DNA from: Patescibacteria group bacterium
GTDB taxonomy: Bacteria; Patescibacteriota; Patescibacteriia; UBA1558; GWA2-36-10
DNA length: 58,197 bases
Reading direction: 5' to 3'
Assembly (NCBI GenBank): GCA_041665545.1
Contig: JBAYIQ010000005.1
Location: 1 to 58,197 of the forward strand
In this document: in pieces, positions 1-58,197 of the stretch
How positions within the stretch are numbered: the stretch's first letter is position 1
How the letters are laid out: each line of letters starts with the position of its first letter
Position numbers and translations under genes: made by a program
Notes under the pieces: model-generated
The model's input: the letters and a program-made list of their open reading frames with translations, nothing else
What the model was told of the DNA's origin: nothing
Database searches by the model: none

Positions 1-227
1 AATCGTTACCAAATACACCTCAAAGAGGTGCAATTACGTTACAACACTCGCAATCCTCAGAAACTACGCTTACTTGTTAGAAAAATGTTACGTTTTGATG
101 ATAAATAGTAGGCCAGACCGCTTTGACAAGGGGGCTTATTCCTCTTCCCAAACACTTCAAGAGGGCTAGATGTTCCTCCCCTGTCAAGGGGAGGTTGGAG
201 GGGTTAAAAGATTGGGCTAGTAAAGTT

Positions 228-266
228 TTTCAACAAAAAGAAAAGCTCAGTCCCCGTGGACTGAGC
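228..266 (-). terminator. Rho-independent terminator of the Cys-rich ORF
   Basis: 9-bp GC-rich stem GCTCAGTCC (245-253) / GGACTGAGC (258-266) with a 4-nt loop. On the minus strand it is followed by CTTTTCTTTTTGTT. Confidence 0.6.
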
Positions 267-286
267 CTGTGATTGGAAAGACCGTG

Positions 287-538
287 CTACTCGGTCTTCT
301 GAGAAGCCAGAAAGACCGAGCAGTGTTTGTGATGCTCTCCCATGCAGCCATTCTTGATGCGGTGCCCGCAAACGCAGGTACTGCAACAAGGCAAACAGTG
401 CTTGGCCATGGACTGGCCGTCACTGCCTATGGTGTGGCACAGACAAAAGCATTCGTGTGGATCGACATAGCAACTGTCGCTGGAGCCCATCCTCAACTTG
501 TCGGCGATCAAGTCGCCAATTGGCTTAAGGTTGCGCAT
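287..538 (-). CDS. Small Cys/His-rich protein (83 aa), function unknown
   Basis: ORF-track protein MRNLKPIGDL... has 11 Cys and 7 His. GGAGG lies 6 nt upstream of the ATG (minus-strand read AAGAGAGGAGGTCAGTAATG). The coding region is locally GC-rich and has its own terminator. The overlapping plus-strand ORF 269..544 has no SD and a GTG start. Confidence 0.55.
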   Translation of the reverse strand: MRNLKPIGDLIADKLRMGSSDSCYVDPHECFCLCHTIGSDGQSMAKHCLPCCSTCVCGHRIKNGCMGEHHKHCSVFLASQKTE

Positions 539-592
539 TACTGACCTCCTCTCTTAGTTTTGAATTTCTTGGAAGAACCTATTAATAACGAT

Positions 593-621
593 AGCTTATC
601 GTCTAAAAAAACAAATGTCAA
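593..621 (-). promoter_or_regulatory. Putative sigma70-type promoter for the Cys-rich ORF
   Basis: Minus-strand TTGACA (616-621), 17-nt spacer, TAAGCT (593-598). The -10 is weaker than the other promoters in this window. Confidence 0.35.
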
Positions 622-641
622 TAAAAAAAACGCCGGCTGAA

Positions 642-682
642 GAACCGACCCGCGAGGTCGACGCGACCTCGCGGGTCGGTTC
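642..682. repeat. Perfect 19-bp GC-rich hairpin
   Basis: GAACCGACCCGCGAGGTCG, loop ACG, CGACCTCGCGGGTCGGTTC. It sits just upstream of the cassette promoter and is flanked by A8 and T4 runs. Confidence 0.8.
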
Positions 683-693
683 TTTTCACAAAA

Positions 694-729
694 CAAAAAC
701 CCCCGCACTACTAGGCGGGGGTTTTATTT
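694..729 (-). terminator. Bidirectional-looking terminator downstream of ORF 738..1268
   Basis: Stem CCCCCGC (699-705) / GCGGGGG (714-720), flanked by an A-run and a T-run. Confidence 0.6.
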
Positions 730-737
730 TAACTTTT

Positions 738-1268
738 TTATTTATAACTATTAATCATTTCCATGACCTTGGAGTCGGACGGCAGATCTTCAAAACCGAA
801 AACTTTTTGGCGATTGACTGCTAGCCAGCCAGCAGAGTCATCTCCTCGTTTTTTAAGAACCTCTACACTTTCGGTGCTCGGCTCTCCTCCTTCTTCGGTC
901 GCTGGCTTGTCCACAGTTTGCGTATCAATAAAATAGACATCACTAAGATAAATATTGTACGCATCTTCTTTGGCAACTTTGGCATAATATACTATGTTAT
1001 TTTCTAAATAAATTATTTTATAACCAGCTTCGGCGACTGGCTTCTTGGTCTTCTGCTTGTCAAACATTAAAAAAGCAGACAAGGCCAAAATCAGGATAAT
1101 TAGTAGTAGATAAACTCCGGTAAAATTTTTCTTTTTACCAGTATTGGATTTGCGAGCCACAAAATCTTCAAATTCCATTATTTCCGGCTCGGCTTTTAAT
1201 CTGGTAGTTTCTTTTTTAGTGGTGCTTTTTGCGCGAGGCATAAATTTGTGTTTAATTGCTAATATCAT
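738..1268 (-). CDS. Hypothetical membrane-anchored protein
   Basis: 176-aa ORF with a Lys-rich N-terminus and one hydrophobic helix (GVYLLLIILILALSAFLMF). I recognised no motif. The start codon is uncertain because there are several in-frame Met. Confidence 0.5.
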   Translation of the reverse strand: MILAIKHKFMPRAKSTTKKETTRLKAEPEIMEFEDFVARKSNTGKKKNFTGVYLLLIILILALSAFLMFDKQKTKKPVAEAGYKIIYLENNIVYYAKVAKEDAYNIYLSDVYFIDTQTVDKPATEEGGEPSTESVEVLKKRGDDSAGWLAVNRQKVFGFEDLPSDSKVMEMINSYK

Positions 1269-1323
1269 AGCAGATATTTTAAAATTTTACAAAATTAATT
1301 GTCTGTACTAATATATAATCAAG

Positions 1324-2397
1324 ATGAAGAAGGGCGATTTTTATTTTTATTTACTTTCCCAGGCCAAAATATCGGCTCGTCTTTTTTGGCGACTACAAAG
1401 CTCTTTTGTTGACAGTAAAAGCATTGTCGACAAGGCCAAGATTGACAATCCCCTAATTCCAGCCAAGCTAGCCCAAGAAATCAAACGAGTTTGCGTGGAA
1501 GAAGAATCTCTGGCCCAAAAATTCGAACAACTAGAAAATTATTTTACTATTTTGGATGATTGCTACCCCAAATTACTCAAACAGATCTATGATCCACCTT
1601 TATTTTTATTTTATTCCGGAAATCTAGAGTTATTAAAAAGTGACTATCTGCTCAGCATGGTTGGCTCGCGGCACACCACGCATTATCACCAGCAAGCAAG
1701 CGAAAACATAATTGGCGAATTGGCTGGCTCGCCACTAATAATAGTCAGTGGCTTGGCCATGGGTCTTGACGCTATCTGCCACCAAACGGCTTTGAAAAAT
1801 AATTTACCAACTATCGCTGTCTTGGGCTCGGGAATGGATCAAGCCAGTTTTTATCCTAAAATAAATTTTGCTTTAGGACAGGAAATAATAAAACAAAATG
1901 GTTTGATATTGTCGGAGTACCCCAATGGCACCAAACCAGCCCTGCATCACTTCCCCAGACGCAATCGAATATTAGCGGGTTTGAGTCGAACCACGGTCGT
2001 GCTCTCTGGCGCTCTGAAATCTGGGACACTAATCACAGCTCAAGTGGCCTTGGATGAAGGACGAGAAGTATTTGCTTTGCCGGGCAATATCAACCAAAGC
2101 TTGTGCCATGGTCCTAACAAATTACTGCAAAACGGCGCCCACATCCTACTGTCTGGCCAAGATATTCTGAATTTCTATGAACTCACCGGACAAAGTAAAT
2201 TGCCAATTTTAAACAACATCTTCACTAATAACGAAAAAATAATTGTGGATTTATTGAATATTGAACCCTTAAATTTGGAAAGTTTGATCAACAAAATATC
2301 CTGGCCTTTGCCCACCCTACAAGCCACTTTATCGTCCTTGGAAATAAAAAATATTATCCAAACAAATAACGATGGACAAATAGAATTAAAATGGTAG
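1324..2397 (+). CDS. dprA: DNA processing protein DprA/Smf
   Basis: 357-aa ORF with the DprA core strings GSRHTT, IVSGLAMGLDAICHQ, FPRRNRILAGLS and VFALPGNI. Confidence 0.85.
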   Translation: MKKGDFYFYLLSQAKISARLFWRLQSSFVDSKSIVDKAKIDNPLIPAKLAQEIKRVCVEEESLAQKFEQLENYFTILDDCYPKLLKQIYDPPLFLFYSGNLELLKSDYLLSMVGSRHTTHYHQQASENIIGELAGSPLIIVSGLAMGLDAICHQTALKNNLPTIAVLGSGMDQASFYPKINFALGQEIIKQNGLILSEYPNGTKPALHHFPRRNRILAGLSRTTVVLSGALKSGTLITAQVALDEGREVFALPGNINQSLCHGPNKLLQNGAHILLSGQDILNFYELTGQSKLPILNNIFTNNEKIIVDLLNIEPLNLESLINKISWPLPTLQATLSSLEIKNIIQTNNDGQIELKW

Positions 2398-2470
2398 GAC
2401 TTGATAATTTTTTTACTTTGTTGTATAGTCAGCGAAATTATGTCATAATTTGTTTAAATCAAATTAGTTT

Positions 2471-4663
2471 ATGTCAAAATTAATTATTGTCGAGTCCCCA
2501 ACCAAAGCCAAAACTATCAGTGGTTTTTTGGGAAAAGAATATAAAGTGGAGTCTTCCTATGGCCATGTCCGAGATTTGCCTGTCAGCAAGCTCGGTGTTG
2601 ACGTGGAAAATAATTTCGAACCCACCTATGCCGTGCCAACCAAAGCCAAAAAAACCGTGGCCAATTTGAAAAAATTAGCCAGTAAGGCCGAGATGGTCTA
2701 CTTCGCGACTGACGAAGACCGTGAAGGAGAAGCTATTAGCTGGCACTTACAAGCATTGCTTGGTGTACCCGTCAAAAAGCAAAAAAGAATTGCTTTTCAT
2801 GAAATTACCAAAAAAGCTATTCAACAGGCCTTGGAAAATCCCCGCGACTTGGATAGTTTTTTGGTTGATGCTCAACAAGCGCGTCGCATCCTTGATCGCC
2901 TAGTCGGCTACAAGCTCTCTCCTCTACTTTGGAAAAAAGTAGCCAGAGGTCTATCAGCCGGACGCGTGCAATCAGTGGCTGTCCGATTGATAGTAGAAAG
3001 AGAAGACGAAATCAAAAAATTCGTGGCCCAAGAATATTGGACCATCGAGGGGCAAGCTGAACATGATAAGCAAGATTTCAAAATAACTGTCTTCCAACAT
3101 CAGGGCAAAACTTTGGATAAATTTGATTTGGATAAAACCAAAGCCGAAACTGCGGTTCGTGAAATAACTCCAGCCAAACTATTGGTCAGACAAGTAGAAG
3201 CCAGAGAAATCAACAAAAAGCCAGCTAGCCCTTTTACCACCTCCACCCTCCAACAAGATGCCAACCGTCGTTTTGGCTACTCGGCCAAGCAAACTATGAT
3301 GCTGGCTCAACAGCTATATGAAGGTGTGCATTTGGGCAGTGAAGGACATGGCGGTTTGATTACTTACATGCGTACTGACTCCCAAAATTTGTCCGCTGAC
3401 TTTGTGACGTCAGCTAATGAATGGATTGTCAAAAACTTTGGTGAGCAATATGCTAGTCAGGGCGGACGCAAATATCGCACCAAAGCCAAGCTAGCCCAAG
3501 AAGCCCATGAGGCCATCCGTCCAACTGATGTGACCAACACGCCTGACAAAGTAAAAGAATATTTGGATAGCCGCCAACACAAATTGTACTCCCTGATCTG
3601 GCAACGCTCTGTGGCTTCCCAAATGGTTGATGCCACTTTAGAAACCACTTCAGTAATAATTGACGCTAAAAACACGGAGTGGACTTTGAAAGCCACTGGC
3701 TCAGTAATCAAATTCCCTGGCTGGCAAAAAGTATATGCCACTGGCAGTGAAGAAAATATTTTACCAGCGCTCAAAGAAAACGATCAGGTGAACTTAAAAA
3801 ATCTGGATGCTCTGCAACACTTTACCATGCCACCTGCTCGCTACTCAGAAGCTGGCCTAGTCCACGCCATGGAAAAACTCGGCATTGGCCGACCTTCTAC
3901 CTATGCCCCGACTATTGCCACTATCGTGGAAAGAAAATATGTTGATAAAATAGAAAAAAGATTGGCCCCCACAGAAATTGGCACTGTGGTCAATAAACTT
4001 CTAGTGGAACACTTCCCCGATATAGTTGACTACAACTTTACAGCCGAGATGGAAAATGACTTAGACAAAATTGCTGAGGGCAAGAAAAAATGGCAACCAG
4101 TGATAAAAGAATTTTATGAACCATTTGCAAGACAATTAGCTATGAAAGAAAAAGAAATAGACAAAAAAGAAATTACAGAAACAGCCACTGACGAAATTTG
4201 CGAAAAATGCGCTTCGCCAATGGTTATCAAACTTGGCCGCTTTGGCAGGTTCTTAGCTTGCACCAATTATCCGGATTGCAAGAATACCAAGCCCCTAGGA
4301 GAAAACGGTGAAGCCCAAGAGCCAGAAAAAACTGACGAAGTCTGCCCCAAATGCAACTCGCCCATGATTTTCAAAACCGGGCGCTTTGGCAAATTCTTGG
4401 CCTGCTCTAATTATCCCGAATGCAAAACCACCAAGCGCGTGGAGCAAGGTACTGGCGTCATCTGCCCCAAGTGCAACAAGGGCGAGATGGTCGCTCGCAA
4501 AGGACGTGGCGGAAAATTCTTCTACACCTGCAACAAATATCCAGAATGTCAGCATATCACTTGGAGTAAACCAACTGGCGAGTACTGTCCCGAATGCAAA
4601 CAACTCTTAATCGCTGGACCAAAAGACACAGTCAAGTGCGAAGCTTGCGATTATACTAAATAA
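2471..4663 (+). CDS. topA: DNA topoisomerase I
   Basis: 730 aa. Has a TOPRIM start (LIIVESPTKAKTI), the catalytic Tyr region (GLITYMRTDS) and four C-terminal CxxC...CxxC zinc ribbons. Confidence 0.95.
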   Translation: MSKLIIVESPTKAKTISGFLGKEYKVESSYGHVRDLPVSKLGVDVENNFEPTYAVPTKAKKTVANLKKLASKAEMVYFATDEDREGEAISWHLQALLGVPVKKQKRIAFHEITKKAIQQALENPRDLDSFLVDAQQARRILDRLVGYKLSPLLWKKVARGLSAGRVQSVAVRLIVEREDEIKKFVAQEYWTIEGQAEHDKQDFKITVFQHQGKTLDKFDLDKTKAETAVREITPAKLLVRQVEAREINKKPASPFTTSTLQQDANRRFGYSAKQTMMLAQQLYEGVHLGSEGHGGLITYMRTDSQNLSADFVTSANEWIVKNFGEQYASQGGRKYRTKAKLAQEAHEAIRPTDVTNTPDKVKEYLDSRQHKLYSLIWQRSVASQMVDATLETTSVIIDAKNTEWTLKATGSVIKFPGWQKVYATGSEENILPALKENDQVNLKNLDALQHFTMPPARYSEAGLVHAMEKLGIGRPSTYAPTIATIVERKYVDKIEKRLAPTEIGTVVNKLLVEHFPDIVDYNFTAEMENDLDKIAEGKKKWQPVIKEFYEPFARQLAMKEKEIDKKEITETATDEICEKCASPMVIKLGRFGRFLACTNYPDCKNTKPLGENGEAQEPEKTDEVCPKCNSPMIFKTGRFGKFLACSNYPECKTTKRVEQGTGVICPKCNKGEMVARKGRGGKFFYTCNKYPECQHITWSKPTGEYCPECKQLLIAGPKDTVKCEACDYTK

Positions 4664-4670
4664 AATACAA

Positions 4671-4706
4671 AAAAGACTTGGGAATGACCTAGGTCTTTTT
4701 CTTTTT
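4671..4706 (+). terminator. Terminator after topA
   Basis: Imperfect hairpin AAGACTTGGG / ACCTAGGTCTT followed by TTTTTCTTTTT. Confidence 0.55.
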
Positions 4707-4753
4707 ATTGTATATTTGAACTTTTCCCCTAAAAATACTATGATAAGGGCTAT

Positions 4754-6193
4754 ATGGCTACAGTAACATTTGAGGATTTAAGGGAAATACTAGCTGACAA
4801 CTATCCGGGTGAAGACATTGGTGTCATCATCAAGGCTTTTCATTTTGCTTCTGAAGCGCACAAAGGCCAAAAAAGAAACACTGGCGAGGACTATATTTAT
4901 CACGCGCTAGCCACGGCTTACAACCTAGCCAAGATGCGTATGGATATACCCTCTATCGCCGCCGGGCTCTTACATGATGTGCCAGAAGATACTGATTTTA
5001 CTTTTGAAGAAATAAAAAATAATTTTGGCTCAGAAATATATTATTTAGTAAAAGGCGTCACCAAGCTAGGAACTTTGAAATACAGAGGCCTGGAGCGCTA
5101 TGCTGAAAATTTACGCAAAATGTTTTTGGCCATGTCCAAAGATTTGCGCGTCATCATCATCAAGCTAGCCGACAGATTGCACAACATGGAAACCCTAGAA
5201 GGTGTGCGACCAGAAAAACGTTTGCGCATTGCCCAAGAAACCATGGAAATTTTTGCGCCTATTGCCAACCGCTTGGGAATGTTTCGCATCAAAATTGAAC
5301 TAGAAGATCTGGCCTTCCCCTATGTCTATCCCGAAGAATACAAATGGGTGTCTGAACTAGTGCAAGACCGCCTGAAGACCGAAAGCAAATATATTGAAAA
5401 AATAAAAAAAACTACTCAAAAAGATTTGGCTAGACATAATATACCCTACATAATCATCAAAGGGCGAGTCAAAAGCTTGTACGGCATTTACCAAAAAATG
5501 ATCCGCAAGAATAAAGATATCAATAAAGTTTATGACTTGATTGCCTTGAGAATTACAGTCAATGATATTCCTGATTGCTACTTGGTGCTTGGTATCATCC
5601 ACAAACGCTGGACGCCCTTGAAAGGCCGAGTCAAAGATTATATTGCTCAACCAAAACCCAATGGCTACCAGTCATTGCACACTTCAGTCTTTACCGAATT
5701 TGGCAAAGTAGCCGAATTCCAAATTCGCACGCGTGCTATGGATGACGAAGCCGAATATGGTGTGGCCGCTCACAGCCGTTATAAGGAAATTGGCATTTTG
5801 GGCAAAAGAAAAAAGCCACCCAAATGGCTACAAGATTTGATGGAGATTCAAAAAACTATTACTGACAATACTGAATTTATCAAACATATAAAAAATGATC
5901 TGTTTGCCAATCAAATTTTTGTCTTTACTCCCAAAGGCGATGTCATTGAGTTGCCAGAAAATTCTACTCCTTTGGATTTTGCTTATCATATCCACACTGA
6001 CATCGGCACCCAATGCATTGGCGCCAAAATCAACGAGCAGATTGCCTCTCTGGACACACCCTTGAAGTCTGGTGATGTGATTGAAATTTTGATCAACAAA
6101 AGCCGGAAGTATCCCAATCCTGATTGGCTGGATATTGTAGTCACTAATTTAGCAAAAAACAAAATCCGCAGTCAGTTGAAGAATAAGATGTAA
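4754..6193 (+). CDS. RelA/SpoT-homologue (p)ppGpp synthetase/hydrolase, short form
   Basis: 479 aa. Contains an HD hydrolase motif (LLHDVPEDT), a RelA_SpoT synthetase core (YIAQPKPNGYQSLHT) and a TGS-like region (IFVFTPKGDVIELP). The C-terminal ACT-type domain appears to be absent. Confidence 0.85.
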   Translation: MATVTFEDLREILADNYPGEDIGVIIKAFHFASEAHKGQKRNTGEDYIYHALATAYNLAKMRMDIPSIAAGLLHDVPEDTDFTFEEIKNNFGSEIYYLVKGVTKLGTLKYRGLERYAENLRKMFLAMSKDLRVIIIKLADRLHNMETLEGVRPEKRLRIAQETMEIFAPIANRLGMFRIKIELEDLAFPYVYPEEYKWVSELVQDRLKTESKYIEKIKKTTQKDLARHNIPYIIIKGRVKSLYGIYQKMIRKNKDINKVYDLIALRITVNDIPDCYLVLGIIHKRWTPLKGRVKDYIAQPKPNGYQSLHTSVFTEFGKVAEFQIRTRAMDDEAEYGVAAHSRYKEIGILGKRKKPPKWLQDLMEIQKTITDNTEFIKHIKNDLFANQIFVFTPKGDVIELPENSTPLDFAYHIHTDIGTQCIGAKINEQIASLDTPLKSGDVIEILINKSRKYPNPDWLDIVVTNLAKNKIRSQLKNKM

Positions 6194-6223
6194 AAAAAGA
6201 GACCCTATTTTAACCCGGGTCTC
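6192..6223 (-). terminator. Terminator of ORF 6250..6609, overlapping the stop codon of the RelA/SpoT homologue
   Basis: Stem GAGACCC (6199-6205) / GGGTCTC (6217-6223), followed on the minus strand by T7 (complement of 6192-6198). Confidence 0.55.
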
Positions 6224-6249
6224 ATAGAGAGGGTTGGCGGTTGACGCCA

Positions 6250-6609
6250 TCAAAGGAGAGCTCGCCCAGTAGTACGCATCGGTATCTTCCCGATCATTTG
6301 TGTCAGGAAGAAGAAGATCGTGAAGGAGATAATCAGTGGTACGCACATTTGAAAAGTGGATGTTATCGCCATCATATAGATGAGCAAAAAACAAGCGAGC
6401 GTAATGACGATCAGAGAGGTTAGTGCCGCGAAACAGAACCTCCACGACAACGTCGACAGAGCTATCCCCCAAAGCGTCCCGGTTGCTGTGCCAAAGAGGG
6501 CGAAGGTTGTGTAATTGCATATCACGTTGTCGTTGAACACGTCGATGAAAATGCCGACGATGGTCAGCGTCGCCAACAGACTCAGGATGATAAGCGCGAG
6601 CGTCTTCAT
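6250..6609 (-). CDS. Hypothetical polytopic membrane protein (119 aa) in a GC-rich cassette
   Basis: I took the start at MKTLALIILS... because AGGAG lies 7 nt upstream. There are about four hydrophobic helices. GC is higher than in the flanks. It is preferred over the alternative-frame ORF 6149..6640. Confidence 0.55.
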   Translation of the reverse strand: MKTLALIILSLLATLTIVGIFIDVFNDNVICNYTTFALFGTATGTLWGIALSTLSWRFCFAALTSLIVITLACFLLIYMMAITSTFQMCVPLIISFTIFFFLTQMIGKIPMRTTGRALL

Positions 6610-6673
6610 GGTAGTTCTCCTCATTTGAGGAACAAACCATAGGCTGAACTGCCTAATTTTTGGTTTTCAAAGT

Positions 6674-6702
6674 ATTATATCATATATAGTACATTTTGTC
6701 AA
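6674..6702 (-). promoter_or_regulatory. Consensus sigma70 promoter for ORF 6250..6609
   Basis: The minus strand reads TTGACA (6697-6702), exactly 17 nt, then TATAAT (6674-6679). Confidence 0.7.
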
Positions 6703-6740
6703 GCCAAACCTAAAAATAGCCATTTTTGGCTATTCGCACA

Positions 6741-6827
6741 GTCATTCTGGAGCGAAGCGATAGAATCCATAAGTTTAACTTATGCTTGTAGATTCTATCG
6801 GCTCCCTTCGGGAGCCTCCAGAATGAC
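6741..6827. repeat. REP-like nested palindrome with a GAGCGAAGCGA core
   Basis: Outer stem GTCATTCTGGAG / CTCCAGAATGAC. Inner stem CGATAGAATC / GATTCTATCG. A further GGCTCCC-TTCG-GGGAGCC hairpin is present. Confidence 0.8.
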
Positions 6828-6844
6828 GATAAAATGCTAAAATT

Positions 6845-7723
6845 TTACTCCTGCAATTTATTTAGTAGATTTTTTAATTCTTCGTGAGAATAAAAATCAA
6901 TCACAATTTGACCGCGCTCGCCTCTTTTTTTGATAGAAACTTTGGCGCCAAGATTCTTGGCTAGTTTATCTTCATAAGCCACGAGAATAGGATCTTGTTT
7001 TTTTTCATTTTTATCTTTGAGCACCGTGCGGTGTGCTAACTCGTCTAGCTGTTTGACCGTCAAATCCGAGTGCAATATTTTTTTGAAAATTTTAATTTGT
7101 TCGGTCTTACCGGGGTAGCTCAAAATTATTTTGGCATGAGAAAAAGTTATTTTGTTTTCCGCTAACGCTTCTTTGATAACAATAGGTAATTGCAGTACTC
7201 GCAACATATTGGCAATGGTCGAGGGACTTTTGCTGACTTGCTTGGCAATGTCTTCTTGTGACAAACCAAACTCCTCCATCAGCCGTTTGTAACTGCCAGC
7301 TTCTTCCAGACAGTTGAGGTCATGACGCTGAATATTTTCGATGATTGATAATTCCAGCTTGTCGCGATCTGATACTTCTTTGATAATGACCGGCACCTCA
7401 GTCATGTTCAAAAGTTGCGCGGCCTTCAAGCGCCGCTCACCAGCAATCAACTGCCAAGTATCTCCCACTCTGGTTACCACCAATGGCTGGATGATGCCGT
7501 GCTTTTTGATTGACTCAGCCAGTTCATTGAGCTTGTCATGATCAAAGTTGGTTCTGGGTTGCCACGGATTAGCGCTGACCTTGTCTATTGGCACAGTGAT
7601 TACTTGCTGACCGCTGGGTGTTTCATCATCACTAAAAGTATGCGCTGAAAAATAATCACGCGCGTTGTTTGATTTTCCTTTGTTGGGTATCAATGCCCCT
7701 AAACCTTTACCTAAAGCTGACAT
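6845..7723 (-). CDS. parB: Chromosome partitioning protein ParB
   Basis: 292 aa with the ParB box IAGERRLKAAQLL and an HTH region (QEDIAKQVSKSPSTIANMLR). It lies next to parA. Confidence 0.9.
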   Translation of the reverse strand: MSALGKGLGALIPNKGKSNNARDYFSAHTFSDDETPSGQQVITVPIDKVSANPWQPRTNFDHDKLNELAESIKKHGIIQPLVVTRVGDTWQLIAGERRLKAAQLLNMTEVPVIIKEVSDRDKLELSIIENIQRHDLNCLEEAGSYKRLMEEFGLSQEDIAKQVSKSPSTIANMLRVLQLPIVIKEALAENKITFSHAKIILSYPGKTEQIKIFKKILHSDLTVKQLDELAHRTVLKDKNEKKQDPILVAYEDKLAKNLGAKVSIKKRGERGQIVIDFYSHEELKNLLNKLQE

Positions 7724-7820
7724 AAATTTTAGTTAAAAGTAGAAAGTATAAAGTAGAAAGTTTTTATAGTTTATTAAATAAAATACTTTTGGCTCTATAA
7801 TTTTACTTATTATTTTATAT

Positions 7821-8591
7821 TTATTTATTTTGATTATGCCACAATATTTCTTGAGCCAATCTCTTGTAGGCCTTGGAGCCAGCTGATTCCAAATCATAAT
7901 CCTTGATGGACAAGCCATGTGATGGGGCTTCGGCCATACGGACATTGCGTGGAATTACTGTCCGAAAAATTCGCTCGGGAAAAAATTTATACAACTCTTG
8001 AAAAACAGCGTTGGATAATTTGTTGCGACTATCGTACATGGTCATGACCGCACCCAATATTTTCAAATCTGGCTGTAAATGCTCTTTGATAAGATTGATG
8101 GTGTTCAAAAGCTGAGACAAGCCCTCCAAAGCATAATACTCACACTGCACTGGAATCAAAACTTCTCTGGCGGCCACCAAGCCATTGATAGTCAGCAAAC
8201 CCAAAGATGGTGGATTATCAATCAAAATATAATCATATAGATCAACTACTTCTTGCAAATTTTCATGCAATCTATATTCACGATTAGCTTCATTGACTAG
8301 ATCTACAGCCGCGCCAGCCAAATCCGGAGTACTAGGCGCCAGATGAAAATTGGGTTGATGAGCTTTTATCACTTCACCAATTCTGGTATTAGGGTCAATC
8401 AAAACTTCATAAATGCCTTTACTTACTTCGCGAGGATTAATACCCAAGCCCGAAGAAGCATTGCCTTGAGGATCAATGTCCACTATCAAAACCTTCTGGC
8501 CAAATTCTTTAAGCCAAGCAGCCAAATTGATGGTGGTGGTGGTTTTTCCAACACCGCCTTTTTGATTTACTACTGAGATAATCCGAGCCAT
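7821..8591 (-). CDS. parA: ParA/Soj partitioning ATPase
   Basis: 256 aa with the deviant Walker A NQKGGVGKTTTT, followed by VLIVDIDPQGN. Confidence 0.9.
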   Translation of the reverse strand: MARIISVVNQKGGVGKTTTTINLAAWLKEFGQKVLIVDIDPQGNASSGLGINPREVSKGIYEVLIDPNTRIGEVIKAHQPNFHLAPSTPDLAGAAVDLVNEANREYRLHENLQEVVDLYDYILIDNPPSLGLLTINGLVAAREVLIPVQCEYYALEGLSQLLNTINLIKEHLQPDLKILGAVMTMYDSRNKLSNAVFQELYKFFPERIFRTVIPRNVRMAEAPSHGLSIKDYDLESAGSKAYKRLAQEILWHNQNK

Positions 8592-8646
8592 AAATACCCT
8601 TTCAAGCTACCCTTATTATACTAGATTCAAGACAATCTCTCAATCA

Positions 8647-8922
8647 TCAACCATTTTTGCTAGTATAAAAAAACCGACCAACCAGCCAACCCAAACACCA
8701 GCCGGCTACTCCACCACCCAATATGTATAACTCTGACCAATCGTGCAAATAATAATTACAATAAAAAAATGCTGCCGCAAAACCAATCATTGTTCCTTTT
8801 ATGCAATAAGAAATAGTGAACTGCGAAATTTTGTAGGCCTCGCTATGTTCTTTGGGACCAAAATTTTCTTGGGGTTTTGGTTTTTCTTTATTTATAATAT
8901 GCAGTGGTGGTTTGTAAGCCAT
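8647..8922 (-). CDS. Hypothetical small membrane protein
   Basis: 91-aa ORF with two hydrophobic helices. No recognised motif. Confidence 0.4.
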   Translation of the reverse strand: MAYKPPLHIINKEKPKPQENFGPKEHSEAYKISQFTISYCIKGTMIGFAAAFFYCNYYLHDWSELYILGGGVAGWCLGWLVGRFFYTSKNG

Positions 8923-8923
8923 A

Positions 8924-10126
8924 TTAATTTAATTTATTTTGCCAATCTTTAATATAATTTTTATAGGCCTCAAGGTTTGTGTCCCCAATTGATTTTTGAG
9001 CGGGCATATCTAGGGTCATGGGATTTATTTTTGTCCCGTTTTTGACTATCTCATAATGCAAATGTGGGCCAGTAGACAAACCAGTGGATCCGACTTTGCC
9101 AATAGTCTGCCCCTGTTTTACTGCCTGTCCAACTTTTACCAAAATCTTACTCATGTGCCCGTAGTTTGTGCTATAGGTACTATTGTGCCTGATAGTTACC
9201 AAATTTCCATACCCCGCCCTACTCCAACCAGCACTTGTGACCACGCCATCACCTACTGTCTTGATCGGTGTGCCAAGAGCGGCCGCATAATCAATGGCTC
9301 GATGTCCGGTGCTGATATTGAAAGCCGAGATATATCGCTTACCGGTCGTGAAGCCCGAGCTGATGTAACGAAAGTCTACTGGATTTTTCAAAAATATTTT
9401 TTCTAGTGACTTACCTTCTGGATCATAGTAGCCATCAATCAGCTCATTATCATCGCCTGTCCCTTCATTATAATAAAATCCCTCCACGACTTTGCCATCA
9501 TTGACAAAGCGAGCAGCCATTACCTGACCCGGCATTACATACTGGCCATTTCTATAACGCTCCTCATAAATAAATTTATAAGTATCCCCCTGTCTGATGC
9601 CCATACCAAAATCAATGCTCCAAGCAAAAACATCAGCCAAGGCAATAATCGCCCGTTCATCAATACCTTGAGCCATAGCTGATTCATATAGTGAACTATC
9701 AATCGAGCCACTGACTGTCTTTATTTTTATTTCGTAATCAATCTTTTTTCTTTCAGATCTATAAGCGCCGTCAATCAAATCAATATATAGCTCTTCTTCT
9801 GAGCTAATAGCGTAAACCATTTGCCGTAACTCGCTGGTTTGCTTATCAAAGAAAAATTTTATCTCTTTACCAGCCCTGATGCTAGCCAAATCATAAATAT
9901 CTTTTGAGGCCGTAATCAAGCCATTGGTGGTGCTAGCTGATAGACCAGCATTTTCAGTAATGACTGAAAAAGTATCACCCGGATTGATAATCACCGACAC
10001 TTCTCTATACTTTGACTCTGGAGCTGGGCTTGAATCCTGGCTAAAAACGCTGTTTTTGGGTAAAAAATAAATAACGGCGCCAGCCGCCAAAAATATAAGG
10101 GCAATTATAATACTTTTTTTCAGCAT
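8924..10126 (-). CDS. M23 family metallopeptidase (secreted or membrane-anchored)
   Basis: 400 aa with an N-terminal signal/anchor and the M23 motifs HRAIDYAA and GPHLHYEI. Confidence 0.85.
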   Translation of the reverse strand: MLKKSIIIALIFLAAGAVIYFLPKNSVFSQDSSPAPESKYREVSVIINPGDTFSVITENAGLSASTTNGLITASKDIYDLASIRAGKEIKFFFDKQTSELRQMVYAISSEEELYIDLIDGAYRSERKKIDYEIKIKTVSGSIDSSLYESAMAQGIDERAIIALADVFAWSIDFGMGIRQGDTYKFIYEERYRNGQYVMPGQVMAARFVNDGKVVEGFYYNEGTGDDNELIDGYYDPEGKSLEKIFLKNPVDFRYISSGFTTGKRYISAFNISTGHRAIDYAAALGTPIKTVGDGVVTSAGWSRAGYGNLVTIRHNSTYSTNYGHMSKILVKVGQAVKQGQTIGKVGSTGLSTGPHLHYEIVKNGTKINPMTLDMPAQKSIGDTNLEAYKNYIKDWQNKLN

Positions 10127-10201
10127 ATACTATATTTTAATTAAATTATACGATTTTAGCAAACCCTATGAAAAGAGCTGGATATTATATATAATTATGC
10201 T

Positions 10202-11329
10202 ATGCGGAAAATAGGCCAAAAGCGACTAATAGTGTACCCCTTTTTGTTGGGTGCGGCTTTTATGCTGGCTAGTGATTTGCCTTTGGCACGCATTAGCTAC
10301 CCCAATGCCGACAGGACAAACCCCTCAAGCTCTACTCCGGAAAAAATATTACATTTAAAAAAACCCGACTACGTGCGGGGAATTTATCTGACTGCCTCAT
10401 CAGCCGGTAATGACAGCTACCGCCAAAAACTTATTGTTAATTTAAAAAAGGGCTACATCAATAGCGTGGTAATTGATATCAAAGATTATTCTGGCTACAT
10501 ACTTTATGATACTCAAGTTGCTGAAGTAAATGAAATCCAAGGAAAAAAAATAAGAATGGACGTCGACCAAGTAATTGATGATTTCCATGAGGTTGGAATA
10601 TACACCATAGCTCGTCAGACTGTTTTCCAAGATCCGGTTTTGGCGGAGGCCAAACCTGAGCTGGCTATGCACACCAAGGCAGGAAATATCTGGCGTGATA
10701 ACAAAAATTTGGCCTGGCTTGACCCTGGCAATGAAAAAGTGTGGGAATATAATTTGGCTATATCCCGCGAAGCAATACTTTTGGGTTTTGATGAAATTAA
10801 TTTTGACTACATGCGCTATCCCAGTGACGGCCCTATGTCTAGTCTGGACTACAACTTGCCACCCGAAAAACAAAAATACGATGTCATGAAAAGTTTTTAC
10901 CAATACTTATCCAAAAATATTTCTGGTCTGACGCCAATTTCTGTAGACATGTTTGGCTTGGTCATGGACAATGTCAAAGATAATTATGATTTAAATATTG
11001 GCCAACGCTTGATTGATGCCTTAGATTATTTTGATGACATTGACCCCATGATGTATGCTTCGCATTACCCCAAAAATTATTTGGGCTATGAAAACTCGGC
11101 CGAGCATCCGGGTGAAGTAGTCGCCTATGGACTAAAGATCAGTCAGGCCACCACTACCAATCGTCGAGCCAAAATCAGGCCTTGGTTGCAGGCCTTTTCT
11201 ATTGGTGCTGTCTATGACCAAGAAAAAATAAAAGCGCAAATCAGGGCCACTGAAGCAGCTACCAGCACTTCTGGCTGGCTATTTTGGAATGCCCGCAATG
11301 TTTATGCGGATTATATGTTTGTAGAATAA
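10202..11329 (+). CDS. Putative glycoside-hydrolase-like TIM-barrel protein (DUF4015-like)
   Basis: 375 aa with an N-terminal anchor. The strings VRGIYLTASSAG, NSVVIDIKDYSG and GFDEINFDYMRYP match my recollection of the DUF4015 family. Not checked by search. Confidence 0.5.
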   Translation: MRKIGQKRLIVYPFLLGAAFMLASDLPLARISYPNADRTNPSSSTPEKILHLKKPDYVRGIYLTASSAGNDSYRQKLIVNLKKGYINSVVIDIKDYSGYILYDTQVAEVNEIQGKKIRMDVDQVIDDFHEVGIYTIARQTVFQDPVLAEAKPELAMHTKAGNIWRDNKNLAWLDPGNEKVWEYNLAISREAILLGFDEINFDYMRYPSDGPMSSLDYNLPPEKQKYDVMKSFYQYLSKNISGLTPISVDMFGLVMDNVKDNYDLNIGQRLIDALDYFDDIDPMMYASHYPKNYLGYENSAEHPGEVVAYGLKISQATTTNRRAKIRPWLQAFSIGAVYDQEKIKAQIRATEAATSTSGWLFWNARNVYADYMFVE

Positions 11330-11331
11330 AA

Positions 11332-12087
11332 TTAGTCGCCTATTTCAATACCCACTGGACAATGATCTGAGCCCAAAACCTCATTTAAAATAAACGCTTG
11401 CTTTATTTTTTTTATAATATTTTTTGAGACACAAAAATAATCAATGCGCCAACCCACATTTCTGACCCTAGCTCCAGCCCGATAGCTCCACCAAGAGTAC
11501 TGAATTTTATTAGGATGAAGCATACGATACGTATCTTTGAAACCAGAGAAAAAAAATTTATCCATCCACGCTCGCTCTTGAGGACTGAAGCCAGCACTAT
11601 GAATATTTTCTTTTGGCCGAGCCAAATCAATTTCCTGATGAGCCACATTAAAATCGCCACAAACTATTAGTGGTTTTTTTGTGGCTAATTTTTTTAAATA
11701 GGCCAACAACTTGTCATTCCATTTTATTTTCCAAGGCAGACGCCTCAAATCATCTTGAGCATTAGGAAAATAAATATTTACTAAATAATATTTGCCGATA
11801 TCCAAAACCAATATTCTACCCTCATCATCCCATGATAATTTTGGCAGGGCTCTGGCCACCAAACCATCTCTGACCAAAATTGCTGTGCCACTATATCCTG
11901 GCCTTTCCGCTGGATTCCAAAACTCTTGATAGCCCGCAAAATCAAACTGCTCTTTGTCTCTGGCGCTATGTGATATTTTTATTTCCTGCAAACACAAAAA
12001 ATCGCTTTGGGATTTTTTTAGAAAACTAATAAATCCTTTTTTAACAATTGCCCTAATACCATTTACATTAAACGATAAAATTCGCAT
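11332..12087 (-). CDS. xth: Exodeoxyribonuclease III / AP endonuclease
   Basis: I trimmed the start to MRILSFNVNGIRA..., the canonical ExoIII N-terminus. The C-terminus has SDHCPV. The 12 extra codons in the ORF track (to 12123) run into an inverted-repeat element. Confidence 0.85.
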   Translation of the reverse strand: MRILSFNVNGIRAIVKKGFISFLKKSQSDFLCLQEIKISHSARDKEQFDFAGYQEFWNPAERPGYSGTAILVRDGLVARALPKLSWDDEGRILVLDIGKYYLVNIYFPNAQDDLRRLPWKIKWNDKLLAYLKKLATKKPLIVCGDFNVAHQEIDLARPKENIHSAGFSPQERAWMDKFFFSGFKDTYRMLHPNKIQYSWWSYRAGARVRNVGWRIDYFCVSKNIIKKIKQAFILNEVLGSDHCPVGIEIGD

Positions 12088-12193
12088 CCCGTTAGAAATT
12101 CTCTTTACACTTTTTTCTGCCATAAAATTAAATATACCCTATTATTTTACTGATGATTATACGGCCTGCTAAAATAAATTTCTAACGGGACGC
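12084..12193. repeat. ~110-bp inverted-repeat intergenic element, copy B
   Basis: Arms are GCATCCCGTTAGAAATT (12084-12100) and AATTTCTAACGGGACGC (12177-12193), with one mismatch. The left arm contains the xth ATG. Confidence 0.8.
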
Positions 12194-12382
12194 ATAAAAA
12201 TTATTTTACTTTTTGTTGTCGCACTGTCAAACTACGCCGAATTATAAAATTCGAGGGGGTGCGGTAAGCAGGCCGTCCTTTTCTATTGCCAACTTTATGG
12301 TGCTGTTTCATGTTATAATTATAGCACATCATTGAATAATGACTCTATTACAGTAGCCAAGCGGGTTAATGAGATAGTGGCA

Positions 12383-12411
12383 TTGACTTTATGTAATATA
12401 TATTGTAAAAT
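12383..12411 (+). promoter_or_regulatory. Sigma70-type promoter of the tRNA cluster
   Basis: TTGACT (12383-12388), 17 nt, TAAAAT (12406-12411). Confidence 0.65.
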
Positions 12412-12428
12412 CATCTGTGTTTAATTGA

Positions 12429-12482
12429 GCCGAAGTGGCCCGCCCGGCGCGCCAATGGCGCACCTTTGGCGGATGAGTAGCT
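12429..12482 (+). ncRNA. Leader module: copy of tRNA-Leu nt 1-11 plus a GC-rich nested hairpin
   Basis: GCCGAAGTGGC (12429-12439) is identical to 12543-12553. It is followed by CCGCC-CG-GCGCC-AAT-GGCGC-ACCTTT-GGCGG. Confidence 0.6.
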
Positions 12483-12542
12483 TGTTTCAATCAACTTTGG
12501 TTTAATTAAAAAAGCACGCTTAGAATTTATAATTTACTTTAA

Positions 12543-12629
12543 GCCGAAGTGGCGGAACTGGCAGACGCGCTGGACTCAAAATCCAGTGACCGCAAGGTCG
12601 TGGAGGTTCAAGTCCTCTCTTCGGTACCA
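12543..12629 (+). tRNA. tRNA-Leu(CAA), class II, CCA encoded
   Basis: Cloverleaf folded by hand. Acceptor GCCGAAG/CTTCGGT, anticodon loop CTCAAAA, long variable arm, T-loop TTCAAGT. Confidence 0.9.
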
Positions 12630-12784
12630 CTCGATTCGCCTTTTGCTTCGCAAAAGTCTCACTCGCGGTCTACGGTGCTTATCGCACCTCCGACCATTTC
12701 ACAATAAATAATCGAGTGCCCTGCCATTCGGCCCTGAGGGGCCTCAGGCCCTGAACGGGAGCGAACGAAGTGAGTCGAAGGGCA
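12630..12784 (+). ncRNA. Conserved structured RNA directly 3' of CCA, copy 1
   Basis: Long-range stem CACTCGATT / AATCGAGTG that includes C75-A76 of the tRNA. Hairpin CTTTTGC-TTC-GCAAAAG. Hairpin GGTC..GGTGC-TTATC-GCACC..GACC. A further GC-rich hairpin has a GAGCGAACGAAGTGAGTCGA core. Confidence 0.6.
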
Positions 12785-12796
12785 TAAACAATTTCA

Positions 12797-12843
12797 GGGC
12801 CGTTAGCTCAGTTTCGCCCACAGGGCGACCACCCAGTGGGTGG
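12797..12843 (+). ncRNA. Leader module: copy of tRNA-Ala nt 1-17 plus two GC hairpins
   Basis: GGGCCGTTAGCTCAGTT (12797-12813) is identical to 12895-12911. It is followed by TCGCCC-ACA-GGGCGA and CCACCC-AGT-GGGTGG. Confidence 0.6.
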
Positions 12844-12894
12844 GGCTAGTCATGTTGATTTGCTCATTAAAGTTTTTACAAAAAATTATTCTTT

Positions 12895-12971
12895 GGGCCG
12901 TTAGCTCAGTTGGCTAGAGCGCTTCCATGGCATGGAAGAGGTCGCAGGTTCGACCCCTGTACGGTCCACCA
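12895..12971 (+). tRNA. tRNA-Ala(GGC), CCA encoded
   Basis: 77-nt hand-folded cloverleaf with the G3:U70 identity pair and anticodon loop ATGGCAT. Confidence 0.9.
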
Positions 12972-13061
12972 TAAACCATTCGCTACGCTCAGGTTTATGG
13001 CACTGCCATTTTATTTAGGGCAGCGCCGTGAACTTGAGGAGCGTAAGCGACGAATAGTTCA

Positions 13062-13138
13062 CGGGGTGTGGCGCAGTTGGCTAGCGCGCACGCATGGGGT
13101 GCGTGAGGCCGGAGGTTCAAGTCCTCTCACCCCGACCA
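13062..13138 (+). tRNA. tRNA-Pro(GGG), CCA encoded
   Basis: 77 nt. Acceptor CGGGGTG/CACCCCG, anticodon loop ATGGGGT with G37. Confidence 0.9.
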
Positions 13139-13155
13139 ATTTATAAATTAATCGG

Positions 13156-13233
13156 GGCAGGGTAGCTCAGTTTGGTTAGAGCGTGGGACTCATAAGCCCG
13201 AGGTCGTGGGTTCGATCCCCACCCCTGCTACCA
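13156..13233 (+). tRNA. tRNA with CAU anticodon (elongator Met or Ile2; not resolvable by eye)
   Basis: 78 nt. Acceptor GGCAGGG/CCCTGCT, anticodon loop CTCATAA. Positions 31:39 are an A-G mismatch. Confidence 0.8.
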
Positions 13234-13342
13234 CTCGATTCGCCTTTTGCTCCGCAAAAGTCTCACTCGTGGTCTCCGGTGCTTATCGCACCTCCGACCA
13301 TTCTCCATATCATGAATCGAGTGTTCCGAGCGAAGTCGAGGG
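13234..13342 (+). ncRNA. Conserved structured RNA directly 3' of CCA, copy 2
   Basis: Near-identical to copy 1 across the core (CTCGATTCGCCTTTTGCTCCGCAAAAGTCTCACTCGTGGTCTCCGGTGCTTATCGCACCTCCGACCATT...GAATCGAGTG), plus a GAGCGAAGTCGA hairpin. Confidence 0.6.
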
Positions 13343-13406
13343 ACATGAGATAAAGAGAAGCGCATCGAGGGACACGAGAAATCACCATTCTCCAAAAAAA
13401 AACGGT

Positions 13407-13652
13407 ATGAAAAAATTTTTCTTTTATTTTGCCCGATGTAACGATAATACCCTTTATGCTGGTTACACAAATAATATAAAAAATAGAGAAATAAAACACA
13501 ACGACGGTAAGGGCGCAAAATACACTAAATGTAGATTACCAATAAAAATAATATACTGGGAGAAATTTGATACCAGGATTGAAGCCATGAAACGGGAAGC
13601 ACAAGTAAAACGTTGGAGTAAAATAAAAAAAGAAAAATTAATAAAAAATTAA
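13407..13652 (+). CDS. Mini GIY-YIG nuclease-family protein (81 aa)
   Basis: MKKFFFYFARCNDNTLYAGYTNNIKNREIKHN... has GIY-YIG-type motifs (LYAGYT, R..H, and a Glu in REAQVKRWS). I trimmed the track ORF 13206..13652 to the Met after the tRNA and its trailer. Confidence 0.7.
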   Translation: MKKFFFYFARCNDNTLYAGYTNNIKNREIKHNDGKGAKYTKCRLPIKIIYWEKFDTRIEAMKREAQVKRWSKIKKEKLIKN

Positions 13653-13722
13653 ATTTTTTACGACGCGGGGTAGCCCGCCCGGCACGCCTACGGCGAAGCC
13701 GTGGCGGACGGGAGCAGTACCA
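13653..13722 (+). ncRNA. Leader module: 21-nt copy of the tRNA-fMet 5' flank plus nt 1-10, then a GC-rich nested hairpin
   Basis: ATTTTTTACGACGCGGGGTAG (13653-13673) is identical to 13987-14007. The following CCCGCCCGGCACGCCTACGGCGAAGCCGTGGCGGA aligns with the Leu module. Confidence 0.6.
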
Positions 13723-13736
13723 CACTGAATATGCAT

Positions 13737-13985
13737 ATGAAAATATTACTTTTTTATACTTATGTCCTAAAAAGTAAAAAAGATAACAAATTGTATGTTG
13801 GATATACCGATAATCTAAACAAAAGAATCCAAAAACATAATGATGGAAAAGTTGAATCAACAAAAAATAGAAGACCATTTACATTATTATATTTTGAAGC
13901 TTGCCTAGATAAGTATAAAGCAATAAAAAGAGAAAAATATTTTAAAACGGGCTTTGGTAGGAGATTTTTAAAAAGTAGGATATAA
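13737..13985 (+). CDS. Mini GIY-YIG nuclease-family protein (82 aa), paralogue
   Basis: MKILLFYTYVLKSKKDNKLYVGYTDNLNKRIQKHN... with GIY-YIG-type motifs. It lies entirely between the 21-bp direct repeats that flank the tRNA-fMet 5' end. Confidence 0.7.
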   Translation: MKILLFYTYVLKSKKDNKLYVGYTDNLNKRIQKHNDGKVESTKNRRPFTLLYFEACLDKYKAIKREKYFKTGFGRRFLKSRI

Positions 13986-13997
13986 TATTTTTTACGA

Positions 13998-14073
13998 CGC
14001 GGGGTAGAGCAGTTGGCAGCTCGCCAGGCCCATAACCTGGAGGTCGCCGGTTCGAGTCCGGCCCCCGCTACCA
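13998..14073 (+). tRNA. Initiator tRNA-fMet(CAU), CCA encoded
   Basis: 76 nt. C1xU72 mismatch and an A11:U24 pair (initiator hallmarks). Anticodon loop is CCCATAA, so position 33 is C rather than U. Confidence 0.85.
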
Positions 14074-14117
14074 ATTTATACAATCCGAGGTAGCTCAGTG
14101 GTAGAGCAGTTGGCTGT

Positions 14118-14703
14118 ACATTTACATCGTGTATGTGGTATACTTATTGATGTATGCCAGATACAAGAAAATATGTCGATCGTGCTGAGTATTTAAAACA
14201 AGCAGTTGCTAAACGTCGTAAAGATGTGAAAATAATGCTTGTAAAATATAAGGGCGGTAAGTGTAAGACTTGTGGCTATAAAAAATCCGTAGAAGCTCTT
14301 GAGTTCCATCATATAAATGAAAGAAAAAAGAAGTTTGGAATTTCTGGGCAAGGATTAACTAGATCTTGGAAAAGTGTAAAGCAGGAAGCTGATAAATGCA
14401 TCTTGCTTTGCGCAAATTGCCACAGGGAATTGCACGCAAAATAGTGCAGCTTCCTCAAGTAATTGAGGTTGACAAACGGGGTGAACTGTCCCGCAAAACG
14501 GGAGCCCGCCAAAGGCGGTGCCGGGAAGCCTAAGTCTAAAAGATATGGTAATCCGCAGCCAAGCCCTGAACCAGATGGTTCAGGGAAGGTTCAGAGACTA
14601 TCCGAAAGGAGTAGGCAGTATTTACTAGCCGAAGCGCCCCGCATCCTAAAAAATTATAGGATGATGATATAGTCCATCCCTTTAGGAAACTTAAGGATCG
14701 ATG
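14118..14703 (+). mobile_element. Group I intron carrying an HNH ORF
   Basis: The 5' exon ends in U and the intron ends in G. Core strings CCGCAGCCAAGCCC (14553-14566), GTTCAGAGACTA (14589-14600) and GATATAGTCC (14666-14675) match the conserved catalytic-core blocks of Tetrahymena/Azoarcus-type introns as I remember them. I did not confidently identify P1 or the internal guide sequence by eye, so boundaries are accurate to within a few nt. Confidence 0.75.
14154..14444 (+). CDS. HNH homing-endonuclease-like protein (96 aa), intron-encoded
   Basis: CKTCGY...LEFHHINE...LLCANCHRELH is an HNH motif with two CxxC pairs. The ORF lies wholly inside the intron. Confidence 0.8.
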   Translation: MPDTRKYVDRAEYLKQAVAKRRKDVKIMLVKYKGGKCKTCGYKKSVEALEFHHINERKKKFGISGQGLTRSWKSVKQEADKCILLCANCHRELHAK

Positions 14704-14747
14704 TAACCAATTGGTCGTGGGTTCAAATCCCTCCCTCGGAGCCATTA

Positions 14748-14778
14748 AAAAAATATCAACTTCTGTTGGTATTTTTTT
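14748..14778 (+). terminator. Terminator of the tRNA cluster
   Basis: Hairpin AAATATCAAC-TTCT-GTTGGTATTT followed by a T-run, immediately after tRNA-Asn. Confidence 0.6.
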
Positions 14779-14907
14779 AATCTTGGCAACACCTCCTTTT
14801 AGTCGGAAAAATTATTTATTCATTCCAAATTTTATGCCGAAGCCAAATAAAAAACCATCCTGAGTGTAAGTCGAAGGATGATTTTTTATTTTTAGTCGAT
14901 AAGTAAT

Positions 14908-15264
14908 TTACTTATCTTGTTCGTCAAGTTTGACAGCGGCTTCAGGGGTGGTAACTGATTTACTCATAACTAGGCCTTTGATAATTGCCCAGGCAATCAG
15001 CCAGTATACCAGCATAGCAAGCAAGGTTGTCCATTCCATCACGCTACCTTCCACGCGTGATATTCTGAAAACACTTAGGAATGGCCCGGCAAAAGGTGTA
15101 GTAACAACGTAAATAAAATGAGAAAAACCGGCTACTGGATTTGCGCCCAAAAATTTAAGCACAAAACGGAAGGCCAGTAAAACTTCAATGATCCCTAAAA
15201 TATACCAAACAACTTGCGTAATACGGAAAAGGGGCTTGGTACGAGGAGAATTAATTGCATCCAT
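14908..15264 (-). CDS. YggT-family membrane protein
   Basis: I trimmed the start to MDAINSPRTKPL.... The strings RFVLKFLGANP...FIYVVTTPFAGPF resemble the YggT/Ycf19 pattern. Confidence 0.6.
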   Translation of the reverse strand: MDAINSPRTKPLFRITQVVWYILGIIEVLLAFRFVLKFLGANPVAGFSHFIYVVTTPFAGPFLSVFRISRVEGSVMEWTTLLAMLVYWLIAWAIIKGLVMSKSVTTPEAAVKLDEQDK

Positions 15265-15345
15265 AATATTTTTATTAATAATAATTATAATAAAAACCAA
15301 AGAACAATACTAAATTTAAAAAAATTTTAATTTTACTACCAAGGG

Positions 15346-15498
15346 CTATTTAAGAGGATTTCTCCCTTGAATAACGCGAATCAAAAAGAAGATGACTGCT
15401 ATCACTAATAGCAGATGAATAAACCCACCAAAAACAAAATGGGTTATTATACCAAGTAACCAAAGAACAATTAGGATAATGGCAATTGTATAAAGCAT
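15346..15498 (-). CDS. Small membrane protein (50 aa), lmo0937-like; absent from the ORF track
   Basis: My hand translation is MLYTIAIILIVLWLLGIITHFVFGGFIHLLLVIAVIFFLIRVIQGRNPLK*. The LWLLG...GG.IHLLLVIAV pattern matches my recollection of that small-protein family. Confidence 0.55.
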   Translation of the reverse strand: MLYTIAIILIVLWLLGIITHFVFGGFIHLLLVIAVIFFLIRVIQGRNPLK

Positions 15499-15593
15499 AA
15501 TATATTATTAATGATTAGTAGTCGCTTATCTAGCTTGAGTATAGCGCACATCGATTTATAAAGCTACTAATGTCAATAAGCAGAAATAATTGG

Positions 15594-15623
15594 CAAACAA
15601 AAAACCCCGCTAAATGCGGAGTC
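15594..15623 (-). terminator. Terminator after ORF 15631..16044
   Basis: The minus strand reads ACTCCGC-ATTTA-GCGGGGT followed by TTTTTTGTTTG. Confidence 0.55.
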
Positions 15624-15630
15624 TTATTTT

Positions 15631-16044
15631 TTATGAAATTGGTGCGGCTGGAGGTGGTGGGGTCATTGGTGGTAAATTTGTTGGCGCTTGATTTTCAATA
15701 ATCACTGGGTCGGCAAATTTCCACCAAGCAATCATATATAGCAATAATAAAATCAAACCAACTAACATAGCTTTGCCAATATTTGAAATATCTCCAAAAT
15801 TTTCTCCCAACAAATGCAGAATAACTACATCGGAAGCAAACAAGAAGCCCAGACTAATTGAATAAACGTGGGAGACCAACATGCCAATCATAATGTAAAC
15901 ACCGCCAAAAATCATTAATGCTCCCCAGTAGTCAAATGCCTCGGTATTACGTAAATAGGTAGCTGTAAAATAAGCCAAGGCCACACTAAACAAAAATATA
16001 ATCATGCCAAAAACTATCTTGATTGTAGCATTTTTATTCATCAT
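15631..16044 (-). CDS. Hypothetical polytopic membrane protein with a Pro-rich C-terminus
   Basis: 137-aa hydrophobic ORF ending PPMTPPPPAAPIS. Confidence 0.5.
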   Translation of the reverse strand: MMNKNATIKIVFGMIIFLFSVALAYFTATYLRNTEAFDYWGALMIFGGVYIMIGMLVSHVYSISLGFLFASDVVILHLLGENFGDISNIGKAMLVGLILLLLYMIAWWKFADPVIIENQAPTNLPPMTPPPPAAPIS

Positions 16045-16169
16045 GATAATTTATCCTTTAATTTATAAATTGAAACAACAATAGCCACCACTAGACCAAA
16101 GGCAGCCGCCACAATCCTAGCCAGTTCACTCAACTCCCACAGACGTGAATACACTAACAGCAAAGTCAA
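16041..16169 (-). CDS. Possible 42-aa membrane peptide (TTG start) bridging two ORFs
   Basis: Hand translation: (M)TLLLVYSRLWELSELARIVAAAFGLVVAIVVSIYKLKDKLS*. It overlaps both neighbours by 4 nt (TTGA and ATGA). It could instead be a frameshifted C-terminus of ORF 16166..16573. Confidence 0.25.
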   Translation of the reverse strand: MTLLLVYSRLWELSELARIVAAAFGLVVAIVVSIYKLKDKLS

Positions 16170-16573
16170 TGCTCCCCAAAAATATTACTATACATAATAA
16201 CTGATCGTTGCTTCATGAAAATACCCCAAACCGTAAAAACATAAGCTACTACCATACTAATGATCATGACCAGCAAAGAATTTTCAAAAGCATCAATCAA
16301 ATAACGGATGAAAATTGGGAACATGGCGGAAATGGAAAAAATCAGCAGAGCATTGCGAACTTGAAACAATTCGGTGTGCTGAGCTGGCTTTTTTTTGTGG
16401 GTAAATGACCTGATAATCCAGATCAATAAAAAAATCCACAAAAAATTACCCAATATCATGCCTATTACACCGCCAAGATCCCCACTCCACATGACATCGG
16501 AAAAAGATATAAATATCAAACCAACGGAAAAAATCAGCAGAGGCCAAATAAAAATAAATGTTAGTATATCCAT
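16166..16573 (-). CDS. Hypothetical polytopic membrane protein
   Basis: 135-aa hydrophobic ORF. No recognised motif. Confidence 0.5.
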   Translation of the reverse strand: MDILTFIFIWPLLIFSVGLIFISFSDVMWSGDLGGVIGMILGNFLWIFLLIWIIRSFTHKKKPAQHTELFQVRNALLIFSISAMFPIFIRYLIDAFENSLLVMIISMVVAYVFTVWGIFMKQRSVIMYSNIFGEH

Positions 16574-16627
16574 ATATTTATATTATACCACTGTGAGAAC
16601 AGCTGTAAACTAACACTGTGGATAAAA

Positions 16628-18253
16628 CTACTTAATAATTAATCTTCCCTGATCAAAACTTAGCCACTTGACTGTCCCCTGTCGCAGTGCTGAGAGCAAC
16701 TCTGCTTCTGGCATAAGACGCGCTAGATCTGCGGTATAATTTTGATAATTATAATGCCACAATTCAAAATATACTTGATTGACTGTGATGGAGGTCAAAC
16801 CAGTAACTACAAAACTGCGATCAATGCTTTCCAAAAACCAACCCCGCTCATCAGCGCGCCAACGCAACAAATGTTGATTTACATTATAATTTTTTAGTTG
16901 CACATAAACCGGCAAAGACATAATCTGCGGATGACTGTCCGGGTAATATAACTCCAGGGCTTGCTGTAAATTATTTCTAAACACTTCCGCGCCCTGCAAG
17001 TTATCCGGCAAAGCCACGCTGATTACTTTGGTATCTGGCTCAAGGTGTAAGTCGGCATAACTGGCTACTATCTGCCGACTTAAAGCACCGGCCTTTGACC
17101 AAATTATATTTTTATCATTGATAATCACCATTGAACAAATTGCCATAAAAAATATTATAGCCATTTTTTTGCTAATAGTCAGTTTCAGATCAGCCAACAA
17201 AGAAATAAACCAAATCACAAAAAAAACTGTCGGCAAATACAAATATCTTTCTCCGGCAAATGTCGTGCGATGCAAACCCAAGGGTAAGACTGGCAAGCAG
17301 CTTAAGATCAATAAAAGAAAAAAATAAAGCCGTTGCTTGTTTTTGTAACGCCACAAATAAAATATGTAAAATATCAAAAACAAGACAAAGGCCCCAGCCA
17401 AACCCCAAGAATAATGATACCAAACTTTATAAAAAATGGTTTGAAAATAACCGGCACTTGGCCAAGCTAAAAAAATAATGGCTAAATTTCCTAACCATTC
17501 GTTTATCTTCAAACCCAAACTGGCTTGACCATAATAACCAAACAATTGCCCAGTAGCTTGCCAGCGTAAAATGAAAAAAATAATTAACCAGAAAAAATAA
17601 GGCAATATCTTTTTGCTAAATATTTTATTTTTTAAATATAAATTAATAAAAATAATAGCCAACGGCAGGGTCATGACAATCTCTTTGCAAAGTAACCCCA
17701 AAACAAAAAAAGTAATTGATAAAAATAGAGCTAGACGTTTTTTGGTTTCAGAAAATTTCAAGTAAAATATCAAGGACAATAAATAAAACAAAGTGCCAAA
17801 AAGATGCGGCCAGGCCGCAATCCAAGAAATGGCCTCAACTTGCACTGGCCACAACAGAAAAAACAAGCCACACAAACTAGCCCAATAAGCGGCTCTAGCT
17901 TGATACTGACCTAATAATTTTTTGGCCAAAACATAGACCAACCAAGCATTAGTAGCGTGCAAGAATATGCTAATCGCGTGATACCACTGATAATGCAAGC
18001 CAAAAAATTTCACTGCTATCTTCCAAAAAATAAACAAAAGTGGATTATAAGAGCCACCAAGTTTCAGGCCCTCGTAATTAGTAATAAAAATCGACCAATC
18101 CCAAGACCGACTTTTGGCTAATGACAACCAATGAAAATCGTCACTAACAAAAAAATTGCTCAACACTCTAAAATACAAAAGAAAAACCACTAATAAATAA
18201 CAAAACCAAATAAACATTTGGTTTTGATATAGTTTTAATAACTTGTTGCGCAT
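16628..18253 (-). CDS. GT-C-fold membrane glycosyltransferase-like protein (PMT/ArnT-like)
   Basis: 541 aa with about 11 or more TM helices, an acidic DD motif right after TM1 (FFVSDDFHWL) and a soluble C-terminal domain. The family assignment comes from architecture only. Confidence 0.4.
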   Translation of the reverse strand: MRNKLLKLYQNQMFIWFCYLLVVFLLYFRVLSNFFVSDDFHWLSLAKSRSWDWSIFITNYEGLKLGGSYNPLLFIFWKIAVKFFGLHYQWYHAISIFLHATNAWLVYVLAKKLLGQYQARAAYWASLCGLFFLLWPVQVEAISWIAAWPHLFGTLFYLLSLIFYLKFSETKKRLALFLSITFFVLGLLCKEIVMTLPLAIIFINLYLKNKIFSKKILPYFFWLIIFFILRWQATGQLFGYYGQASLGLKINEWLGNLAIIFLAWPSAGYFQTIFYKVWYHYSWGLAGAFVLFLIFYIFYLWRYKNKQRLYFFLLLILSCLPVLPLGLHRTTFAGERYLYLPTVFFVIWFISLLADLKLTISKKMAIIFFMAICSMVIINDKNIIWSKAGALSRQIVASYADLHLEPDTKVISVALPDNLQGAEVFRNNLQQALELYYPDSHPQIMSLPVYVQLKNYNVNQHLLRWRADERGWFLESIDRSFVVTGLTSITVNQVYFELWHYNYQNYTADLARLMPEAELLSALRQGTVKWLSFDQGRLIIK

Positions 18254-18254
18254 T

Positions 18255-18713
18255 TTAAAACACTAAAGCTGTAAAAAATATGGTTACTAGAATTTGAAAA
18301 GTAAGTCCAAAGGGCATAGTAAAATCATAACCAATCAAATTGTGCACTTTGACATGTAATCTATTGTACCAGCCCATAAATTTTAGATGCAGATAATCAC
18401 TAGCCATCCAAATCCAATCAGGTATCCAGGAGCCAACCAAGGCGGCTGCCAAAACATATTGATTAAAATCAATCTGGGAAGTCAAAAAAGAAAATATCAA
18501 TATTGCTGAAAAGACAACATCAACCGCGGCAATCTTAAGCTCAAAAATTTTCTGCTCGTGCTCATTTTTTTTGTGATAATCAAAATCACTATCGCCGTGC
18601 GGTAAAAAATCCAAAAAAAAGTGCATAGCAAAACCGAGCAAAAAAGCCAGCCAAGGATTGACCAACCTAGTGGTCAGCCACAAGGCCACAGAAGTATGGG
18701 CCGTCATAAACAT
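18255..18713 (-). CDS. Membrane protein, possibly a YdjM/DUF457-like metal-dependent hydrolase
   Basis: 152 aa with His/Asp-rich loops (HFFLDFLPHGDSDFDYH). Confidence 0.35.
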   Translation of the reverse strand: MFMTAHTSVALWLTTRLVNPWLAFLLGFAMHFFLDFLPHGDSDFDYHKKNEHEQKIFELKIAAVDVVFSAILIFSFLTSQIDFNQYVLAAALVGSWIPDWIWMASDYLHLKFMGWYNRLHVKVHNLIGYDFTMPFGLTFQILVTIFFTALVF

Positions 18714-18732
18714 ATATGTAGGTAGCTAATAG

Positions 18733-20031
18733 TTAATAATCTCTAAGTTTGCGCATATCCTCATGCTTTTTGATGCGCTCTAGAGCTTTGGCCTCAATTT
18801 GCCTGATGCGCTCTCTGGTCACTCCAAATTCCTGACCCACCTCTTCCAAGGTGTGCGCCACGCCATCAGTCAAACCAAAGCGCATTTCTAGAATTTTTTG
18901 CTCGCGCGGAGTCAAATCCTGAATAACATGACGAACATGATCGCTTAATAGTTTCATAGCCGCCACGCGATCGGGACTGATATTTTTTTCATCCTCAATA
19001 AAATCACCCAAAGTGCTGTCATCGTCATCATCACCAACCGAAGCTTCTAGAGAAACCGTCTCTTGGGAAATCTTGATAATCTGTCTGATCTTATCAATAT
19101 CCTCGCCCATCTCCACAGCAATCTCCTCAGGTAGTGGATCACGACCCAGTTCTTGCACCAGACGACGCTCAATTTGATTAAAGCGATTGATGGTTTCAAC
19201 CATGTGCACGGGAATGCGAATAGTGCGTGACTGATCAGCCAGAGCGCGAGTGATAGCTTGTCTAATCCACCAAGTAGCATAAGTAGAAAATTTGAAACCC
19301 TTACGATAATCAAATTTTTCTACGGCTCGAAACAGACCAATATTACCCTCTTGAATAAGATCCAATAGAGTCAAAGAACGGCCAGTAAATTTTTTGGCAA
19401 TACTGACTACCAATCTCAAGTTGGACTCAATCAATTTTTTCTTGGCTTCCAAGTCGCCTTTTTCTTTGCGCTTGGCCAGCATCATTTCTTCTTCTTGCAC
19501 TAGTAGTGTCACCTTGCCAATCTCCCGCAAATACATCTGAATAGAGTCAGCGGCAATGTCGGTCAGATCACCACGCTTTTCATCAGCTTGGATACCTGAT
19601 TTGGACACAATGTCCTCGCCCTTGATACCGGAATCCAAAATATTGCCTTCAGTGGAAATTACCTGAATAGCCAAATCTTCTAATTTATCCAAAAATTCTT
19701 CGTACTTACCAATGTAATCTTCCACATCAGTAAAGGTGCGTAAAATTTCCTCTTGAGTAACGAAGCCTCGAGAGTGAGTTTTTTTTAGCAAAGCTTGAAT
19801 AACCTCATCGCTAATCTCAGCTTTGGGGCTTTTTACTTTGACTATTACTTTACTTTTTTTAGTGACTAATTTTTTTGCGGGCTTAGTCTTCTTGAGGCCC
19901 AAATTTTTTTTCGCCGATTTTTTTTTCGGCGTTGCTTTTGCCTTGTGCGGCTTGGGTCTGCTGTGTTTAACAGCAGTTTTGAGTTTTTTATTCAATTTTT
20001 TGTGGCTTTTGGCCTTTTTTACAGTCGTCAT
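18733..20031 (-). CDS. rpoD: RNA polymerase primary sigma factor
   Basis: 432 aa. Region 2 ([40 protein letters not shown]), region 4 ([20 protein letters not shown]) and a Lys-rich N-terminus. Confidence 0.95.
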
Positions 20032-21818
20032 TAGCGCTGTAGTTTAGTTATTTCCTTATTTAATAAATTAATTTTATGGGTAATTTGGTCTTGAGTTATT
20101 GTGTCATTTTTTAGTTCGGCCTGACGCAATTGCTCAATCAAAAGCTGACGGCGCTCTTGGAATCTGTTGCTTTTCAATCTTTCCAGAGAAACATTGAAAT
20201 TGCTGTCTAGCTCCTGACCCGATAAATCAGCCATGTTTTGCTCAGCTGACATTAGTAGACGAATATACTGCTGTTTGGCCTCGACTTCCAGTTCGGGCCA
20301 ATCAATAAAATTATCTAAATTATGTTGCTTAGTATAATAGATTATTACCTTTCTGTAAAGATCTAGCAAGTCCGCTTCCATCATTTCTGGCTCCAGCTCA
20401 TTGACCAGGCGCTCCAGATAATTGTTTCGAAAAAATACAATTCCTAATAATTCTTCACTCAAAAAACTGACACTTGGTTTTTTGATGGCTATGACTTTCT
20501 TTTCGGGGCGAACATTTTCCAAGAAACTGCTGACTTGCTTGAGATCACTTTGCAAAATATCTAAAGGCAAATGCAACTTGTCAGCCAATAATTGCAAATA
20601 ATGAGATTGTTCAACCGCGCTTTTTAAATATTTTATAATCGGTAATAATTTTTGCACGGCTATTTTTTTGTGATCAGCCCGATTCAAGTCCACACCAGAT
20701 AAAATTCGCTGAAAATAATAATCCATCACTTGTATAGAATCACGCACCAATTTCAGCCATAAATTTTTATCGCTCTTTACTATGTCAGCTGGATCTTGAT
20801 TTTGTGGCAAGACCAAAATTTTCATATTCATTTCTTGAGCCCAGGCCAAAGTAATACTGCGCAAAGCGGCATTGGAGCCAGCTGTGTCACCATCAAAAGC
20901 CAAAATAACATTGTTGGTATAGCGCTTGATCAACTTCAAGTGATCAATGGTTAAAGCTGTGCCAGAAACTGCCACGGTATTAGTAGTGCCAGCTTGCTGA
21001 CTCAAAATCGCGTCAAGATTGCCTTCCACAATAATCAAATAATTTTTTTGCTTGATGGTGGCTTTGGCCAAGTGCCAACCATACAGTATTTTGCTTTTGT
21101 CATAAATATTGGTTTGCGGACTATTGATATACTTGCCACCAAAATCTTCGTCATGATAAACAATACCCTGCAAAGTGCGCGAAGTAAAAGCCACCACTCG
21201 CCCAGCTGTATCAAATATTGGAAACATCAGTCGCTTGCGAAAGCGATCCACGTAGCCACTGCCATCTTTTTTCTTTACTGAAATGCCAGCTTGAAAAATA
21301 TCGGTATCCGAAAATTTCTTGGCTTTCAAATACTGCAGAGCTTCATCCCAAGACTCGGTACTTAAGCCCAGACCCCATTTTTTTATACTGTCCGTAGTCA
21401 AACCCCGAGACAAAAGATAGTCCAAAACTTTGGCGCTGGTTTCATTTTTATCAAAAAGATTGCTCTGATATTTTTCCGCAATCAAATGATTTATTTCAAA
21501 CAAAAGATTAAAATTTTCCTTGGGTAATGATTGATAGCCAGCCAAAGAAACATTGGCTTTCTCGGCCAACAGCTTGATGGCTTCCGAAAAACTCAAACCC
21601 TCATATTCTTGAATAAAAGTAAAAATATCTCCGCCCTTGCCACAGCCAAAACAATGCCAAATTTGCTTTTCCCGAGAAACCATAAAACTGGCGGTCTTTT
21701 CATTATGAAAGGGACAACGCGCTTTGAGGTTGGAGCCAGTCGAATTCAAGGTGATATATGTGGAGATAATGTCGGCTACATCCAACTTGGCTTTTATTTC
21801 TTCAACCGGGTTCTGCAT
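20031..21818 (-). CDS. dnaG: DNA primase
   Basis: 595 aa. Zinc ribbon [11 protein letters not shown]...CFGCGKGGD and TOPRIM ([18 protein letters not shown]). The stop overlaps the rpoD start (TAATG). Confidence 0.95.
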
Positions 21819-21927
21819 CCCGTTAGAAATTTAAATAATTAAACATATAACTAAAAAAATAAAATTTATCAATAAACCCATTATTTTTTCCACTAAACCT
21901 AGTTTAATGAATTTCTAACGGGATGCA
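21814..21927. repeat. ~110-bp inverted-repeat intergenic element, copy A
   Basis: Perfect 18-bp arms TGCATCCCGTTAGAAATT (21814-21831) and AATTTCTAACGGGATGCA (21910-21927). The left arm contains the dnaG ATG (21816-21818). Confidence 0.85.
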
Positions 21928-21959
21928 TAAGCTTATATTAGGTGAAATACGATTTTTAG

Positions 21960-21998
21960 TCAAAAAGAAAGGCGCTCGAGAGGGGTTTCTCGAGCGCC
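21960..21998 (-). terminator. Terminator of ORF 22028..22444
   Basis: 10-bp stem GGCGCTCGAG / CTCGAGCGCC, followed on the minus strand by TTTCTTTTT. Confidence 0.7.
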
Positions 21999-22027
21999 GT
22001 GGATTGTTGTCGGCTACTGGCCCGCGC

Positions 22028-22444
22028 CTAGGCGTGGACCTGGTAGACCGAATTGCCCCGAGCCGACTTCCAGCTGTCCGCCGATCCGTCGCGGACCAGC
22101 GCTTCGAGGTTGGACCTCACCAACTGGAACAGAAAGAAGTTCCGCTTCTCCCACCGATAGAGGCGCCGCATGACCATGCCAGCGGTCATGGGATGCCTCG
22201 CCCTCTGCATGAGCACGAGCACGCGCTCGCTCATGGGCTGATCGACCATGATCGGCGTGAACTTGACCTCGATGGCCACACCGTCCAGTTCTCCGACGGC
22301 GAGGATCGACGCCGGACGACGATCGCGCGCCCTGCGGATGAACCTCTCGGCCACGGGGAAGACCTTCCCAGCGAAGATCGCGGGCACAGTGATCGAAAGC
22401 ATGATGATGGCGATGATGAGCACGAAAATCTCGATCGGATTCAT
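22028..22444 (-). CDS. Hypothetical membrane-anchored protein (138 aa), possibly with a winged-helix-like C-terminal part
   Basis: GGAGG lies 4 nt upstream of the ATG. There is one N-terminal TM helix (IEIFVLIIAIIMLSITVPAIFA) and the coding sequence is GC-rich. The wHTH idea rests only on the look of ERVLVLMQRARHPMTAGMVMRRLY and is weak. Confidence 0.5.
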   Translation of the reverse strand: MNPIEIFVLIIAIIMLSITVPAIFAGKVFPVAERFIRRARDRRPASILAVGELDGVAIEVKFTPIMVDQPMSERVLVLMQRARHPMTAGMVMRRLYRWEKRNFFLFQLVRSNLEALVRDGSADSWKSARGNSVYQVHA

Positions 22445-22552
22445 GACGCCTCCAATGGCTTGGGACCAGGAACAGTGACCTATATCACATTCATTGGCCT
22501 TTTATGGCCAAAATGCTTCGAAATTAATGCTTGATGAACTGTAAAACAGTAT

Positions 22553-22581
22553 ATCATAGCACAAAAAATAAAAGTTGTCAA
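22553..22581 (-). promoter_or_regulatory. Sigma70-type promoter for ORF 22028..22444
   Basis: Minus strand: TTGACA (22576-22581), 17 nt, TATGAT (22553-22558). Confidence 0.6.
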
Positions 22582-22596
22582 GCCACGGTTAAAAAT

Positions 22597-22627
22597 AACC
22601 TTCGAGGTTGCCATAACCTCGAAGGTT
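22597..22627. promoter_or_regulatory. Perfect 13-bp palindrome between the divergent promoters
   Basis: AACCTTCGAGGTT, spacer GCCAT, AACCTCGAAGGTT. It is extended by CACGG / CCGTG outer pairing. Confidence 0.5.
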
Positions 22628-22678
22628 GGCCGTGTCTACTAGTATTGCACTGATTTGTTGAACCCACGCTACAAACAC

Positions 22679-22707
22679 TTGACAAAATATTATTATTATG
22701 ATAGTAT
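22679..22707 (+). promoter_or_regulatory. Sigma70-type (extended -10) promoter for the NfeD-like/flotillin pair
   Basis: TTGACA (22679-22684), 17 nt ending in TGA, then TAGTAT (22702-22707). Confidence 0.5.
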
Positions 22708-22869
22708 AAAATGTTTTGACCAAATAGCAAAAAATTGAGCTTTTGGTTAAACCAAAAGTTCTTTGAAATGTCATACATCACTCGTAAAAACAACTAATAA
22801 GATCGAGTTTTCTGTCCACAAATCCTATGGCCACAGTGTCAGTGCAACCACGTAACGAAAGGAGTTTCG

Positions 22870-23460
22870 ATGGAACACCAGCAGACCTTCTGGCACATGC
22901 TGGGGAACGACGTGGGGATGATGACGTTCGCCGTTCTGGGCTTCATTGGCGGAGTGTTCACTTTGATCACTCTGGCCTTCGGCCACGGCGACCACAACAT
23001 CGACCACGACTTCAGCGCGGGCGACCACGACTTCAGCGCGGGCGACCACGACAACAACGCCGGCCCGAACGTGTTCTCGTTCCGCAACATCATGCTCTTC
23101 GTCACCGGCTTCGGTGGAATCGGCATGCTGGCCAAGTACCATGGCGCAAGCTTCATTGTGAGCAGCCTCTGGGGCGCTTTCTCTGGCTTCATCATGGCAT
23201 TCGTCGGCTACCTGATCTACCGCGCCCTGTACAAGAGCCAGGCGACCTCGCACATCGACAACTGTTCGCTGTGCGGTTCGATCGCTCTGGTCGAACAGGC
23301 CATCGTCGCTAACGGCATGGGTATCATCGTGGCCGGAGGCGAGATTGGCCACCTCGTTCGCCTCCAAGCCAGAACGAAGGAAGGAACCCCGGTCGCAAAC
23401 GGCCGACAGGTCCGCATCCTGAATATCAACGGGACCGAAGCTCTGGTCGAGGCCCTCTAA
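22870..23460 (+). CDS. YqiJ/NfeD-like membrane protein
   Basis: 196 aa with AAAGGAG upstream. Architecture: TM helix, acidic His/Asp repeat (HGDHNIDHDFSAGDHDFSAGDHD), further TM helices and a beta-rich C-terminal tail. This matches NfeD/YqiJ partners of SPFH proteins, and the gene sits directly upstream of a flotillin gene. Confidence 0.65.
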   Translation: MEHQQTFWHMLGNDVGMMTFAVLGFIGGVFTLITLAFGHGDHNIDHDFSAGDHDFSAGDHDNNAGPNVFSFRNIMLFVTGFGGIGMLAKYHGASFIVSSLWGAFSGFIMAFVGYLIYRALYKSQATSHIDNCSLCGSIALVEQAIVANGMGIIVAGGEIGHLVRLQARTKEGTPVANGRQVRILNINGTEALVEAL

Positions 23461-23503
23461 TCCCTGCTCCAACACACCACCGTCTTCCCAAAGGAGTATC
23501 AAG

Positions 23504-25228
23504 ATGGAACAGTCCGCACACTTCATGCAGTACCTGATCCCCGCGATCATCCTGTTCGTGCTGATCGCCTTTCTGGGTGTGATCCGCCTGGCGGCCAAGA
23601 ACTACATCAAGGTGGCCCCGAACGAGGTGGCCATCATCAGCGGCAGCCGTCACAAGACGACGGTCACGCTGCCCGGCAAGGAGAACGAGCCCCCCACTAC
23701 GGTGGTGCGCGGATACAAGCTGGTCACCGGTGGCGCCTTCTTCAAGGTGCCGATCCGCGATCGGGTCGAGATCATGAAGCTCAATCTGATCCAGATCATT
23801 GTCCAGGTCACCAACGTGCCCGCCCTCAACGGCGTGCGCGTGACGGTCAAGGGCATCGCCAACATCAAGATCCTCTCCGACCAGGCCTCCCTGGCTCTGG
23901 CCGTGGAGCGCTTCCTGGGGAACAACCTCAGCGAAGTGGAACGTGTGGCCAATCAGAACCTGGAGTCCAACCTCCGCGCCGTCGTCGGCACGATGACGGT
24001 CGAGGATCTGATCCGGGACCGGGCACAGCTCCAGGCCCAGATCCTCCGGGAAGCGGTCAGCGACATGTCCAAGATGGGTCTCGGTGTGGACCTGATGAAC
24101 GTCCAGGAGATCACGGACGAGAACGGGTACATCGAGGCCCTGGGCATGGCGCGAACCGCCGAGGTCAAGCGCGACGCAACCATCGGCAAAGCCGAGGCCC
24201 AGCGTGACGCCGACATCCGTTCCGCGGAAGCCGGACGGCTGGGCGAGACGGCCAAGGCCGTGGCTGCACAAGCCATCTCGGATGCGCAGAAGGCCAAGGA
24301 TATCCGCGTTGCCGAGAACGAGAGTCTGGTCAAGGCACAGCAGGCCAGGATCCCGATCATTGCGGAGCAGGCTCGAGCCGAGGAACAGAAGGCGCTCAAC
24401 ATCAAGACCGTCGAGGCCGATCGTGCCAAGACCGAAGCCGAGATCGCCCTGCAGCAAGCGGCTCAGCGCCGGCACGAGGCCGAGCTGAACGCAACTACGA
24501 TCATTCGGGCCACGAAGGACAAGGAGGCCCTAGTCATCGCTGCCGAGGCCAAGGCCCTGGCGGCGGAACGGGAAGGCGAAGCCTACCGCATCCAGCACGA
24601 GATGGAAGGCAAAGGTGACCAGGCCAAGCTGACTGCTGTGGCTCAGGGACGCAAGGAAGCGGCGGCGGCTACCCAGACCGAACTGGAAGCCGCGGCTGCC
24701 GGTAAGAAGGCCGGACTGCTGGCTGACGCCGAGGGTGTCAAGCAGAACGGTCTGGCCAGGGCTGCCGGAGTCGAAGCCGTTGGTGTGGCTGAGGCCACGG
24801 CTTCGGCCAAGAAGGCTGAGGCTTACACCCTGCTTGATGCCAAGGGCATCATGCTCATGCTGCTCCAGCTGTCGCCGGACGTCATCAAGGCGCTCGGCGT
24901 GGCTGTCGGCGACGCCATCAAGCCGTCGGCAGATGCCATCGGACAGGGCCTGGGTAACATCAAGGAACTGCGCATGGTGGATCTGGGTGGCGGTTCGGCT
25001 GGCGGGGCTGGCGGGGGCAATGTCCTCAATCAGTTCGTCAACCAGCCCATCCAGACCTTGTATGGCCTGATCGAACGGATGAAGGCCACGGGCATGGCAC
25101 CGGCGTTCATGAAGCTGGCCAAGGAGAAGCTCGGGCTGGATCTCACGGACGTCTTCGCTGGTGCTCCTACCCAGACGACGTCGGACGACACGCACAAGAA
25201 GGGTGGTGATGACACGGCTACGGCTTAG
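23504..25228 (+). CDS. Flotillin-like SPFH/band-7 protein (YqiK/FloT-like)
   Basis: 574 aa with AAGGAG 7 nt upstream. N-terminal membrane hairpin, an SPFH core (NYIKVAPNEVAIISG...GIANIKI) and a long Ala/Glu/Lys/Arg-rich coiled-coil region. Confidence 0.85.
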   Translation: MEQSAHFMQYLIPAIILFVLIAFLGVIRLAAKNYIKVAPNEVAIISGSRHKTTVTLPGKENEPPTTVVRGYKLVTGGAFFKVPIRDRVEIMKLNLIQIIVQVTNVPALNGVRVTVKGIANIKILSDQASLALAVERFLGNNLSEVERVANQNLESNLRAVVGTMTVEDLIRDRAQLQAQILREAVSDMSKMGLGVDLMNVQEITDENGYIEALGMARTAEVKRDATIGKAEAQRDADIRSAEAGRLGETAKAVAAQAISDAQKAKDIRVAENESLVKAQQARIPIIAEQARAEEQKALNIKTVEADRAKTEAEIALQQAAQRRHEAELNATTIIRATKDKEALVIAAEAKALAAEREGEAYRIQHEMEGKGDQAKLTAVAQGRKEAAAATQTELEAAAAGKKAGLLADAEGVKQNGLARAAGVEAVGVAEATASAKKAEAYTLLDAKGIMLMLLQLSPDVIKALGVAVGDAIKPSADAIGQGLGNIKELRMVDLGGGSAGGAGGGNVLNQFVNQPIQTLYGLIERMKATGMAPAFMKLAKEKLGLDLTDVFAGAPTQTTSDDTHKKGGDDTATA

Positions 25229-25280
25229 TAGAACTGACTGTCTCTGACGGTCTGAACTCTGAGCCAAAGCTTTCATAGAG

Positions 25281-25352
25281 GGGAGGCGGTGCTACACAGC
25301 ACCGCCTCCCACTCCAAAACAAGAGGGATCTTTCGTAACCCCTCTTTTTTTA
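25281..25352 (+). terminator. Tandem hairpins/terminator after the flotillin gene
   Basis: 13-bp stem GGGAGGCGGTGCT-ACAC-AGCACCGCCTCCC, then AGAGGG...CCCTCT followed by a T-run. Confidence 0.65.
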
Positions 25353-25400
25353 TTTTTTAACCAAAATAAAAAGGGTACTCCCTAATTACACTGTCAACAC

Positions 25401-25456
25401 AAAAAGACCCTGCACCGGAGCCACGTAAGTGGCGACTGGTACAGGGTCGATTTTTT
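25401..25456. terminator. Bidirectional terminator (serves ORF 25463..26422)
   Basis: Long imperfect stem GACCCTGCACCGG / CTGGTACAGGGTC flanked by A5 and T6. Confidence 0.55.
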
Positions 25457-25462
25457 ATACTT

Positions 25463-26422
25463 TTATTTTACTGGCACTGGTGGCGCCACTTGAACTGGCG
25501 AACCATCCTTATTGAAGGCCTGCACTTTTTGAGTCAAACACTGATAGCCAATACCATGTGGCCAGCGCGTGTCATAATAATAAGCCATGTCTTTGTTTTG
25601 AGTGTTGGCTGAAGCGTCAGTCAAAAAAGTAGTGCACAATTCATACTCCCGATCGCCTTTGACCTGGTATTTAAAAATTTCTTGAGTCTTGGGGTTTTTT
25701 AATAAATCATCACTAATATATGTGTACTCTGCTTTTAGGGCGTTAAAATCCGCTGGTAATTTTTTATATGTTTGATAATAATTATTTAAATCCTGATCAA
25801 TCTGATAAAAATTATTAGTAACCCTTTGATCAATCTGTCTGTTTCTAGCTACTTGAGGAGATTCTACTATAAACAGCGAAGCCACAAAAGTGACAATAAT
25901 CACTGCCAGTGAAGCAAAAAAGTATATTTTTATAACACTGTCTTTATAGCCAGCAGTTTTTTCCCGTCTAATATCATAAAAATAAAAGGAAAAAACAATG
26001 CCCGAAATAACCAGAGTGGTTAAAGATTTGAGAATAATTTGAGTAGTCAAAGCGCCGTTTAAAAAATTGACCAGAATAGCAATCAGAGAGCCAATCATTA
26101 CTAAAAAGGCAATGAAGATGATTAAATAAGTCAACCATTTGCGCACGCCTGATTCTTTGTCTAGCTCGCCTTTGTACAAACTGCCATAAATAAACTTATT
26201 GCAAAAATAATAAGTTGGTGTGGCAATCACTAGTGAGGCGATAGCAAACTTTAAGATATCCGAAGAAAAAGCCGCATTGTTTTGACTCAAAATATCAACA
26301 ATATATTTGTTGATCAATTGAAAAATTATTTGTCCAACGTTGACGGACACGAAGCCCAAAGCCACCAACGCTAACAAATAAAGAAACGCAAACTTCGCTG
26401 AATTGTTTTTTGTGTTATCCAT
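25463..26422 (-). CDS. Hypothetical polytopic membrane protein with a C-terminal soluble domain
   Basis: 319 aa with about six TM helices, followed by a Cys-containing tail (ELCTTF...GYQCL). Confidence 0.5.
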   Translation of the reverse strand: MDNTKNNSAKFAFLYLLALVALGFVSVNVGQIIFQLINKYIVDILSQNNAAFSSDILKFAIASLVIATPTYYFCNKFIYGSLYKGELDKESGVRKWLTYLIIFIAFLVMIGSLIAILVNFLNGALTTQIILKSLTTLVISGIVFSFYFYDIRREKTAGYKDSVIKIYFFASLAVIIVTFVASLFIVESPQVARNRQIDQRVTNNFYQIDQDLNNYYQTYKKLPADFNALKAEYTYISDDLLKNPKTQEIFKYQVKGDREYELCTTFLTDASANTQNKDMAYYYDTRWPHGIGYQCLTQKVQAFNKDGSPVQVAPPVPVK

Positions 26423-26481
26423 ATTTTTTGGTTAATTATTAATAAAGTTAAAAAATCATAAAAATAAATCGCAAAAAAATA

Positions 26482-27219
26482 TTAATCAGGTTGAGCGACT
26501 CCCCCTAAATTAGCATGTAAATTCATAAAGTACTCGTGTACAACAATAATAGACACAAATACAGCAAAACGAAATATAAGATCAAATATTGAAAAATTAA
26601 CACCCGAAATATATATTGATAAAAATGATGTGCTCGGCCACAACCAATTATTATAAACAACTAACACCGCTTGCATAATAATAAATACTAAGGAAAAAAA
26701 AGCAGCAGTCGATAAAGATTGCTTTAACAAGTCTTTTTGCCAAGAAATAATAATTGCCGCTGGCAATATAAAAAAAGGAACAAAAATAAGATAACTGCTA
26801 AACTTAAAAAAATATGGATACGCAAAGCACAGGGCTAAAACAGTAATCAATAAAAAAATGTAAAGGGAAAATAAATAGTGAAAACGATCCGAAATATCAC
26901 CAACCTGCTCGTGTTTCACAAAATATTTATAAAAAGAAATGACCCATAAAACTGTAAAAAAAGTGAAAAGTAAATTTGTCATGGCCAAAGGAGCCGCTGG
27001 AATCCGCCAATCACCACTGCTAACAAAACGACTAGCCAGTGCTATCAAGGGAGTAATGAGCGCTGTTACAATCAAGGAAAACAAAAAAACCTTGGCGCGA
27101 GCAATGCTTAGCCAAAAAAAATTTACTAATGTCGGTGGTACAAGCACCAAAGCAACCGCCATGTAATAATTGAGATTAAAAAAGACAATGCCTATGGCCG
27201 CCACAATGGTATAGGCCAT
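26482..27219 (-). CDS. Hypothetical polytopic membrane protein
   Basis: 245-aa hydrophobic ORF. Confidence 0.5.
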   Translation of the reverse strand: MAYTIVAAIGIVFFNLNYYMAVALVLVPPTLVNFFWLSIARAKVFLFSLIVTALITPLIALASRFVSSGDWRIPAAPLAMTNLLFTFFTVLWVISFYKYFVKHEQVGDISDRFHYLFSLYIFLLITVLALCFAYPYFFKFSSYLIFVPFFILPAAIIISWQKDLLKQSLSTAAFFSLVFIIMQAVLVVYNNWLWPSTSFLSIYISGVNFSIFDLIFRFAVFVSIIVVHEYFMNLHANLGGVAQPD

Positions 27220-27292
27220 TAAACAACTAATTTTTACCGTTGCTTTATTAATGTTGATAATATTATTGAAAATTATTAATAAAATTTATTGA

Positions 27293-27805
27293 TCAAGAAA
27301 CTACACCACTCAGCAATCCTTTCAAAAAAACTGAATCAAAAATCGCGCTTGTTATATATATATTATAAATATAGTGCAAGAGCACGGCCCCCATCAGGCC
27401 AAAAACAACATATTTTCTTTTTTCTAACCCAGACATTACCATCAATAAAACAGTAGAAAAATGCATGGGTAGAGGCCATAAAAATCTGGCTAAAAAAAGA
27501 TCATAATCACCCGCTCTAATAAATCCTTCCAAATAAAAAATATTTTCCCAAATACCAAAAATTAGGCCAAAGAAAAAACCCATTAACATTTTTCGGTTCG
27601 AACCAACAAGCTTTAAAATAAAAAAATAAACCACCAAGACCTTGCCTAATTCCTCAAAAACTATTGACCACGAAGGTGCCATTTTCCCCAAAAAAATCAA
27701 CAAAAGCGGTAAAAATGTAGCAAAGATAATTATCAACAATAACGAATTTTTATCGCCATCACCCAGTATTCCTTCTTTGGCTACTTGATCATTTTTCATT
27801 ACCAA
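27293..27805 (-). CDS. PrsW-like intramembrane protease, paralogue 1
   Basis: 170 aa with the motifs FEELGKVLVV, GIWENIFYLE, WPLPMHFSTV and LLHYIYN. This is the EE..K / EN..Y / H pattern I associate with the PrsW family. Confidence 0.55.
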   Translation of the reverse strand: MVMKNDQVAKEGILGDGDKNSLLLIIIFATFLPLLLIFLGKMAPSWSIVFEELGKVLVVYFFILKLVGSNRKMLMGFFFGLIFGIWENIFYLEGFIRAGDYDLFLARFLWPLPMHFSTVLLMVMSGLEKRKYVVFGLMGAVLLHYIYNIYITSAIFDSVFLKGLLSGVVS

Positions 27806-27826
27806 GTTTTTTTTAATAATAATATA

Positions 27827-28642
27827 TTATAGTATAGCACCAGGAGAAAAAACTACATACAAATATAGGCCAATAAATAAAATAGCATAAGCCAAGATAA
27901 TGGCCACATAGACCCAAGGTTTATAACCTTTGTGTTCCAGCTTGCTGTGGCCTTTGATTTTGAGTAGATTATTATATAACTGATAAGTATAGATGATAAT
28001 AAAAATACCAAAAAAGAAATCAAAAATAGAACTAACAAAATCTTGCAGTGCTTGATTTTTTATTATACTCATCAGCAAGCTGAATAAAAATAAAGGTACA
28101 AATAGGGCCAACAAACGCAAAGCCACTGCGCTCCAATAGCCCGTCACTAGCTCTTTGCTTCTTTTTACAGCTGTATAGCCGTGATAATTTTCCAAGAAAA
28201 ATACCCACATTACTAGTGAATAAAATATCAGAAAAATAAATCCGGGAACTACCAATAATATCAGCCACAACATAAGCATCAAGCCCGCCCAAAATAAAGT
28301 CAAGGAATAATTCCAAAAATATTTACCAGCTGATCGCCAAACATCTTTGACACTAGTTATATCTTTACTAACCATCAAATAAACGGCGATATTGATGCGA
28401 AAAGAAATATATAAAAGCGGTATGGCCATCAATAATGCTAGTAAAGTATTGATCACTGTAAAGTTAGGGTCATTTCTAAAAATAACAGCAATTATTGCTA
28501 ACAAAATAGCGACTAATAAGGATGGAAGAAGACCAAGCAAGGCCATTCGAATTATTGTCTTTATCTTTTCTTTGTACATTGCCCAAGAGCTTATAAACAG
28601 CTCATTGACTGGCAACAATGGTGTCATTTTTTCTGCGTCCAT
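27827..28642 (-). CDS. Hypothetical polytopic membrane protein
   Basis: 271-aa hydrophobic ORF. Confidence 0.5.
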   Translation of the reverse strand: MDAEKMTPLLPVNELFISSWAMYKEKIKTIIRMALLGLLPSLLVAILLAIIAVIFRNDPNFTVINTLLALLMAIPLLYISFRINIAVYLMVSKDITSVKDVWRSAGKYFWNYSLTLFWAGLMLMLWLILLVVPGFIFLIFYSLVMWVFFLENYHGYTAVKRSKELVTGYWSAVALRLLALFVPLFLFSLLMSIIKNQALQDFVSSIFDFFFGIFIIIYTYQLYNNLLKIKGHSKLEHKGYKPWVYVAIILAYAILFIGLYLYVVFSPGAIL

Positions 28643-28647
28643 AAAAT

Positions 28648-28824
28648 TTATTTATTATTGCAAGGTGTTGTTGGCTGAGAAGCACTCGGATTGCCGTGTT
28701 TAACCCACTGGCCTTTGGTACAAAGCCAAGTGTCCTCATCGCCACGCAACCACATCAAACCAGCTAACAAAAAAGCGGCCACTAAAAAAATGATAATAAT
28801 GATAAAAAATTTTGGTGGTTTCAT
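28648..28824 (-). CDS. Small membrane-anchored protein (58 aa), absent from the ORF track
   Basis: Hand translation: MKPPKFFIIIIIFLVAAFLLAGLMWLRGDEDTWLCTKGQWVKHGNPSASQPTTPCNNK*. One TM helix and two Cys in the exposed tail. It fills the gap between two genes on the same strand. Confidence 0.45.
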   Translation of the reverse strand: MKPPKFFIIIIIFLVAAFLLAGLMWLRGDEDTWLCTKGQWVKHGNPSASQPTTPCNNK

Positions 28825-28853
28825 ATAATGTTAATTAAATTTATTTGACCAAA

Positions 28854-29312
28854 TTAAAGCCAAAAAACAAAATAATTATTATAAAAAAAGTGAATCGCCA
28901 TAGTAATTATCATTGCTATTATAATCCAACGCCTATCGCGCCAAGCCAGCAATAACATAAAATAAACCGTCAGCAGATGCATCAAAGTCGGCCAGAAAAA
29001 ACGCCATAAATATAAACTAACAGAATTTTGTTGGGCAAAGTTTAAAAAATAAAAAATGTTTTCGGACATGGCAAAAACTAAAACAAAAACTAAAGCGCCC
29101 CAAACTCTCTGTCCTCCTTGACCAAATTTTAATACCATATAAACCACTACCAAACCCTTAGCGACTTCTTCAATTAATGCTGGATAAGGTAATAGTATCT
29201 TTTCAACAAACAATAATAACAAGGGTAATAATAAGCCAATCAATGCTAAAAAAGTAAAATAACGACTATTGTCTAGGGGCTCTGTTACTAACTTTTTTGT
29301 TACTGTCACCAT
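28854..29312 (-). CDS. PrsW-like intramembrane protease, paralogue 2
   Basis: 152 aa with the motifs LIEEVAKGLVV, AMSENIFYFLNF, WPTLMHLLTV and AIHFFYN. Confidence 0.55.
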   Translation of the reverse strand: MVTVTKKLVTEPLDNSRYFTFLALIGLLLPLLLLFVEKILLPYPALIEEVAKGLVVVYMVLKFGQGGQRVWGALVFVLVFAMSENIFYFLNFAQQNSVSLYLWRFFWPTLMHLLTVYFMLLLAWRDRRWIIIAMIITMAIHFFYNNYFVFWL

Positions 29313-29317
29313 GCTTA

Positions 29318-30307
29318 TTAATTACTCTGACTTTTGTTATTGACAAAATTATAAGTGTCCTTAGAAATTAAAGAAATCAAATCTTTGGCTTTGGCTAACT
29401 CAATATTGGAAGTCATGACGCAAATAAAATATGGATTAACCGCATGATAAACAACGCCACAGTCGTGCAAAGCATCCAATCTTTCCCCATATTTATGAGC
29501 TATCTGGACTTCCCAGGGAATCTTGGCTGACAACAAACTTTCTGCTCTAGTATCGGTTGTTAAAGACAATAAATATTCTGAATTATCTGGTGTTAAAAAA
29601 GTGGAATAATATAAAGACTTAAATAATCGGCTATACTCGCGCGGAGTAACATATTGATTGGAATTTTCTGAGATATATGGATTATTGATACCGACATGAG
29701 TAAAGACGGCGTTTAACTCCTCTGGTTGCAATTGCCTTTTCAAAATATTTTTAGCCGTGTTGTCAGATACCTTGAGCATCAGTTTCAACAACTCACTGAC
29801 TGTATAAGATTCATTAACAGTGAAGCGCTCTGGCACGCCAGCGCTTTTGTCAATATCTTCCGCCTTAACCGGCAACTTGTCATCCAAGTTAAGTTGTTTG
29901 TTCTCAATTTTTTTCATGACAGACATGGCAATGGGAATCTTCAATAAGCTAGCTGGAAAAAAATTATCTTTTTCATTGATACCCATCCACGAGCCAGTGT
30001 TGATATCTTGAATATAAATACCTAATTTTTGACTGGGACTCAAAATACTTAAATTTTTCTCCAACTGACTTTTTAAGTCAACAAAATGCAACAATATTTT
30101 ATCTGTCTCTATATTACTATCGATTGGCACCAGCTCAATTTTTTTACTAAGCAAACTATGACTAGCTAACCATTCAGTATTTTTTTTATCTAGTTCAGTT
30201 ATTTTGCTACCACTTTTATAATTGAAAAAAAATAAAATATTAGCTAAAAAAGATAACACCAAAAGCGCAATCAATATGTAAATTTTCTTAACCATAATTT
30301 TTTTCAT
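29318..30307 (-). CDS. Class-A-beta-lactamase-like serine hydrolase, membrane-anchored
   Basis: I took the start at the ATG (MKKIMVKK...); the track start at 30313 is a TTG. N-terminal anchor, SxxK (ASLLK), SDN (KVSDNTA) and a K[TY]G-like HKYGE. Confidence 0.6.
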   Translation of the reverse strand: MKKIMVKKIYILIALLVLSFLANILFFFNYKSGSKITELDKKNTEWLASHSLLSKKIELVPIDSNIETDKILLHFVDLKSQLEKNLSILSPSQKLGIYIQDINTGSWMGINEKDNFFPASLLKIPIAMSVMKKIENKQLNLDDKLPVKAEDIDKSAGVPERFTVNESYTVSELLKLMLKVSDNTAKNILKRQLQPEELNAVFTHVGINNPYISENSNQYVTPREYSRLFKSLYYSTFLTPDNSEYLLSLTTDTRAESLLSAKIPWEVQIAHKYGERLDALHDCGVVYHAVNPYFICVMTSNIELAKAKDLISLISKDTYNFVNNKSQSN

Positions 30308-30313
30308 TAACAA

Positions 30314-33300
30314 CTATTTTAGTTCTTCAGCATATTCAGCAAACACCCAGCCAACTTTATTTTCAGTTAAAGCTATTTGATACCAGCCAAATTTTTCTAA
30401 ACCCTGAGCCGCCACTTGACTAAGCAAGTCGTATTTTTCTCCGGCACTTACTTTGGCCACAACGGCTGTTTCTTTGGAAGCTTCCTGCCTGACATTGAGC
30501 CAACCAGTTGGTGTATCTTTAATAATAACTTGTTTCTTCATTAAAATATCTTCCGTAGCGGGTACTGTGCTACTAGAAGTGGAACTGGCACTTTCTGAAC
30601 CAAAACTAAAAGCCATATTATTATCAGCTAAAACAGGAATATTATCAAGCTTATTGACGTCAGTTTCAGAGGCGACGGTCACATTGTTGGCTGACCTAAG
30701 TTCGTCAGTCTTAATATATTTTGATAAATTTTGTCTAATATTAGCCAAAATACCATATTTATCAACTAACAAATACAAAACTATAAAAATCAAAACAAAA
30801 GTAATAAGCCAGACTTTATTTTGTCTGATATTTTTGAACAAGCGAGTAAAAAATTGCTTAATATAGATTAAAAAACTTGTCGATACTTTGGCCTTTGCTT
30901 CGACGCTAGCTATATTGGCTGGACTATTTTTGCTAACTGCTGCTTTCTTCTTTTTTCTGCGCCCACCAGAGGAATTCATTTTTTCCATATCAAGCGGCTT
31001 GCCAGTCAAAATATGCGACTGCAAGGCCATCTGACCATTGGCTATGGCTACTTGATGCTTCCACATGGAGAACAAGATGGTCACTAACAAACCAAAGCCG
31101 GTGACAAAAGCAATAATGATCCCCCACACCGAAATGGTCTGTATACCACCCAAGGCTCCCAAAAATCCGCGAGAGGCATCAGCTTGGCTCAATAGTGACT
31201 TCAATTCATCCAATTCTGTCTGCACACTAATAAAACTTTCTTTATTTTCTCGATAAGTCATAATTTTATCTTGCGGGGAGGCAGTATTTTCTTTTTGAGT
31301 ACGCAGAATTTTTTCTACTTTGCTATCAATATCATTTTTGAGTAATAAAGCTTGAGAAGAAAGTTGATTTTTTTCTAATTTCTTATAAAAATCATTGGCC
31401 TGCGTCTTGGCTATAGTCAAATCATTTTCAGCAATCTGCCAAATATCTCGCATTTTAATAAATTTTTTGACCGAAGCACCCGGAGCCAATTCAATCTCGC
31501 CAGCCGCATACAAAGTATCTAGCTGAACATCGTACTGAATATTGAAACCGCCATCATCCATAATGTGCTCTACTTTAGCTTCCTTTGGAAGATAAATCTT
31601 GAATGGCACTTTTTGAGCAGTCTTGGCTGGATTGGAAAGCATGATGTTCAAATCCACTGAACCAGAGGTGTACCAAGTGCTGACTATCGGAGCCGTGGCC
31701 TGCTGAACCACTTGACGCTGAACAGTGGTGACGGCTTTGTAGTCGGCTAATTTATTACGCACATATTTTATATCCGTCATATTCTCCTGCGAGATGGACA
31801 GTATTGAACTCAAAGTATCGCTATCCAGACGGCCCAGTTTGGTATTGATGTTCTGAATGGAGTTGGAGATGGTACCCATGGCTGTGAACATCTCCTCGGG
31901 CTTCACATTGTAAACATTGGTATTGTTGGTGGTACTACTGCCGGAGCCAACTTCAATATTATCAATACTTGTTTCTAGAGTAGCGATGCTAGCTTCAATA
32001 TTATCTAGTTGAGTTTTGATTAAAGCAATATCTGCCTTGATCAAAGTCACGTCGTCCTTGATGCCAGCCACATCGGACTGGATGGTGCTGATCTTAGTCA
32101 CTGGTACGGCTAATGTTTTTAAAATAGTAAAAGCGTCACTGCTAGCTGGCGCAAAGGGAAGATCTGGTTCTACTGTAATGGCTTTGGTTGTACCATTATA
32201 ATCATCTATTCTTCTGGCTACACCACTGTTTTGGCCAGAAGTAAAAGTCAGCAGTGCGTGAGCATATAAATCATTGACAGCGCTGGTAAGATTTGTGCCA
32301 AATAAAGAAATTGTCGGGCTAACTTCGGCTGTAGAAACAGCGGAGCGAATGGCAATCAAATCATTGGACAACAAATCAACTGAGTTACTCACCGCGTCTA
32401 TACTATTACCCAGTGTCGTTTCAGTGGACTGCAAATCAGATAATGTGGCTAGCGACCCACTGTCTAAATCCGCTCCTGATAAATAACGACCACTGTAGGC
32501 CCAAATAGAAGCCGCGTCCAAAGTAGCAGTATTTGAAGTCTGGGCCAAAATAGTAAAGGTGTCAGCATTGGCAGGAGCCAGAGCCAAAGCAGGATCGACC
32601 GTGATCGCCTTGGTGGTGCCATTGTAGCCCATAATCCTTCTCGCCTGACCAATATTTAAACCCGAGGTGAACAATAAGATATTATTTTTATAAAAATCAT
32701 TAGTGGCATTAGTCAAGGCAGTAGCAAATACTGTGGTTGATGGCGCCAAATCATTCACTGAAGTTTCCGAAACAATCAAGGCATTGATAATTTTATCTAG
32801 CTTAGTGCTGTTGACGCTAATAGCACTAGCCAAAACTGTTTCCGTATCTTGAATATCTGACAAAGTAGCTAAAGAACCAGAGTCTAAAGTGGCACCTGAT
32901 AAATACCTGTCGCCATAGGTCCAGATAGCGGCCGCATCAACTGCCGAGTTGGCTGTCTGCGCTAAAATAGTAAAGGTATCGGCATTAACCGGAGCTAAAG
33001 ATAAAGCTGGCGAAACAGTAACCTGTTTGCTAGCCCCGACATAATCGGTAATACGACGCGCTTGACCAGCGTTGACGCCAGAAGTAAAAACCAAGACACC
33101 GTTGTTATAAAAATCATTACTGTTGCTGGTCAAAGTTGTAATAAATTGATTATCTGAAGCGCCGGCATCATTGACCACTTTTTGTTCCACTATTAAATTA
33201 TTAATCAGCGTATTTAATTGTCCGCTCAAAGTACTTTCGGTAGATTGTATATTTGACAAAGTGGCTAAAGATCCGGAGTCTAAAGCGGCGCCTGACAAAT

Positions 33301-36300
33301 AGCGACCATCGTAGGCCCAAATAGCGGCTGCATCAAGTGAGGCATTGGCGGTTGAGGCCAAAATAGTAAAAGTATCACTGCTAGATGGAGCAACCGACAG
33401 AGCCGGAGTAATAGTCAATTTTTTGGTAGCGCCAACATAATTGCTAATGCGTCTAACCTGACCAGCATTGGATCCAGAGGTAAATACCAAAACACCGTCA
33501 TTATAAAAATCATCATTGGCATTGGTCAGGGTGGTAATAAATTCTGTGGTTGAGGGACTTGGGTCATCAACGGCTTTTTGGGCGACCAATAAATTATTTA
33601 TCAAATTGCTTAAACTATTGGCAACCGCTGTCACCTCAGCTGATGAAGCGCGAGAAGAAATAGTAGTATCAATATTGGTTTTTAATAAAGAGCCAATGCT
33701 ATTGATAGTCGTGATTGAGGTCAAAAGTGTATCCCAAACTCGTTGTGCCGTCAGATCGCCAGATGTTAGGGTGCGAGTTTCATAAGTCCAAATTTCAAGA
33801 GCTAAAGCGGCTAAACCATCATTCTCAATACTAGTAATTGTCCTGGTGCCCTCACTCCAAACATCTGATGCCGTCAAATTACTAGTGCCACGAGAAGAAA
33901 TAGTAGCATTCAAATTATCAACTATCAGTTTGCCAATAGAACCACCCGTAGAAAGCAAAGCTGATGCTATATTCCAGACTTGAGCTGGATCAGATAAGGT
34001 GACTCCACCACTCAAACTGCGGCCACCAGCTGACCAGACATCAGCCGCTGAAATATTATTTAAGGCCTGTATGTCAGCCAAAGTAGCCAAGGAGCCACTA
34101 TTCAAAGTAGCGTCAGTCAAACGACGAACATTGTACTCCCATATTTCTTGGGCAGTCGCCCCGCCACCGCCAGTAGCGCTAGAATAATAACTTAAAATAA
34201 TAAATTCATCATTGAAAGCTGGCGCATAAGGCATGGCCGCATCCACCGTAATTGCTTTGGTGGCGCCATTGTAGCTAGAAATTCTACGGGCAATACCAGC
34301 ATTCTGGCCACTCATCATAACCACCATTTGATTTTGATAAAAATTAGAAGTGGCTTGTGTCATGTCTGTCACAAAGACAGTGGCTGAAGCGGCCACATCA
34401 TTGACCAAGCCCCGCTTGATGGCCAAGCGATCATTTAAAAGTTGCCCAAAAGATCCATCAATATCAGCAAATGACCCCACTTGTGCTCCCCAAATACTAG
34501 TAGCCGTCAAGCCAGTTGACAACCACGGCACCACTGGTTGACCAGAAGAATGAAAATCCAAAGTACCAGTATCTACTGTACCCGATAAAACAGCCATATC
34601 ATCTATGTACACCGATGGCTGTCTAAAAATAATATAATCACCCATCGTGGCATTGGTCAGAGTGGTACTTAAAAGATGTGGCACTACTCCACTACCCTTC
34701 AAATACAATAACTGGGCAGTATTTTTTACAATATCAAATATCTTACCATTAGCGTCTTTAAATTTATAGCCGACCCATTGATTGGTGGTCCAACTTTTAT
34801 CAACATCCTCAACAATGATTGGCAAATAATTACCCAAGGAATCATCGATAATTTCACTGGTGCCAGAATCAGCGGCCACAAAAGCTGACTGCACGGAAAA
34901 TTTTATATCGGCAATAGCTGACTCTGTAGGCGTACCAGACACCACAAACTGTTGCCAATCATTAGCCGTGTCTTGTGCTGTCCAAGTAAGGTTGGCACCA
35001 GTCATACCCAGACCAGATAAGGTAACTGTCGGTAAATTAGTAGACCCATAATAACTATTGATATTCATATAGCCCGTAATGGCTAGTGGCTGGTTAGCCA
35101 CACCAATGACTTTGGCTGTATATTCAAGTGGCGCATCAGGATTCAGCGAATCCAGACGCCACGCATAACCACTAGCTGTGTGAGCAGTGGAATCATTGAG
35201 ACCTAACCCGGAAGTTCGCATATTACCAAAAGTGGTAAAATTAACTATGTCTTTAGTCGAGCTAGAATAATTGCCGCGAATATCAGCTCCGGGGATAGTC
35301 AGACCATAAAAATGTTCTGGTATCCTAGACATATTATTATAATCGGCCATGCCAAACAAAACCGGACTTAATAATTGAGTATTAGAGCCGGTAAATTGCA
35401 TCAATGATTCTGCTTCAAAAGTAGTGGTATTAGCTGGTATACTAATATCTGCCTCATTCCAAGAACCACGACCAAAAATACTACCACTATCCATAATACC
35501 CACATTGGCCGTGGTTTGGGCCACGCTGATTCCTGCGCCATATCCAGCTTGATTTAAGGTGACAGTATCCGAGACCGAGCCATCAAAAACATTATCAGAC
35601 ATCGTGAGGAAAGAATTACCATTGAGCCGTATACCAAAATTATTTACTGAAAAAATATTGTTAGCGATAGTCATTTTGGCTACGCCACTATTTAAATTAA
35701 CTGCTCCGCTAGTAATACCCGTCACACCATTATTATAAAACTGGCTATTAGCAATAGTGTACAAACGTCCAGACACAAAAGAAGCCGCACCATTAGCCGA
35801 GGTCAAAGCCGCATTAGTGTTGCGACATCCCATAAATATACTGCCATCAATGCCAACGTTTTGTGAAGCTGTAGCATTATAACCAGTGCCTAAAGTAGTG
35901 GCGCCAAAGTTGGTGGTCACAAAATATGCTCCCACAGTATTAGTGCCTTGAGTTTTGGCTGATACCGTATAAGCACGATCATAATAATTATAAAATACTG
36001 ACTTACTGACTGTCTGTGTTGGTTTGACCAATGTGGAAGTATAAGGATTGTTCATTATAGAAAAATTACTATACTGATTCTCAGTAGAAAGATGACTAAC
36101 GTTCAGATTCGCTAAACCTGACAAACCCACAGCTACTGTACCAAAAGCATTGCCCATGTGTATGGGCGTGGCCACTGTGGCACCGGTAGCATTTATTTCC
36201 TCATCCGACCACATGTGTATACTACGCTTGAGATTCAACACTGGCGAATTGTAAGGAGCTGAAGTAGAGTCCCGCTTGGCCTTGTGATGGAAAGTAAAAT

Positions 36301-39300
36301 TATTTGACCAGCCAGCCAAAGTGGCCGCTGTACCATTTTCTAGAAAACCAGAACCAAACTTTATCCTAGCTGATGGTGTGTATTTTTCTCCAGTATTATC
36401 CACCCATATTCTTGTGCGATCCGGATAGGTCACAACTCTTATTCTATCATTGCCCGTATCAGCACCGTTGGTAAAAATCATGGCTGGATTGCCATAGGCA
36501 TAGTCTGCCCAAACAAAACCCTCTTGAGGATTCATGGCCGCGTCAAAACTAGCGCGAAAAATATTAATACCAGTACTAGTCGCGTAGCCAGTACCGACAG
36601 TCTCACCTCCCACCCAAGCGCTGGTTGGTGGTGTAAAGTTACCCCAGTCAGTGGCCGAAGTACTGATAGAATTATCAAAAATCGCAAACTCATCCAAAGC
36701 GCCATCAAAAGGCGCAGCAAAATCATAACGATTACCGAGCTTAATCAAACCAGCGTTTATACCTCTAGTACCGACAGCCGACCCCTGACCAATGGTAAAG
36801 GCCGTGCCATTCAACCAAGCTCTTTTGGCGTTAGCTGTTTCATCCCAAGCCAAACGAAAATGATACCAAGTACCAGCGGTAGCTGAAAATGCTTGCCTTA
36901 ACAAGGTACCTTGAGCAGCGGCGGCATACAGGCCAACTTCCAAGAAACCTTCTGGGGTAGAACTGGAAGTATTTATGTGCCTGATAAATAAACGATCAGT
37001 ATCTATCTGAGCAACATTGGCTTGATCAAGCAAATACATACCATAAGGATGCGTGCTAGTAGCTGGATAACCGTTATAAGAGGGCTTGAACCAAAAATCA
37101 ATTGTGCCATTTTGTCTGGTGGTAATTGTGCCACTTTGGGCCTCAATATTATACCTAGTTGGCACCGCGCTACCAGTCAAAGTAAATGCTGGAGCTATCA
37201 TCACCGCGCTACCTATGCCATTCTGACCAGTCCAAGAACCAGTATTGCGTCGCATGTTATCCTGCAAGAGCAATTGACGCGCGCCAAATTTTGGTCCAGT
37301 CGGTGTGCCAGAATTTATACGCAAAGAGATTTCACTATTTGGCGATGTATAGGTACTACCTGCCGTAGCCGTACCAGCAGCACCAGTAGCACTACCAGTG
37401 ACATCATATTTACCACTAGTAGGGTTCCATTCGAAATCCCAAACTTCATATTTGGTATTGACACCAGTAGTAATTGGCACGCTACTATCAAGACCAAAAC
37501 TATTTCTAATAGCCGTAGAACCAATATATATCTTATCCCCTATTTCCGGATTTACTACGCCATTCCAACCACCTTTGTGTTTGATAATAAAATTAAGATA
37601 ACTGCTAGTAAAAGGAACACTCGGATAAGCCGTGCCTATCAGACCAGCACTTTCTCCGGTCACTCGCCAAGAACCAGTATTATTAAAATTATCAGAAAAA
37701 CCAAGGTCCGTGCTTAAATTATCAAATTTTACTTTATTACCCACACCAGCCGAACCAGCACCAGCATAAACACCAAAGCGACCACCTGCGTAGGTGGCAT
37801 TCGTCTGAGAAGTATCCCACGACCCTTCGGTCGGATCAGTATCACAATCTGTGGTAGCCCAAAACTTAGCATTGAGAGTGGTGCCTACGGCCTGCGCTTT
37901 GAGACAATACCAAGCAGAAGTGGCAAAGGCCTTGGAAAAAGCTGAGCCAATTACTGTCGGCACACCTGCCAAGGTAGTATATAAACCAATGGTATTGACT
38001 GCGTTAGTTTTGTTAATCAAAGCGGCATAGCCATTACCATCAATACTTTGCCTAAAAGTAAGACCTAATTTCCTATTACTACCGTCTTCCACATTATCCA
38101 TATACACCAATGCTTTGATGGTATAATCGCCATCACTCAAACTTCCATAGCTATTATGCAAAGCTATGTTGGCTTGATTTGTTTCATTGATATTTAATGT
38201 CCCGTCACTGATGTGCCAAATATAAGGAGCCGACGGCAAAACATTTACTGTACTGGCCATTCTTTGCACCTCTACCCAACCTGGGGAATTACCATATTCC
38301 AACATATACTGCTCATTGGGATTATAGGTGGCTCCTGGTGTCACAGCGCCAATCTTGGCTTCTTGCACGCCAGAAGACACGGTGATGGCTCCAGAGGAAA
38401 GTCTCTCAATACCACTCATGCCCATAGGAGTGGTCTGGTTGGTCGGAGAGGTGGTCCAAGAACTGACTGAATCAACTTTTAATCTAACCCAATAAGCATT
38501 AACTCCATTAACAGTTGTCTTGGCCGGAGTGCCAGTCAAATCATTTGGTGTCCAGGATAAAATACGACGATTGTTAGTAGCGCCATTTTCCGTCAAAAAA
38601 TTACTAGGATTAAAAGACTTCCATTGCCCGCCATTCAATCGGCTGATTGTTGCTGTTTGATCCGTGGTATAGCCCAAGGGCACCGGCTCGGTAAAGGTAA
38701 TAACGCCAGCGGCGATTACGCTAATGCGTCGATAAATAGGATCAGAATTATTATCGTCAATCATCACTACTTGATCAACACCAAAGTTAGCTTGATTGCC
38801 AGAGGTCACTGACACAGTATAAGAATTTATAGTTGTATTGGCTGACAATGGCACGGAATGTCCGGTACGCATTTGGTATTTATAAGCATCGCGGGGTGTA
38901 AAAGATGTCCAGCCAGCGCCATTATAAAATTGCCATGACAAGGAAGCGCTAGCATCCATGGCTACACCCATATTCAACTCCAAAGAATAAATCATGTTAC
39001 TACCTTGATCGCCAAAATATATAGCATCATCAGCCTCTACTGTTGGATTGGCCCCATCCACAAACATGGTCCAAGCTGATGTAGTAGCATAGTTTCCAGA
39101 AAAACCACTTGTACCATTATTATTATAAATATCAGTCAGGGGTATGGTGCCAATTTCTGCCACTTCCATATTTGGTGTGGGCAAAGAATTACGTCCACCA
39201 GCGGTAGCTAGTCCTGTCCAAACTGGAAACTGATTACCATCATCATTGGCTCCCATCCGTAAAGATGAAAAATTGTTATCAACTGCTTGGTTGGTAGCGC

Positions 39301-42300
39301 CAGCGACAGCTATGTTATCCAGTGGCTGCCAATTACCCACTACATTATCCTTGACATCTACCCAAGTATTGCCAGCATCAGCGGAATTGTTACCCAAGAA
39401 ACCCGTGTCAATATTACCATCAATATCTACAGCTAAGTCGCTTTTCATGGTCCGAAAAGCGTCTGAGCCAGCAACATAAAGATTTGTACGCCCGGCGCGA
39501 GCATTTTGTTGAGTAGCCGTAATAGCGCCAGTCATAGTATAAATACCCGCTCGCCTATCAGCTCCAGTAGGTAATTCGGTAGCTGGTCCCTTGGCCACAA
39601 AAGCACTTTGCCCCGTAGTATAGCCCACAACCAAGTTGGCTGTGACCGTAAGCGTTGTCGCATTTTCAACAGCCGCTACTATTCTAGTTGTGGGTAAAGA
39701 ATCATTATCGTCAATTATAATAGTATCACCGGGGTTAAAACCAGTAGTAGAAATTACTGTCAAAGTAGCGCTAACGGCTGTGTCAGCATTTAAATTTGTA
39801 TTGACTGCTGGACTAACATTATCCCAATATATATCTACCAGAGACGAAGCGGGAATAGCCGCTCCACTTTGACCAAAGGCCACTGAAGCATCGGAATCTA
39901 CTAATATTTTGCCAGGGATAGTCAGGCGATAATGCTTGTTAGCACTGGTATCAACATTTAGCTTGGAACCGGGGCAAACAACCGCTGATATCCAACCGCC
40001 ATTTTGTGAATAAGCCGAGTAGTTGGTACGCGTGCCTGCACCATCATTGATGGCATCACCTGACTTACCGGTGTAAGCCATAGCCGCGTCCCAATCACGA
40101 TCTATTGTTACCACGTGCTCTTGTTTGCTAGACCAGTTAAGATCATTTGTTAAAGCCGAGGCATCACCCGTATCTGGATCAGCTTTTCCATTACCAACTA
40201 TTATAAGATCACCATCAGCTGGGGCTGCGGTATTACCCGTACCGTAGGCCACAAAGAAAATGTGTCTATTGCTTAAAAAAGGATAACGAACAAGCGAAGT
40301 TGCCAAAGCTTCCATTTTAGCATAAAACAACAACACGGATGTGGTGCGCGCTAAAAGAGTTGTAGTGCCTGCTGGATTTTGAGTATGATTAAATGTGGTC
40401 CATTTCATTACCGCACCATCAGCCGGAGTACTAACGGACATGTTAGCTGAAATTTCAGCTATCTGAGCATTATCTGCTGTGTTATAACCAGTGACAAAAG
40501 CTGCGTCCAAAATAAGTGATGGCCCACCGCCACAATTAACATCTGTGCCATTTACTGTCGAAATAAAGCGAGTAACAACGACATTGGAATTATTATCCCA
40601 AATCGCGACACTGGGCGAAGTACCAACAGCCGCGGTAAATCCAGCAATACTAGCCACGCAGACTCTAGTAGTGGCTGTAGAATTTGCTGTCAATGTGGTT
40701 ATGGCTCCCTGGACTATTCTTTGTTTCCACGTAGCTTGCGCTATACTAGCATTTTTATCAGTAGTAAAACCAATCACTGTGGCGGCTGTGGTGATAATAG
40801 AAGCACCGCCCGAACAATTAGAATCAACCTCATTTACTGAAGCTACGGTTAAGGAAACAGTGGTTGTATTGGAATCCCACAAGTTTATTGTTTGATTAGC
40901 AGCAAAACCAGTTATTGAAGCCACACACAACCTAGTTGTCGCCGTAGAATTAGCAGTCAGGGTAGTAAATGGTACTCCATCGTTGACCCAGGAAGCTGCT
41001 GTACCACCAGTGGCTGGGGTAGTTAATTTTCTACTTTGGGTACCGGAAACAGAACCAGCCAATGTCCAATTTGAGCTGGCCGAAGAATAAGTGGCAGTCC
41101 AGTGTTGATTTTCGGTACGCCTTACTGTCGGCATACCAGTACCAGCTGCTGAGTTGCCAGCTACCATAGCGGTAAGCAAACCAGCAGCGCTAGAATTACC
41201 GGTCAAAACCAAAGGCATATTCACGGTTGGAGCGCTGGCGCCAGCAATATCAGTAACACCAATGGTTCTCAATGTGCCATCAACTGTAGGAAAATTACCA
41301 TAAGGAGCATTAGCGGCCCAAGTACCAAAAACAGGAGCGCCAGCGCCAAAGTTGCTAATACGAATACCGTAATGTTTGGTGGTCAATACACCCACTGCTG
41401 GATCAAAACGAAAATCAATCATAGCATGCCCAAAATTTCCTGGCGTCAAGTTTTCACCAGACAAGGCCTGATTGAACTGCCAAATAGTTTTGCGCAACAC
41501 TATTGTATCGTCTGGGTAGTTGTAAGCACCCTGAGTGCCGGTAACATATCCCGTGCAAGAGGTAGTGCAACTAGCTGTCGGAAACTCCAAAAGCTCAACC
41601 AAAATATCCGGATTTGATAAAGAAGTAGCCGTCGGATTTTCCATGGATAACATAATGCCAGACAAATCAGCGCTGGCATTGGGTTTGAAACCAATAAACT
41701 GTGAGGTGGCCAAAGTAGCATTGGCTGCCAAGGCCAAATACCCAATTGCCTGTCCACCAGCACTACCATCAGTCGTGCCACCAGGATTGATTGGGTTAAA
41801 ATTGCCAGACTCAGCATCACCGTTGACGCCGTCGCCAGAATAAGCCAAAGCCGTCAGCCAATTTGAACCACTTAAAGTGGTAGTTTGCCCAGAAACTTTT
41901 ACCAAGCCAGTGAAAGTAGCAGCATAAGCTGGTGTCCGATCTCTAAAAAGCCACTCAAAAAGTGGAGTTAAAGAAGCCACACCTAGTGTGGAAATAACCA
42001 AAAAGAAAATCATCCAGCCAGCCATCGCTCGCCTCAACAACAATTGATTTGGCTCCCTGAGTAATTTCTTAAAATCACCAAAACCAATGACCGGTGACAT
42101 GGCCTCCTGAACTTCGCGTCCTTTGGGTAATATCTTTTTTTCGTATGTTTGAGGAATATATTTAATAAATGGCTTAGCTAGCCACAACATAAACAATTTA
42201 AATTCTTTAACCCTAAAGTTAAATTTAATCTTCAGTGACTTGGGACTGGCAAATAAACTAACCGCTTTAGCCCCAAAAAATCCTAAAAATTTGACATAAA

Positions 42301-42745
42301 AAACAATTGTCGCGTACCAGACAATTTTTAATAAATAAAAAATAATTAAATATAGCGCTTTAAAAATATAAAATACCGCTTGAGCCAAGGCATTGGCTAT
42401 AAAACGCATACCTTTTTCTAAAGCTGGGGCTTTTTCTTTGATAAAATAATAAAAACGACTCAAATATTTCCAAGAAAAACGGAAAAAATTTTTCAAAAAT
42501 GGCCCTAAGTCCTCGACAATAAACTCTTTAACCATTGGAGCCAACCATTTTATAAAACGCCAACAATTTTTGAATATAAAAACCAAAACTACTGACAATA
42601 GATAGCCAACTAGCACTAATATTGAACCGACTATCTTAGCTAACCAGACCAATGAATAAAGTATAAATTCTAGAATTTTAATAATTGTTTTTCTGTGGCG
42701 GATAGATGGTTTTAGTCGCCACGAGGGAAGTAGATGTCTATTCAT
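30314..42745 (-). CDS. Giant (4143 aa) surface protein anchored at both ends
   Basis: One uninterrupted ORF. N-terminal ~270 aa have several TM helices. Then come about 3400 aa rich in Thr/Ser/Gly/Ala/Asn, with beta-helix-like (NNIFSVNNFGIRLNGNS) and LamG/concanavalin-like (GTIDFWFKPS...LDEFAIFDN) segments. These are followed by five ~135-aa tandem repeats, coiled coil, two TM helices and a C-terminal SH3b-like domain (GWLNVRQEAS...GWVFAEY). Confidence 0.85.
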   Translation of the reverse strand: MNRHLLPSWRLKPSIRHRKTIIKILEFILYSLVWLAKIVGSILVLVGYLLSVVLVFIFKNCWRFIKWLAPMVKEFIVEDLGPFLKNFFRFSWKYLSRFYYFIKEKAPALEKGMRFIANALAQAVFYIFKALYLIIFYLLKIVWYATIVFYVKFLGFFGAKAVSLFASPKSLKIKFNFRVKEFKLFMLWLAKPFIKYIPQTYEKKILPKGREVQEAMSPVIGFGDFKKLLREPNQLLLRRAMAGWMIFFLVISTLGVASLTPLFEWLFRDRTPAYAATFTGLVKVSGQTTTLSGSNWLTALAYSGDGVNGDAESGNFNPINPGGTTDGSAGGQAIGYLALAANATLATSQFIGFKPNASADLSGIMLSMENPTATSLSNPDILVELLEFPTASCTTSCTGYVTGTQGAYNYPDDTIVLRKTIWQFNQALSGENLTPGNFGHAMIDFRFDPAVGVLTTKHYGIRISNFGAGAPVFGTWAANAPYGNFPTVDGTLRTIGVTDIAGASAPTVNMPLVLTGNSSAAGLLTAMVAGNSAAGTGMPTVRRTENQHWTATYSSASSNWTLAGSVSGTQSRKLTTPATGGTAASWVNDGVPFTTLTANSTATTRLCVASITGFAANQTINLWDSNTTTVSLTVASVNEVDSNCSGGASIITTAATVIGFTTDKNASIAQATWKQRIVQGAITTLTANSTATTRVCVASIAGFTAAVGTSPSVAIWDNNSNVVVTRFISTVNGTDVNCGGGPSLILDAAFVTGYNTADNAQIAEISANMSVSTPADGAVMKWTTFNHTQNPAGTTTLLARTTSVLLFYAKMEALATSLVRYPFLSNRHIFFVAYGTGNTAAPADGDLIIVGNGKADPDTGDASALTNDLNWSSKQEHVVTIDRDWDAAMAYTGKSGDAINDGAGTRTNYSAYSQNGGWISAVVCPGSKLNVDTSANKHYRLTIPGKILVDSDASVAFGQSGAAIPASSLVDIYWDNVSPAVNTNLNADTAVSATLTVISTTGFNPGDTIIIDDNDSLPTTRIVAAVENATTLTVTANLVVGYTTGQSAFVAKGPATELPTGADRRAGIYTMTGAITATQQNARAGRTNLYVAGSDAFRTMKSDLAVDIDGNIDTGFLGNNSADAGNTWVDVKDNVVGNWQPLDNIAVAGATNQAVDNNFSSLRMGANDDGNQFPVWTGLATAGGRNSLPTPNMEVAEIGTIPLTDIYNNNGTSGFSGNYATTSAWTMFVDGANPTVEADDAIYFGDQGSNMIYSLELNMGVAMDASASLSWQFYNGAGWTSFTPRDAYKYQMRTGHSVPLSANTTINSYTVSVTSGNQANFGVDQVVMIDDNNSDPIYRRISVIAAGVITFTEPVPLGYTTDQTATISRLNGGQWKSFNPSNFLTENGATNNRRILSWTPNDLTGTPAKTTVNGVNAYWVRLKVDSVSSWTTSPTNQTTPMGMSGIERLSSGAITVSSGVQEAKIGAVTPGATYNPNEQYMLEYGNSPGWVEVQRMASTVNVLPSAPYIWHISDGTLNINETNQANIALHNSYGSLSDGDYTIKALVYMDNVEDGSNRKLGLTFRQSIDGNGYAALINKTNAVNTIGLYTTLAGVPTVIGSAFSKAFATSAWYCLKAQAVGTTLNAKFWATTDCDTDPTEGSWDTSQTNATYAGGRFGVYAGAGSAGVGNKVKFDNLSTDLGFSDNFNNTGSWRVTGESAGLIGTAYPSVPFTSSYLNFIIKHKGGWNGVVNPEIGDKIYIGSTAIRNSFGLDSSVPITTGVNTKYEVWDFEWNPTSGKYDVTGSATGAAGTATAGSTYTSPNSEISLRINSGTPTGPKFGARQLLLQDNMRRNTGSWTGQNGIGSAVMIAPAFTLTGSAVPTRYNIEAQSGTITTRQNGTIDFWFKPSYNGYPATSTHPYGMYLLDQANVAQIDTDRLFIRHINTSSSTPEGFLEVGLYAAAAQGTLLRQAFSATAGTWYHFRLAWDETANAKRAWLNGTAFTIGQGSAVGTRGINAGLIKLGNRYDFAAPFDGALDEFAIFDNSISTSATDWGNFTPPTSAWVGGETVGTGYATSTGINIFRASFDAAMNPQEGFVWADYAYGNPAMIFTNGADTGNDRIRVVTYPDRTRIWVDNTGEKYTPSARIKFGSGFLENGTAATLAGWSNNFTFHHKAKRDSTSAPYNSPVLNLKRSIHMWSDEEINATGATVATPIHMGNAFGTVAVGLSGLANLNVSHLSTENQYSNFSIMNNPYTSTLVKPTQTVSKSVFYNYYDRAYTVSAKTQGTNTVGAYFVTTNFGATTLGTGYNATASQNVGIDGSIFMGCRNTNAALTSANGAASFVSGRLYTIANSQFYNNGVTGITSGAVNLNSGVAKMTIANNIFSVNNFGIRLNGNSFLTMSDNVFDGSVSDTVTLNQAGYGAGISVAQTTANVGIMDSGSIFGRGSWNEADISIPANTTTFEAESLMQFTGSNTQLLSPVLFGMADYNNMSRIPEHFYGLTIPGADIRGNYSSSTKDIVNFTTFGNMRTSGLGLNDSTAHTASGYAWRLDSLNPDAPLEYTAKVIGVANQPLAITGYMNINSYYGSTNLPTVTLSGLGMTGANLTWTAQDTANDWQQFVVSGTPTESAIADIKFSVQSAFVAADSGTSEIIDDSLGNYLPIIVEDVDKSWTTNQWVGYKFKDANGKIFDIVKNTAQLLYLKGSGVVPHLLSTTLTNATMGDYIIFRQPSVYIDDMAVLSGTVDTGTLDFHSSGQPVVPWLSTGLTATSIWGAQVGSFADIDGSFGQLLNDRLAIKRGLVNDVAASATVFVTDMTQATSNFYQNQMVVMMSGQNAGIARRISSYNGATKAITVDAAMPYAPAFNDEFIILSYYSSATGGGGATAQEIWEYNVRRLTDATLNSGSLATLADIQALNNISAADVWSAGGRSLSGGVTLSDPAQVWNIASALLSTGGSIGKLIVDNLNATISSRGTSNLTASDVWSEGTRTITSIENDGLAALALEIWTYETRTLTSGDLTAQRVWDTLLTSITTINSIGSLLKTNIDTTISSRASSAEVTAVANSLSNLINNLLVAQKAVDDPSPSTTEFITTLTNANDDFYNDGVLVFTSGSNAGQVRRISNYVGATKKLTITPALSVAPSSSDTFTILASTANASLDAAAIWAYDGRYLSGAALDSGSLATLSNIQSTESTLSGQLNTLINNLIVEQKVVNDAGASDNQFITTLTSNSNDFYNNGVLVFTSGVNAGQARRITDYVGASKQVTVSPALSLAPVNADTFTILAQTANSAVDAAAIWTYGDRYLSGATLDSGSLATLSDIQDTETVLASAISVNSTKLDKIINALIVSETSVNDLAPSTTVFATALTNATNDFYKNNILLFTSGLNIGQARRIMGYNGTTKAITVDPALALAPANADTFTILAQTSNTATLDAASIWAYSGRYLSGADLDSGSLATLSDLQSTETTLGNSIDAVSNSVDLLSNDLIAIRSAVSTAEVSPTISLFGTNLTSAVNDLYAHALLTFTSGQNSGVARRIDDYNGTTKAITVEPDLPFAPASSDAFTILKTLAVPVTKISTIQSDVAGIKDDVTLIKADIALIKTQLDNIEASIATLETSIDNIEVGSGSSTTNNTNVYNVKPEEMFTAMGTISNSIQNINTKLGRLDSDTLSSILSISQENMTDIKYVRNKLADYKAVTTVQRQVVQQATAPIVSTWYTSGSVDLNIMLSNPAKTAQKVPFKIYLPKEAKVEHIMDDGGFNIQYDVQLDTLYAAGEIELAPGASVKKFIKMRDIWQIAENDLTIAKTQANDFYKKLEKNQLSSQALLLKNDIDSKVEKILRTQKENTASPQDKIMTYRENKESFISVQTELDELKSLLSQADASRGFLGALGGIQTISVWGIIIAFVTGFGLLVTILFSMWKHQVAIANGQMALQSHILTGKPLDMEKMNSSGGRRKKKKAAVSKNSPANIASVEAKAKVSTSFLIYIKQFFTRLFKNIRQNKVWLITFVLIFIVLYLLVDKYGILANIRQNLSKYIKTDELRSANNVTVASETDVNKLDNIPVLADNNMAFSFGSESASSTSSSTVPATEDILMKKQVIIKDTPTGWLNVRQEASKETAVVAKVSAGEKYDLLSQVAAQGLEKFGWYQIALTENKVGWVFAEYAEELK
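32090..34330 (-). repeat. In-frame tandem coding repeats inside the giant gene
   Basis: The marker AAAATAGTAAA[AG]G recurs at 32119, 32545, 32962 and 33358 (spacings 426, 417 and 396 nt). A diverged unit lies near 34192. The protein unit is F.T.LT...DFY...L.FTSG.N.G..RRI..Y.G.TK..TV.P.L..AP...D.FTIL, followed by IW.Y..R.LSGA.LDSGSLATLS. Confidence 0.85.
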
Positions 42746-42894
42746 AAAAATACAAAAATTTTATTATTTTTTATTTTTTAACTAGCTATATTATAACACA
42801 AAGTAAAAAAATCTCATAATAAATCATCAACATTAATTCTAACAAAAAACCACCGCTAATTGGTGGCTAAAAATTGCTAAAATTTATTATAAAA

Positions 42895-44175
42895 TCATGT
42901 TTTTTCTTTGATTCTCCTCTTTATTTTTCTTAATGTTATAAAAACAAAAAACCCAAACCACAAAACAAACAAAATCGCTGATAAATAGAGGGTTAAACCA
43001 TTAAATTTAGCTTGCGATTTTAACCTTTCAACTAAAGCTTGGAAATAATTATTTTTTTCTACCACAAAGTTTAAATTCATCCGCACTTCACTGGCCTCAC
43101 TTTTTGTTAATTGATCAATGGCGGTCACAGCCACAATCTGCCCCTTATAATAGCCAGCTTTCATGTCTAGGGGCATAGTAAACGCTAAATCAATATTTTT
43201 GGCCTTGCCCATTTCTAGGCTGACATTTTTTACATCAATTTTTAAAACATCTTTTTGATCATCGCTAAAATAAGCCGCTAGCTCCACATCTAAATCACGC
43301 TGACCAATGTTAACCAATAATAAATTTTTTATATCCCATATCTCACCCGGCTTGACTGTATGATCAAGATTATAGTCATTTGGTGAAAACATCAACTCTC
43401 CGCTAGCCCACGCCGAAAATGGCAGACCTAGAAAAAACAAGAGAGCAAAAAATTTAAGCAATCGACTGGTGCTATTTTTTTTACCTAGATAATGTTGCCT
43501 CTTTTTTTCTAACAATCTTTCAATCGCATACCTCAACATAGTGCGAGGCATTGTTTTATAATTTTTATCCAAAAAATTAAGCAAAATCTGCTCATCACAG
43601 CGCTTGCCAACTTCTCTCAGCATCCAACCAACGGCTTTCTGGATCAAATCGTGCTTATCGTGTAGCAAAATATTGGCTATTTTTATAGTTTCTTTAGATT
43701 GACAGTAATAAATAAATTGAAAAGTTGCTAAAATAGCTATACGCCTTTGCCAAAGATTTTTGCTTTTGGCTAATTTGTACAAAATATTTTTTGGTTTATC
43801 AGCCAAATAAGCGCCCACTATACGTGGAGCTGTCAAATCTACTAAATCCCAATTATTTATATATTTATAATTTTTTAAATACAAACCAAAAATTTGCTTC
43901 TGTTTTTTGCTATCCCCCTTTTTATATTGTTCAACCAAAATTAATAAAGCGCAAAGGCGTTCTTCATGGATTTTAGAATGCAACAACTCGCTGACTTGCT
44001 TAAGCGGTAAATCAGAGTATTGTTTAGAGACTTTTCTAATGTCGGGCACCACTACGCCAATGAATTTGTCACCCTCGCTGTATTGTCCTTTACCAGTTTT
44101 AAAAAATCTCTGCAAAATTTTGGCTTTGCTCGACTTAGATAATTTTTTTAGGTCTTTTTTAACATTGGCTACCAT
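42895..44175 (-). CDS. AlkD-like DNA alkylation-repair domain fused to a signal/TM plus exported domain plus TM
   Basis: The N-terminal ~230 aa match the DNA_alkylation/AlkD HEAT-like family by eye (ILQRFFKTGKGQYSEGDKF.G, NNWDLVD, LWQRRIAILATF, QKAVGWMLREVGK). Then come LLKFFALLFFLGLPFSAWA, a ~140-aa beta-rich segment and a C-terminal TM helix. Confidence 0.6.
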   Translation of the reverse strand: MVANVKKDLKKLSKSSKAKILQRFFKTGKGQYSEGDKFIGVVVPDIRKVSKQYSDLPLKQVSELLHSKIHEERLCALLILVEQYKKGDSKKQKQIFGLYLKNYKYINNWDLVDLTAPRIVGAYLADKPKNILYKLAKSKNLWQRRIAILATFQFIYYCQSKETIKIANILLHDKHDLIQKAVGWMLREVGKRCDEQILLNFLDKNYKTMPRTMLRYAIERLLEKKRQHYLGKKNSTSRLLKFFALLFFLGLPFSAWASGELMFSPNDYNLDHTVKPGEIWDIKNLLLVNIGQRDLDVELAAYFSDDQKDVLKIDVKNVSLEMGKAKNIDLAFTMPLDMKAGYYKGQIVAVTAIDQLTKSEASEVRMNLNFVVEKNNYFQALVERLKSQAKFNGLTLYLSAILFVLWFGFFVFITLRKIKRRIKEKT

Positions 44176-44267
44176 AAACTAATTTTAACTTAAATTCTAA
44201 ATAAACAAAAGCGACCCGCCTCGCCCTGCAGATGCAGTGGCGAGCTGAGCCGCATCAAAAAATTAAA

Positions 44268-45548
44268 TTAACTACCAAAATTCATTAATACTTCTGGTTT
44301 AAATATCATGAGCAAGCCAATGACCAACATCAAAATGCCACCAATCAATCGCGAAGCTCTGGTGTATTTGGTGGTCAAACCAGTAGCTTGTAAAGTAAAC
44401 ATAGCAATAAAGAAAACAACCAAATCATCCAGCATAAAAAAGAATATGTAGAGTAAAATATAGCCATAATAATGCCAGCCAGTCATATTATTCATGGCTA
44501 GCATCTGAGTATAAACTGCTGGAAAGCCAGCTGAGCATAATAACTCGATCAAATTGACCATAAAAGCCAAGGCCATGATACCAAACAAAGCTAACCAAAA
44601 ATTTTGATGTGAAACGTAACCCTTTAGCTTATCCATGGTTTTCTTTTTTTTCTGAACATCACCAACTTCACAGGATGCGTCTTTGTTTTTGTAAAAATCT
44701 TTGAGACTATAGCCAGCGCCCATTAAGGCAACTAGACCAATCAATATTTTTACCCAAGCTACTACTCCGATAAATAAAAAGATGTTAAGCCAAGCCACCA
44801 TAAATAGAAAATAAACCGCGGCTGAAGCTACTATAAAAGATGAGCCCAATATCCACATCCTTTTCCTGTTTTGCATACCGATCAGCAAGCTGATCAAAAA
44901 AACCAAAGTCCACATAGCGCAGGGATTGAAGCCGTCCAAAGCACCAATGATAATTGTCAAAACTGGCAAAGAAAACTTAGCCATATCAATCTTACCAAAT
45001 ATACCAGCGTCTATTTTTCCAACTGCTTTTGATTTATCTTGCTGGCTGGGATCATCTTTTTTATCAATACTTGCTTCCTCGATTATTTTTAGAGCTGGCA
45101 CTATAGAAGCCACAGAATCCGGACAAATGCCCCCCACACATTCTTTGATTCTGGCTTCTATCTTAGGAGCAGTATAGCTTTCATCAAAACCAGTGAAATA
45201 TTGATCACCAATAATAGTAAAGGGCACGCCGCCAACATTAGCTTGGAGTTTTTTAGCTACTTCAATCATCAAACTAGCATTGCTTTGATGATTCCAGACC
45301 TCAAACCTCTGTATTCTTAAGTCCGGATATTTGGACTCAATGCTTTTCAAAAATACTTCTTCTTTGGCGCAATGCGGACAGCCATCGCCCCAAAATAAGT
45401 ACAAATTTGTTTTAGCTGAGCTGGAACCAGTTATTTCTATACCTTGGTTGTTTGTTTGATTATTCTCAGAGTTGCTAAACTTAACAATCACAAAAAGAAA
45501 TACAACAACTAATAACGCTCCCAAATAAAGATACTTATATTTGCCCAT
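44268..45548 (-). CDS. Thioredoxin-fold plus DsbD/CcdA-like membrane thiol-disulfide transporter
   Basis: 426 aa. N-terminal anchor, CPHC thioredoxin-like domain, then a polytopic domain with Cys in FNPCAMW and ELLCSAGFP. Confidence 0.6.
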   Translation of the reverse strand: MGKYKYLYLGALLVVVFLFVIVKFSNSENNQTNNQGIEITGSSSAKTNLYLFWGDGCPHCAKEEVFLKSIESKYPDLRIQRFEVWNHQSNASLMIEVAKKLQANVGGVPFTIIGDQYFTGFDESYTAPKIEARIKECVGGICPDSVASIVPALKIIEEASIDKKDDPSQQDKSKAVGKIDAGIFGKIDMAKFSLPVLTIIIGALDGFNPCAMWTLVFLISLLIGMQNRKRMWILGSSFIVASAAVYFLFMVAWLNIFLFIGVVAWVKILIGLVALMGAGYSLKDFYKNKDASCEVGDVQKKKKTMDKLKGYVSHQNFWLALFGIMALAFMVNLIELLCSAGFPAVYTQMLAMNNMTGWHYYGYILLYIFFFMLDDLVVFFIAMFTLQATGLTTKYTRASRLIGGILMLVIGLLMIFKPEVLMNFGS

Positions 45549-45605
45549 ATATATTAATTTATTTTATTAAGCTTTTTTATAAAAAATTAAAACTACTAAT
45601 ATTTT

Positions 45606-46079
45606 TTAATCATCTTCTTCCTCATCATCATTGCCAACCACATTAGTATTTTGATTTGTGTTAGCTGGTGGTATGGCCACCGCATCTGTAGAAACAGTTG
45701 ATCCGATTATACCGATCTTGTAACTAGCCAAAATATTGCTAGCATTAGCCGAATGACCCTGAGTAGCAAAGGCAGCGGCAATATCGCCTCCGCAATATTT
45801 AATAATGTTTGATTGCCCACCGGGATGTGATTTTATATATGATGTCACATTATAGACATTATTGCCAGCTGTCACCCAGCAGTCAGAAGCCATATTGTGT
45901 TGGGTTACTATAGCAGTAGTTAGAGTATATGTCACTGGCGCGATATTGGCAGGATTGTTGGTTAATAAATTTCCTAGGTTGGTTAAACTTCCATTATTTT
46001 GTCTTACTAAACTATTAACAAAAAAAATGCTGACTGCTCCCCAAAAGATAAATACCGCTATAATTATTATTTTATTCAT
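45606..46079 (-). CDS. Membrane-anchored cytochrome b5-like haem-binding domain protein
   Basis: 157 aa. N-terminal TM helix, HNMASDCWVTAGNNVYNVTSYIKSHPGG (the b5-type HPGG motif) and an acidic C-terminus. Confidence 0.65.
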   Translation of the reverse strand: MNKIIIIAVFIFWGAVSIFFVNSLVRQNNGSLTNLGNLLTNNPANIAPVTYTLTTAIVTQHNMASDCWVTAGNNVYNVTSYIKSHPGGQSNIIKYCGGDIAAAFATQGHSANASNILASYKIGIIGSTVSTDAVAIPPANTNQNTNVVGNDDEEEDD

Positions 46080-46187
46080 CCGGTTAGAAATTTAAATAAT
46101 TAAACTTTTTATAACTAAAGTAAAATTTTGCTAAATAATTTTTATACATATTTCTAAATATTATCCCGTGAATTTCTAACGGGATGA
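46076..46187. repeat. ~110-bp inverted-repeat intergenic element, copy C
   Basis: Arms TCATCCGGTTAGAAATT (46076-46092) and AATTTCTAACGGGATGA (46171-46187), with one mismatch. The left arm contains the ATG of ORF 45606..46079. About 45 nt of the interior is shared with copy A. Confidence 0.85.
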
Positions 46188-46196
46188 ATATATTTA

Positions 46197-47513
46197 TTAT
46201 AACATTTTAAAAGCCTCGGGATTTATATTTTTTTTCGGAATACCTGTTCTTAGCAAAGCACTGGTCAAAGCCGACATCATGCCTACTGGCCCACAAATAT
46301 AAAAATGGCAAGCCCTAATATCAGCAACAAATTTTCCTAACTTTTCTAAATCAAAGCGCCCTTCTTTATCGGATATATAAATATTCAATTTAAATTGCGG
46401 ATAAGTTGTTTGGGCCTGCTGAAAAATATCAAGTGCCACCAAATCTTTTTCCGAAGTCACTATATAAAATAAATCCACAACACCGGCGCCAGTTTTTTTG
46501 ACACCCAAGGACTGAGCCAAACTCACAAAAGGAGTGATGCCAATGCCTCCTGCCAGCCAAATTTGATGATAATTGAGATCTAAGTTGTCGCCAAAACTAC
46601 CATAAGGTCCATCAAGCACGGCCACACTACCAACCTTGAGTTTTGCCAGCTTGGCCGTATAAGCACCAAGATTCTTGGCCATGATAGTCAAGCTGTGATC
46701 TGGATAAATTTGAGCCACTGAAAAAGGATGTTCCTCTCCTTTTTTTATATCAGGAAAGCTGACAAAAATAAATTGCCCTGGCTTGACGTCAATTATTTTT
46801 TTATCTGGCTGAAACGTGATGCTGACTATACTAGTACCTAGTTGTTCAACTTTACTCACTACAAAACGTCTAGATTTTATAGCATAACCAACCAAAAATA
46901 ATCTAACTAAATAGAGCAAAACACTAATTGATATTAACAAAATATAATAAATGGCTAACAACGGAATGCTTTTTATATCGCTGTCTATTAGTAGTGCGTG
47001 AACACCGCCAATCATCAATGGTACGGCCAAAATACTATGCAAAGATTTTAATTTTTCATATTGCAGGCGCCAAAAAAAAGTCATCAACACTAAAGCCATA
47101 AATACGAGAAGAGAAATATAGCCAAAAAGATAAGCGGTTTGAGACCAATTAGTAAAAATACCAAAAGCCGCTTGATTAGAAACTGACAAACGGCTGGCTG
47201 CCAAAAATAAAGGATGCAAAATTATAAAAGTAAAGGAAATTGTACCGAGCCAACGATGAATATTGATGACTTTTGGCAAACCATAAAAAAGCTTGTCCAG
47301 CCAGACAAAACGAGCAGACATCAGAAGCGCTAAAGAAAAAATCGATAAGCCCAACAGCCCAGATAATTTACCTAAAGTGGAAAACAAAACTGGCCAAGGA
47401 TAAAACGATCGGCTAAAAGGTACGTCTGTATACAAAATAAAAAGCGGTACTATCACAATTAGTGCCAGAATTAACAAGCTTATGTATGATTTTATGGTTT
47501 TTTGATTAACCAT
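46197..47513 (-). CDS. NOX/ferric-reductase-like flavocytochrome (FRD membrane domain plus FAD/NAD(P)H domain)
   Basis: 438 aa. Two His pairs with 13- and 12-residue spacing in TM helices (HRWLGTISFTFIILH and HSILAVPLMIGGVH). Also HPFSV (FAD), GGIGITPF (NAD(P)H) and YICGP. Confidence 0.75.
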   Translation of the reverse strand: MVNQKTIKSYISLLILALIVIVPLFILYTDVPFSRSFYPWPVLFSTLGKLSGLLGLSIFSLALLMSARFVWLDKLFYGLPKVINIHRWLGTISFTFIILHPLFLAASRLSVSNQAAFGIFTNWSQTAYLFGYISLLVFMALVLMTFFWRLQYEKLKSLHSILAVPLMIGGVHALLIDSDIKSIPLLAIYYILLISISVLLYLVRLFLVGYAIKSRRFVVSKVEQLGTSIVSITFQPDKKIIDVKPGQFIFVSFPDIKKGEEHPFSVAQIYPDHSLTIMAKNLGAYTAKLAKLKVGSVAVLDGPYGSFGDNLDLNYHQIWLAGGIGITPFVSLAQSLGVKKTGAGVVDLFYIVTSEKDLVALDIFQQAQTTYPQFKLNIYISDKEGRFDLEKLGKFVADIRACHFYICGPVGMMSALTSALLRTGIPKKNINPEAFKML

Positions 47514-47561
47514 TTATAGATTATATTATTTGTTTATTATAATTAATTATGCGCTTCTGGT

Positions 47562-47587
47562 CAAACAAAAAACAACCCGACGGGTTG
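47562..47587 (-). terminator. Terminator of the tRNA-Ser unit
   Basis: The minus strand reads CAACC-CGTCG-GGTTG followed by TTTTTTGTTTG. Confidence 0.55.
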
Positions 47588-47597
47588 AAAGTATGAC

Positions 47598-47718
47598 ATG
47601 TCTCTCGACTCGCTACGCTCGCTCAAGACACTCGATTCATGATACGAAAATGGTCGTAGGTGCTGAAAAGCACCGGAGACCACGAGTGAGTTTTTTGCTA
47701 AGCAAAAAACGAATCGAG
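47598..47718 (-). ncRNA. Conserved structured RNA directly 3' of CCA, copy 3
   Basis: The minus strand reads CTCGATTCGTTTTTTGCTTAGCAAAAAACTCACTCGTGGTCTCCGGTGCTTTTCAGCACCTACGACCATT...GAATCGAGTG, plus a GAGCGAGCGTAGCGAGTCGA hairpin. It shows compensatory changes relative to copies 1 and 2. Confidence 0.6.
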
Positions 47719-47808
47719 TGGCGGAGAGGACAGGATTTGAACCTGCGAGGGATTTTACTCCCTACTCGCTTTCCAAGCGAGCGCACTAGACCACTATGCG
47801 ACCTCTCC
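47719..47808 (-). tRNA. tRNA-Ser(GGA), class II, CCA encoded
   Basis: 90-nt hand-folded cloverleaf. Acceptor GGAGAGG/CCTCTCC, anticodon loop TTGGAAA and a long variable arm. Confidence 0.9.
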
Positions 47809-47826
47809 ATATTATAAATATTATTT

Positions 47827-47880
47827 ACGCTTTTCCCGCCCGCCCCGCAGCGCGGGGCAAGCGGGATATGCGACCTCTCC
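47827..47880 (-). ncRNA. Leader module: copy of tRNA-Ser nt 1-14 plus a GC-rich nested hairpin
   Basis: GGAGAGGTCGCATA (complement of 47867-47880) is identical to the tRNA 5' end (47795-47808). It is followed by CCCGC-TT-GCCCCGC-GCT-GCGGGGC-G-GGCGGG. Confidence 0.6.
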
Positions 47881-47900
47881 CTATTAAATAAACCTAGTAC

Positions 47901-47929
47901 AATATAAACGAAACTCACGTATTAGTCAA
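47901..47929 (-). promoter_or_regulatory. Sigma70-type promoter of the tRNA-Ser unit
   Basis: Minus strand: TTGACT (47924-47929), 17 nt, TATATT (47901-47906). Confidence 0.6.
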
Positions 47930-47960
47930 TGAGCTGTGCTTAAAAAAATTATTTACAAGT

Positions 47961-48260
47961 TTATTCTTTTTTCTTATCCAAGCGATCCAGTTTCAAAATT
48001 CTGACACCAAAATAAACAACCAAGGCAACAATAATAAAATCTATCACTGTGTTCACAAAAGCGCCAAACATAATTTTATTTTCACCAAGCTGCCAAGCTA
48101 ATTGATCTAAATTGGCGCCACCTAGCAATGAACCAATCAAGGGATTGATAATATCATTGACCAAACCAGAAACTACTTTGGAAATAGCGCCACCAAGTAT
48201 GAAACCAACAGCCAACCCAACAACTCCCTGCTCTCTAATAAAGTTTATAAATCCTTTCAT
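47961..48260 (-). CDS. mscL: Large-conductance mechanosensitive channel
   Basis: 99 aa. FINFIREQGVVGLAVGFILGGA...INPLIG is the MscL signature. Confidence 0.9.
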   Translation of the reverse strand: MKGFINFIREQGVVGLAVGFILGGAISKVVSGLVNDIINPLIGSLLGGANLDQLAWQLGENKIMFGAFVNTVIDFIIVALVVYFGVRILKLDRLDKKKE

Positions 48261-48265
48261 ATTTT

Positions 48266-48402
48266 ACCCCGTTAAATAATTTTTATCGGGTCCAGCTCGA
48301 TAAAAATTAAATTTAATTAATAATAATTAAAAAATTGAATTGTTATAATTATTTTTTTGGTTTATTTTTATGCCCCAATAAATTAAATTTATTTAACGGG
48401 GT
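48266..48402. repeat. Related inverted-repeat intergenic element, copy D (longer and diverged)
   Basis: Arms ACCCCGTTAAATAA (48266-48279) and TTATTTAACGGGGT (48389-48402). It fills the cca-mscL spacer from the cca stop codon to 5 nt before the mscL ATG. Confidence 0.6.
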
Positions 48403-49970
48403 TAATCTGTTAATAATAACTTTTCTAATTTACCCATGGCCTCTGTAACGTCTTTTATGCCAGATAATACTTGAATAATATCTTCCTGACTAAAACCACG
48501 ATTATCTCTCAATTCTCTACTCAAATATATCAAGCGCCCAATCTCTGGACCAGGGGCAAAGCCCATTTGCAAAAAATCTCTACCCCACATTATCTCTGGC
48601 GCCACTTGTCGATCAACGCCAATACTTTCAGCTTTAGCTATCAACCACTCAACTAATTCTTTTATCTTTTCCTTATCTTCTCTTCGAGTAGCTCGATAGT
48701 CAGCTTCTGACAAAAAAGCTGACTCTCTGATACTAGACGGCGCCAAATCTCTAGCCAAACGACGAAAAACACCATCTTTTATTTCACGATTTTGCAACAT
48801 GTCATTATACAAATACATCGGTCTCATGTGATGACGCACCAAAGGCAAAACTCGTGCTTCTGTGGCCCCATCTACCCTGATGCTGTCTAAAAAAACTTTA
48901 GTCAAACCAACGCTGGCCAAATCGTGACCGTGAGCAATTATTTTTCCGTCTTTTTCCTCGGTTGTTTTTGCTTTACCCAAATCATGACACAGAGTAGCCA
49001 GCATCAAAGGCCATATTTCCTGATCAGTTAATTTCTCTCGCCTAGCAATGTCCATCATTTCATCAACCGCCAACAAAGTATGCTCCCAGACATTACCTTC
49101 CGGATGAATTTTGGGGTCTTGTGGCGTTTCCTGCAAAGCTAAAAATTCTGGATGCAACTCTTTAAAAACGCCTAGCTCCACACCGGCTTGCAAACCCCTT
49201 GATGGTTTATCGGATTTTAACAAAAGCTTACGCCATTCTTCATAAATTCTCTCCTCTGATAAATGTTTTAAACTATCAGCCATGCTGCTCATCACTCGAC
49301 GACTATCCTCATCCATAGTCAAATCAAAGCGACCAATCATTTGCATGGCTCGCAATACTCTAACTGGATCTTCGGAAAATGTTTTTTCGTCGACAATCCG
49401 CAAAGTTTTATTTTTTAAATCATCTATTCCGTGATATGGATCAAATACTTGTCCAGTCAATGGATCAGCTAAAATAGCGTTGATGGTAAAATCACGACGC
49501 CGTGTTGCCTCGGATATTGACATATAAGGATCAGACTGTGCGGAAATGCCCCTTCCACGCTTTGATTCAGTTTTTGAATCGCGACGCGGTAATGACACAT
49601 CAATCTCAAAGCCGTCTTTGATAGAAAGTTTAAGAACGCTAAAGGCTTTTCCCACTTCCCCTAAACGACCAAAAGGTCGTAATAAACCTTCCAATTTATC
49701 TGCTTCTAAACCATAGACTTCAATATCAAAATCTTTTGATTCTACATCGAGCAATATATCTCGCACACTACCGCCAACCAGCAAAGCGCGTCCGCCAGCT
49801 TCCTGAACGGCCCGACAGATTCTTGTCACAGCTTCGTAAGTTTCGGCCTGTTTTTCCAAACCCCTTTCCTGCCATTCAGCAATATAGTTTTCAGGCAAAG
49901 CCAAACTGACAGCCGTGTCATCCACTTCCTTGGTTGGAATAATTTTTTCTGGTGTTTCTGAATTTGGCAT
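48402..49970 (-). CDS. cca: CCA-adding tRNA nucleotidyltransferase with an HD domain
   Basis: 522 aa with LLVGGSVRDILL...DFDIEV (the nucleotidyltransferase motif) and an HD region (LCHDLGK). Confidence 0.8.
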   Translation of the reverse strand: MPNSETPEKIIPTKEVDDTAVSLALPENYIAEWQERGLEKQAETYEAVTRICRAVQEAGGRALLVGGSVRDILLDVESKDFDIEVYGLEADKLEGLLRPFGRLGEVGKAFSVLKLSIKDGFEIDVSLPRRDSKTESKRGRGISAQSDPYMSISEATRRRDFTINAILADPLTGQVFDPYHGIDDLKNKTLRIVDEKTFSEDPVRVLRAMQMIGRFDLTMDEDSRRVMSSMADSLKHLSEERIYEEWRKLLLKSDKPSRGLQAGVELGVFKELHPEFLALQETPQDPKIHPEGNVWEHTLLAVDEMMDIARREKLTDQEIWPLMLATLCHDLGKAKTTEEKDGKIIAHGHDLASVGLTKVFLDSIRVDGATEARVLPLVRHHMRPMYLYNDMLQNREIKDGVFRRLARDLAPSSIRESAFLSEADYRATRREDKEKIKELVEWLIAKAESIGVDRQVAPEIMWGRDFLQMGFAPGPEIGRLIYLSRELRDNRGFSQEDIIQVLSGIKDVTEAMGKLEKLLLTD

Positions 49971-50032
49971 ATTAATAAAAATCAGCTAATTGTAAAAAAC
50001 AAATCACTGATTTTCAAATAACAAAATTAAAA

Positions 50033-52423
50033 TTATTTTCTTTTCCGACTTTCAACTTGCTTGATAGCCAAAGTGGTTTTGATCACTGTGTCGGGATTCA
50101 AAGAAATTGAATCAATACCTTCTCTGACCAAAAATTGCGCAAAATCTGGAAAGTCAGATGGCGCTTGTCCGCAAATACCAATTTTTCTTTTATTCTTTTT
50201 GGCTGTCTTGATTACTTGGCTGATCAAAGATTTGACGGCTTGGTTACGTTCGTCATAAACATGAGCCACAATTTGTGAATCGCGATCCACGCCTAAAGTA
50301 AGCTGAGTCAAATCATTGGAACCAATAGAAAAGCCATCAAATATCTGACAAAATTCTTCAGCCAAAATTACATTGGATGGTATTTCACACATAACATAAA
50401 CCTCCAAACCACCCACTCCCCGCCTCAAGCCGTGTTTGGCCATGATGGCCAAAACTTTTTTGCCTTCCTCGATAGTCCGACAAAATGGCACCATGATTTT
50501 CAAATTCCTCAAACCCATGTCTTCTCGGACTTTAACTAGGGCTTTGCACTCCAACTCAAAAGCCGCTATGTATTTGGGATCATAGTATCTAGAAGCTCCC
50601 CGCCAGCCAATCATGGGGTTGGACTCCACTGGCTCAAACTCGGTACCGCCAATCAAATTGGCATATTCATTGGATTTGAAATCTGACAAACGAACGATTA
50701 CATCTTTGGGATAAAAACTAGCAGCAATTCTCGCCACGCCTTCGGCTAGTCGATCCACAAAAAATTGTGTTTTATTCGGATAAGCCGCGGTTAATTTTTC
50801 AATCTCGCGCTTAGCTTTTTTATTTTTCAATTTATGGAAATTGAGTAAAGCCAAAGGATGGATTTTGATGTATGAAGTAATAATAAATTCTTCACGAGCC
50901 AAACCCACGCCATCATTGGGAATAAAACTCTGGGCCATAGCCATTTCTGGATTGCCGATATTCATCATAATTTTGGTGCGAGTTCTTTTTATTTTTTTCA
51001 AATCAGTTTCTTTGATTTGAAATTTCAACAAGCCATTATAAATATAACCACGCTCGCCTTCAGCACAACTGATGGTCACGGGTTGTTTGTTTTTGACTTT
51101 TTCCGTAGCATCAACTGTGCCAACCACACAAGGGATGCCTAGCTCACGAGAAATAATCGCGGCATGACAAGTGCGTCCACCAGCATTGGTGACAATAGCC
51201 GCGGCTTTTTTCATAATCGGCTCCCAATCTGGATCAGTCATTTCGGTAATCAACACTTCACCTTGTTTGAAGTTACCAATTTCGGCCACATTTTTTATCA
51301 CATGAGCTGGTCCCTGACCTATCATGTTACCCACTGAAGCACCTTCGGCTAACACTTTACCACTGGTTTGCAAAATATATTCTTTGAGCTTGGTAGGATC
51401 ATCTTGTGAGCGTACAGTCTCCGGACGGGCTTGCACAATATACAATTGATTAGTCAGACCATCTTTGGCCCACTCCATGTCCATGGCTTTGTTGTAGTGC
51501 TTTTCAATAATCACTGCCCACTTAGCCAGGCGAATTACTTCCTTGTCAGTCAAAACAAATTTGTGCCTGTCTTTGGCTGGCACTTTCATATCAACAGTAG
51601 CGTGAGTGCTGCCGGCAAAATTGTAAATTAATTTTTGTTCTTTTGACCCGATACGGCGACTAATAATCGGATTCAAGCCCTTTAGTAAAGTCGGTTTGAA
51701 GACATAATATTCATCCGGATTGACTTTGCCCTTGACAATGTATTCTCCTAAGCCATAAGTAGCGTTGATCAAAACCGCGTCTTTAAATCCTGACTCGGTG
51801 TCAATCGAAAACATAACGCCCGAGCTAGCTTTGTCCGAGCGCACCATTTTCTGCACGGTGATCGAAAGCTTGATAGAAAAGTGATCAAAGCCCTTGTCCG
51901 TGCGATAAGAAATAGCCCGATCTGTAAATAAAGAAGCCACACACTTGCGACAAGCATCAAGTAGGGCTTTTTCGCCTTTGATATTCAAATATGATTCTTG
52001 TTGTCCAGCAAAAGAAGCATCAGGCAAGTCTTCGGCCGTGGCTGAACTGCGAATAGCTACGTCAGTATTGACCGTCTTGAATTGCTGAGAAAGCTGATGA
52101 TAATGATTTATAATTTCTTTTTTCAAATCATCAGGAAACTCGGCTTGCAATATTATTTTTCTAATCTGAGCACCACGCTCAGACAAATTTTTCATGTCCC
52201 CAGTATCCAAATCTTTCAAAATTTTCTTTATTTTATCTTTGACGCCACTGCTGTCCAAGAAATAATCATAAGCGGCGGCTGTCACTGCATAGCCATTGGG
52301 AATTTTGACACCAACTGGCGTCAACTTGCGATACATCTCGCCCAGTGAAGCGTTCTTGCCACCGACAATGGGTATATCTTTGATACCAATTTCATTGAAC
52401 CACAAAATAAATTTTTTTGACAT
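50033..52423 (-). CDS. ppsA: Phosphoenolpyruvate synthase
   Basis: 796 aa. N-terminus GGKNASLGEM, phospho-His region GGRTCHAAIISRELGIP and a C-terminal PEP-utilising TIM barrel. Confidence 0.9.
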   Translation of the reverse strand: MSKKFILWFNEIGIKDIPIVGGKNASLGEMYRKLTPVGVKIPNGYAVTAAAYDYFLDSSGVKDKIKKILKDLDTGDMKNLSERGAQIRKIILQAEFPDDLKKEIINHYHQLSQQFKTVNTDVAIRSSATAEDLPDASFAGQQESYLNIKGEKALLDACRKCVASLFTDRAISYRTDKGFDHFSIKLSITVQKMVRSDKASSGVMFSIDTESGFKDAVLINATYGLGEYIVKGKVNPDEYYVFKPTLLKGLNPIISRRIGSKEQKLIYNFAGSTHATVDMKVPAKDRHKFVLTDKEVIRLAKWAVIIEKHYNKAMDMEWAKDGLTNQLYIVQARPETVRSQDDPTKLKEYILQTSGKVLAEGASVGNMIGQGPAHVIKNVAEIGNFKQGEVLITEMTDPDWEPIMKKAAAIVTNAGGRTCHAAIISRELGIPCVVGTVDATEKVKNKQPVTISCAEGERGYIYNGLLKFQIKETDLKKIKRTRTKIMMNIGNPEMAMAQSFIPNDGVGLAREEFIITSYIKIHPLALLNFHKLKNKKAKREIEKLTAAYPNKTQFFVDRLAEGVARIAASFYPKDVIVRLSDFKSNEYANLIGGTEFEPVESNPMIGWRGASRYYDPKYIAAFELECKALVKVREDMGLRNLKIMVPFCRTIEEGKKVLAIMAKHGLRRGVGGLEVYVMCEIPSNVILAEEFCQIFDGFSIGSNDLTQLTLGVDRDSQIVAHVYDERNQAVKSLISQVIKTAKKNKRKIGICGQAPSDFPDFAQFLVREGIDSISLNPDTVIKTTLAIKQVESRKRK

Positions 52424-52494
52424 AAATCTCTAGATTAAAAAATGACGGCACAAATAAATATCAGCCAGCCGTGTGGCAAAAATTTTATTATTTA

Positions 52495-52803
52495 TTAAAC
52501 GTTTAACTTCTCAACAAAGCGTCCTAAAATAGGCAGGCGCCAATATTTACCATGCAAAGTCTGGCTGATGCCACGCACGGCAAAATAAATTGCCAAAATA
52601 AATACTGGCCACAACAAAGGGAAAAAAGCGGCGCAGACTATTTCTAATAAAAACAAAAGTAGTCCCTGCTTGGCATGAAAATGCGCATAGGGCGAATGCC
52701 TTTTGAACATCAGGGGAAATAAGCATAAAATCCCCACATAGCTCATGGCCGCACTTACTTTGTGCTCCTCAACATCGTGCTTGTTTATTTGTATTTTTTC
52801 CAT
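52495..52803 (-). CDS. Small membrane protein, DUF4870-like
   Basis: 102 aa. The pattern AAMSYVGILCLFPL...HFHAKQG is as I recall for that family. Confidence 0.45.
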   Translation of the reverse strand: MEKIQINKHDVEEHKVSAAMSYVGILCLFPLMFKRHSPYAHFHAKQGLLLFLLEIVCAAFFPLLWPVFILAIYFAVRGISQTLHGKYWRLPILGRFVEKLNV

Positions 52804-52808
52804 AATTT

Positions 52809-53324
52809 TTACTTTTTATTTAATTTAAAAAATATTAAATTTATTATCGCTACCATAAACAAAGCCCAAATTGGCTCGACTAAAATATTGAGCCAAGCCC
52901 AGGCCTCGGGCATCATCATTACTTTCATAATAGCCACCAAAATACTAGCCACAATGACACCAGAAAAAGCCACGGCTACTATTTTTTCCCGATTCAAACT
53001 CCACTGGTAATAGCCCAAGTATAGCCACAAAAGTAGTACTAACAAACGATAAATCCAGGTCACAATCGTGATGGTCAAGATCGGCCAAAAATTTTTGATG
53101 CCCAATGACCAGAGCAGATACTCGCCTACCACCATAAGTAAAATAACTAGCAGAGAAGAAAAAACCCAACTAAAATTTCTCACATTTTTTGGCCTGAGTT
53201 TGACGACTTCTTCTTTAAGCTCATGCTCTATTTCTGGTAAGCCAAAATCTGCTACCCAAATCTCTTCGTGGATGGAAACAACTTTACCATCAATTTCCAC
53301 TTGCTCAATTTTTCCCTGCATCAT
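52809..53324 (-). CDS. Hypothetical membrane protein
   Basis: 171 aa with a soluble N-terminal part followed by four TM helices. Confidence 0.5.
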   Translation of the reverse strand: MMQGKIEQVEIDGKVVSIHEEIWVADFGLPEIEHELKEEVVKLRPKNVRNFSWVFSSLLVILLMVVGEYLLWSLGIKNFWPILTITIVTWIYRLLVLLLWLYLGYYQWSLNREKIVAVAFSGVIVASILVAIMKVMMMPEAWAWLNILVEPIWALFMVAIINLIFFKLNKK

Positions 53325-53361
53325 AGGCTTTTTTTACTTCTATATTATAACAGAAATTGCA

Positions 53362-53398
53362 GCAAAACCAAAACCCTCACTTTTCAAAATGAGGGTTT
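53362..53398 (-). terminator. Terminator after ORF 53418..55310
   Basis: Stem AAACCCTCA / TGAGGGTTT, followed on the minus strand by TGGTTTTG. Confidence 0.5.
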
Positions 53399-53417
53399 CA
53401 AAATATAGTGCTAAAAA

Positions 53418-55310
53418 TTATTGAGCAATTTTTGATAAGTCGCTATCAGTAATACCCAAAGATCTGAAGCGCATAATCTGATAAGCGGCCTCACCGTCTC
53501 TCATATAATAACGTTTACCGTCACTTGGATCGATGTACCAAGCCTCACCGCGGGATTGCACTTGAAGCACGATCTTACCTTTTAACCTGTTGGCCAATGC
53601 ATTATCACTACTCAAAACACCAGTTCCCAAAGGATTAGTGCCGGCCAAAATTTCAGCCCTATCACTGACACCATCACCATCGGTATCGGATTTATTTATA
53701 TCAGTGCCCAAGCCCTGCTCTAGTTTATTACCCAAACCATCACCATCAATATCATTATCACTGAAACGATCTTCAAAACCAATTGGTATTTTAGCTAAAT
53801 CATCATTAGTAATACCCAAGCCCGCCTCACGCATCAAACTATAAGCAGTAGTTCCGTCTTTTAGATAAAATCTTTTATCATCTTTGGGGTTGACATACCA
53901 AGCTTCGCCATGACTTTCGACCTGCAAAAGTATGCGGCCTCTAACTCTGCTCATTAAATTTTTATCCGCTCCTTGATTCATAATTCTCTCCTGTTCTCTA
54001 TTTTGAACACTGTTACCATTGTCGGCGACGCACACTCCCTCTTTATCACCGTGAGCCAAGTGAACAGCCAAAGCGCTTTGAGCAATCTCCAAAGTGTTTG
54101 TTTTACCATTGCCTACAACATGGCAAACTTTTATTTTATTATCAATCAAAACTCCGCCACCTAGAGTAGTGAAATTAATAGTAGTAGGATTGCCATATCT
54201 ATAGCTCACCTCACCAGCAACACCAGCAACTGATTTTACTTCGATGTAGTATTTTGTAAATGGTTGCAAATTATTTAAAGTAACCATACTGGCATTATAA
54301 TTTCCTGTGGCCTCGGGGCCATTCAAAACACCAGTATTAACCCAAGCCAAACCAGCCAAGGCGTCCGTGCTGGTTGCATAGCGATAATAACCATCACTAC
54401 TCATGTTAACTACTTGCCAATATACTCTGGCTGACTTTAGAGCAAGTTGATCTACTCTAGTTTTAGCAATGTCCAAGGCAGAGGTATAGTAACCCATGCT
54501 ACCAGGTACAAAGGTCAAAATCTTAGCTAGACCATACTGTGTGCCTAAAAATTTTCTGACTTGAATATAGTAAGTAGCCCCCGCCTCTAAGCCACTCAAA
54601 TCTACCTGGCTACCAAACATATTGCCAGTGACTTCTGGACCATTACTGACACCATCGCTGCGCCATGGTAAGTTGTTTAATTCACTTTGATTTTTGGAAT
54701 AACGATATTCCCCACTACTGCCAACACCAGCTCGCCAATATACACGAGTGACTGTATCTGAAATATTAGTAATTCTGCTCTCGGCAATGACTAAATATTG
54801 TGAGAAGTCAGTAATAGTTGGTGCACATCTAAAATTGGCCTGGCACCAAGAATTACTCTGATAATTAGAGGTATAAAGAGCACTGTCCGCCAGATCATGA
54901 ATGCCATCATTATTCACATCAAAAGTGCCCGCGCAACCAGCATAGAGCGCCACGTCGCTTAAATTTCGTGCGCCGTCATTATTTATATCACAAACAGCAA
55001 GACCAGTATCTGTGGTATTGCTAGAGGCCGTGGTGGCTGAACATCTAAAATTGGTCTGACACCAGGAATTACTCTGATAATTAGATGAGTATAGGGCATT
55101 GTCTATCAGATTGTGTACACCATCATTATTCACATCAAAAGTGTCCGCGCAACCAGCATAGAGTGCCACGTCGCTTAAATTTCGTGCGCCGTCATTGTTT
55201 ATATCACAAACAACTGGGCCGCTGTCAGCAGTGCCCGCTGGGGCAGTAGCCAAACTAAAACCTGGCAGAGCCATGGTCATCACCATCAGTGTAAAAAATA
55301 GTTTTTTCAT
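53418..55310 (-). CDS. Secreted multi-domain protein with dockerin-like and thrombospondin-type-3-like Ca-binding repeats
   Basis: 630 aa with a signal peptide. Two ~75-aa repeats each have two D.N.DG.....D loops. Two FN3-like segments follow. Also DNDIDGDGLGN...DTDGDGVSD, and two copies of a GEAWY..P.D.KR.Y..DG motif. Confidence 0.65.
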   Translation of the reverse strand: MKKLFFTLMVMTMALPGFSLATAPAGTADSGPVVCDINNDGARNLSDVALYAGCADTFDVNNDGVHNLIDNALYSSNYQSNSWCQTNFRCSATTASSNTTDTGLAVCDINNDGARNLSDVALYAGCAGTFDVNNDGIHDLADSALYTSNYQSNSWCQANFRCAPTITDFSQYLVIAESRITNISDTVTRVYWRAGVGSSGEYRYSKNQSELNNLPWRSDGVSNGPEVTGNMFGSQVDLSGLEAGATYYIQVRKFLGTQYGLAKILTFVPGSMGYYTSALDIAKTRVDQLALKSARVYWQVVNMSSDGYYRYATSTDALAGLAWVNTGVLNGPEATGNYNASMVTLNNLQPFTKYYIEVKSVAGVAGEVSYRYGNPTTINFTTLGGGVLIDNKIKVCHVVGNGKTNTLEIAQSALAVHLAHGDKEGVCVADNGNSVQNREQERIMNQGADKNLMSRVRGRILLQVESHGEAWYVNPKDDKRFYLKDGTTAYSLMREAGLGITNDDLAKIPIGFEDRFSDNDIDGDGLGNKLEQGLGTDINKSDTDGDGVSDRAEILAGTNPLGTGVLSSDNALANRLKGKIVLQVQSRGEAWYIDPSDGKRYYMRDGEAAYQIMRFRSLGITDSDLSKIAQ

Positions 55311-55509
55311 AATTTTTAGATAATTAATATTAAATTAATAAAAACCCTATGTATATTAATAGATTTGATATTTTTTACTATTCATAAATATAATTATAGC
55401 ATGATTTTTCGCTTTAGTCAATAAAAATAAGCCCTTTTTATTAATGAAGGACCTATTTTTTAACAAAATTTATTTTATCCCTCGATACGGCTCAAGATAT
55501 TTTTGAGTA

Positions 55510-57168
<1,659 letters not shown>

Positions 57169-57250
57169 TTACAAGTATAAAGTATAAAGTGATAGACTAT
57201 TTTTATTTTAAAATCTTTCTACTTTTTACTTTACACTTTCTACTGATTAA

Positions 57251-57526
57251 TTATTCGATCACCGCTAATAAATCGTCATGATTTAATATTTTGTGTTCCA
57301 CGCCATCTATCTTAATTTCTGAACCGCCGTATTCAGAAAAAACAACTTTTTGGCCAAGAACCAAATTTAATTTTACAATTTTTTCTCCACTGCCAATGGC
57401 AATGATTTCACCTTCTTGACGAGACTCTTTGTTGACTGTCTCTGGCAAAATAATACCCGCCTTGGTAGTTTCTTCTTTGGGTAATGGTTTGACAATCACC
57501 CTATCACCTAATGGTTTTAACTTCAT
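57251..57526 (-). CDS. groES: Co-chaperonin GroES
   Basis: 91 aa. MKLKPLGDRVIVKP...GIILPE. Confidence 0.95.
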   Translation of the reverse strand: MKLKPLGDRVIVKPLPKEETTKAGIILPETVNKESRQEGEIIAIGSGEKIVKLNLVLGQKVVFSEYGGSEIKIDGVEHKILNHDDLLAVIE

Positions 57527-57548
57527 ATTTTTTTATTAATTAATCAAA

Positions 57549-57575
57549 TTAGCACTCTCTATTTTAGAGTGCTAA
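57549..57575 (-). promoter_or_regulatory. CIRCE operator (HrcA binding site)
   Basis: TTAGCACTC-N9-GAGTGCTAA, a perfect match to the CIRCE consensus. It lies 23 nt upstream of the groES ATG. Confidence 0.9.
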
Positions 57576-57589
57576 TGATTTTTTGTCAA
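57561..57589 (-). promoter_or_regulatory. groESL sigma70 promoter overlapping CIRCE
   Basis: Minus strand: TTGACA (57584-57589), 17 nt, TAAAAT (57561-57566). Confidence 0.7.
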
Positions 57590-57612
57590 GATCACATGTG
57601 CCAAATAATATA

Positions 57613-57667
57613 GAAGGTCGCGCCAGCGACCTGAGCGTAGGCGAGCTAAGCTCGCCGAAGTCGAAGG
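57613..57667. repeat. REP-like double hairpin with a GAGCGTAG...GAAGTCGAAGG core
   Basis: GGTCGC-GCCA-GCGACC (57616-57631) and GGCGAGC-TAA-GCTCGCC (57640-57656). It is immediately followed by TTGACA (57668-57673). Confidence 0.75.
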
Positions 57668-57741
57668 TTGACAAAAACCAAGTAAAATGATTTCATTTCA
57701 ACTATAGTGAACAAAACCACATACCATTTGGGAGGTGAAAC

Positions 57742-57987
57742 ATGCGCGCCATCTACCACAAGAATCGTCTGATCAACGAACTCCATCGTCTCTTCTACGC
57801 CACCTGCGTCTGGGTCATGGACCTGCCCGACAATGTCCCCAAATTCCTGAGATACTCAAAGATGGAGCTCAAGGAGAGAGCTTCGAACACGTTTCACATT
57901 CTGCTCTTTTTCGGCGCCTATGCTCTGCTCGGCTTGATCGACCTCTTCCGTGGCCTGCGATACCGCCTTCGAGACAAGGTGCTGTGA
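57742..57987 (+). CDS. Hypothetical tail-anchored small protein (81 aa) in a GC-rich cassette
   Basis: GGGAGGTG has its GGAGG core 6 nt upstream of the ATG. There is one C-terminal hydrophobic helix (FHILLFFGAYALLGLIDLF), GC-rich coding sequence and a dedicated terminator. Confidence 0.55.
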   Translation: MRAIYHKNRLINELHRLFYATCVWVMDLPDNVPKFLRYSKMELKERASNTFHILLFFGAYALLGLIDLFRGLRYRLRDKVL

Positions 57988-58004
57988 TGCTCTTTCGACT
58001 TCGT

Positions 58005-58046
58005 GCCCTAGCTACCGATTACACACGGCGGCTGGGGCTTTTTTTT
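58005..58046 (+). terminator. Rho-independent terminator of ORF 57742..57987
   Basis: 13-bp stem (one mismatch, two G-U pairs) between 58005-58017 and 58026-58038, followed by T8. Confidence 0.65.
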
Positions 58047-58047
58047 C

Positions 58048-58071
58048 GACCCGCCGGGTGACCCGCCGGGT
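58048..58071. repeat. Tandem duplicated palindromic 12-mer
   Basis: GACCCGCCGGGT occurs twice in tandem. Each unit is self-complementary (ACCCG-C-CGGGT). Confidence 0.8.
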
Positions 58072-58197
58072 CGTCGCAAAAGAATCAAGAGCTTGGAATC
58101 AGCTGGACAGGTACTAGGTAGTTAATACCCATGTGCGTACGCTCATTGTTGTAATAACTTAAATACTTAATTAAAGCTTCTTGTAAGCTAACAAGAT

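Follow-up and report, generated by a model that had tools for sequence, protein, structure and literature searches.

A rare Cys/His-rich, probably zinc-binding protein encoded by an accessory single-gene cassette of Patescibacteria, with homologues in phages

We looked at a stretch of 58,197 nucleotides of a contig from a Patescibacteria MAG (hereafter, the window) and found that the ORF at positions 287-538 of its minus strand is a genuine gene, on which purifying selection acts. Judging by its sequence, its product is a small, cytoplasmic, Cys/His-rich and probably zinc-binding protein, and its family, which is very rare and has no annotation, is present in Patescibacteria and in phages. The reading that we favour, with moderate confidence, is that of a monocistronic accessory gene encoding a lone binding module of phage type with about three zinc ions. 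Public annotations here put the gene on the wrong strand: at this locus, they either report the plus-strand ORF of 91 aa (269-544) as a 'hypothetical protein' or call no gene at all. An exact-sequence look-up did not find the 83-aa product as a called protein in any assembly, and no close relative of it was found among called proteins, neither by a word-indexed single-sequence search nor by exhaustive phmmer.

In the ORF list, the gene starts with an ATG and encodes a protein of 83 aa (MRNLKPIGDLIADKLRMGSSDSCYVDPHECFCLCHTIGSDGQSMAKHCLPCCSTCVCGHRIKNGCMGEHHKHCSVFLASQKTE). Its 11 Cys and 7 His, as well as the absence of Cys from residues 1-22, had been pointed out in an earlier note made on this DNA, and both were confirmed from the sequence and the ORF list, the first Cys being residue 23. 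The GC-richness described there is also real. The ORF has a GC content of 0.54, a value attained by no more than the top 5.6% of 252-nt windows, and a GC3 of 0.71, compared with a GC content of 0.41 for the window. GC3 values for the gene are 0.67-0.71, against 0.36-0.44 in neighbouring genes. The orthologue in L015 is 90% identical to the 83-aa protein and those in L017 and L018 are 85% identical, with all Cys and His retained. In L015 and L017, which are related Patescibacteria lineages, the Cys/His residues are kept at 18 of 18 positions, eight of them via synonymous codon changes, so that the Cys positions are indeed conserved in relatives.

It could be argued that this segment is not a protein gene, and that either a structured non-coding RNA or the plus-strand 91-aa ORF is the true gene, the Cys/His ORF being a stop-poor by-product of the high GC content. 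Four overlapping ORFs of 58-91 aa are indeed found in this 300-nt segment, the region folds better than its shuffles on both strands (z -3.97), and public gene callers picked the plus-strand ORF, which the earlier note had also considered as a possible conserved frame. The substitutions, however, clearly favour the minus frame. Between the window and L015, 16 codon changes are synonymous and 9 non-synonymous in the minus frame, against 3 and 24, respectively, in the antisense 91-aa ORF, and substitutions fall 6, 7 and 17 times on the first, second and third codon positions of the minus frame, third positions being dominant. For the same pair, dN/dS (Nei-Gojobori) is 0.117 over the whole ORF and 0.013 over the core residues 26-74, against 1.6-1.8 for the antisense frame. 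Across lineages, the values are 0.12-0.27 for the minus frame and 0.013-0.20 for its Cys/His core, while those of the antisense ORF are 0.8-1.8. The least constrained part of the protein is the N-terminus (residues 1-25), with a dN/dS of 0.35 compared with 0.013 for the core. The neighbouring genes encoding DprA, TopA and a membrane protein have dN/dS values of 0.05-0.09, comparable to those of the 83-aa ORF. As regards a structured RNA, no Rfam match was found in 228-620 even at E<=1; over positions 1-1400 at the same threshold, only terminator-like sub-threshold matches at 624-793 and a FourU match (E 0.65) were obtained, and in the scan of the whole window no RNA family fell in the ORF at gathering thresholds. 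Finally, distant homologues with 35-50% protein identity keep the common Cys/His pattern although the GC content of their DNA spans 0.33-0.57, and only selection at the protein level explains this. Since the ORF, its Cys/His pattern, its promoter and its terminator are conserved in relatives and the substitutions are of the coding type, the ORF is more than a chance occurrence, and we regard the possibility that it is not a gene as extremely improbable.

The signals around the gene were located on the minus strand. A Shine-Dalgarno sequence, GGAGG (545-549), is separated from the ATG by 6 nt, as previously noted, and reads GGGGG in L015 and L017. A putative promoter, TTGACA-17 nt-TAAGCT, was read directly at 593-621 (-35 at 621-616, -10 at 598-593). 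The arrangement proposed for it in the earlier note holds, as the window, L015 and L017 share both hexamers and their spacing within flanks that diverge; its -10 is weak, as TAAGCT matches the E. coli consensus TATAAT at only 3 of 6 positions, and a consensus scan did not list this promoter. The gene also has its own intrinsic terminator at 232-268, again in agreement with that note, made of a hairpin (243-268) with an 11-bp stem and a 4-nt loop, followed by a T-rich tail (T-run 242-232); its folding energy is -19 kcal/mol (z -3.85), and L015 and L017 have the same hairpin. Immediately upstream of the -35, we observed a perfect hairpin followed by a T8 tract (623-684). Its arms are of 21 bp (640-660 and 664-684), rather than the 19 bp at 642-682 given before, its folding energy is -43.4 kcal/mol (z -6.9), and the T8 tract covers 623-630. 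L017 lacks this hairpin, and in L015 its left arm has become degenerate; a role as a regulatory part of the cassette was therefore rejected. Together with the T8 tract, it is probably a second terminator or an insulator against read-through from the upstream gene, which encodes a membrane protein of 176 aa (738-1268, minus strand). The latter gene has a bidirectional terminator at 696-725, which is common to L016 and forms the upstream boundary of the cassette. The description of the gene as a complete unit can thus be kept in that it is self-contained and monocistronic, but not as to the membership of the upstream hairpin, which is lineage-specific.

The cassette extends from about 232 to 686 and is accessory. 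A close relative, L016, has no cassette at the same site, and its match to the window begins only at about 683. This absence and the GC3 of 0.71 versus about 0.4 in the surroundings make the cassette both accessory and compositionally foreign. In relatives with both flanks visible, the genes on one side encode DprA, TopA and the membrane protein, and those on the other side a MerR-family protein, IleRS, RecO, a CLIPPER-domain protein and TGT. The MerR-family HTH gene, of only 79 residues, is an ancestral neighbour in L015, L016 and L017, and it is present with or without the cassette, as seen in L016. Past the terminator at 232-268, the window strain carries the end of a multi-copy repeat, and the end of an ORF of 41 codons at the window edge gave no Pfam match. 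An all-against-all BLASTP of neighbours showed no neighbour family common to the loci in 8 loci. The cassette may be of phage origin and would represent a phage-type, moron-like single-gene unit.

Homologues were searched exhaustively with phmmer (HMMER) against 1.84 billion representatives, which yielded P0002, P0003, P0005, P0006 and P0007. Profile searches added P0008 and P0009, the latter encoded by L013 and L014, two loci from IMG/VR. Distant homologues total about 8, with 35-50% identity, and the whole family comprises about 10 sequences, which recognize each other in pairwise BLASTP with E-values of 1e-5 to 1e-11. A regular expression for the N-terminal motif, run in six frames over all loci, matched once per locus and twice in P0002, and nowhere else. 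P0002 contains two tandem copies of the domain, and in the larger proteins P0002 and P0006 the domain is tandem or internal. Roughly half of the homologues lie in phage DNA-replication or early-gene modules, embedded among small ORFs, next to genes for a DNA methyltransferase, a polymerase exonuclease subunit, a helicase, a clamp loader and an HNH endonuclease. The rest stand alone in cellular contigs, in housekeeping contexts. By tblastn, no full-length homologue was found in GenBank phages or PLSDB plasmids, and gp116 of Aeromonas phage 4_4572 was seen to end with the N-terminal half-motif only. No family was assigned by Pfam to the query or any of the 10 members (E<=10), by NCBIfam to the query (E<=10), or by PHROGs to the query or its homologues, and PADLOC defence models did not match any of 8 family members (E<=1). 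A metagenome scan with peptide patterns gave no match, and nothing relevant was found in the literature on the motif, or on CPR together with metallothioneins or Cys-rich small proteins. Since the family is so small, with about 10 sequences, what can be drawn from its gene context as to function is thin.

The conserved Cys/His domain covers residues 30-73 (positions 320-451, minus strand; alignments A2, A3, A6 and A8), and its motif in the window protein is CxCxCH-x11-HCxxCC-xxC-x-C-x11-H-x3-C. The corresponding motif of the family is CxCxCH-x(6-17)-H(C)xxCC-xx(C)-x(1-2)-C-x11-H-x3-C, in which C30, C32, C34, H35, H47, C51, C52, C57 and H69 are invariant and C73 is nearly so; in the first family alignments, all ten of these positions were invariant. 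The 83-aa protein carries these invariant ligands at the fixed spacing, with a Cys or His at or beside position 73, as in the other members. C48 and C55 are not invariant, so that there may be two metal sites, three, or a bridged cluster. The non-ligand hydrophobic positions I62, M66, P50 and G64 are also conserved, with the spacing of a zinc finger (A6). P0009, a phage homologue, has no Cys at the last ligand position (C73) but a His at the next residue, which changes C2HC to C2H2. This swap, the tandem arrangement of P0002 and the half-motif of the Aeromonas phage would be behaviour typical of zinc sites. In the AlphaFold model made with 8 sequences, residues 31-80 have a pLDDT of 89-94 and residues 15-22 one below 50; strands at 52-54 and 60-62 precede a helix at 66-72, all with a pLDDT above 90. 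Residues 31-80 are thus predicted to form a compact domain, the last part of which is a finger of the beta-beta-alpha type whose spacing is TRAF/UBZ-like. Altogether, the metal-binding role put forward in the earlier note fits with the invariant ligand pattern, the ligand swap in P0009 and the finger-like fold of the model. Two other motif readings were considered and rejected: a heme-binding CxxxCH motif, given that there is no signal peptide and that the pattern extends far past one motif, and the ZAS anti-sigma motif (HxxxCxxC), whose spacing does not fit.

A metal-binding protein of this size could also be a metallothionein-like buffer or detoxifier, in which a thiolate cluster would store or sequester Zn, Cd or Cu. 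The protein is small and without a signal peptide, Cys and His make up 22% of its domain, and metallothionein clusters typically contain CxC and CC motifs; a CxC-rich cluster with bridging thiolates would be suitable for such a protein. In bacterial SmtA, too, metal is bound by both Cys and His, in a fold that resembles a zinc finger. The gene is accessory with its own promoter, and its MerR-family HTH neighbour in L015, L016 and L017 belongs to a family that includes metal sensors; however, this neighbour is present without the cassette in L016 and, with 79 residues, is too short to contain a C-terminal metal-sensing domain. Other observations also argue against a metal store. No Pfam family, including that of prokaryotic metallothioneins, matched the 10 members at E<=10, the hydrophobic non-ligand positions (I62, M66, P50 and G64) are conserved at zinc-finger spacing, a defined beta-beta-alpha fold is predicted with a pLDDT of about 90, and phage replication genes, among which about half of the homologues lie, are an odd site for such a function. 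The Cys/His pattern looks more like that of structural zinc sites than that of a metallothionein, which we consider a fairly unlikely explanation.

The metal identity of a dense Cys/His set cannot be told from its sequence, and the domain might instead hold an Fe-S, Cu(I) or redox Cys/His centre, the protein being a small electron carrier, a redox sensor or a holdase-type thiol switch. CxCxC and CC motifs can bridge metals, bridging thiolates in a CxC-rich cluster would also be suitable for an Fe-S or Cu(I) site, and Patescibacteria are mostly anaerobes, where Fe-S proteins are common. Nevertheless, no Pfam or NCBIfam match to any Fe-S or rubredoxin-type family was obtained, the C-terminal C-x2-C-x11-H-x3-C with its hydrophobic spacing is a classical zinc-finger signature, the Cys-to-His swap of P0009 is typical of Zn sites, and a phage replication module does not suggest electron transfer. 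A centre of this kind appears improbable.

The earlier note had proposed, as its second possibility, a RiPP precursor, in which a maturase would recognize a Cys-free leader (residues 1-22) and the Cys-rich core would be crosslinked or modified by this enzyme. The short protein with a Cys-free N-terminus and a Cys-dense C-terminal part would agree with this, and the window ends 230 nt past the terminator, so that the window by itself left room for a maturase. In relatives with both flanks visible, however, no radical-SAM, LanM, cyclodehydratase/YcaO or MNIO gene is present, and no radical-SAM, LanM, YcaO or MNIO gene was found around the window gene or in L015, L016-L018, L004-L006, L009, L010 and L013. 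What follows the terminator in the window strain is the repeat end and not a maturase operon, and the 8 loci share no neighbour family. The would-be leader is the least constrained part of the protein (dN/dS of 0.35 vs 0.013), and most homologues carry only a stub of about 10 residues before their first Cys (P0003, P0005, P0008 and P0009). Moreover, no NCBIfam/TIGRFAM precursor model matched at E<=10, and the presumed core is predicted to be a folded domain and is internal or tandem in the larger P0002 and P0006. The proposal was not borne out: with no maturase or conserved neighbour in 8 loci and a variable N-terminus, we rejected the RiPP reading, which is now very unlikely.

We come back to the zinc-stabilized binding module, for which the following picture can be drawn. 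A disordered and variable N-terminal extension (residues 1-28) would precede a compact domain of about 45 residues, the fold of which would be held by metal bound to Cys and His, most likely three Zn(II). The CxCxCH...H(C)xxC(C) part would form an N-terminal metal cluster, and the C-terminal part a beta-beta-alpha C2HC finger (C-x(1-2)-C-x3-hydrophobic-x4-hydrophobic-x2-H-x3-C). Most probably, the protein acts on its own as a module that binds a macromolecular partner; it would be neither an enzyme substrate nor a bulk metal store. A protein partner seems likelier than DNA since family members are neutral to acidic. The gene would have been acquired horizontally as an accessory single-gene cassette; it is kept by purifying selection, in an intergenic region that is a variable hotspot, flanked by the terminator of the membrane-protein gene on one side and the MerR-family gene on the other. 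A more specific version is possible but doubtful. It takes the protein as a multi-zinc mini-domain, composed of a 7-8-ligand CxCxCH...HCxxCC cluster and a TRAF-like C2HC finger, that phages would use early, in association with replication, to interact with the host; repeated capture by Patescibacteria would have followed, the gene being retained there as a stand-alone accessory one, for instance as an anti-phage decoy or to regulate a partner in replication or recombination, and antisense or missing gene calls would have hidden the family from databases systematically.

This new and rare Cys/His domain family links Patescibacteria with phage replication modules, and to our knowledge almost nothing is known of gene exchange between CPR and phages or of the small accessory proteins of the reduced CPR genomes. 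More widely, annotation of AT-rich CPR genomes may overlook small GC-rich genes in the same way. With about 45 residues, a predicted compact fold and about three putative metal sites, the domain is amenable to NMR and metal-binding work. Its practical weight is moderate, as it would add one further small predicted zinc-protein family and not a new type of system.

Among known proteins, the closest finger type is that of the TRAF- and UBZ4-type C2HC fingers (FLN29/TRAFD1, PDB 2d9k; RAD18 UBZ, PDB 5vf0). The FLN29 TRAF-type finger has in common with the family the C-x2-C-x11-H-x3-C spacing and two conserved hydrophobic positions (A6), whereas the window protein has C-x1-C in place of C-x2-C. A profile search of PDB sequences returned only weak matches, the FLN29 finger among them (E 0.24), none of them significant, and Pfam zf-TRAF was not significant either. 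SmtA/BmtA (Metallothio_Pro) are likewise small, cytoplasmic and rich in Cys and His, with CxC motifs, but the 83-aa family has another ligand spacing, conserved hydrophobic positions and members in phage replication modules, and does not match Metallothio_Pro. Cys-rich RiPPs (SCIFF/ranthipeptides, sactipeptides and lanthipeptides) resemble it by a short ORF with a Cys-free N-terminus and a Cys-dense C-terminal part; contrary to them, the 83-aa family has no maturase in 8 loci, its N-terminus is dispensable, and its 'core' is a strongly conserved domain that is predicted to fold. Like phage morons, the cassette consists of one gene that has a promoter and a terminator to itself, a composition unlike that of its host and a presence/absence polymorphism among close relatives. 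It differs from them in that it lies between housekeeping genes, outside a recognizable prophage, and has been inherited vertically long enough to reach a dS of about 0.3-0.5 between lineages. Finally, by its homologues among the small ORFs of replication modules, the family resembles the small phage early proteins with zinc-finger motifs.

The minus-strand ORF 287..538 encodes an 83-aa protein that contains 7 His and, from residue 23 onwards, 11 Cys. Its signals are present in the sequence much as the earlier note had described them: a Shine-Dalgarno GGAGG (545-549) lies 6 nt 5' of the ATG, a putative promoter (TTGACA 621-616, 17-nt spacer, TAAGCT 598-593) is found upstream, and the gene has its own minus-strand terminator (243-268), an 11-bp hairpin with a T-rich tail (-19 kcal/mol, z -3.85). 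The perfect hairpin further upstream was also found, with arms of 21 bp instead of the 19 bp claimed (640-660/664-684; -43 kcal/mol; T8 follows on the minus strand); directly preceding it on that strand is the bidirectional terminator (696-725) that ends the 176-aa membrane-protein gene upstream. GC is 0.54 and GC3 0.71 for the ORF, against a GC of 0.41 for the window and a GC3 of 0.36-0.44 for the neighbouring genes. We also observed that the last 10 codons form an RNA hairpin of 9-12 bp (287-323, minus; arms 287-298 and 312-323) just upstream of the terminator. Read from the alignment, this stem is apparently retained in L017, a related lineage carrying the cassette, via G-U-compatible changes; it may serve to stabilise the mRNA 3' end, or be coincidental.

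Since the segment holds four overlapping ORFs of 58-91 aa (ORF list) and folds well on either strand (z about -4), a non-coding RNA or a spurious ORF needed to be excluded. Rfam gave no match within 287..538. The same contig exists in an ENA assembly and a JGI record (the latter also at NCBI), both identical to the window over 1-760, and public gene calls (JGI "hypothetical protein", ENA, Logan) give the plus-strand 91-aa ORF 269..544 or a 70-aa version of it, not the minus-strand gene. In the syntenic lineage L015 (CAZILH010000009.1), the minus ORF is 90% identical to that of the window at the amino acid level and 88% at the nucleotide level. Read in the minus frame, 17 of the 30 substitutions are at third codon positions; the codon changes are synonymous in 16 cases and non-synonymous in 9, none of the latter removing a Cys or His, against 3 synonymous and 24 non-synonymous changes for the plus ORF. 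The Nei-Gojobori dN/dS of the minus ORF was 0.117 (0.013 over residues 26-74), compared with 0.05-0.09 for DprA, TopA and the membrane protein and 1.6-1.8 for the antisense frame. In L017/L018, where no gene is called on either strand at the cassette spot, the protein is 85% identical and keeps 18/18 Cys/His, and the codons of eight of these differ synonymously between the three lineages. This substitution pattern, together with the retention of all Cys and His in the third lineage, indicates that the minus ORF is a protein-coding gene under purifying selection. Because the dN/dS of ORF 269-544 is 0.8-1.8 across lineage comparisons, that ORF is not coding. The earlier note had taken the minus ORF as a real gene with the plus ORF as the rival conserved frame, and it is the minus frame that the substitutions favour; on the same pattern, a non-coding RNA or antisense gene is rejected and receives almost no credence. 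The gene and its orthologues are absent from, or miscalled in, the public annotations examined.

The window comes from a Patescibacteria MAG (TopA MFA6253329.1, "Patescibacteria group bacterium"). L015, though deposited as an "uncultured Gammaproteobacteria bacterium" MAG, shares its gene order with the window, and at 90% identity its TopA and DprA cluster with proteins of "Patescibacteria group bacterium"; a binning or labelling error is probable. The close relative L016 has the membrane-protein, DprA and TopA genes on one side, as in the window, and MerR, IleRS and RecO on the other, with an unrelated inverted-repeat element in place of the cassette. On this comparison, the cassette covers roughly 232-686 and is accessory within the window's own clade. 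The promoter hexamers, spacing and terminator are conserved in 3/3 cassette-bearing lineages; L015 has a degenerate form of the 21-bp hairpin and L017 lacks it. The cassette GC3 is 0.67-0.71 in hosts of about 0.40-0.42 GC, and a horizontal, moron-like acquisition followed by vertical inheritance (dS 0.3-0.5) would fit. Between the membrane-protein and MerR genes lies a hotspot for differing short elements with terminal inverted repeats, at L016:7200-7360 (GTCATTCTGGA...TCCAGAATGAC) and L015:6330-6420 (GTCATTCCCGCGAAGGCGGGAAT...CCGGGATGAC), which look like MITEs.

The earlier note had also proposed a leader-plus-core RiPP precursor. The genes downstream in L015, L017 and L016 encode a 79-aa MerR-family HTH protein, IleRS, RecO, a CLIPPER-domain protein and TGT, with no maturase gene among them. 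Given this context, an unconserved N-terminus and a core predicted to fold, the RiPP precursor is rejected as highly improbable. Homology of the window to these three loci ends directly after the terminator, and window 1-120 (+) is the end of a multi-copy repeat, of which an identical ~110 nt, ending ...TAGTAGGCCAGACCG, also terminates six other contigs in metagenome Ga0172379, where the flanking sequences are unrelated. It contains the end of a plus-strand ORF (last 35 codons ...RNRYQIHLKEVQLRYNTRNPQKLRLLVRKMLRFDDK, stop 106-108), which has no match in Pfam, and a perfect palindrome CACCTC-AAA-GAGGTG (17-31), and is probably a mobile element. This repeat accounts for the shared break point of the two independent assemblies retrieved for the contig, both of which end within 5-18 nt of window position 1. 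Several copies (window 121-210; first 150 nt of contigs L022-L024) are flanked just outside by similar G-rich motifs, for example TGT(C/T)AAGGGGAGGT(T/C)GG(G)AGGGGTTA; in the window, CCTCCCCTGTCAAGGGGAGG at 175-194 (a hairpin unique within it) is followed by TTGGAGGGGTTAAAAG. The element may prefer such a site as its target, or the motif may be a repeat that accompanies it.

Elsewhere in the window, a group I intron (Rfam RF00028, 14473-14696, plus, 81 bits) apparently splits a tRNA gene (about 14085-14745, plus), whose 5' half (tccgaggtagctcagtggtagagcagttggctgta...) and 3' half (...aaccaattggtcgtgggttcaaatccctccctcggagcca) lie about 590 nt apart. The split tRNA is missing from the ARAGORN output; by eye, its anticodon looks like GUA. 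Between the halves, an HNH-like CxxC...HH...CxxCH pattern was read by eye in an ORF of about 96 aa (about 14154-14444, plus). The window also contains a giant minus-strand ORF of 4143 aa (30314-42745).

A word-indexed protein search with the 83-aa sequence gave no match. Five small proteins (P0002, P0003, P0005, P0006 and P0007) came out of an exhaustive phmmer search of 1.84 billion representatives, alongside two giant, repetitive matches that are apparently spurious. P0008 joined them through profile searches and a scan of IMG/VR, as did P0009, which is encoded by L013/L014. All members have the motif CxCxCH-x(6-17)-H(C)xxCC-xx(C)-x(1-2)-C-x11-H-x3-C. In the alignments, C30, C32, C34, H35, H47, C51, C52, C57 and H69 are invariant and C73, P50, I62 and G65 nearly so; P0002 carries the domain in two tandem copies, and in P0009 the last Cys is a His, one residue later. 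In six-frame translations of all retrieved loci, the N-terminal-motif expression matched once per locus and nowhere else. The family is unmatched in Pfam, NCBIfam, PHROGs and PADLOC, where no family matched any member, and nothing significant was found among solved structures. In Aeromonas phage 4_4572 (MK813943.1, 75875-76375), the 166-aa hypothetical protein gp116 ends in ...CNCPCHKSGGKVMHIVACC, which corresponds to the N-terminal half of the domain only (tblastn E 0.02, suggestive); this half-motif hints that the CxCxCH...H...CC cluster could be an independent module.

The homologues are found in two kinds of context. The phage loci have a DNA methyltransferase and a polymerase exonuclease subunit in L004, a helicase, clamp loader and polymerase in L005, and an HNH endonuclease on the 98-kb IMG/VR contig of L013. 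L006 is phage-like in layout only, with small co-directional ORFs and no phage-family match, and the gene lies within such a string in 4/4 of these loci. Gene GC matches local GC in the phage loci. In the cellular loci L009 and L010, the gene stands alone among housekeeping genes, and all-against-all BLASTP of neighbours found no common family apart from the gene itself. Altogether, we lean towards a zinc-scaffolded binding module, small, cytoplasmic and of phage type, that would act alone and whose N-terminal tail is variable and disordered. Its partner would more likely be a protein than DNA, because members are neutral to acidic (pI 4.8-7.9) and several phage members bear acidic C-terminal tails.

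An AlphaFold model built with eight sequences gave pLDDT of 89-94 over residues 31-80 and <50 for 15-22; in it, a helix (66-72) comes after a predicted beta-hairpin (52-54, 60-62). The other 7-8 ligands (CxCxCH...HCxxC) would hold one or two further metals, from which we infer about three Zn per domain. That these ligands serve a metallothionein-like role, as the earlier note had also suggested, seems unlikely, and that they form an Fe-S, Cu or redox centre distinctly more so. Compared with known systems, the domain of the zinc-scaffolded module resembles beta-beta-alpha C2HC fingers in type, a likeness short of demonstrated membership, and in kind the family is one more small zinc-finger-like protein.

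Follow-up and report, generated by a model that had tools for sequence, protein, structure and literature searches.

Hairpin-interrupted copies of tRNA 5' ends in a Patescibacteria contig: probable scars of very small mobile elements

Introduction

Patescibacteria have tiny genomes in which most tRNA genes are single-copy. In a stretch of 58,197 nucleotides from a member of this group (contig JBAYIQ010000005.1; hereafter the window), four tRNA genes are each preceded by a stranded copy of their own 5' end, fused to GC-rich hairpins. The question is how an essential gene comes to have its beginning left behind in this way. A sequence-only reading of the window had offered two answers: the copies could be traces left in tRNA genes by a small element that has these genes as its target and rebuilds their 5' ends, with the tRNA-fMet site as its autonomous copy, or they could belong to a functional leader that modulates RNase P processing. 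Here, we describe the four sites, compare them with loci from other genomes and samples, designated by L-numbers, and weigh the explanations.

Structure of the four sites

The tRNA-Leu site, on the plus strand, starts with the original promoter of the gene, TTGACT-17-TAAAAT (12383..12411, found by promoter scan), which is sigma-70-like and now feeds a stranded 5' fragment. The fragment comprises tRNA positions −1 to 11 (12428..12439); the exact repeat 12429-12439 = 12543-12553 extends by one nucleotide to the left, making it 12 nt. The adjoining GC-rich hairpin module, of a type common to the Leu and fMet sites (12440..12473), was delimited by folding and matches our covariance model at 12439-12477 with 18.9 bits; its last GGA may correspond to tRNA positions 12-14. 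The insert is ORF-less and continues as an AT-rich spacer (12474..12542) for which BLAST detected no homologue. A promoter-like site within the spacer, TTAAAA-16-TATAAT (12506-12533), ends 9 nt before the intact tRNA-Leu(CAA) (12543..12629).

At the tRNA-Ala site, also on the plus strand, positions 1-17 are repeated exactly (12797-12813 = 12895-12911, 17 nt) and are followed by a module of two tandem hairpins (12814..12843, from the fold). The stranded copy then resumes with GGCTAG, matching tRNA positions 18-23 (12844..12849), before an AT-rich, ORF-less spacer with no homologue by BLAST (12850..12894) and the intact tRNA-Ala(GGC) (12895..12971).

The plus-strand tRNA-fMet site contains the autonomous insert. 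Its exact repeat (13653-13673 = 13987-14007, 21 nt) consists of 11 nt of 5' flank and tRNA positions 1-10. In the stranded copy, a hairpin module (13674..13712, 42 bits with the covariance model) comes between positions 10 and 11, and the tRNA sequence resumes after it with AGCAGT, matching positions 11-16 (13713..13718). A GIY-YIG nuclease ORF of 82 aa follows (13737..13985, Pfam PF01541), and then the second copy of the flank, from −11, with the intact tRNA-fMet (13998-14073; together 13987..14073). The GIY-YIG ORF that had been read in the 334-bp fMet interval is thus confirmed as intact (PF01541, E = 8e-18). Another small GIY-YIG ORF, of 81 aa (13407..13652, plus strand, Pfam), directly precedes the stranded copy. 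Relatives likewise have this ORF upstream of tRNA-fMet, and in L092 it occupies the same position next to an empty fMet site. It is no part of the new insert.

The tRNA-Ser site lies on the minus strand, where a sigma-70-like promoter, TTGACT-17-TATATT (47929-47901, promoter scan), precedes positions 1-14 of the stranded copy, an exact 14-nt repeat (47867-47880 = 47795-47808). Its hairpin module (47836..47866) has a fold z of −4.5 and scores 17.8 bits with the covariance model, from whose training set it was absent. An AT-rich spacer (47809..47835) leads to the intact tRNA-Ser(GGA) (47719..47808).

The four exact repeats described in the sequence-only reading are therefore all present, with 12 nt instead of 11 for Leu. 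The downstream copies are intact tRNAs according to ARAGORN and Rfam, and the upstream copies all abut stable GC-rich hairpins (−26 to −36 kcal/mol) followed by AT-rich DNA. That each copy runs straight into a hairpin was correctly seen; that it ends there was not, since it continues beyond the hairpin at the fMet and Ala sites. The duplications hence measure 27 nt (fMet) and 23 nt (Ala), longer than first given, and are interrupted by the hairpin. Elsewhere in the window, tRNA-Asn contains a group I intron.

Repeats of this kind are not due to chance: of 183 tRNAs from the window and the other loci analysed, 50 are preceded, at a distance of up to 700 nt, by an exact repeat of 11 nt or more of their 5' end, against 5 and 8 in mirror-image controls. 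Neither are the four repeats an assembly artefact, a worry raised at the outset, as they are the same in independent assemblies. The JGI and ENA assemblies show no differences in the window region, the Leu insert recurs with SNPs in four other samples (L092-L095), and the fMet insert is also present in L103 and L104.

Presence and absence in relatives

Orthologous clusters were located via the neighbouring exoIII gene. The sequence-only reading had proposed looking for empty sites in orthologous tRNA loci, and close relatives have them at the Leu, Ala and fMet genes. An uninterrupted tRNA-Leu directly follows the identical promoter in L003, which confirms the earlier suggestion that this promoter once served the tRNA directly; tRNA-Ala of L003 is intact too. 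L092 is filled at Leu and empty at Ala and fMet, while the Leu, Ala, Pro and fMet sites are all empty in L005, L008 and L096. The Leu hairpin module is missing from L003, L005, L008 and L096 and present, with SNPs, in L092-L095; at the fMet site, the window, L103 and L060 have the insert, and L092, L005, L008 and L096 lack it.

The 30-nt Ala hairpin recurs identically in L003, where it occupies the same D-loop site of tRNA-Pro and is accompanied by an 18-nt duplication of the 5' end of tRNA-Pro itself; the piece corresponding to the resumed GGCTAG of Ala is Pro-specific there (GGCTAGCG). The empty Leu, Ala and fMet sites, together with the Ala hairpin in the tRNA-Pro of a relative, identify the inserts as polymorphic insertions and not leaders. 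In the recent inserts (Leu, Ala, fMet and L003 Pro) duplication and hairpin are already together, and among the close relatives compared we found no duplication without a hairpin or ORF. No clean empty Ser site was found among the Ser loci of relatives: L101 is filled in another way, with a homologous hairpin and spacer, and the locus in L098 and L100 no longer has the tRNA. In metagenome contigs, the exact pattern of the Ala hairpin had no match, and a search with the exoIII protein returned one distant locus, without tRNAs.

At several loci, the tRNA downstream of the scar differs from the stranded one. At the tRNA-Pro locus of L092, positions 1-36 of the resident gene survive as a fragment; after it come a hairpin, a spacer and then a full foreign allele with compensatory stem changes. 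In L060, remnants of an older allele, from its 5' and 3' parts, lie on either side of tRNA-Leu, replacements of the same kind are present in L081 and L045, and the T-arm of L003 tRNA-Pro points to a foreign or mosaic allele beside the insert. Judging by these sequences, some of the regenerated tRNAs are foreign alleles. The dead tRNA pieces of L060 come with many different small hairpins.

The hairpin module

The GC hairpin has the consensus CCCGCCCGC...GCGGGCGGG and is found in either orientation, with about equal frequency. We counted 96 hairpins in 1.17 Mb of DNA from the compared loci, some of them away from tRNAs; within the window, covariance-model matches are restricted to the fMet, Leu and Ser sites. 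The fMet hairpin is identical in L103 and matches at 38 of 39 positions in L060. In most loci the hairpin is located upstream of the ORF, but in L037, L050, L067, L079 and L080 the ORF is nested between the hairpin arms, and L077 has a hairpin-ORF-hairpin arrangement. A lone hairpin can therefore be regarded as an ORF-less miniature of the element. Terminal inverted repeats are present in the ORF-in-hairpin form; at the tRNA sites, 5-14 nt of target sequence set the hairpin apart from the ORF or spacer, and the right end has no repeat. Relative to L003, the window has an extra 36-nt hairpin in a plain spacer.

The modules at Leu and fMet had been thought to differ in ways that preserve pairing. 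An alignment of 59 hairpins has 88% paired cells (RNAalifold plus a hand-drawn structure), but covariation in these 59 copies is not significant and no better than in shuffles; the idea of an RNA under structural selection was therefore dropped. Modules and trailers gave no Rfam match, either at the gathering threshold or at E ≤ 1, and terminator hairpins are ruled out by the lack of T runs after the hairpins. When the AT-rich spacers and the left leader of fMet were compared by BLAST with all DNA of the compared loci, matches stayed at chance level, and the ORF-less spacers have no detectable BLAST similarity to each other or to the ORF, so that spacers as decayed ORFs are not supported. An intron model and tRNA pseudogene clusters were also considered and rejected.

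The GIY-YIG gene and its distribution

In the 82-aa ORF, the Pfam GIY-YIG domain covers residues 6-73 and no other domain was detected. The catalytic-motif columns Y9, Y20, G22, R30, H34, N35 and E54 are invariant in four divergent copies of the ORF. Its nearest solved structures are those of the UPF0213 proteins 1zg2 and 1ywl, and a search of NCBIfam found no family for the GIY-YIG ORFs. At E ≤ 1e-5 the ORF has 1165 homologues; the named ones among the best 120 listed are mostly from Patescibacteria.

Homologues of the ORF are present in 80 loci from many Patescibacteria lineages and candidate phyla. A tRNA starts within 30 nt past the ORF stop codon in 47 of 92 cases and within 150 nt in 63 of 92; the loci were gathered by ORF similarity, so these association frequencies apply to this ORF family and not to Patescibacteria tRNAs in general. 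Identity between the ORFs of distant lineages is 63-77%, which suggests horizontal spread.

Shared layout and duplication geometry

A common layout is present in 37 of the 48 evaluable ORF-tRNA pairs, the criterion being that 10 nt or more of the tRNA 5' end are repeated upstream. Its order is tRNA 5' part, GC hairpin, 5-14 nt more of the tRNA, ORF and full tRNA. The stretch past the hairpin usually continues the stranded copy in a target-specific way, meaning that the duplication extends beyond the hairpin, which interrupts the stranded copy. The layout of ORF, hairpin and decoy occurs at more than 15 tRNA species across Patescibacteria. Epimerase genes in L015, L066 and L071 have the same layout at the 5' end, where they code for GGAGFIG, a target logic typical of homing elements.

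Stranded and live copies agree with no mismatch in 44 of 55 cases. The duplications run from about −27 to +1 at their start to positions 10-36 at their end, giving lengths of about 12 to more than 40 nt; the sites lack the fixed-length target-site duplication of a cut-and-paste transposon or MITE. The hairpin insertion point varies between tRNA positions 6 and 22. The duplication usually begins within a few nucleotides of tRNA position 1, and recent inserts are no exception. Insert sizes are 58-330 bp, and no recombinase ORF was found in or beside the inserts. An integrase or att island was rejected on the basis of this size, the lack of a recombinase and the duplication of the 5' part.

Discussion

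We consider it probable that the four sites are scars of one Patescibacteria family of very small mobile elements moving by the mechanism proposed here. The explanation builds on the demonstrated insertion polymorphism between relatives, the demonstrated recurrence of the layout over many lineages and tRNA species, and the demonstrated link between nuclease gene and hairpin. Empty sites, the same hairpin in another tRNA and the recurring layout bear out the essence of the first earlier reading, a tRNA-targeting element that regenerates the 5' end and is autonomous at fMet. In its details that reading needs amending: the duplications are not of 11-21 bp but longer and hairpin-interrupted, and the hairpin is also mobile by itself.

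The element would have two building blocks. One is a gene of roughly 250 bp for a single-domain GIY-YIG protein with putative nuclease activity; the other is a GC-rich hairpin of 30-75 nt, the arms of which, CCCGCCCGC and GCGGGCGGG, can flank the nuclease gene. The element would enter the 5' half of a tRNA gene, leaving the old 5' end and promoter upstream as a dead, hairpin-interrupted fragment. A second copy of the 5' end, starting at about position −5 to +1 and reaching to about 16-32, would follow the element and join the remaining gene, so that a complete tRNA is kept. The nuclease presumably nicks or cuts the tRNA gene, probably in a folded, single-stranded state of the DNA. From a filled allele, break repair or recombination could then carry the insert into the corresponding tRNA gene of other cells and might sometimes bring in a foreign tRNA allele too. 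The hairpin in the stranded copy would destroy the target site and break up the direct repeat, preventing both re-cutting and repeat-mediated loss. The ORF-less inserts at Leu, Ala and Ser would be non-autonomous members moved in trans.

Several observations fit this explanation poorly. How an 82-aa protein consisting of the catalytic domain only would recognise tRNA genes is not obvious. The start of the duplications near tRNA position 1 is predicted neither by classical homing nor by a transposase with a fixed stagger. The live tRNA copy retains the presumed target, which leaves the immunity of filled alleles unexplained and is a difficulty for a homing model. A bolder proposal, which we regard as rather unlikely though worth stating, is a new transposition mode in which the minimal GIY-YIG nuclease and the hairpin act on folded single-stranded DNA to insert into essential single-copy genes, the same event producing a long, structure-anchored duplication, reaching from the acceptor-stem base to the D or anticodon arm, by which the 5' end of the gene is restored. 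If true, this would be a gene-regenerating element that lives inside the tRNA and conserved protein genes of minimal genomes.

Of the other explanations, a role of transforming single-stranded DNA deserves most attention, even if it appears distinctly improbable. The nuclease would then have no part in insertion, and incoming DNA from relatives would replace tRNA alleles through one homologous and one illegitimate join; the GC hairpins would merely protect or mark the fragment end, and the nuclease genes would be passengers or would trim incoming DNA like Ssn in Neisseria. Ssn nucleases are reported to act on transforming single-stranded DNA near hairpin repeats (PMC11893778), the L092 Pro junction does resemble one homologous and one illegitimate end, and foreign or mosaic tRNA alleles lie beside scars (L092 Pro, the L003 Pro T-arm, L060 Leu, L081 and L045). 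Most stranded copies nevertheless equal the live copy, and in L019, L034 and fMet of the window the match takes in as many as 12 or more nucleotides of locus-specific upstream flank; this points to duplication of the recipient's own sequence, and the tight linkage of ORF and tRNA and the nesting of the ORF in the hairpin argue for one element. It is very improbable that the scars result from unrelated events, such as slippage duplications or remnants of integrase elements in which hairpins and small ORFs later accumulated by chance. The many small hairpins with the L060 dead tRNA pieces, and the extra 36-nt hairpin of the window, are what such a history could leave; against it stand recent inserts with duplication and hairpin together, the lack of a duplication without hairpin or ORF among close relatives, one ordered layout in 37 of 48 ORF-tRNA pairs, the 5'-sided duplication, inserts inside the gene and of 58-330 bp, and the absence of an integrase nearby.

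We give equally little credence to a functional leader, in which selection would maintain the stranded 5' copy and hairpin because they tune tRNA output, by competition for the acceptor 3' strand or by guiding RNase P. The fragment is placed between a good promoter and the tRNA and is therefore probably transcribed, its hairpins are stable, and the window and L060 agree at 38 of 39 positions of the fMet hairpin, with just about 73% DNA identity between their ORFs. Yet the inserts come and go between relatives with near-identical flanks, both hairpin orientations are about equally common, the insertion position varies from 6 to 22, covariation is not significant, and no Rfam family matches. The layout also occurs in protein-coding genes and hairpins away from tRNAs, and the AT-rich spacers have their own promoter-like sites beside the tRNA. 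The second earlier reading, that of a leader modulating RNase P, thus finds no support. As to assembly artefacts or chance repeats, metagenome assemblies can mis-join repeats, but with two identical assemblies, SNP-bearing inserts in several other samples and a strong excess over controls, their probability is close to nil.

A mobile-element origin makes the single-copy tRNA genes of Patescibacteria hot spots for selfish DNA, and the layout a simple way of living inside an essential gene without killing the host: the old start is abandoned and a new one supplied. Such insertions explain odd tRNA fragments and GC hairpins that confuse genome annotation, and they come with tRNA alleles exchanged between lineages. 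They suggest a possible mobile-element role for Ssn-like minimal nucleases. If folded single-stranded tRNA genes or the hairpin are truly what is recognised, the nuclease could be a useful single-strand-specific tool.

Comparison with known systems

The sequence-only reading knew of no described element with this layout. This holds for the literature that we searched, in which neither tRNA invasion with 5' regeneration nor the layout is described, but a related nuclease and hairpin system, Ssn, had gone unnamed. Other systems share single features. In the fungus Allomyces, atp6-ORF360 is a mitochondrial mobile endonuclease ORF that brings a replacement gene end. As here, an endonuclease ORF resides in a conserved gene, the resident piece persists as a pseudo-fragment and the copy restoring the gene is sometimes foreign; the Allomyces case concerns the 3' end of an organellar protein gene, whereas here it is the 5' end of bacterial tRNA and protein genes, with a hairpin that is physically joined to the ORF and splits the displaced piece. 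Islands and prophages of the integrase type in tRNA genes measure kilobases, carry the gene for a tyrosine or serine recombinase and have, in nearly all cases, the 3' part of the tRNA gene duplicated. They too carry or duplicate part of a tRNA, leave the gene intact and are flanked by direct tRNA repeats, but the inserts described here are 58-330 bp, lack a recombinase and duplicate the 5' part. REP/BIME sequences with RAYT and the palindromic miniatures of IS200/IS605, which PMC11893778 discusses, depend on HUH (Y1) enzymes, are extragenic and do not regenerate gene ends; the association of a small nuclease gene with dispersed GC-rich palindromes, and the lack of a short fixed target duplication, are similar, with GIY-YIG here in place of HUH (Y1).

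GC clusters of fungal mitochondria (PMC4478555) and double-hairpin elements resemble our modules as GC-rich mobile hairpins in an AT-rich genome. Group I introns in tRNA genes of Patescibacteria (PMC13011429) are selfish inserts in the same kind of gene and phylum, but they are removed by RNA splicing and do not depend on a duplication; our elements are not introns, and Rfam yielded no match for them. A closer parallel is segB of phage T4, a free-standing GIY-YIG homing gene in a tRNA cluster (PMC2330249). In both cases a GIY-YIG gene is located among tRNA genes, and segB targets the tRNA gene region of alleles without it, spreads by break repair with co-conversion of flanks and uses conserved sequences as targets. 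The likeness is strengthened here by a predicted homing-family endonuclease with apparently intact catalytic residues, by filled and empty fMet alleles in related genomes and by foreign or mosaic tRNA alleles beside inserts. Seg proteins are larger, with DNA-binding domains, and their genes lie between other genes, with neither a duplicated gene end nor a hairpin; the inserts described here lie within a gene whose 5' end is rebuilt.

The closest published system is that of the Ssn nucleases with their NTS/SRM hairpin repeats (Chenal et al. 2025, PMC11893778), which form CDD family cd10448 and are described mainly in Pseudomonadati. These single-domain GIY-YIG proteins of less than 100 aa are associated with hairpin-forming inverted repeats of 20-50 nt in an IS-like hairpin-gene-hairpin arrangement, with solo hairpins dispersed; the report describes no tRNA targeting, gene-end duplication or mobility (PMC11893778). 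The two systems share a single-domain GIY-YIG protein, of 82 aa here and of about 80-100 aa in Ssn, and a gene flanked by hairpin-forming inverted repeats that also exist as dispersed solo copies. The nearest solved relatives of our protein are UPF0213 proteins, which may be a different subfamily from Ssn, and the hairpins described here are distinguished by their place inside displaced gene fragments.

Upstream copies of tRNA 5' ends

The contig is patescibacterial and Parcubacteria-like, matching JGI 3300037810 Ga0376277_0002854; an ENA assembly contains an identical sequence. ARAGORN and Rfam identify tRNA-Leu (12543–12629), tRNA-Ala (12895–12971), tRNA-Pro (13062–13138), tRNA-Met (13156–13233) and tRNA-fMet (13998–14073), and tRNA-Ser (47719–47808) on the minus strand. 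The sequence-only reading had reported exact upstream repeats of the Leu, Ala, fMet and Ser genes. All four are present, the one for Leu being 12 nucleotides long instead of 11. As it also described, each copy is followed directly by a GC-rich hairpin and then by AT-rich DNA, promoter-like sites lie upstream of the Leu and Ser copies, and the fMet interval contains a GIY-YIG ORF. This ORF is intact and encodes 82 amino acids (13737–13985, plus strand).

Among 183 tRNAs from the window and the comparison loci fetched from relatives and other samples (L numbers), 50 are preceded, no more than 700 nucleotides upstream, by an exact repeat of 11 nucleotides or more of their own 5' end. Mirror controls on the same tRNAs gave 5 when the upstream region was compared with the 3' end and 8 when the downstream region was compared with the 5' end. 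The Leu insert recurs with a few SNPs in four further samples (L092–L095), and the fMet insert in two (L103 and L104). This excess over the controls and the recurrence in independent samples exclude chance repeats and an assembly artefact.

Empty and filled sites in relatives

Orthologous clusters were fetched via the exoIII gene adjoining tRNA-Leu. In L003, where exoIII is 90% identical, the promoter (TTGACT...TGTAAAAT...catctgtgtttaattga) is the same as in the window and abuts an intact tRNA-Leu; tRNA-Ala is uninterrupted, and tRNA-Pro holds a 30-nucleotide hairpin identical to that of the window's Ala site, in the matching place in the D-loop (CAGTT|GGCTAG) and with an 18-nucleotide duplicate of Pro's own 5' end. 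In L092, also at 90%, Leu is filled while Ala and fMet are empty; the empty fMet site has a separate GIY-YIG ORF, the first of two in the window, directly upstream, which is precisely the window's state before insertion. In L005, L008/L009 and L096 (exoIII about 83% identical), Leu, Ala, Pro and fMet are all empty. The empty sites that the sequence-only reading proposed to seek in relatives were found for Leu, Ala and fMet; for Ser, no clean one was found among the fetched relatives. The Ser gene of L101 carries a different, larger insert, the second hairpin and spacer of which are homologous to those of the window, and in L098 and L100 the tRNA is gone from the locus. Insertion is directly seen to be polymorphic, and these features are therefore insertions gained and lost among close relatives.

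Comparison with empty sites also revises the earlier view that the copy ends at the hairpin, showing that it resumes beyond it. The window's fMet site reads: flank from −11 to tRNA position 10, a 39-nucleotide hairpin, positions 11–16 (AGCAGT), 18 nucleotides, the ORF, a single T, and then flank from −11 onward with the full tRNA. The Ala site consists of positions 1–17, a 30-nucleotide hairpin, positions 18–23 (GGCTAG), a 45-nucleotide AT spacer and the full tRNA. In the Pro gene of L003, the resumed piece is Pro-specific (GGCTAGCG). The parts are observed in fixed order, with a complete gene regenerated at the end; the general layout is A-hairpin-B-(ORF or spacer)-A-B-C, where A and B together make up the 5' part of the tRNA and C is the remainder.

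Distribution among Patescibacteria

Scanning one genome per species with the 82-residue ORF gave 167 relatives, the best 80 of which span many candidate phyla at 63%–77% protein identity. At E ≤ 1e-5, a protein search returned 1165 homologues; of the names that sources supply for the 120 best listed, most are Patescibacteria. Many records among L011–L090 with gene content typical of Patescibacteria are titled 'uncultured Gammaproteobacteria', and L077 'Methanosarcinaceae'; these are probably mislabelled bins.

In the fetched DNA, a tRNA starts no more than 30 nucleotides from the ORF stop codon in 47 of 92 ORF copies, and beyond 30 but within 150 nucleotides in 16 more; some copies have their stop codon within the tRNA. 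In 37 of the 48 evaluable ORF-tRNA pairs, 10 nucleotides or more of the adjacent tRNA's 5' end are repeated upstream. At least 15 tRNA species are invaded. The hairpin is inserted at tRNA positions ranging from 6 to 22, the resumed piece measures 1–12 nucleotides (with a single outlier of 20), and the duplication usually starts between −5 and +1. ORF-less inserts also occur outside the window, in L027 (Thr), L060 (Asn) and L078 (Lys and Thr).

Further targets and differing tRNA alleles

The layout A-hairpin-B-ORF-A-B-C recurs in NAD-dependent epimerase genes, at their 5' end in the stretch coding for GGAGFIG (L015, ~6690–7080; L066 and L071, ~9900–10330); the gene in L066 receives a new ATG start and four new codons from the end of the element. 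In an AbrB-like gene, the ORF is nested between the hairpin arms and inserted at a Trp codon without duplication (L037, ~9950–10300; L067, ~1750–2050; L079, ~1130–1440; L080, ~2760–3130). Mirror-image cases, in which an ORF, hairpins or both come after the full tRNA and a second copy of that tRNA's 3' part lies behind them, occur in L038 (6850–7300) and L060 (9158–9340 and 10595–10660).

Stranded and live copies are identical over their shared part in 44 of 55 cases. Several live tRNAs beside such scars represent an allele other than that of the stranded piece; foreign alleles are occasionally observed. The live and stranded Pro copies of L092 differ by nine substitutions and one indel, and their acceptor, D and anticodon stems show compensatory changes; the Leu gene of L060 has 5' and 3' pieces of an older allele on either side, each riddled with hairpins, and L081 and L045 show further differences of this kind. 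Choosing highly conserved targets and transferring flanking alleles is what homing-type elements are expected to do.

The hairpin as part of the element

The common hairpin, with consensus CCCGCCCGCAACGCC...GCTTGCGATGGCGGGCGGG, is found in both orientations about equally (roughly 16 versus 12), with unchanged spacing to the ORF. Nuclease gene and hairpin are directly seen to be linked: the ORF lies between the two hairpin arms in L037, L050, L067, L079 and L080, and between two full hairpins in L077. Because of this nesting, the solo hairpin is the miniature form of the element. At tRNA-Lys(UUU) loci, the tRNA begins right at the hairpin, whose terminal GGG also serves as tRNA positions 1–3. 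A covariance model of the hairpin, run on the 58-kb window with filters off, matched the fMet, Leu and Ser sites and nothing else. The Ala hairpin is of a different family, found in the window and L003 alone.

Compared with L003, the Leu-Ala spacer has an inserted GC-rich hairpin of 36 nucleotides (ccattcggccctgaggggcctcaggccctgaacggg; 12724–12759, plus strand); therefore, small GC hairpins enter plain spacers too. Perfect or near-perfect GC palindromes beside T runs at 645–679 and 58046–58079 look like ordinary terminators outside the tRNA-associated hairpin family.

Neighbouring features

tRNA-Asn(GUU) (14084–14744, plus strand), missed by ARAGORN, is split in its anticodon loop by a group I intron (Rfam match at 14473–14696) that carries an HNH ORF (14154–14444). 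The intron is present in L092, and alleles in L103, L005, L008 and L096 are intronless; introns of this class have been described (PMC13011429). A structured module of about 90 nucleotides, without a match in Rfam, directly follows tRNA-Leu (12627–12718, plus strand), tRNA-Met (13231–13330, plus strand) and tRNA-Ser (47630–47721, minus strand). Its closing stem (ACTCGATT/AATCGAGT) takes in the last A of CCA and encloses two inner hairpins, and a further hairpin follows the module. A diverged version with some compensatory changes is present in L092 and L103; the module is absent after Leu in L005, L008 and L096.

The separate GIY-YIG ORF (81 amino acids, C-terminus KRWSKIKKEKLI; 13407–13652, plus strand) lies between tRNA-Met and tRNA-fMet. 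It has the same tRNA-adjacent position in L092, L103, L005 and L096, where no duplicated tRNA piece accompanies it. A pair resembling a diversity-generating retroelement (bAvd and reverse transcriptase) is inserted beside exoIII in L008 (9064–10648) and L009 (4393–5623) and is absent from the window. Several segments between 22300 and 25030 of the window exceed 77% G+C, in a contig of 41% G+C.

Possible mechanism

The tRNA decoys with hairpins are confirmed, and two explanations had been offered for them. A functional leader modulating RNase P processing is unsupported: the inserts come and go among close relatives, the hairpin occurs in both orientations and its covariation is no better than that of shuffles. 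The hairpin arms are conserved in sequence and 88% of cells pair; together with the covariation result, this agrees better with recognition by a protein, or with behaviour at the DNA level, than with selection for an RNA fold. The other explanation, a small mobile element that targets tRNA genes and regenerates their 5' end, is supported, with the corrections that the copy resumes past the hairpin and that the hairpin is itself part of the element.

For such an element, the nuclease would make the initiating nick or break, and the filled allele would be passed to an empty allele of the same gene by recombination, in which the upstream flank and A would serve on the left side and B-C on the right. 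The hairpin within the stranded copy would remove a second target and split the direct repeat. Speculatively, a nuclease cutting folded single-stranded DNA at the stem bases would fit both duplication boundaries. Uptake of foreign single-stranded DNA, integrated with homology at one end only, is a rival route. It fits the Pro junction of L092 but fails to account for the numerous identical duplications that take in local flank, of which the duplicated 5' end can comprise up to 12 or more nucleotides.

Comparison with known systems

Fungal mitochondrial endonuclease ORFs, which bring a replacement 3' gene end, are functional analogues of the present elements, as are mitochondrial GC clusters (PMC4478555). 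Phage T4 SegB is a GIY-YIG homing enzyme within a tRNA cluster; unlike the present elements, it leaves no duplication (PMC2330249). Each ORF is a minimal GIY-YIG domain that weakly resembles SLX1. Among solved structures, the UPF0213 proteins 1zg2 and 1ywl come nearest; such proteins are placed in the 'bacterial Slx1-like' minimal group (PMC1564403).

Literature searches found no description of the layout tRNA fragment, hairpin, ORF or spacer, full tRNA. Nearest among published systems is the Ssn family (PMC11893778), single-domain GIY-YIG nucleases that cut single-stranded DNA beside hairpin repeats and whose genes are often flanked by such repeats in an IS-like layout. That paper does not include tRNA genes or Patescibacteria, whereas the present elements invade patescibacterial tRNA genes; its family sections and discussion report no gene-end duplication, and the present elements duplicate the 5' end. 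We file these elements as a variant of nuclease elements with hairpin repeats, either free-standing GIY-YIG or Ssn-like, set apart by inserting within tRNA and protein genes and regenerating their 5' end.

Follow-up and report, generated by a model that had tools for sequence, protein, structure and literature searches.

Does the sequence that follows the CCA of several tRNA genes in a Patescibacteria genome serve the maturation of these tRNAs, or is it an element that targets tRNA 3′ ends? The question arose from a sequence-only reading of the window (the whole 58,197-nucleotide stretch analysed here, on contig JBAYIQ010000005.1 of assembly GCA_041665545.1), in which a ~90-nt sequence was noted after three tRNA genes. 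We find that it is a small mobile insertion of Patescibacteria, previously undescribed, at the 3′ processing site of tRNA and tmRNA genes. For this tRNA-3′-end-targeting element, an RNA-level role in processing or protection is plausible.

Position and fold of the three copies

The shared ~90-nt sequence starts at 12630 (+), 13234 (+) and 47718 (−), which the ARAGORN coordinates of the host genes identify as the base 3′ of A76 in each case; the same sequence does, as had been claimed, follow CCA directly in three tRNAs. The 14-mer CTCACTCGYGGTCT occurs three times in the window and nowhere outside the three element sites, to which GAATCGAGTG and its complement are likewise confined. Each copy has a three-way-junction core, closed by the stem P1, and a second hairpin, Hp2. 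The features are as follows.

12543–12629, +: tRNA-Leu(CAA), host gene of copy 1, CCA encoded (ARAGORN; Rfam tRNA model, 55 bits; fold)
12630–12718, +: copy 1 core, a three-way junction (sequence, fold); P1 5′ strand 12630–12638, hairpin A 12639–12656, conserved junction CTCACTCG 12658–12665, hairpin B 12667–12695, AU-rich linker, P1 3′ strand TAATCGAGTG 12709–12718
12719–12784, +: copy 1 Hp2; outer stem CCCT 12719–12722 / AGGG 12779–12782, core GAGCGAACGAAGTGAGTCGA 12759–12778, CA after Hp2
12970–13063, +: miniature variant 3′ of tRNA-Ala, with the same logic as the full element; closing hairpin CA+TAAACC / GGTTTA+TG with a CGCTC motif in its loop 12970–12999, abutting hairpin 13000–13026, Hp2-like hairpin with core GAGGAGCGTAAGCGACGA running into tRNA-Pro 13027–13063
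13156–13233, +: tRNA-Met(CAT), host gene of copy 2, CCA encoded (ARAGORN, Rfam)
13234–13323, +: copy 2 core (sequence, fold); P1 5′ strand 13234–13242, junction CTCACTCG 13262–13269, P1 3′ strand GAATCGAGTG 13314–13323
13324–13345, +: copy 2 Hp2, short form, TTCC-GAGCGAAGTCGA-GGGA, then CA
13346–13406, +: copy 2 tail and ORF leader, with direct repeat GAGGGACAYGAGA, the first repeat overlapping the 3′ end of Hp2
13407–13652, +: cargo gene for an 81-aa single-domain GIY-YIG nuclease of the UPF0213 type (PF01541, E 6e-17)
47567–47587, −: pre-existing intrinsic terminator of the tRNA-Ser unit, CAACCCGTCGGGTTG and a T run (sequence)
47599–47628, −: copy 3 Hp2, long form, TCTT-GAGCGA-GCGTAGC-GAGTCGA-GAGA, then CA
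47629–47718, −: copy 3 core; P1 5′ strand 47718–47710, junction 47690–47683, P1 3′ strand 47638–47629
47719–47808, −: tRNA-Ser(GGA), host gene of copy 3, CCA encoded (ARAGORN, Rfam)

The Hp2 of copy 1 is split by a 36-nt GC-rich insertion (12723–12758) that recurs in locus L025, and a related, longer one occupies the same position in L075. The miniature arrangement after tRNA-Ala is also found in L028, and L001 has a plain 26-nt spacer there. As for the region that follows Hp2, a CATGAGA tail was found again at many loci. Because the terminator of the tRNA-Ser unit sits 3′ of the insertion, copy 3 is co-transcribed with the tRNA.

The minimum free energy fold is a three-way junction in all three copies, with energies of −29, −35 and −38 kcal/mol and z-scores of −5.8, −6.6 and −9.0; none of 200 shuffled sequences was as stable. 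In copy 1, C75-A76 of tRNA-Leu (12628–12629) are paired in this fold with TG at 12717–12718. The proposal of a closing stem that uses C75-A76 thus stands on fold and covariation, except that the stem of copy 1 has one mismatch (TAATCGAGTG). The compensatory changes described for hairpin A of the tRNA-Ser copy (CC..GT to TT..AA) and the extra pair in its hairpin B (6 bp versus 5 bp) were both recovered.

The support held when independent copies were added. All helices are backed by covariation: 17 of the 35 pairs have changed on both sides, and paired cells amount to 93.2%, as against 34–43% with slid partners, the observed values being reached by 0 of 500 shuffles. RNAalifold, run on a MAFFT alignment, mis-drew hairpin A because of gap placement, and the pairs were therefore counted on a manual structure. 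The stems vary with their pairing kept, and the unpaired junction is invariant (CUCACUC, or CGCUC in variant families). Although P1 is a perfect 10–11-bp inverted repeat, the stems covary like structural helices. An 8-nt perfect inverted repeat starting exactly at CA was present at 79 of the 169 tRNA/tmRNA genes in the loci, compared with 12 of 845 control arms. For copy 2, an alternative fold was predicted, in which the CC of the tRNA and the P1 5′ strand pair with the 3′ half of Hp2, and the junction CACUCG pairs with CGAGUG. We set it aside, as covariation at the Hp2 pairs 105:128 and 106:127 favours the Hp2 hairpin; it is possible as a transient state.

Distribution, boundary rule and second hairpin

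Another ~110 genuine copies came from pattern scans. They all lie in Patescibacteria/CPR assemblies, where they are spread over CPR classes, or in unlabelled metagenome contigs; viral contigs gave 0 matches in the scan. Divergent variants were recovered by pattern scans together with an inverted-repeat scan. The host genes, 13 identified by ARAGORN and ~20 more by eye, comprise tRNAs of 14 amino-acid types, tRNA 3′ fragments and, as a major host, tmRNA. The orientation relative to the tRNA or tmRNA is always the same, and the unit measures ~115–160 bp without cargo and ~450–600 bp with it. In these MAGs, the element and neighbouring insertions cause many tmRNA and tRNA genes to be overlooked or given wrong ends.

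All 56 copies found with the strict pattern have CCA upstream. Among metagenome-only copies found with a flank-free pattern, CCA lies upstream in 56 of 66 and GCA in 3 of 66, and TG lies downstream in 58 of 66; the exceptions in this set are mostly chance matches. The boundary rule is CA before the element and TG after its closing stem, in almost every copy. In genes that do not encode CCA (those of tmRNA, tRNA-Ala and tRNA-Tyr), C71-C72-A73 take the place of the ‘CCA’, and the discriminator is the last base before the element. Whether copies always abut CCA can thus be answered in the affirmative for CCA-encoding genes, in which they follow A76, but elsewhere the start follows C72-A73. Almost all copies are linked to tRNA-like 3′ ends, and the insertions are restricted to such ends rather than found at every CCA.

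The second hairpin with a GAGCG..AGTCGA core, claimed to follow every copy, does so, interrupted in copy 1; its consensus is YCCY-GAGCG...(A)GUCGA-RGGR. It lies directly 3′ of UG in 75 of 84 copies, and we regard it as part of the unit because it abuts the closing stem without a linker. CA directly follows it in 47 of 84 copies, while those starting after A73 have CT, not CA, at this place. Its core includes mini-hairpins of the GCGAAGC/GCGTAGC type, whose stability as DNA is exceptional. The Hp2 loop is complementary to the junction: in variants GAGCG matches CGCUC, and about five v1 copies have GAGUG.

Could such an element be purely DNA-level, palindromic and MITE-like, with P1 and Hp2 as terminal or subterminal inverted repeats and the RNA fold as a by-product? 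A structure-specific nuclease, which might be the GIY-YIG protein, would then recognise it as a cruciform or as single-stranded DNA hairpins, and the tRNA would be matured by ordinary host enzymes irrespective of what lies 3′ of it. Several features are in keeping with this explanation. A motif of ~11 nt is present three times, as CACTCGATTCG, as its inverse CGAATCGAGTG and as CGAAGTCGAG within Hp2. The reverse complement of Hp2, CCCTTCGACTTCGCTCAGGG, resembles the left end of the element in miniature (CCA, then TTCGACTTCG..CGCTCATGG), a transposon-like terminal-repeat organisation. Hp2 is nested within Hp2 in L004, L015, L030, L032, L036 and L044, the inner copy of L044 being flanked by a 5-nt direct repeat, CGAAG, and solitary Hp2-like hairpins occur at other places in the window. 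Folding energies show no sense-strand advantage overall, the antisense strand being slightly more stable, and with DNA parameters the folds of either strand reach significance (z −4.3 to −5.5). Taken with the count of G·U against A·C pairs, 25 versus 15, the missing strand preference means that the element may act as single-stranded DNA or as a cruciform.

We nevertheless consider a purely DNA-level element unlikely. Stems that covary around an invariant unpaired junction are what a folded single strand would show, unlike repeats bound by a transposase, and at least seven unrelated P1 sequences all keep the CA:UG rule. The first pair of the Hp2 outer stem (CG 9, UG 10, UA 8, CA 0) goes through U·G and never C·A, a signature that is clear in this stem only. 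Both A76 and A73, which are legitimate RNA processing sites, are targeted, a choice that would be hard to make from DNA sequence alone. The CA after Hp2, present in only 47 of the 84 copies, does not amount to a target-site duplication (see below). MITEs, REP/BIME and Correia elements, mitochondrial GC clusters and double-hairpin elements are short, hairpin-rich, multi-copy, self-nesting and often ORF-less, and the element is like them, as they are generally described, in all these respects. It differs from small palindromic repeats in its boundary specificity, single orientation, lack of a target-site duplication and invariant junction with covarying stems.

The sequence-only reading had named a match to a described Rfam family as one outcome that would refute its claim, and no known family was matched. 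Rfam 15 at gathering thresholds over the whole window, and at E ≤ 10 with lax filters over 12350–14200, gave nothing overlapping the element. At E ≤ 10 there was no match to the hatchet, HDV, hammerhead, twister or pistol models, and the hammerhead core (CUGANGA...GAAA) is absent from the element sequence. The only group I intron match (RF00028) lies at 14473–14696, in a different tRNA; the element, of 90–130 nt and outside the mature tRNA, is unlike a group I intron. HDV-like and theta ribozymes are defined by a nested double pseudoknot (P1, P1.1, P2, P3 and P4) that is cleaved 5′ of its first P1 nucleotide, this nucleotide being unpaired with the upstream sequence; no HDV-family model matched the element, which is a three-way junction with local hairpins and two paired upstream bases. 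Literature searches on self-cleaving RNAs at CPR tRNAs, on GIY-YIG homing at tRNA/tmRNA genes and on UPF0213/YhbQ turned up no account of the element.

Theta ribozymes, minimal HDV-like ribozymes beside the tRNAs of gut Caudoviricetes phages (Kienbeck et al. 2024, PMC10879173), are, like the element, compact structured RNAs that begin at the tRNA 3′ end, are co-transcribed with the tRNA and are proposed to free its 3′ end. They have the nested double-pseudoknot HDV fold and demonstrated self-cleavage, whereas the element combines a three-way junction with an abutting hairpin, and its cleavage is putative; it also pairs with the last two tRNA bases, resides on CPR chromosomes and on no viral contig, and is a nuclease-bearing insertion. 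A ribozyme of a new class, cleaving itself at the 5′ edge as a CPR counterpart of the theta ribozymes, would share their position at the tRNA 3′ end (PMC10879173). The invariant unpaired CUCACUC and GAGCG/AGUCGA (with tandem G·A) beside covarying helices are typical of catalytic cores, and the complementarity of the junction to the Hp2 loop and the lack of an Rfam family also fit. We still judge a ribozyme quite improbable. The bond to be cut would lie between the pairs A76:U and C+1:G of a continuous helix, an unfavourable setting for in-line attack, and a 2′,3′-cyclic phosphate on A76 or A73 would block aminoacylation or CCA addition unless repaired. In addition, none of the five ribozyme models named above matched at E ≤ 10, and the miniature variants retain just P1 and one abutting hairpin.

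Empty and filled sites and the GIY-YIG gene

Comparison of the tRNA-Ser locus between genomes shows that the element is an insertion. The tRNA-Ser(GGA) genes of L167 and L168 and a tRNA 3′ fragment in L166 have no element, CCA being joined to TT(T/C)AAA(A)TTT and the terminator; in L166 and L167 the terminator comes immediately after CCA+TTTAAAATTT. At the window site, CCA is followed by the element and Hp2 and then by the same terminator as in the empty alleles. The flanking protein is 68–80% identical between the window and the relatives without the element. It is from these orthologous loci, devoid of the element in three relatives, that we conclude insertion. Similarly, the tRNA-Leu(CAA) site is empty in L001 and filled in the window and L028, and the same tRNA-Asp site carries different variants in L022 and L023. 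Within a genome only some of the tRNAs carry the element, related genomes differ in which tRNAs these are, and the copies that one genome has on unrelated tRNAs are near-identical.

The CA after Hp2 had suggested a target-site duplication of 2 nt, which the empty alleles and the CT in A73-type copies ruled out: between the empty and filled tRNA-Ser alleles there is no target-site duplication, and 7 nt have been replaced. A repeat of at least 5 nt of the tRNA end was seen in only 2 of 56 copies (5–7 nt in the two).

As had been noted, a GIY-YIG ORF follows copy 2, and copies 1 and 3 are ORF-less; the solved structures nearest to its product are the UPF0213 proteins 1ywl and 1zg2. A same-strand GIY-YIG ORF follows 52 of 110 copies, of which 97 have enough downstream DNA to judge. 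Conversely, 80 of the 95 GIY-YIG ORFs in 1.15 Mb of loci adjoin a v1 element or a tRNA/tmRNA gene, and in a Gracilibacteria contig Hp2 is also found upstream of a GIY-YIG gene. A GIY-YIG domain within the element and presence/absence polymorphism at the same site are two hallmarks of a homing cassette, and both are seen here; a third would be cleavage of the empty allele near the insertion site by the enzyme, and UPF0213 proteins have no assigned activity. Insertion polymorphism, within-genome similarity and the frequency of the GIY-YIG ORF strongly support the view, one of those offered from the sequence, of an element that targets tRNA 3′ ends.

These results bear on whether the sequence could be a host-beneficial, vertically inherited, non-mobile tRNA 3′ trailer, with the GIY-YIG genes as independent neighbours. 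Such a trailer would explain the wide conservation over CPR classes, the invariable location at the processing site and the co-transcription with the tRNA. It is very improbable in view of the orthologous tRNA-Ser loci without the element, the patchy distribution over tRNAs, the near-identical copies within a genome, the ORF after about half of the copies and the two variants at one site; the limited data here already point to repeated independent acquisitions.

The element could also be the remnant attachment site of integrase-driven islands, or a tRNA-like mimic cut by RNase P, of the mascRNA/MALAT1 type; we find this pair of explanations scarcely credible. The 3′ ends of tRNA and tmRNA genes are classic sites of island integration, and other insertions in these loci do carry duplicated parts of tRNAs. 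Neither an integrase ORF near the copies nor a duplicated tRNA 3′ segment flanking the element was found, however. Tyrosine-integrase islands and prophages share with the element the host genes and the 3′-end location, but they have the integrase and the duplicated tRNA segment and measure kilobases as against 0.1–0.6 kb for the element, which lies exactly at the processing site. Nor did a Y1 transposase or TnpB ORF, as expected of the IS200/IS605 type, adjoin the copies; elements of that type, which have subterminal hairpins, insert 3′ of a fixed tetra- or pentanucleotide at any place in the genome, unlike the insertions at tRNA-like 3′ ends. As for the mimic, RNase P does leave a 3′-OH on the upstream fragment; we rejected it because the element has no tRNA-like score at E ≤ 10 and no T-loop, and because its helices, of the wrong lengths, lack the 12-bp acceptor/T stack.

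Free-standing GIY-YIG homing genes are represented by the Seg type of phage T4. Group I introns reside in Patescibacteria tRNA genes (PMC13011429). Like homing cassettes and such introns, the element is selfish DNA at essential RNA genes, polymorphic, with an endonuclease ORF and ORF-less derivatives, and it would similarly be made harmless through removal of the extra RNA from the host RNA. Different from group I introns, it involves no intron or splicing and lies outside the mature RNA, at the 3′ boundary. Compared with homing cassettes, its nuclease is a single-domain UPF0213-type protein without a DNA-binding domain, and its RNA module belongs to no known ribozyme family. We know of no UPF0213 member shown to be a homing enzyme.

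A model for release of the host RNA

The explanation that we favour, with a probability of roughly one half, is a selfish cassette specific for tRNA/tmRNA 3′ ends, whose 5′ module, once transcribed, enables exact cleavage of the host RNA at the boundary. The cassette would be of the homing-endonuclease type, with ORF-less derivatives, and would exploit the sole place beside a tRNA where RNA processing can remove an insertion. The tRNA promoter would drive its transcription, as a 3′ trailer. With a fold of −35 kcal/mol right after CCA, such a trailer would block 3′ exonucleolytic trimming, in single-copy tRNAs and in tmRNA. Aminoacylation and CCA addition need a 3′-OH, which is left by RNase III, RNase P and RNase Z but not by small self-cleaving ribozymes.

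P1 (9–11 bp), CA:UG (2 bp) and Hp2 (~8 stacked pairs) abut one another, with one strand discontinuous. Hairpin A, P1, the CA:UG pairs and Hp2 would stack as one quasi-continuous helix over the tRNA/element boundary, where we infer that a host endoribonuclease cuts; the preferred candidate is a double-strand-specific enzyme of the RNase III type. An RNase III substrate has some two helical turns of double-stranded RNA, with the staggered scissile bonds at the centre. A cut between A76 and C+1 on one strand and between UG and the following Y on the other would be staggered by 2 nt, right at the P1/Hp2 junction. The tRNA or tmRNA would be released with a 3′-OH and could then be aminoacylated or, in the A73 cases, receive its CCA, and the structured element would be left as the 5′ end of the nuclease mRNA. 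The pairing of CA, the last two bases of the upstream RNA, with the element thus probably lets the essential RNA be released intact. Spread at the DNA level would be due to the GIY-YIG nuclease.

RNase III processing stems flank rRNAs and lie downstream of metY in E. coli. The element resembles them in its long quasi-continuous helix over the mature end, where a 2-nt staggered cut would give a 3′-OH; it differs in that hairpins stacked on one another make up the helix, in which the strands are exchanged 2 bp from the proposed cut. To our knowledge, no RNase III site defines a tRNA CCA end. Several points weigh against this model. In the predicted fold, the Hp2 3′ strand leaves the helix where the tRNA strand enters, and a helix that is discontinuous on the tRNA side, this close to the scissile bond, would be unusual for RNase III. 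In copies starting after A73, the C72:G pair of P1 would compete with G1:C72 of the acceptor stem. Finally, P1 varies in length from 6 to 11 bp among the variants, which counts against cleavage as modelled.

A bolder version of the favoured cassette, which we offer tentatively and think doubtful as a whole, is an ‘outside intron’. This would be an RNA module of a new class, through which a nuclease-bearing selfish element could settle at the 3′ boundary of essential tRNA and tmRNA genes. The module would direct its own exact removal from the precursor, acting as a new ribozyme or as a guide structure of a new kind for a host RNase, and UPF0213 GIY-YIG proteins would be the mobility enzymes of the element.

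The element adds a new, widespread, unannotated and covariation-supported RNA/DNA structure to Patescibacteria. For annotation, it means that tmRNA and tRNA calls in these MAGs are affected by the element and its neighbouring insertions. Patescibacteria have minimal RNA-processing machinery, and the element therefore bears on how tRNA and tmRNA 3′ ends are matured in these organisms. If the favoured explanation is true, the UPF0213 GIY-YIG family, whose structures are known but which is uncharacterised, would be tied to a concrete candidate role as mobility enzymes. Introns and inteins allow selfish DNA to reside in essential genes without harm; the cassette would then represent a third strategy beside them, which is to occupy an RNA processing site and to supply the structure that restores it.

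Three copies of a folded element behind tRNA genes

ARAGORN called six tRNA genes in the window, and behind three of the six the same sequence of about 90 nt began at the first base after A76, the last base of the encoded CCA.

Host tRNA genes of the three copies and the ORF behind copy 2 (window coordinates)
12543-12629: tRNA-Leu(CAA), host of copy 1 (ARAGORN)
13156-13233: tRNA-Met(CAT), host of copy 2 (ARAGORN)
13407-13652: GIY-YIG ORF downstream of copy 2
47719-47808, minus strand: tRNA-Ser(GGA), host of copy 3 (ARAGORN)

The 14-mer CTCACTCGYGGTCT occurred exactly three times in the window, never outside the copies, and GAATCGAGTG and its complement were confined to both ends of each copy. 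The three-way junction proposed in the sequence-only reading was borne out as the minimum-free-energy structure of every copy (z scores of -5.8, -6.6 and -9.0 against dinucleotide shuffles). That reading was also correct about the compensatory changes in hairpin A and the sixth pair in hairpin B of the Ser copy, about the GIY-YIG ORF after copy 2, and about a second hairpin with a GAGCG...AGTCGA core (Hp2), which is present behind each copy. The closing stem, P1, stood as described except in copy 1, where it has one mismatch; the Hp2 of copy 1 carries a 36-nt insertion, and a miniature variant of the same logic, to be added to the earlier account, lies behind tRNA-Ala.

The 36-nt segment, the GC-rich GCCATTCGGCCCTGAGGGGCCTCAGGCCCTGAACGG at 12723-12758, separates the Hp2 outer stem from the GAGCG core. 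The same insertion was seen in locus L025 and a related, longer one at the same position in L075, and the segment looks like one more small mobile hairpin. Between the Hp2 of copy 2 and the start codon of its GIY-YIG ORF, the tail contains a direct repeat (GAGGGACAYGAGA) at 13338-13350 and 13368-13380. A CATGAGA tail behind Hp2 recurs in many loci.

Comparison with Rfam 15, which the sequence-only reading had called for, matched no known family: no hit overlapped the element in the whole window at gathering thresholds, or in the tRNA cluster at E <= 10 with lax filters. Full-text literature searches turned up no account of such an element. With one genome taken per GTDB species, an exact-pattern scan yielded 53 loci, all in Patescibacteria/CPR assemblies of several classes (Paceibacteria/Parcubacteria, Komeilibacteria, Kerfeldbacteria, Kaiserbacteria, Yanofskybacteria, Falkowbacteria, Colwellbacteria and others). 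A few bins among the element loci are labelled other than CPR, at least one of which, the CAZILH assembly, is clearly CPR: among its proteins is an orthologue, 80% identical, of a window protein that is annotated as Patescibacteria. Metagenome contigs, covered in a second scan by a pattern leaving both flanks free, gave 111 loci, and a scan of viral contigs gave none. Once duplicates and some seven chance matches had been taken out, the set comprised about 110 distinct copies.

Base pairing was counted in an alignment of 27 copies of the window's subtype, on a manual structure comprising P1 with its CA:UG pairs to the host RNA, hairpin A, the basal and distal parts of hairpin B, and the outer stem, G:C and C:G core and inner hairpin of Hp2. 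Standard pairs filled 93.2% of cells, as against 34-43% when partners were slid by 1-3 columns; 17 of the 35 pairs had changed on both sides, and none of 500 shuffles reached the observed pairing, covariation score or count of compensated cells. The structure thus passed the covariation check on collected homologues that had been proposed for it. P1 was invariant in this set because the search patterns had fixed it, and it therefore needed a separate test. A perfect 8-nt inverted repeat starting exactly at the 3'-end CA was found at 79 of 169 distinct tRNA or tmRNA genes in the fetched loci, compared with 12 of 845 control arms; the stem sequences included CACTCGAT and, as alternatives, CATTCGAC, CATAAACC, CATGAACC, CACATTTT and CAGTCTTC, each alternative being followed by ...TG and immediately by another hairpin. 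Since these different stems all keep the ...TG and the abutting hairpin, the closing stem, including its CA:UG pairs, covaries across variant families.

In 75 of 84 copies, Hp2 follows the UG without any linker. Its core consists of tandem G.A pairs and of G:C and C:G pairs with a bulged U (the G:C is A:U in one copy, L047), topped by a GNA triloop or by a further G.A tandem and a small hairpin; the inner hairpin has AC..GU in some copies and GC..GC in others. CUCACUC, the unpaired junction, is the same throughout, and variant families have CGCUC there.

Boundary, insertion and cargo

The expectation that the element always abuts CCA held for all 56 strict copies and needed rewording for the flank-free metagenome set, in which CCA preceded 56 of 66 copies and GCA three, with TG behind the closing stem in 58 of 66; copies off this rule were mostly chance matches in coding sequence. 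In 64 of 117 copies the boundary coincided with the end of a tRNA or tmRNA called by ARAGORN. These hosts were tRNAs of 14 amino-acid types and tmRNA, and most of the remaining copies showed tmRNA 3' ends, tRNA 3' fragments with GC-rich T-loop insertions, or contig edges. In tmRNA, tRNA-Ala and tRNA-Tyr from genomes not encoding CCA, the apparent CCA is made up of C71-C72 and the discriminator A73, which the element follows directly; the three GCA cases are of the same kind. C-A always precedes the element. As it begins after A73 where CCA is not encoded and after A76 where it is, the element always starts where 3' processing legitimately takes place, at the mature end or at the one that receives CCA from the CCA-adding enzyme.

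At L058, L079, L086, L120, L141, L148 and L072/L087/L108, neither ARAGORN nor Rfam recognised the CCA-ending sequence upstream as tRNA or tmRNA, and several of these copies have (A/G)GTTC(T/C)AAC about 20 nt upstream. In L014, L017, L019, L024, L044 and L048, the UG is followed by 1-5 additional bases that complement the discriminator and the acceptor 3' strand of the copy's own host (for instance, UGGUGCC with GGCACCA), and in L017 and L044 the tRNA 3' end is repeated behind Hp2 (GACCA, GGCACCA). Two genes from the window's tRNA-Ser locus, a 522-aa ORF (48402-49970, minus strand) probably encodes a CCA-adding enzyme, judging by the PolyA_pol, PolyA_pol_RNAbd and, weakly, HD domains of its positional orthologues in L167 and L168.

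Empty sites were found for two of the hosts. The ferric-reductase gene adjoining tRNA-Ser has orthologues at 85, 80, 69 and 68% identity. In L167 and L168, the CCA of the orthologous tRNA-Ser(GGA) is followed by TTTAAAATTT (or TTCAAATTT), leading straight into the terminator, and in L166, from the CAZILH assembly, by TTTAAAATTTCAACCCGACGGGTTG; the window has, after CCA, the element, Hp2 and CATGTCATAC, then TTTCAACCCGTCGGGTTG. Because these three sites are empty and that of the window is filled, the element is an insertion of about 135 bp directly after CCA. The tRNA-Ser comparison revealed no target-site duplication; at the filled site the insertion takes the place of 7 nt of the old trailer. 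Similarly, the tRNA-Leu(CAA) site is empty in L001 and filled in the window and L028. Orthologous tRNA-Asp genes in L022 and L023 share the downstream flank TCAAACAAATTAGA and carry two variants, with closing stems CATTCGAC and CACTCGATTC, which places the right boundary a few bases after Hp2. Near-identical copies occur on unrelated tRNAs of one genome, as with window copies 1 and 2 and on three contigs of Komeilibacteria S5_K13.

A search of 1.15 Mb of loci with a jackhmmer profile, for which both GIY-YIG proteins of the window served as seeds, retrieved 95 GIY-YIG ORFs. Of these, 52-53 come shortly after a copy and share its strand, corresponding to 52 of 110 copies, 13 of the 110 having too little downstream DNA to judge; a further 27 adjoin a tRNA or tmRNA gene, some of them following copies of the pattern-scan type (v1) dropped as duplicates. 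The cargo protein consists of one GIY-YIG domain, of UPF0213 type, with close homologues overwhelmingly in Patescibacteria, and a Gracilibacteria contig has the same Hp2 hairpin upstream of a GIY-YIG gene.

Proposed removal of the trailer and the level at which the fold acts

The element is a site-specific insertion with a conserved fold and a nuclease gene as cargo. We put at roughly one half the probability of the general model that it is a mobile cassette whose RNA module makes insertion harmless: a selfish cassette would survive beside an essential RNA gene at the single position from which RNA processing can remove it. With a trailer fold of -35 kcal/mol placed right behind CCA, trimming by exonucleases would be blocked. 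An endonucleolytic cut at the boundary would therefore be required, one that has to leave a 3'-OH for aminoacylation or CCA addition. Self-cleavage by a ribozyme is less likely, as the scissile bond would sit inside a helix and the product would bear a cyclic phosphate. Hairpin A, P1, the CA:UG pairs and Hp2 could stack into one long helix, placing the A76/C+1 boundary and the UG/Y junction of P1 and Hp2 on opposite strands with an offset of exactly 2 nt. This is the geometry of an RNase III-type cut, which would also leave a 3'-OH. As the specific enzyme, an RNase III-type activity is a tentative and rather doubtful candidate. The model has weak points: one helix strand is broken on the side of the cut where the tRNA lies, P1 varies in length between variants and, in A73-type copies, C72:G of P1 and G1:C72 of the acceptor stem are competing pairs.

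A serious rival is a palindromic element that acts at the DNA level only. CTCGAYTTCG turns up repeatedly as a motif in both orientations, Hp2 read as its reverse complement resembles a miniature left end, and Hp2 is nested within the Hp2 loop, up to three deep (L004, L015, L030, L032, L036, L044), with a 5-nt direct repeat, CGAAG, on both sides of the inner copy in L044. Solitary Hp2 hairpins also exist.

Solitary Hp2-like hairpins in the window, with no tRNA 3' end near
14858-14878, plus strand: stem-GAGYG...GTCGA-stem, T run after
57629-57668, plus strand: stem-GAGYG...GTCGA-stem

The former looks like a terminator, given its T run; the latter contains an inner hairpin, GCGAGC-TAA-GCTCGC, as in hairpin A of L006 and L019.

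Folding energies gave no advantage to the sense over the antisense strand, and folds with DNA parameters were significant on both. Within the defined helices we counted 25 G.U against 15 A.C, the A.C lying mostly in hairpin A, where the alignment is uncertain. The first pair of the Hp2 outer stem was CG in 9 copies, UG in 10, UA in 8 and CA in none, and all four pairs together had 15 U.G and no C.A, which is a classical single-strand signature. The element lies between the tRNA and a pre-existing terminator, and is therefore transcribed in the sense orientation. In our reading the fold works in the sense strand, most simply as RNA, while a role in single-stranded DNA keeps some likelihood.

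Other insertions in tRNA genes and relation to known systems

The window's tRNA genes bear other insertions. A tRNA-Asn(GUU) gene (14086-14744, plus strand), which ARAGORN did not call, is interrupted behind anticodon position 35 by a group I intron (RF00028, 81 bits, 14473-14696) with an HNH endonuclease ORF (14154-14444, PF01844), matching the tRNA-Asn 35/36 introns with HNH genes known in Patescibacteria (PMC13011429). Each of the intact tRNA-Leu, tRNA-Ala, tRNA-Met2 and tRNA-Ser genes has a second copy of its first 10-20 nt upstream, and behind each such copy come a GC-rich (double) hairpin, about 40-50 nt long, and AT-rich DNA.

5' duplications in the window
12429-12542
12797-12894
13654-13997
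47809-47880, minus strand

They look like D-arm insertions bringing a replacement 5' part. The tRNA-Met2 case has 20-nt direct repeats (13654-13673 and 13988-14007) with a second GIY-YIG ORF inside (13731-13985), and the TCGCCCACAGGGCGAC... insert lies in tRNA-Pro, not tRNA-Ala, in L028 and is therefore mobile. Other loci show tRNA 3' fragments or acceptor/T-arm 'minihelices' with GC-rich hairpin insertions inside the T-loop.

T-loop insertions
L001, about 2400-2500
L040, 2396-2577
L014, L035, L036, L043 and L070, upstream of the element

Here the tRNA 3' part is sometimes duplicated downstream of the intact gene, the mirror image of the window's 5' duplications. LOOT RNA (RF03000) matched two metagenome loci, in both several kilobases from the element (L141 10029-10140, plus strand, 75 bits; L086 8163-8277, minus strand, 68 bits). 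A sub-threshold match of the ssNA-helicase RNA motif (RF03070, 17 bits, E 5.6) to the GC-rich hairpin upstream of tRNA-Leu (12450-12489, plus strand) is probably due to chance.

The nearest functional analogue of the element is the theta ribozyme found after phage tRNAs (PMC10879173), from which it differs in fold, host and mobile context, and whose family model gave no match. Its nearest evolutionary analogues are homing-endonuclease cassettes and the tRNA group I introns of Patescibacteria (PMC13011429), although the element lies outside the mature RNA and involves no splicing. With integrase islands it shares the choice of tRNA/tmRNA 3' ends and none of the anatomy. We file the element with selfish endonuclease cassettes neutralised at the RNA level, and there is a real chance that its RNA module is something categorically new.

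Follow-up and report, generated by a model that had tools for sequence, protein, structure and literature searches.

An ultra-small bacterium of the CPR/Patescibacteria carries two intact, tiny nuclease genes, ORF1 and ORF2, within a cluster of its tRNA genes. The units to which they belong look like an undescribed family of selfish elements living on tRNA genes. The window, meaning the whole stretch of DNA analysed, comprises 58,197 nt from Patescibacteria group bacterium (GCA_041665545.1, contig JBAYIQ010000005.1, positions 1-58,197 of the forward strand). We consider it fairly probable, judging from sequence, that ORF1 and ORF2 are functional nucleases of two CPR selfish-module lineages that have colonized the flanks of tRNA genes. 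A published description of these units was not found.

On the + strand, the array runs in the order Leu, Ala, Pro, Met-CAU, ORF1, ORF2, fMet and intron-split Asn. tRNA-Leu(CAA) occupies 12543-12629, tRNA-Ala(GGC) 12895-12971 and tRNA-Pro(GGG), which carries no flanking module, 13062-13138. A tRNA with anticodon CAU (elongator Met or Ile2; 13156-13233) precedes ORF1 (13407-13652), and ORF2 (13737-13985) is followed by an intact tRNA-fMet (13998-14073). tRNA-Asn(GUU) (14084-14744) is split at anticodon position 35/36 into a 5' exon (14084-14117) and a 3' exon (14704-14744) by a group I intron (14118-14703, +; Rfam RF00028, 81 bits), which contains an HNH ORF (14154-14444, +). tRNA-Ser(GGA) is found at 47719-47808 on the - strand. 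The three nuclease ORFs of the array span 1038 nt (13407-14444), which bears out the original prediction of three nuclease genes within 1.1 kb of tRNA DNA. An HNH-bearing group I intron at position 35/36 of tRNA-Asn(GUU) has already been published for Patescibacteria (PMC13011429), and the HNH gene of the window is of this kind, with the same tRNA, the same insertion site and the same HNH family; a relative (L081) carries the tRNA-Asn allele without the intron. The mechanism of this intron is unrelated to that of the two GIY-YIG units, and only the neighbourhood is common to them. Promoter-like sites were found only upstream of tRNA-Leu, with none for the ORFs themselves in the window, and a hairpin with a T run follows tRNA-Asn. 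The tRNA precursor appears to include the transcripts of both ORFs.

Both open frames are present at the coordinates given above, where minimal GIY-YIG proteins had been proposed, and both contain the full PF01541 domain of Pfam (ORF1, E 6e-17, profile positions 2-76 of 78; ORF2, E 8e-18, positions 2-72 of 78), with scores exceeding the gathering score. ORF1 encodes an 81-aa protein of the YhbQ-like 'GAKYT...W' type and ORF2 an 82-aa protein of the 'YFKTGFGRRFLK' type; the two share 46% identity over 56 residues. The catalytic residues are kept on alignment, the equivalents of Y, Y, G, R, H and E of I-TevI being invariant. Specifically, Y20, G22, R30, H34 and E66 (ORF2 numbering), invariant in both families, align with Y17, G19, R27, H31 and E75 of I-TevI, and the first Tyr of the GIY-YIG set sits in FYTY/FFFY. 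The distal Asn lacks a clear counterpart because the proteins end there. The family proteins comprise 78-87 aa (78-82 aa for ORF2-type ORFs) and consist of the catalytic core only; a separate DNA-binding domain, as in the I-TevI and Seg homing endonucleases, is absent from both families. These features confirmed the predicted assignment of ORF1 and ORF2 as minimal GIY-YIG proteins; both are complete single-domain members of the UPF0213/YhbQ-SLX1 branch.

The best matches among solved structures are 1zg2 (BH0048; 5e-8) and 1ywl (EF2693; 1e-6), followed by SLX1 (7wme; 0.002). UPF0213/YhbQ proteins (COG2827) and the SLX1 nuclease domain resemble ORF1 and ORF2 in being single GIY-YIG domains of 80-100 aa with the same catalytic residues. 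Unlike ORF1 and ORF2, SLX1 has a RING domain and needs SLX4, and the ORF2-type proteins differ from both groups by an invariant C-terminal tail of their own, YFKTGFGRRFLKxRI. NCBIfam provided no equivalog and no informative family for either ORF, a match to TIGR01453 being far under the cutoff (19.8 versus 56 bits). PHROG gave no match for ORF1 or ORF2, and only one relative was found among 2.9 million viral contigs. The lack of a DNA-binding domain and of a PHROG match and the near absence from viral contigs count against a selfish nature of the units, as does the absence of homing endonucleases among the closest solved relatives, which are SLX1 and uncharacterised proteins of UPF0213.

A joint alignment of the two protein families was too diverse for locus searches, and the families were therefore surveyed separately. 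For the ORF2 family, genome contigs were searched, which yielded 80 loci from other CPR genomes. The ORF1 search in metagenome contigs returned only distant relatives without tRNA linkage, and these (n = 80) were used as the control. A same-strand tRNA follows the stop codon of the ORF2-type gene in 63 of 80 loci, a count that includes three loci with an intron-split tRNA in place and one nested locus, compared with 1 of 80 for the control (Fisher p < 1e-22); four further loci end too early for tRNA linkage to be judged. Preferential linkage to tRNA genes, which had been set beforehand as the test, thus holds for the ORF2 family. At 59 of the 80 loci the same-strand tRNA starts between -10 and +122 nt from the stop codon, in 39 of these 59 within 25 nt, and the spacing is mostly 0-10 nt.

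tRNA genes are well-known integration hot spots, and the HNH gene nearby has an unrelated, known reason for its location. Both points would suit a chance neighbourhood, in which the tRNA arrays served as hot spots for foreign DNA and the ORFs merely landed there. We regard this as hardly credible: the difference from the control, the common strand and the tight spacing effectively refute it, and the same module architecture recurs in many genomes.

ORF2 had been predicted to lie between 21-bp direct repeats, and these are exact (13653-13673 = 13987-14007; 26 nt with two mismatches). The right copy runs into the intact tRNA-fMet, and the two copies enclose a GC hairpin (13674-13712) together with ORF2. 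Repeat comparison identified the left copy as a palindrome-split version of the tRNA-fMet 5' region (13653-13718, +), and the same module occurs in L051. Its first part consists of an 11-nt flank and tRNA nt 1-10 (13653-13673); the GC palindrome, termed HP, comes next and is followed by tRNA nt 11-16 (AGCAGT, 13713-13718). The repeat and element pattern of the window is far beyond chance, as pattern searches gave an expectation of 0 matches in shuffles.

Across the ORF2 family, HP is a conserved GC palindrome of 35-75 nt located within a copied 5' piece of the partner tRNA. The left tRNA copy starts a few nt before +1 and ends at about nt 16-32, and HP lies 6-11 nt from its end and 5-39 nt from the ATG. 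The typical unit order is the split tRNA 5' copy with HP, a short leader, the ORF, 0-10 nt and the intact tRNA; in a variant order, the ORF is followed by HP and then the tRNA. An exact copy of the tRNA 5' end of at least 12 nt was found 50-120 nt upstream of the ATG in 25 of 57 loci, compared with 0 of 207 controls. The duplicated tRNA segment varies in length (~8 to >39 nt); a target duplication is lacking for HP itself. HP sits inside the duplicated tRNA 5' fragment and behaves like a separate palindromic module; Rfam has no family for it. As a rule, one and the same tRNA is matched by both the left and the right copy, whereas in L036 and L075 the left copy differs in the acceptor stem. Colonization of new tRNAs by simple homologous (Campbell-type) integration was rejected for this reason, given that such integration into a different tRNA would produce chimeric tRNAs. 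A retroelement origin of the variable duplications by target-primed reverse transcription was likewise set aside as speculation, the units having no reverse transcriptase.

HP also occurs without an ORF, at tRNA-Leu, tRNA-Ala and tRNA-Ser of the window and in L058, L072 and L016. It is found in either orientation, is nested inside other HPs at some loci and interrupts the tRNA fragment at positions ranging from nt 5 to nt 22. These properties would be expected if HP, and likewise the RNA element behind tRNA 3' ends described below, targeted tRNA sequences alone while GIY-YIG genes of the homing type shared the niche, so that co-occurrence would not reflect a nuclease-plus-cis-site system. We consider two such independent residents quite improbable. 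HP is present at 37 of 65 ORF-adjacent tRNAs compared with 2 of 36 other tRNAs at the same loci, a ~10-fold enrichment, and its distances to the end of the left copy and to the ATG are narrow. In at least 41 of 80 loci it is found at most 60 nt before or 110 nt after the ORF, the background being 4 HP in 338 kb. HP is also more conserved than the synonymous sites of ORF2: compared with L081, HP and the left fragment show 0 differences in 60 positions, while the synonymous divergence of ORF2 is 0.43. The claim that ORF2 lies behind a GC hairpin module is therefore upheld as far as a specific tie to the hairpin is concerned, with the amendment that the hairpin is not merely placed in front of ORF2.

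The ORF-less 5' units of the window share the geometry of the ORF-bearing units. At tRNA-Leu (12429-12473, +), tRNA-Leu nt 1-10 (12429-12438) are followed by a GC hairpin (12439-12473) with 79% identity to the fMet hairpin, and between the unit and the intact tRNA-Leu lies an AT-rich spacer, which contains a promoter-like site (12506-12533). The unit at tRNA-Ala (12797-12849, +), recognized by a 17-nt exact repeat, consists of nt 1-17 (12797-12813), two GC hairpins (12814-12843) and nt 18-23 (12844-12849). At tRNA-Ser (47834-47880, -; fold z = -4.6), a copy of nt 1-14 (47880-47867) precedes a GC hairpin (47866-47834). ORF-less versions near other tRNAs, as predicted, thus exist for the 5' units at Leu, Ala and Ser and for the 3' RNA element at Leu and Ser.

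An autonomous versus non-autonomous (MITE-like) relationship between the two forms is plausible, as had been proposed: the ORF-less copies share the cis sequences, which supports the idea, and no ORF remnant, empty site or recent transposition was found, which does not. The ORF-less copies failed to qualify as internal-deletion derivatives with defined ends and a fixed target-site duplication, and the family HMM detected no ORF2 remnants in the ORF-less spacers of the window (hmmsearch E > 1), which also suits independent residents. Exact-protein lookups among close relatives revealed neither an empty site nor an insertion polymorphism. They were run with a close relative of each ORF, with the flanking exonuclease gene of the window and with a widespread relative, P0058. 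This relative, where identical, has the same context in 10 of 10 places among the matches listed (24 contigs read), and the window's own flank retrieved only the same arrangement. We infer the mobility of the units from their patchy distribution. The lack of an empty site and of ORF remnants in the ORF-less spacers and the poorly resolved protein tree (see below) are further observations that count against a selfish interpretation.

ORF1 follows a structured RNA linked to the 3' CCA of tRNA-CAU, in agreement with the original prediction. This RNA, element A, is a three-helix element of ~95 nt that starts at the tRNA CCA. Copy 1, which is ORF-less, lies at 12628-12718 (+; 98.9 bits, z = -5.9), its outer helix beginning at C75-A76 of the tRNA-Leu CCA. 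Copy 2 is located upstream of ORF1, directly after the CCA of tRNA-Met(CAU) (13232-13323, +; 116.5 bits, z = -7.5), and a GAGCGAAG-loop hairpin region with a leader (13324-13406, +) fills the interval to ORF1. Copy 3, again ORF-less, comes directly after the tRNA-Ser CCA (47629-47720, -; 110.7 bits, z = -8.1). The Leu and Met copies share 96% identity over 74 nt, and in the Ser copy the helices, including helix 2, are kept by compensatory changes. Double changes affect 13-14 of 28 pairs; 87.7% of the cells are paired, compared with 73% in shuffles and ~35% with the partners slid, and none of 500 shuffles reached the observed covariation score. With fold z-scores of -5.9 to -8.1, element A is a structured RNA with conserved secondary structure, the outer helix of which could equally represent the terminal inverted repeats of a DNA element. 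Rfam 15 contained no match at E <= 1 for the region or at the gathering score for the whole window.

All matches of a covariance model built for element A (R1) begin at a same-strand tRNA CCA, one weak match excepted; in a close relative, the element is replaced by a divergent variant. ORF1-type CPR relatives reside in the Met-fMet, fMet-Asn, Tyr-Thr and Ile-Phe tRNA spacers, and in L164 after tRNA-Pro and before the methionyl-tRNA synthetase gene. A post-CCA element precedes them at five loci, where the upstream tRNAs are of three different kinds. Roughly half of the tRNAs in those genomes have element A behind them, many of them without ORF1, a distribution compatible with independent residents; the pairing may therefore just reflect a shared tRNA-spacer niche, and a specific tie of element A to ORF1 is only suggestive. 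Linkage of ORF1 to tRNAs holds for the close CPR relatives and not for the distant UPF0213/YhbQ members (47-61% identity to ORF1), which provided the control. ORF1 abuts the 5' side of the next tRNA, ending 11 nt before the left fMet fragment, and the window therefore looks like a nested arrangement in which the ORF2 unit was inserted behind ORF1.

Several features of the genes would also fit a host (domesticated) function. In this case the mini GIY-YIG proteins would have a housekeeping role, such as that of a nuclease for repair or structure resolution or of an enzyme for RNA processing, and would lie in tRNA operons only for the sake of constitutive expression; HP and element A would act as signals for the stability or processing of RNA, and the tRNA fragments would be by-products. 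ORF1 and ORF2 are under strong purifying selection, with pN/pS values against a related strain of 0.12 and 0.06, respectively, and amino-acid identity is 65-77% across many CPR lineages. Synteny is conserved at some loci, namely the Tyr-Thr spacer and a group with the order ORF-HP-tRNA-Lys(UUU). Together with the stable context of P0058, the cellular nature of the nearest solved relatives (UPF0213/SLX1) and the near absence from viruses, this speaks for such a role, and the combination of strong purifying selection and conserved synteny counts against a selfish one. We nevertheless judge a host function unlikely. The partner tRNAs of the ORF2 family cover 13 amino-acid identities, and in the neighbour-joining tree of 84 ORF2-type proteins the nearest protein neighbour has the same tRNA partner in only 15 of 62 cases, which shows that the partner is weakly conserved. 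This tree is star-like and poorly resolved, so homing to one tRNA is inseparable from hopping between tRNAs. Also at odds with a housekeeping role are multiple copies per contig or locus (L005/L049, L026, L004, L029), a pseudogene (L035), half-palindromes and the exact duplication of the partner tRNA's own 5' end. Many copies sit at contig ends, and presence is patchy across similar tRNA arrays of different lineages (the window, L051, L167). The occurrence of HP in both orientations argues against a sequence-specific RNA signal. Tandem and nested units were observed in L016, L040, L005 and L021; like the pseudogene, the copies at contig ends, the patchy presence and the exchange of element A in a close relative, they point to turnover.

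The selfish-module reading that we favour suggests the following course of events. An ORF1-type unit would fill a tRNA-tRNA spacer, usually behind element A. Expression of the ORFs would rely on the polycistronic tRNA precursor, in which cleavage by RNase P at +1 of the downstream tRNA would separate tRNA and mRNA; the host tRNA would thereby stay functional and the element would always be transcribed. The nuclease may act on DNA at or near the tRNA D-arm/HP region. As it has no DNA-binding domain, it is probably a structure-specific cutter of the extruded palindrome. Such cutting would help the module to be copied to further tRNA genes or genomes, and insertion would give rise to the duplication, variable in length, of the 5' part of the recipient tRNA. 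Units with HP or element A only may represent non-autonomous or decayed relatives.

A more far-reaching proposal, which we advance tentatively and regard as possible rather than probable, is that HP and the 78-aa SLX1-like GIY-YIG protein form an unrecognised class of mobile element that survives by regenerating the tRNA, and that element A is a new RNA involved in tRNA 3'-end processing. Here, a structure-specific nuclease would act on the extruded hairpin, the unit would enter the D-arm region of any tRNA gene, and the intact tRNA would be regenerated through duplication of its 5' part. Element A might be a self-cleaver or a decoy for RNase P/Z, allowing the parasite to sit directly on the CCA.

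If the units are selfish modules, they would provide the first biological role for part of the large, uncharacterised UPF0213/YhbQ family, and, with only 78 aa encoded, they would be close to the smallest selfish elements known to code for a protein. They would reveal a parasite on the single-copy essential tRNA genes of a ~1-Mb genome whose host stays alive, because the parasite is carried along on the tRNA precursor and the tRNA itself remains intact. Conservation of the tRNA target across phyla may explain the high protein identity among CPR lineages. In practical terms, the units break assemblies and generate pseudo-tRNA fragments that mislead annotation. The palindrome-nuclease pair and the CCA-abutting RNA are each open to direct in vitro tests.

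Among known systems, the phage T4 nuclease SegB is roughly three times larger than ORF1 or ORF2 and has a DNA-binding domain. SegB is encoded within the tRNA gene cluster of T4 and is a free-standing homing endonuclease of the GIY-YIG type (PMC2330249). It thus resembles the window genes as a GIY-YIG gene amid tRNA genes, and its cleavage of the tRNA region drives its own inheritance. Unlike the units described here, SegB is phage-borne and has one fixed site, with no duplicated tRNA fragment and no palindrome. Tsurumaki et al. (2024) reported that non-intron insertion sequences in the rRNA genes of CPR bacteria contain GIY-YIG ORFs (PMC11270868), which share with the window the phylum, the location of GIY-YIG genes in or beside structural-RNA genes and an affiliation with neither group I nor group II introns. 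Those ORFs are sparse and located within rRNA genes, and the authors placed them outside a homing context (PMC11270868). A tRNA association, a palindrome and a duplicated fragment are unreported for them (PMC11270868).

For HP, the closest parallels are short GC-rich hairpins that spread in an AT-rich genome in both orientations and with nesting. The bacterial REP/BIME elements with RAYT are GC-rich palindromic repeats with an HUH transposase. Yeast mitochondrial GC clusters are GC-rich palindromic mobile repeats of a compact, AT-rich genome (PMC4478555), and they too are found near free-standing endonuclease ORFs and tRNA genes. In contrast to GC clusters and REP, HP occurs almost only inside tRNA-derived sequence beside an ORF2-type gene, and the enzyme associated with it belongs to the GIY-YIG nucleases and not to the HUH (RAYT) transposases.

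Element A invites comparison with the theta (HDV-like) ribozymes, which abut tRNA 3' ends in gut phages and for which a function in 3'-trailer processing has been proposed (PMC10879173). Both start within a few nt of the tRNA 3' end, element A at the CCA. A search against HDV-like, hatchet and other ribozyme families of Rfam gave no match, and an HDV-like or theta fold was rejected upon inspection since the helix order does not fit. Unlike theta ribozymes, element A has a simple three-helix topology in which the outer helix pairs with C75-A76, and it is located behind CCA-encoding chromosomal tRNAs.

ORF1 (13407–13652, 81 aa) and ORF2 (13737–13985, 82 aa) are placed between a CAU tRNA (13156–13233) and tRNA-fMet (13998–14073) in a co-oriented, plus-strand array that also contains tRNA-Leu-CAA (12543–12629), tRNA-Ala-GGC (12895–12971) and tRNA-Pro-GGG (13062–13138), as called by ARAGORN and Rfam. 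A seventh tRNA, tRNA-Ser-GGA, is located at 47719–47808 on the minus strand. Both ORFs, which come from a Patescibacteria MAG, match PF01541 over the entire catalytic domain, confirming the original observation of two mini GIY-YIG genes in a tRNA array. The two proteins are 46% identical. The catalytic residues Y20, G22, R30, H34 and E66 (ORF2 numbering) are present and invariant in both families, and align with Y17, G19, R27, H31 and E75 of what we take to be the I-TevI sequence. Among solved structures, BH0048 and EF2693, both uncharacterised members of UPF0213, come closest, followed by SLX1; UvrC and I-TevI are only marginal matches. Neither protein matched PHROG, and 2.9 million viral contigs contained a single relative.

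Scanning a single genome from each species yielded 177 ORF2-type relatives, of which 80 loci, nearly all from CPR MAGs, were examined. In 59 of them a tRNA on the same strand begins −10 to +122 nt past the stop codon, and in 39 of these it does so within 25 nt. Three further loci (L015, L031, L056) have a tRNA there that is split by a group I intron, one (L004) is nested behind a second unit, and four lie too near a contig end to judge. The remaining 13 have no downstream tRNA, and nine of them carry at that place HP, a GC-rich palindrome found near ORF2-type genes, or half of it. Among 80 metagenome control loci of more distant ORF1-type genes (47–61% identical), only one is linked to a tRNA (Fisher p < 1e-22). 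The predicted tRNA linkage of homologues thus holds for the ORF2 family and fails for distant ORF1-type genes. Partner tRNAs of ORF2-type genes cover 13 amino-acid identities, and only 15 of 62 genes share their tRNA with the nearest protein neighbour.

The ORF2-type unit has a characteristic anatomy. The 5′ end of the partner tRNA is copied exactly (12–39 nt, beginning a few nucleotides 5′ of +1) at 50–120 nt 5′ of the ATG in 25 of 57 loci; the same test on controls gave 0 of 207, with a longest match of 11 nt. HP, which is conserved, is inserted inside this left copy, after tRNA nucleotide 5–22. Its consensus, read from the duplicated regions, is CCCGCCCGC-AACGCC..GAGC..GCTTGC..GATG-GCGGGCGGG (35–75 nt). 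On its 3′ side the tRNA sequence resumes for 6–11 nt, up to nucleotide 16–32, and a leader of 5–39 nt reaches the ATG. In the window, fMet nucleotides 1–10 occupy 13664–13673, HP 13674–13712 and nucleotides 11–16 13713–13718; the ORF2 stop ends 1 nt short of the right repeat (13987). The same fMet unit occurs in a different CPR lineage (L051), with one base different in HP and an ORF protein only 69% identical. Between the window and the closely related strain L081, left fragment and HP show no differences over 60 nt, and ORF2 synonymous divergence is 0.43. Left copies in L036 and L075 are unlike the downstream tRNA in acceptor-stem bases and alike in the D-arm, a pattern that may stem from co-conversion or from the transfer of another allele or another tRNA.

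HP adjoins the ORF in at least 41 of 80 loci, against a background of four copies in 338 kb, and is found at 37 of 65 ORF-adjacent tRNAs versus 2 of 36 other tRNAs of the same loci; it is specific to ORF2-type units. Both orientations occur (15:11), and this orientation independence argues for HP acting as a palindrome in DNA and against a sequence-specific signal in RNA. No target duplication accompanies HP itself, and in L005, L021 and L010 one HP is nested in another. In a tRNA-Lys(UUU) group HP follows the ORF and precedes tRNA +1, and a sigma-70-like promoter is present for the ORF itself. In L016 (3311–3700), an intact tRNA-Ile is followed directly by two tandem repeats of ~193 nt, each containing an almost complete pseudo-tRNA-Ile(UAU) whose D-loop holds HP and whose T-loop carries a 1-nt insertion; L040 has two left copies in succession. 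Speculatively, the 78-aa nuclease would be a structure-specific cutter of the extruded palindrome, a mode favoured by the kinship to SLX1 and by the constant 6–11-nt gap between HP and the left-copy end.

Other hairpins were also seen. L051 (2390–2900, 3655–3745) contains dense tRNA-Leu and tRNA-Ala pseudo-fragments broken by several different GC hairpins, with a hairpin in place of the T-arm in one fragment, and an ORF-less unit before tRNA-Asn. Spacer hairpins in the window (12972–13061, 12719–12790, 13324–13380; 47628–47597, minus strand) have loops made up of a GAGCG(A/T)AGCGA-like motif that recurs in one orientation or the other; many HP palindromes, such as that of L012, also contain it in their inner portion. 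Perfect GC-rich palindromes at 645–679, 699–722, 21971–21998 and 25281–25310 are away from tRNA genes, unlike HP in sequence and possibly terminators.

Downstream of the two ORFs and tRNA-fMet lies tRNA-Asn(GUU) (14084–14744, plus strand; exons 14084–14117 and 14704–14744), which ARAGORN missed. A group I intron of 586 nt (RF00028, 81 bits) with an HNH ORF (14154–14444) interrupts the gene at anticodon position 35/36, and the intron-less allele in L081 (909–983) represents a clean empty site for the intron. This third nuclease gene is of a known kind, since the same combination in Patescibacteria tRNA-Asn, which the window intron matches, has been published (PMC13011429). Plus-strand promoter-like sites are found at 12383–12411 and 12506–12533 and none at 12534–14114; a hairpin and T run follow tRNA-Asn. 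Because most ORF2-type stops lie 0–10 nt from tRNA +1, transcription would have to pass through the ORF to reach the tRNA. RNase P cleaves at +1 during tRNA 5′ maturation, and this cut would part the mRNA from the tRNA.

Close CPR relatives of ORF1 may have another partner, element A, a three-helix element of ~95 nt whose outer helix CACTCGATTCG/CGAATCGAGTG begins at tRNA C75–A76 and whose two internal hairpins are linked by a conserved CTCRCTCGTGGTCT stretch. It has no Rfam match, and its fold z-scores are −5.9 to −8.1. A covariance model of seven copies (R1) located more of them behind tRNA-Met, Ala, Thr and Pro; all hits except one weak one (L172/L173) begin at the CCA of a tRNA and share its strand. 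Covariation is strong in an alignment whose fitting to the model works in the structure's favour: 87.7% of cells are paired, versus 73% in shuffles and ~35% with partners slid, double-change cells number 55 versus 20, and 0 of 500 shuffles reached the observed score. Element A separates ORF1 from an upstream tRNA-Met in the window and L081 (fMet downstream), from Pro in L164 (methionyl-tRNA synthetase gene downstream), from Tyr in L166 and L176/L177 (Thr downstream) and from fMet in L167 (Asn downstream, overlapping the ORF end). It is truncated in L084 (Tyr, Thr) and missing from L174 (Tyr, Thr) and L170 (Ile 16 nt upstream, Phe 0 nt downstream); L178 has no tRNA link. The Tyr–Thr loci probably represent one event, because their flanking genes are common to them. 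Since roughly one tRNA in two in these genomes is followed by element A, its presence before 5–6 of 8 ORF1 contexts, versus after 5 of ~17 other tRNAs, makes the pairing only suggestive. That HP or element A and the ORFs are independent residents is improbable. In L081, element A is replaced by a same-shape variant (99/181 identical), which is a greater divergence than ORF1 beside it shows at synonymous sites (0.21) and points to turnover of the element.

Comparison with L081 (94% amino-acid identity) gives pN/pS values of 0.12 (ORF1) and 0.06 (ORF2), and selection therefore maintains both genes. A domesticated host function of the mini GIY-YIG genes is the main rival reading, and we consider it unlikely. 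The best-supported reading sees the units as selfish nuclease modules that have specialised on tRNA flanks. We infer their mobility from changes of tRNA partner, partner-specific fragment duplication, nested, tandem and decayed copies, contig ends and patchiness among similar arrays. Lookups with the window flank gene and with contexts of P0058, a widespread relative, returned no empty site for the ORF units, and the ORF-less spacers hold no ORF remnants. The original interpretation, in which each gene belongs to a different tRNA-flanking element with ORF-less versions elsewhere, is supported in part. Full-text searches, mainly of literature outside subscription journals, turned up neither these modules nor any link between GIY-YIG genes and tRNAs in CPR, so an earlier description is possible. 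The nearest reports concern T4 SegB (PMC2330249), CPR rRNA-gene insertions, other than introns, that carry GIY-YIG ORFs (PMC11270868), mitochondrial GC clusters (PMC4478555) and theta ribozymes abutting tRNAs (PMC10879173).

A third mini GIY-YIG lineage (~85–92 aa, KYLKGGxGR-type C-terminus; L001 3442–3717, L004 3313–3567, L019, L038, L039, L064) lies directly behind a tRNA 3′ end in most of these loci, and the L004 copy directly 5′ of tRNA-Lys; several nuclease lineages therefore occupy the tRNA-flank niche of CPR genomes. Loci of this typically CPR type occur in many public MAG records under the label 'uncultured Gammaproteobacteria' (L003, L009, L011, L014, L015, L017 and others) and in one record each of Methylomirabilota, Bdellovibrionales and Methanosarcinaceae, which suggests mislabelled bins, contamination or transfer. 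In L065 (Paceibacterota), ARAGORN called a tRNA with anticodon UUA, which reads the UAA stop, at 3276–3349, 5 nt after the ORF2-type gene; a suppressor tRNA and a miscall are both possible.
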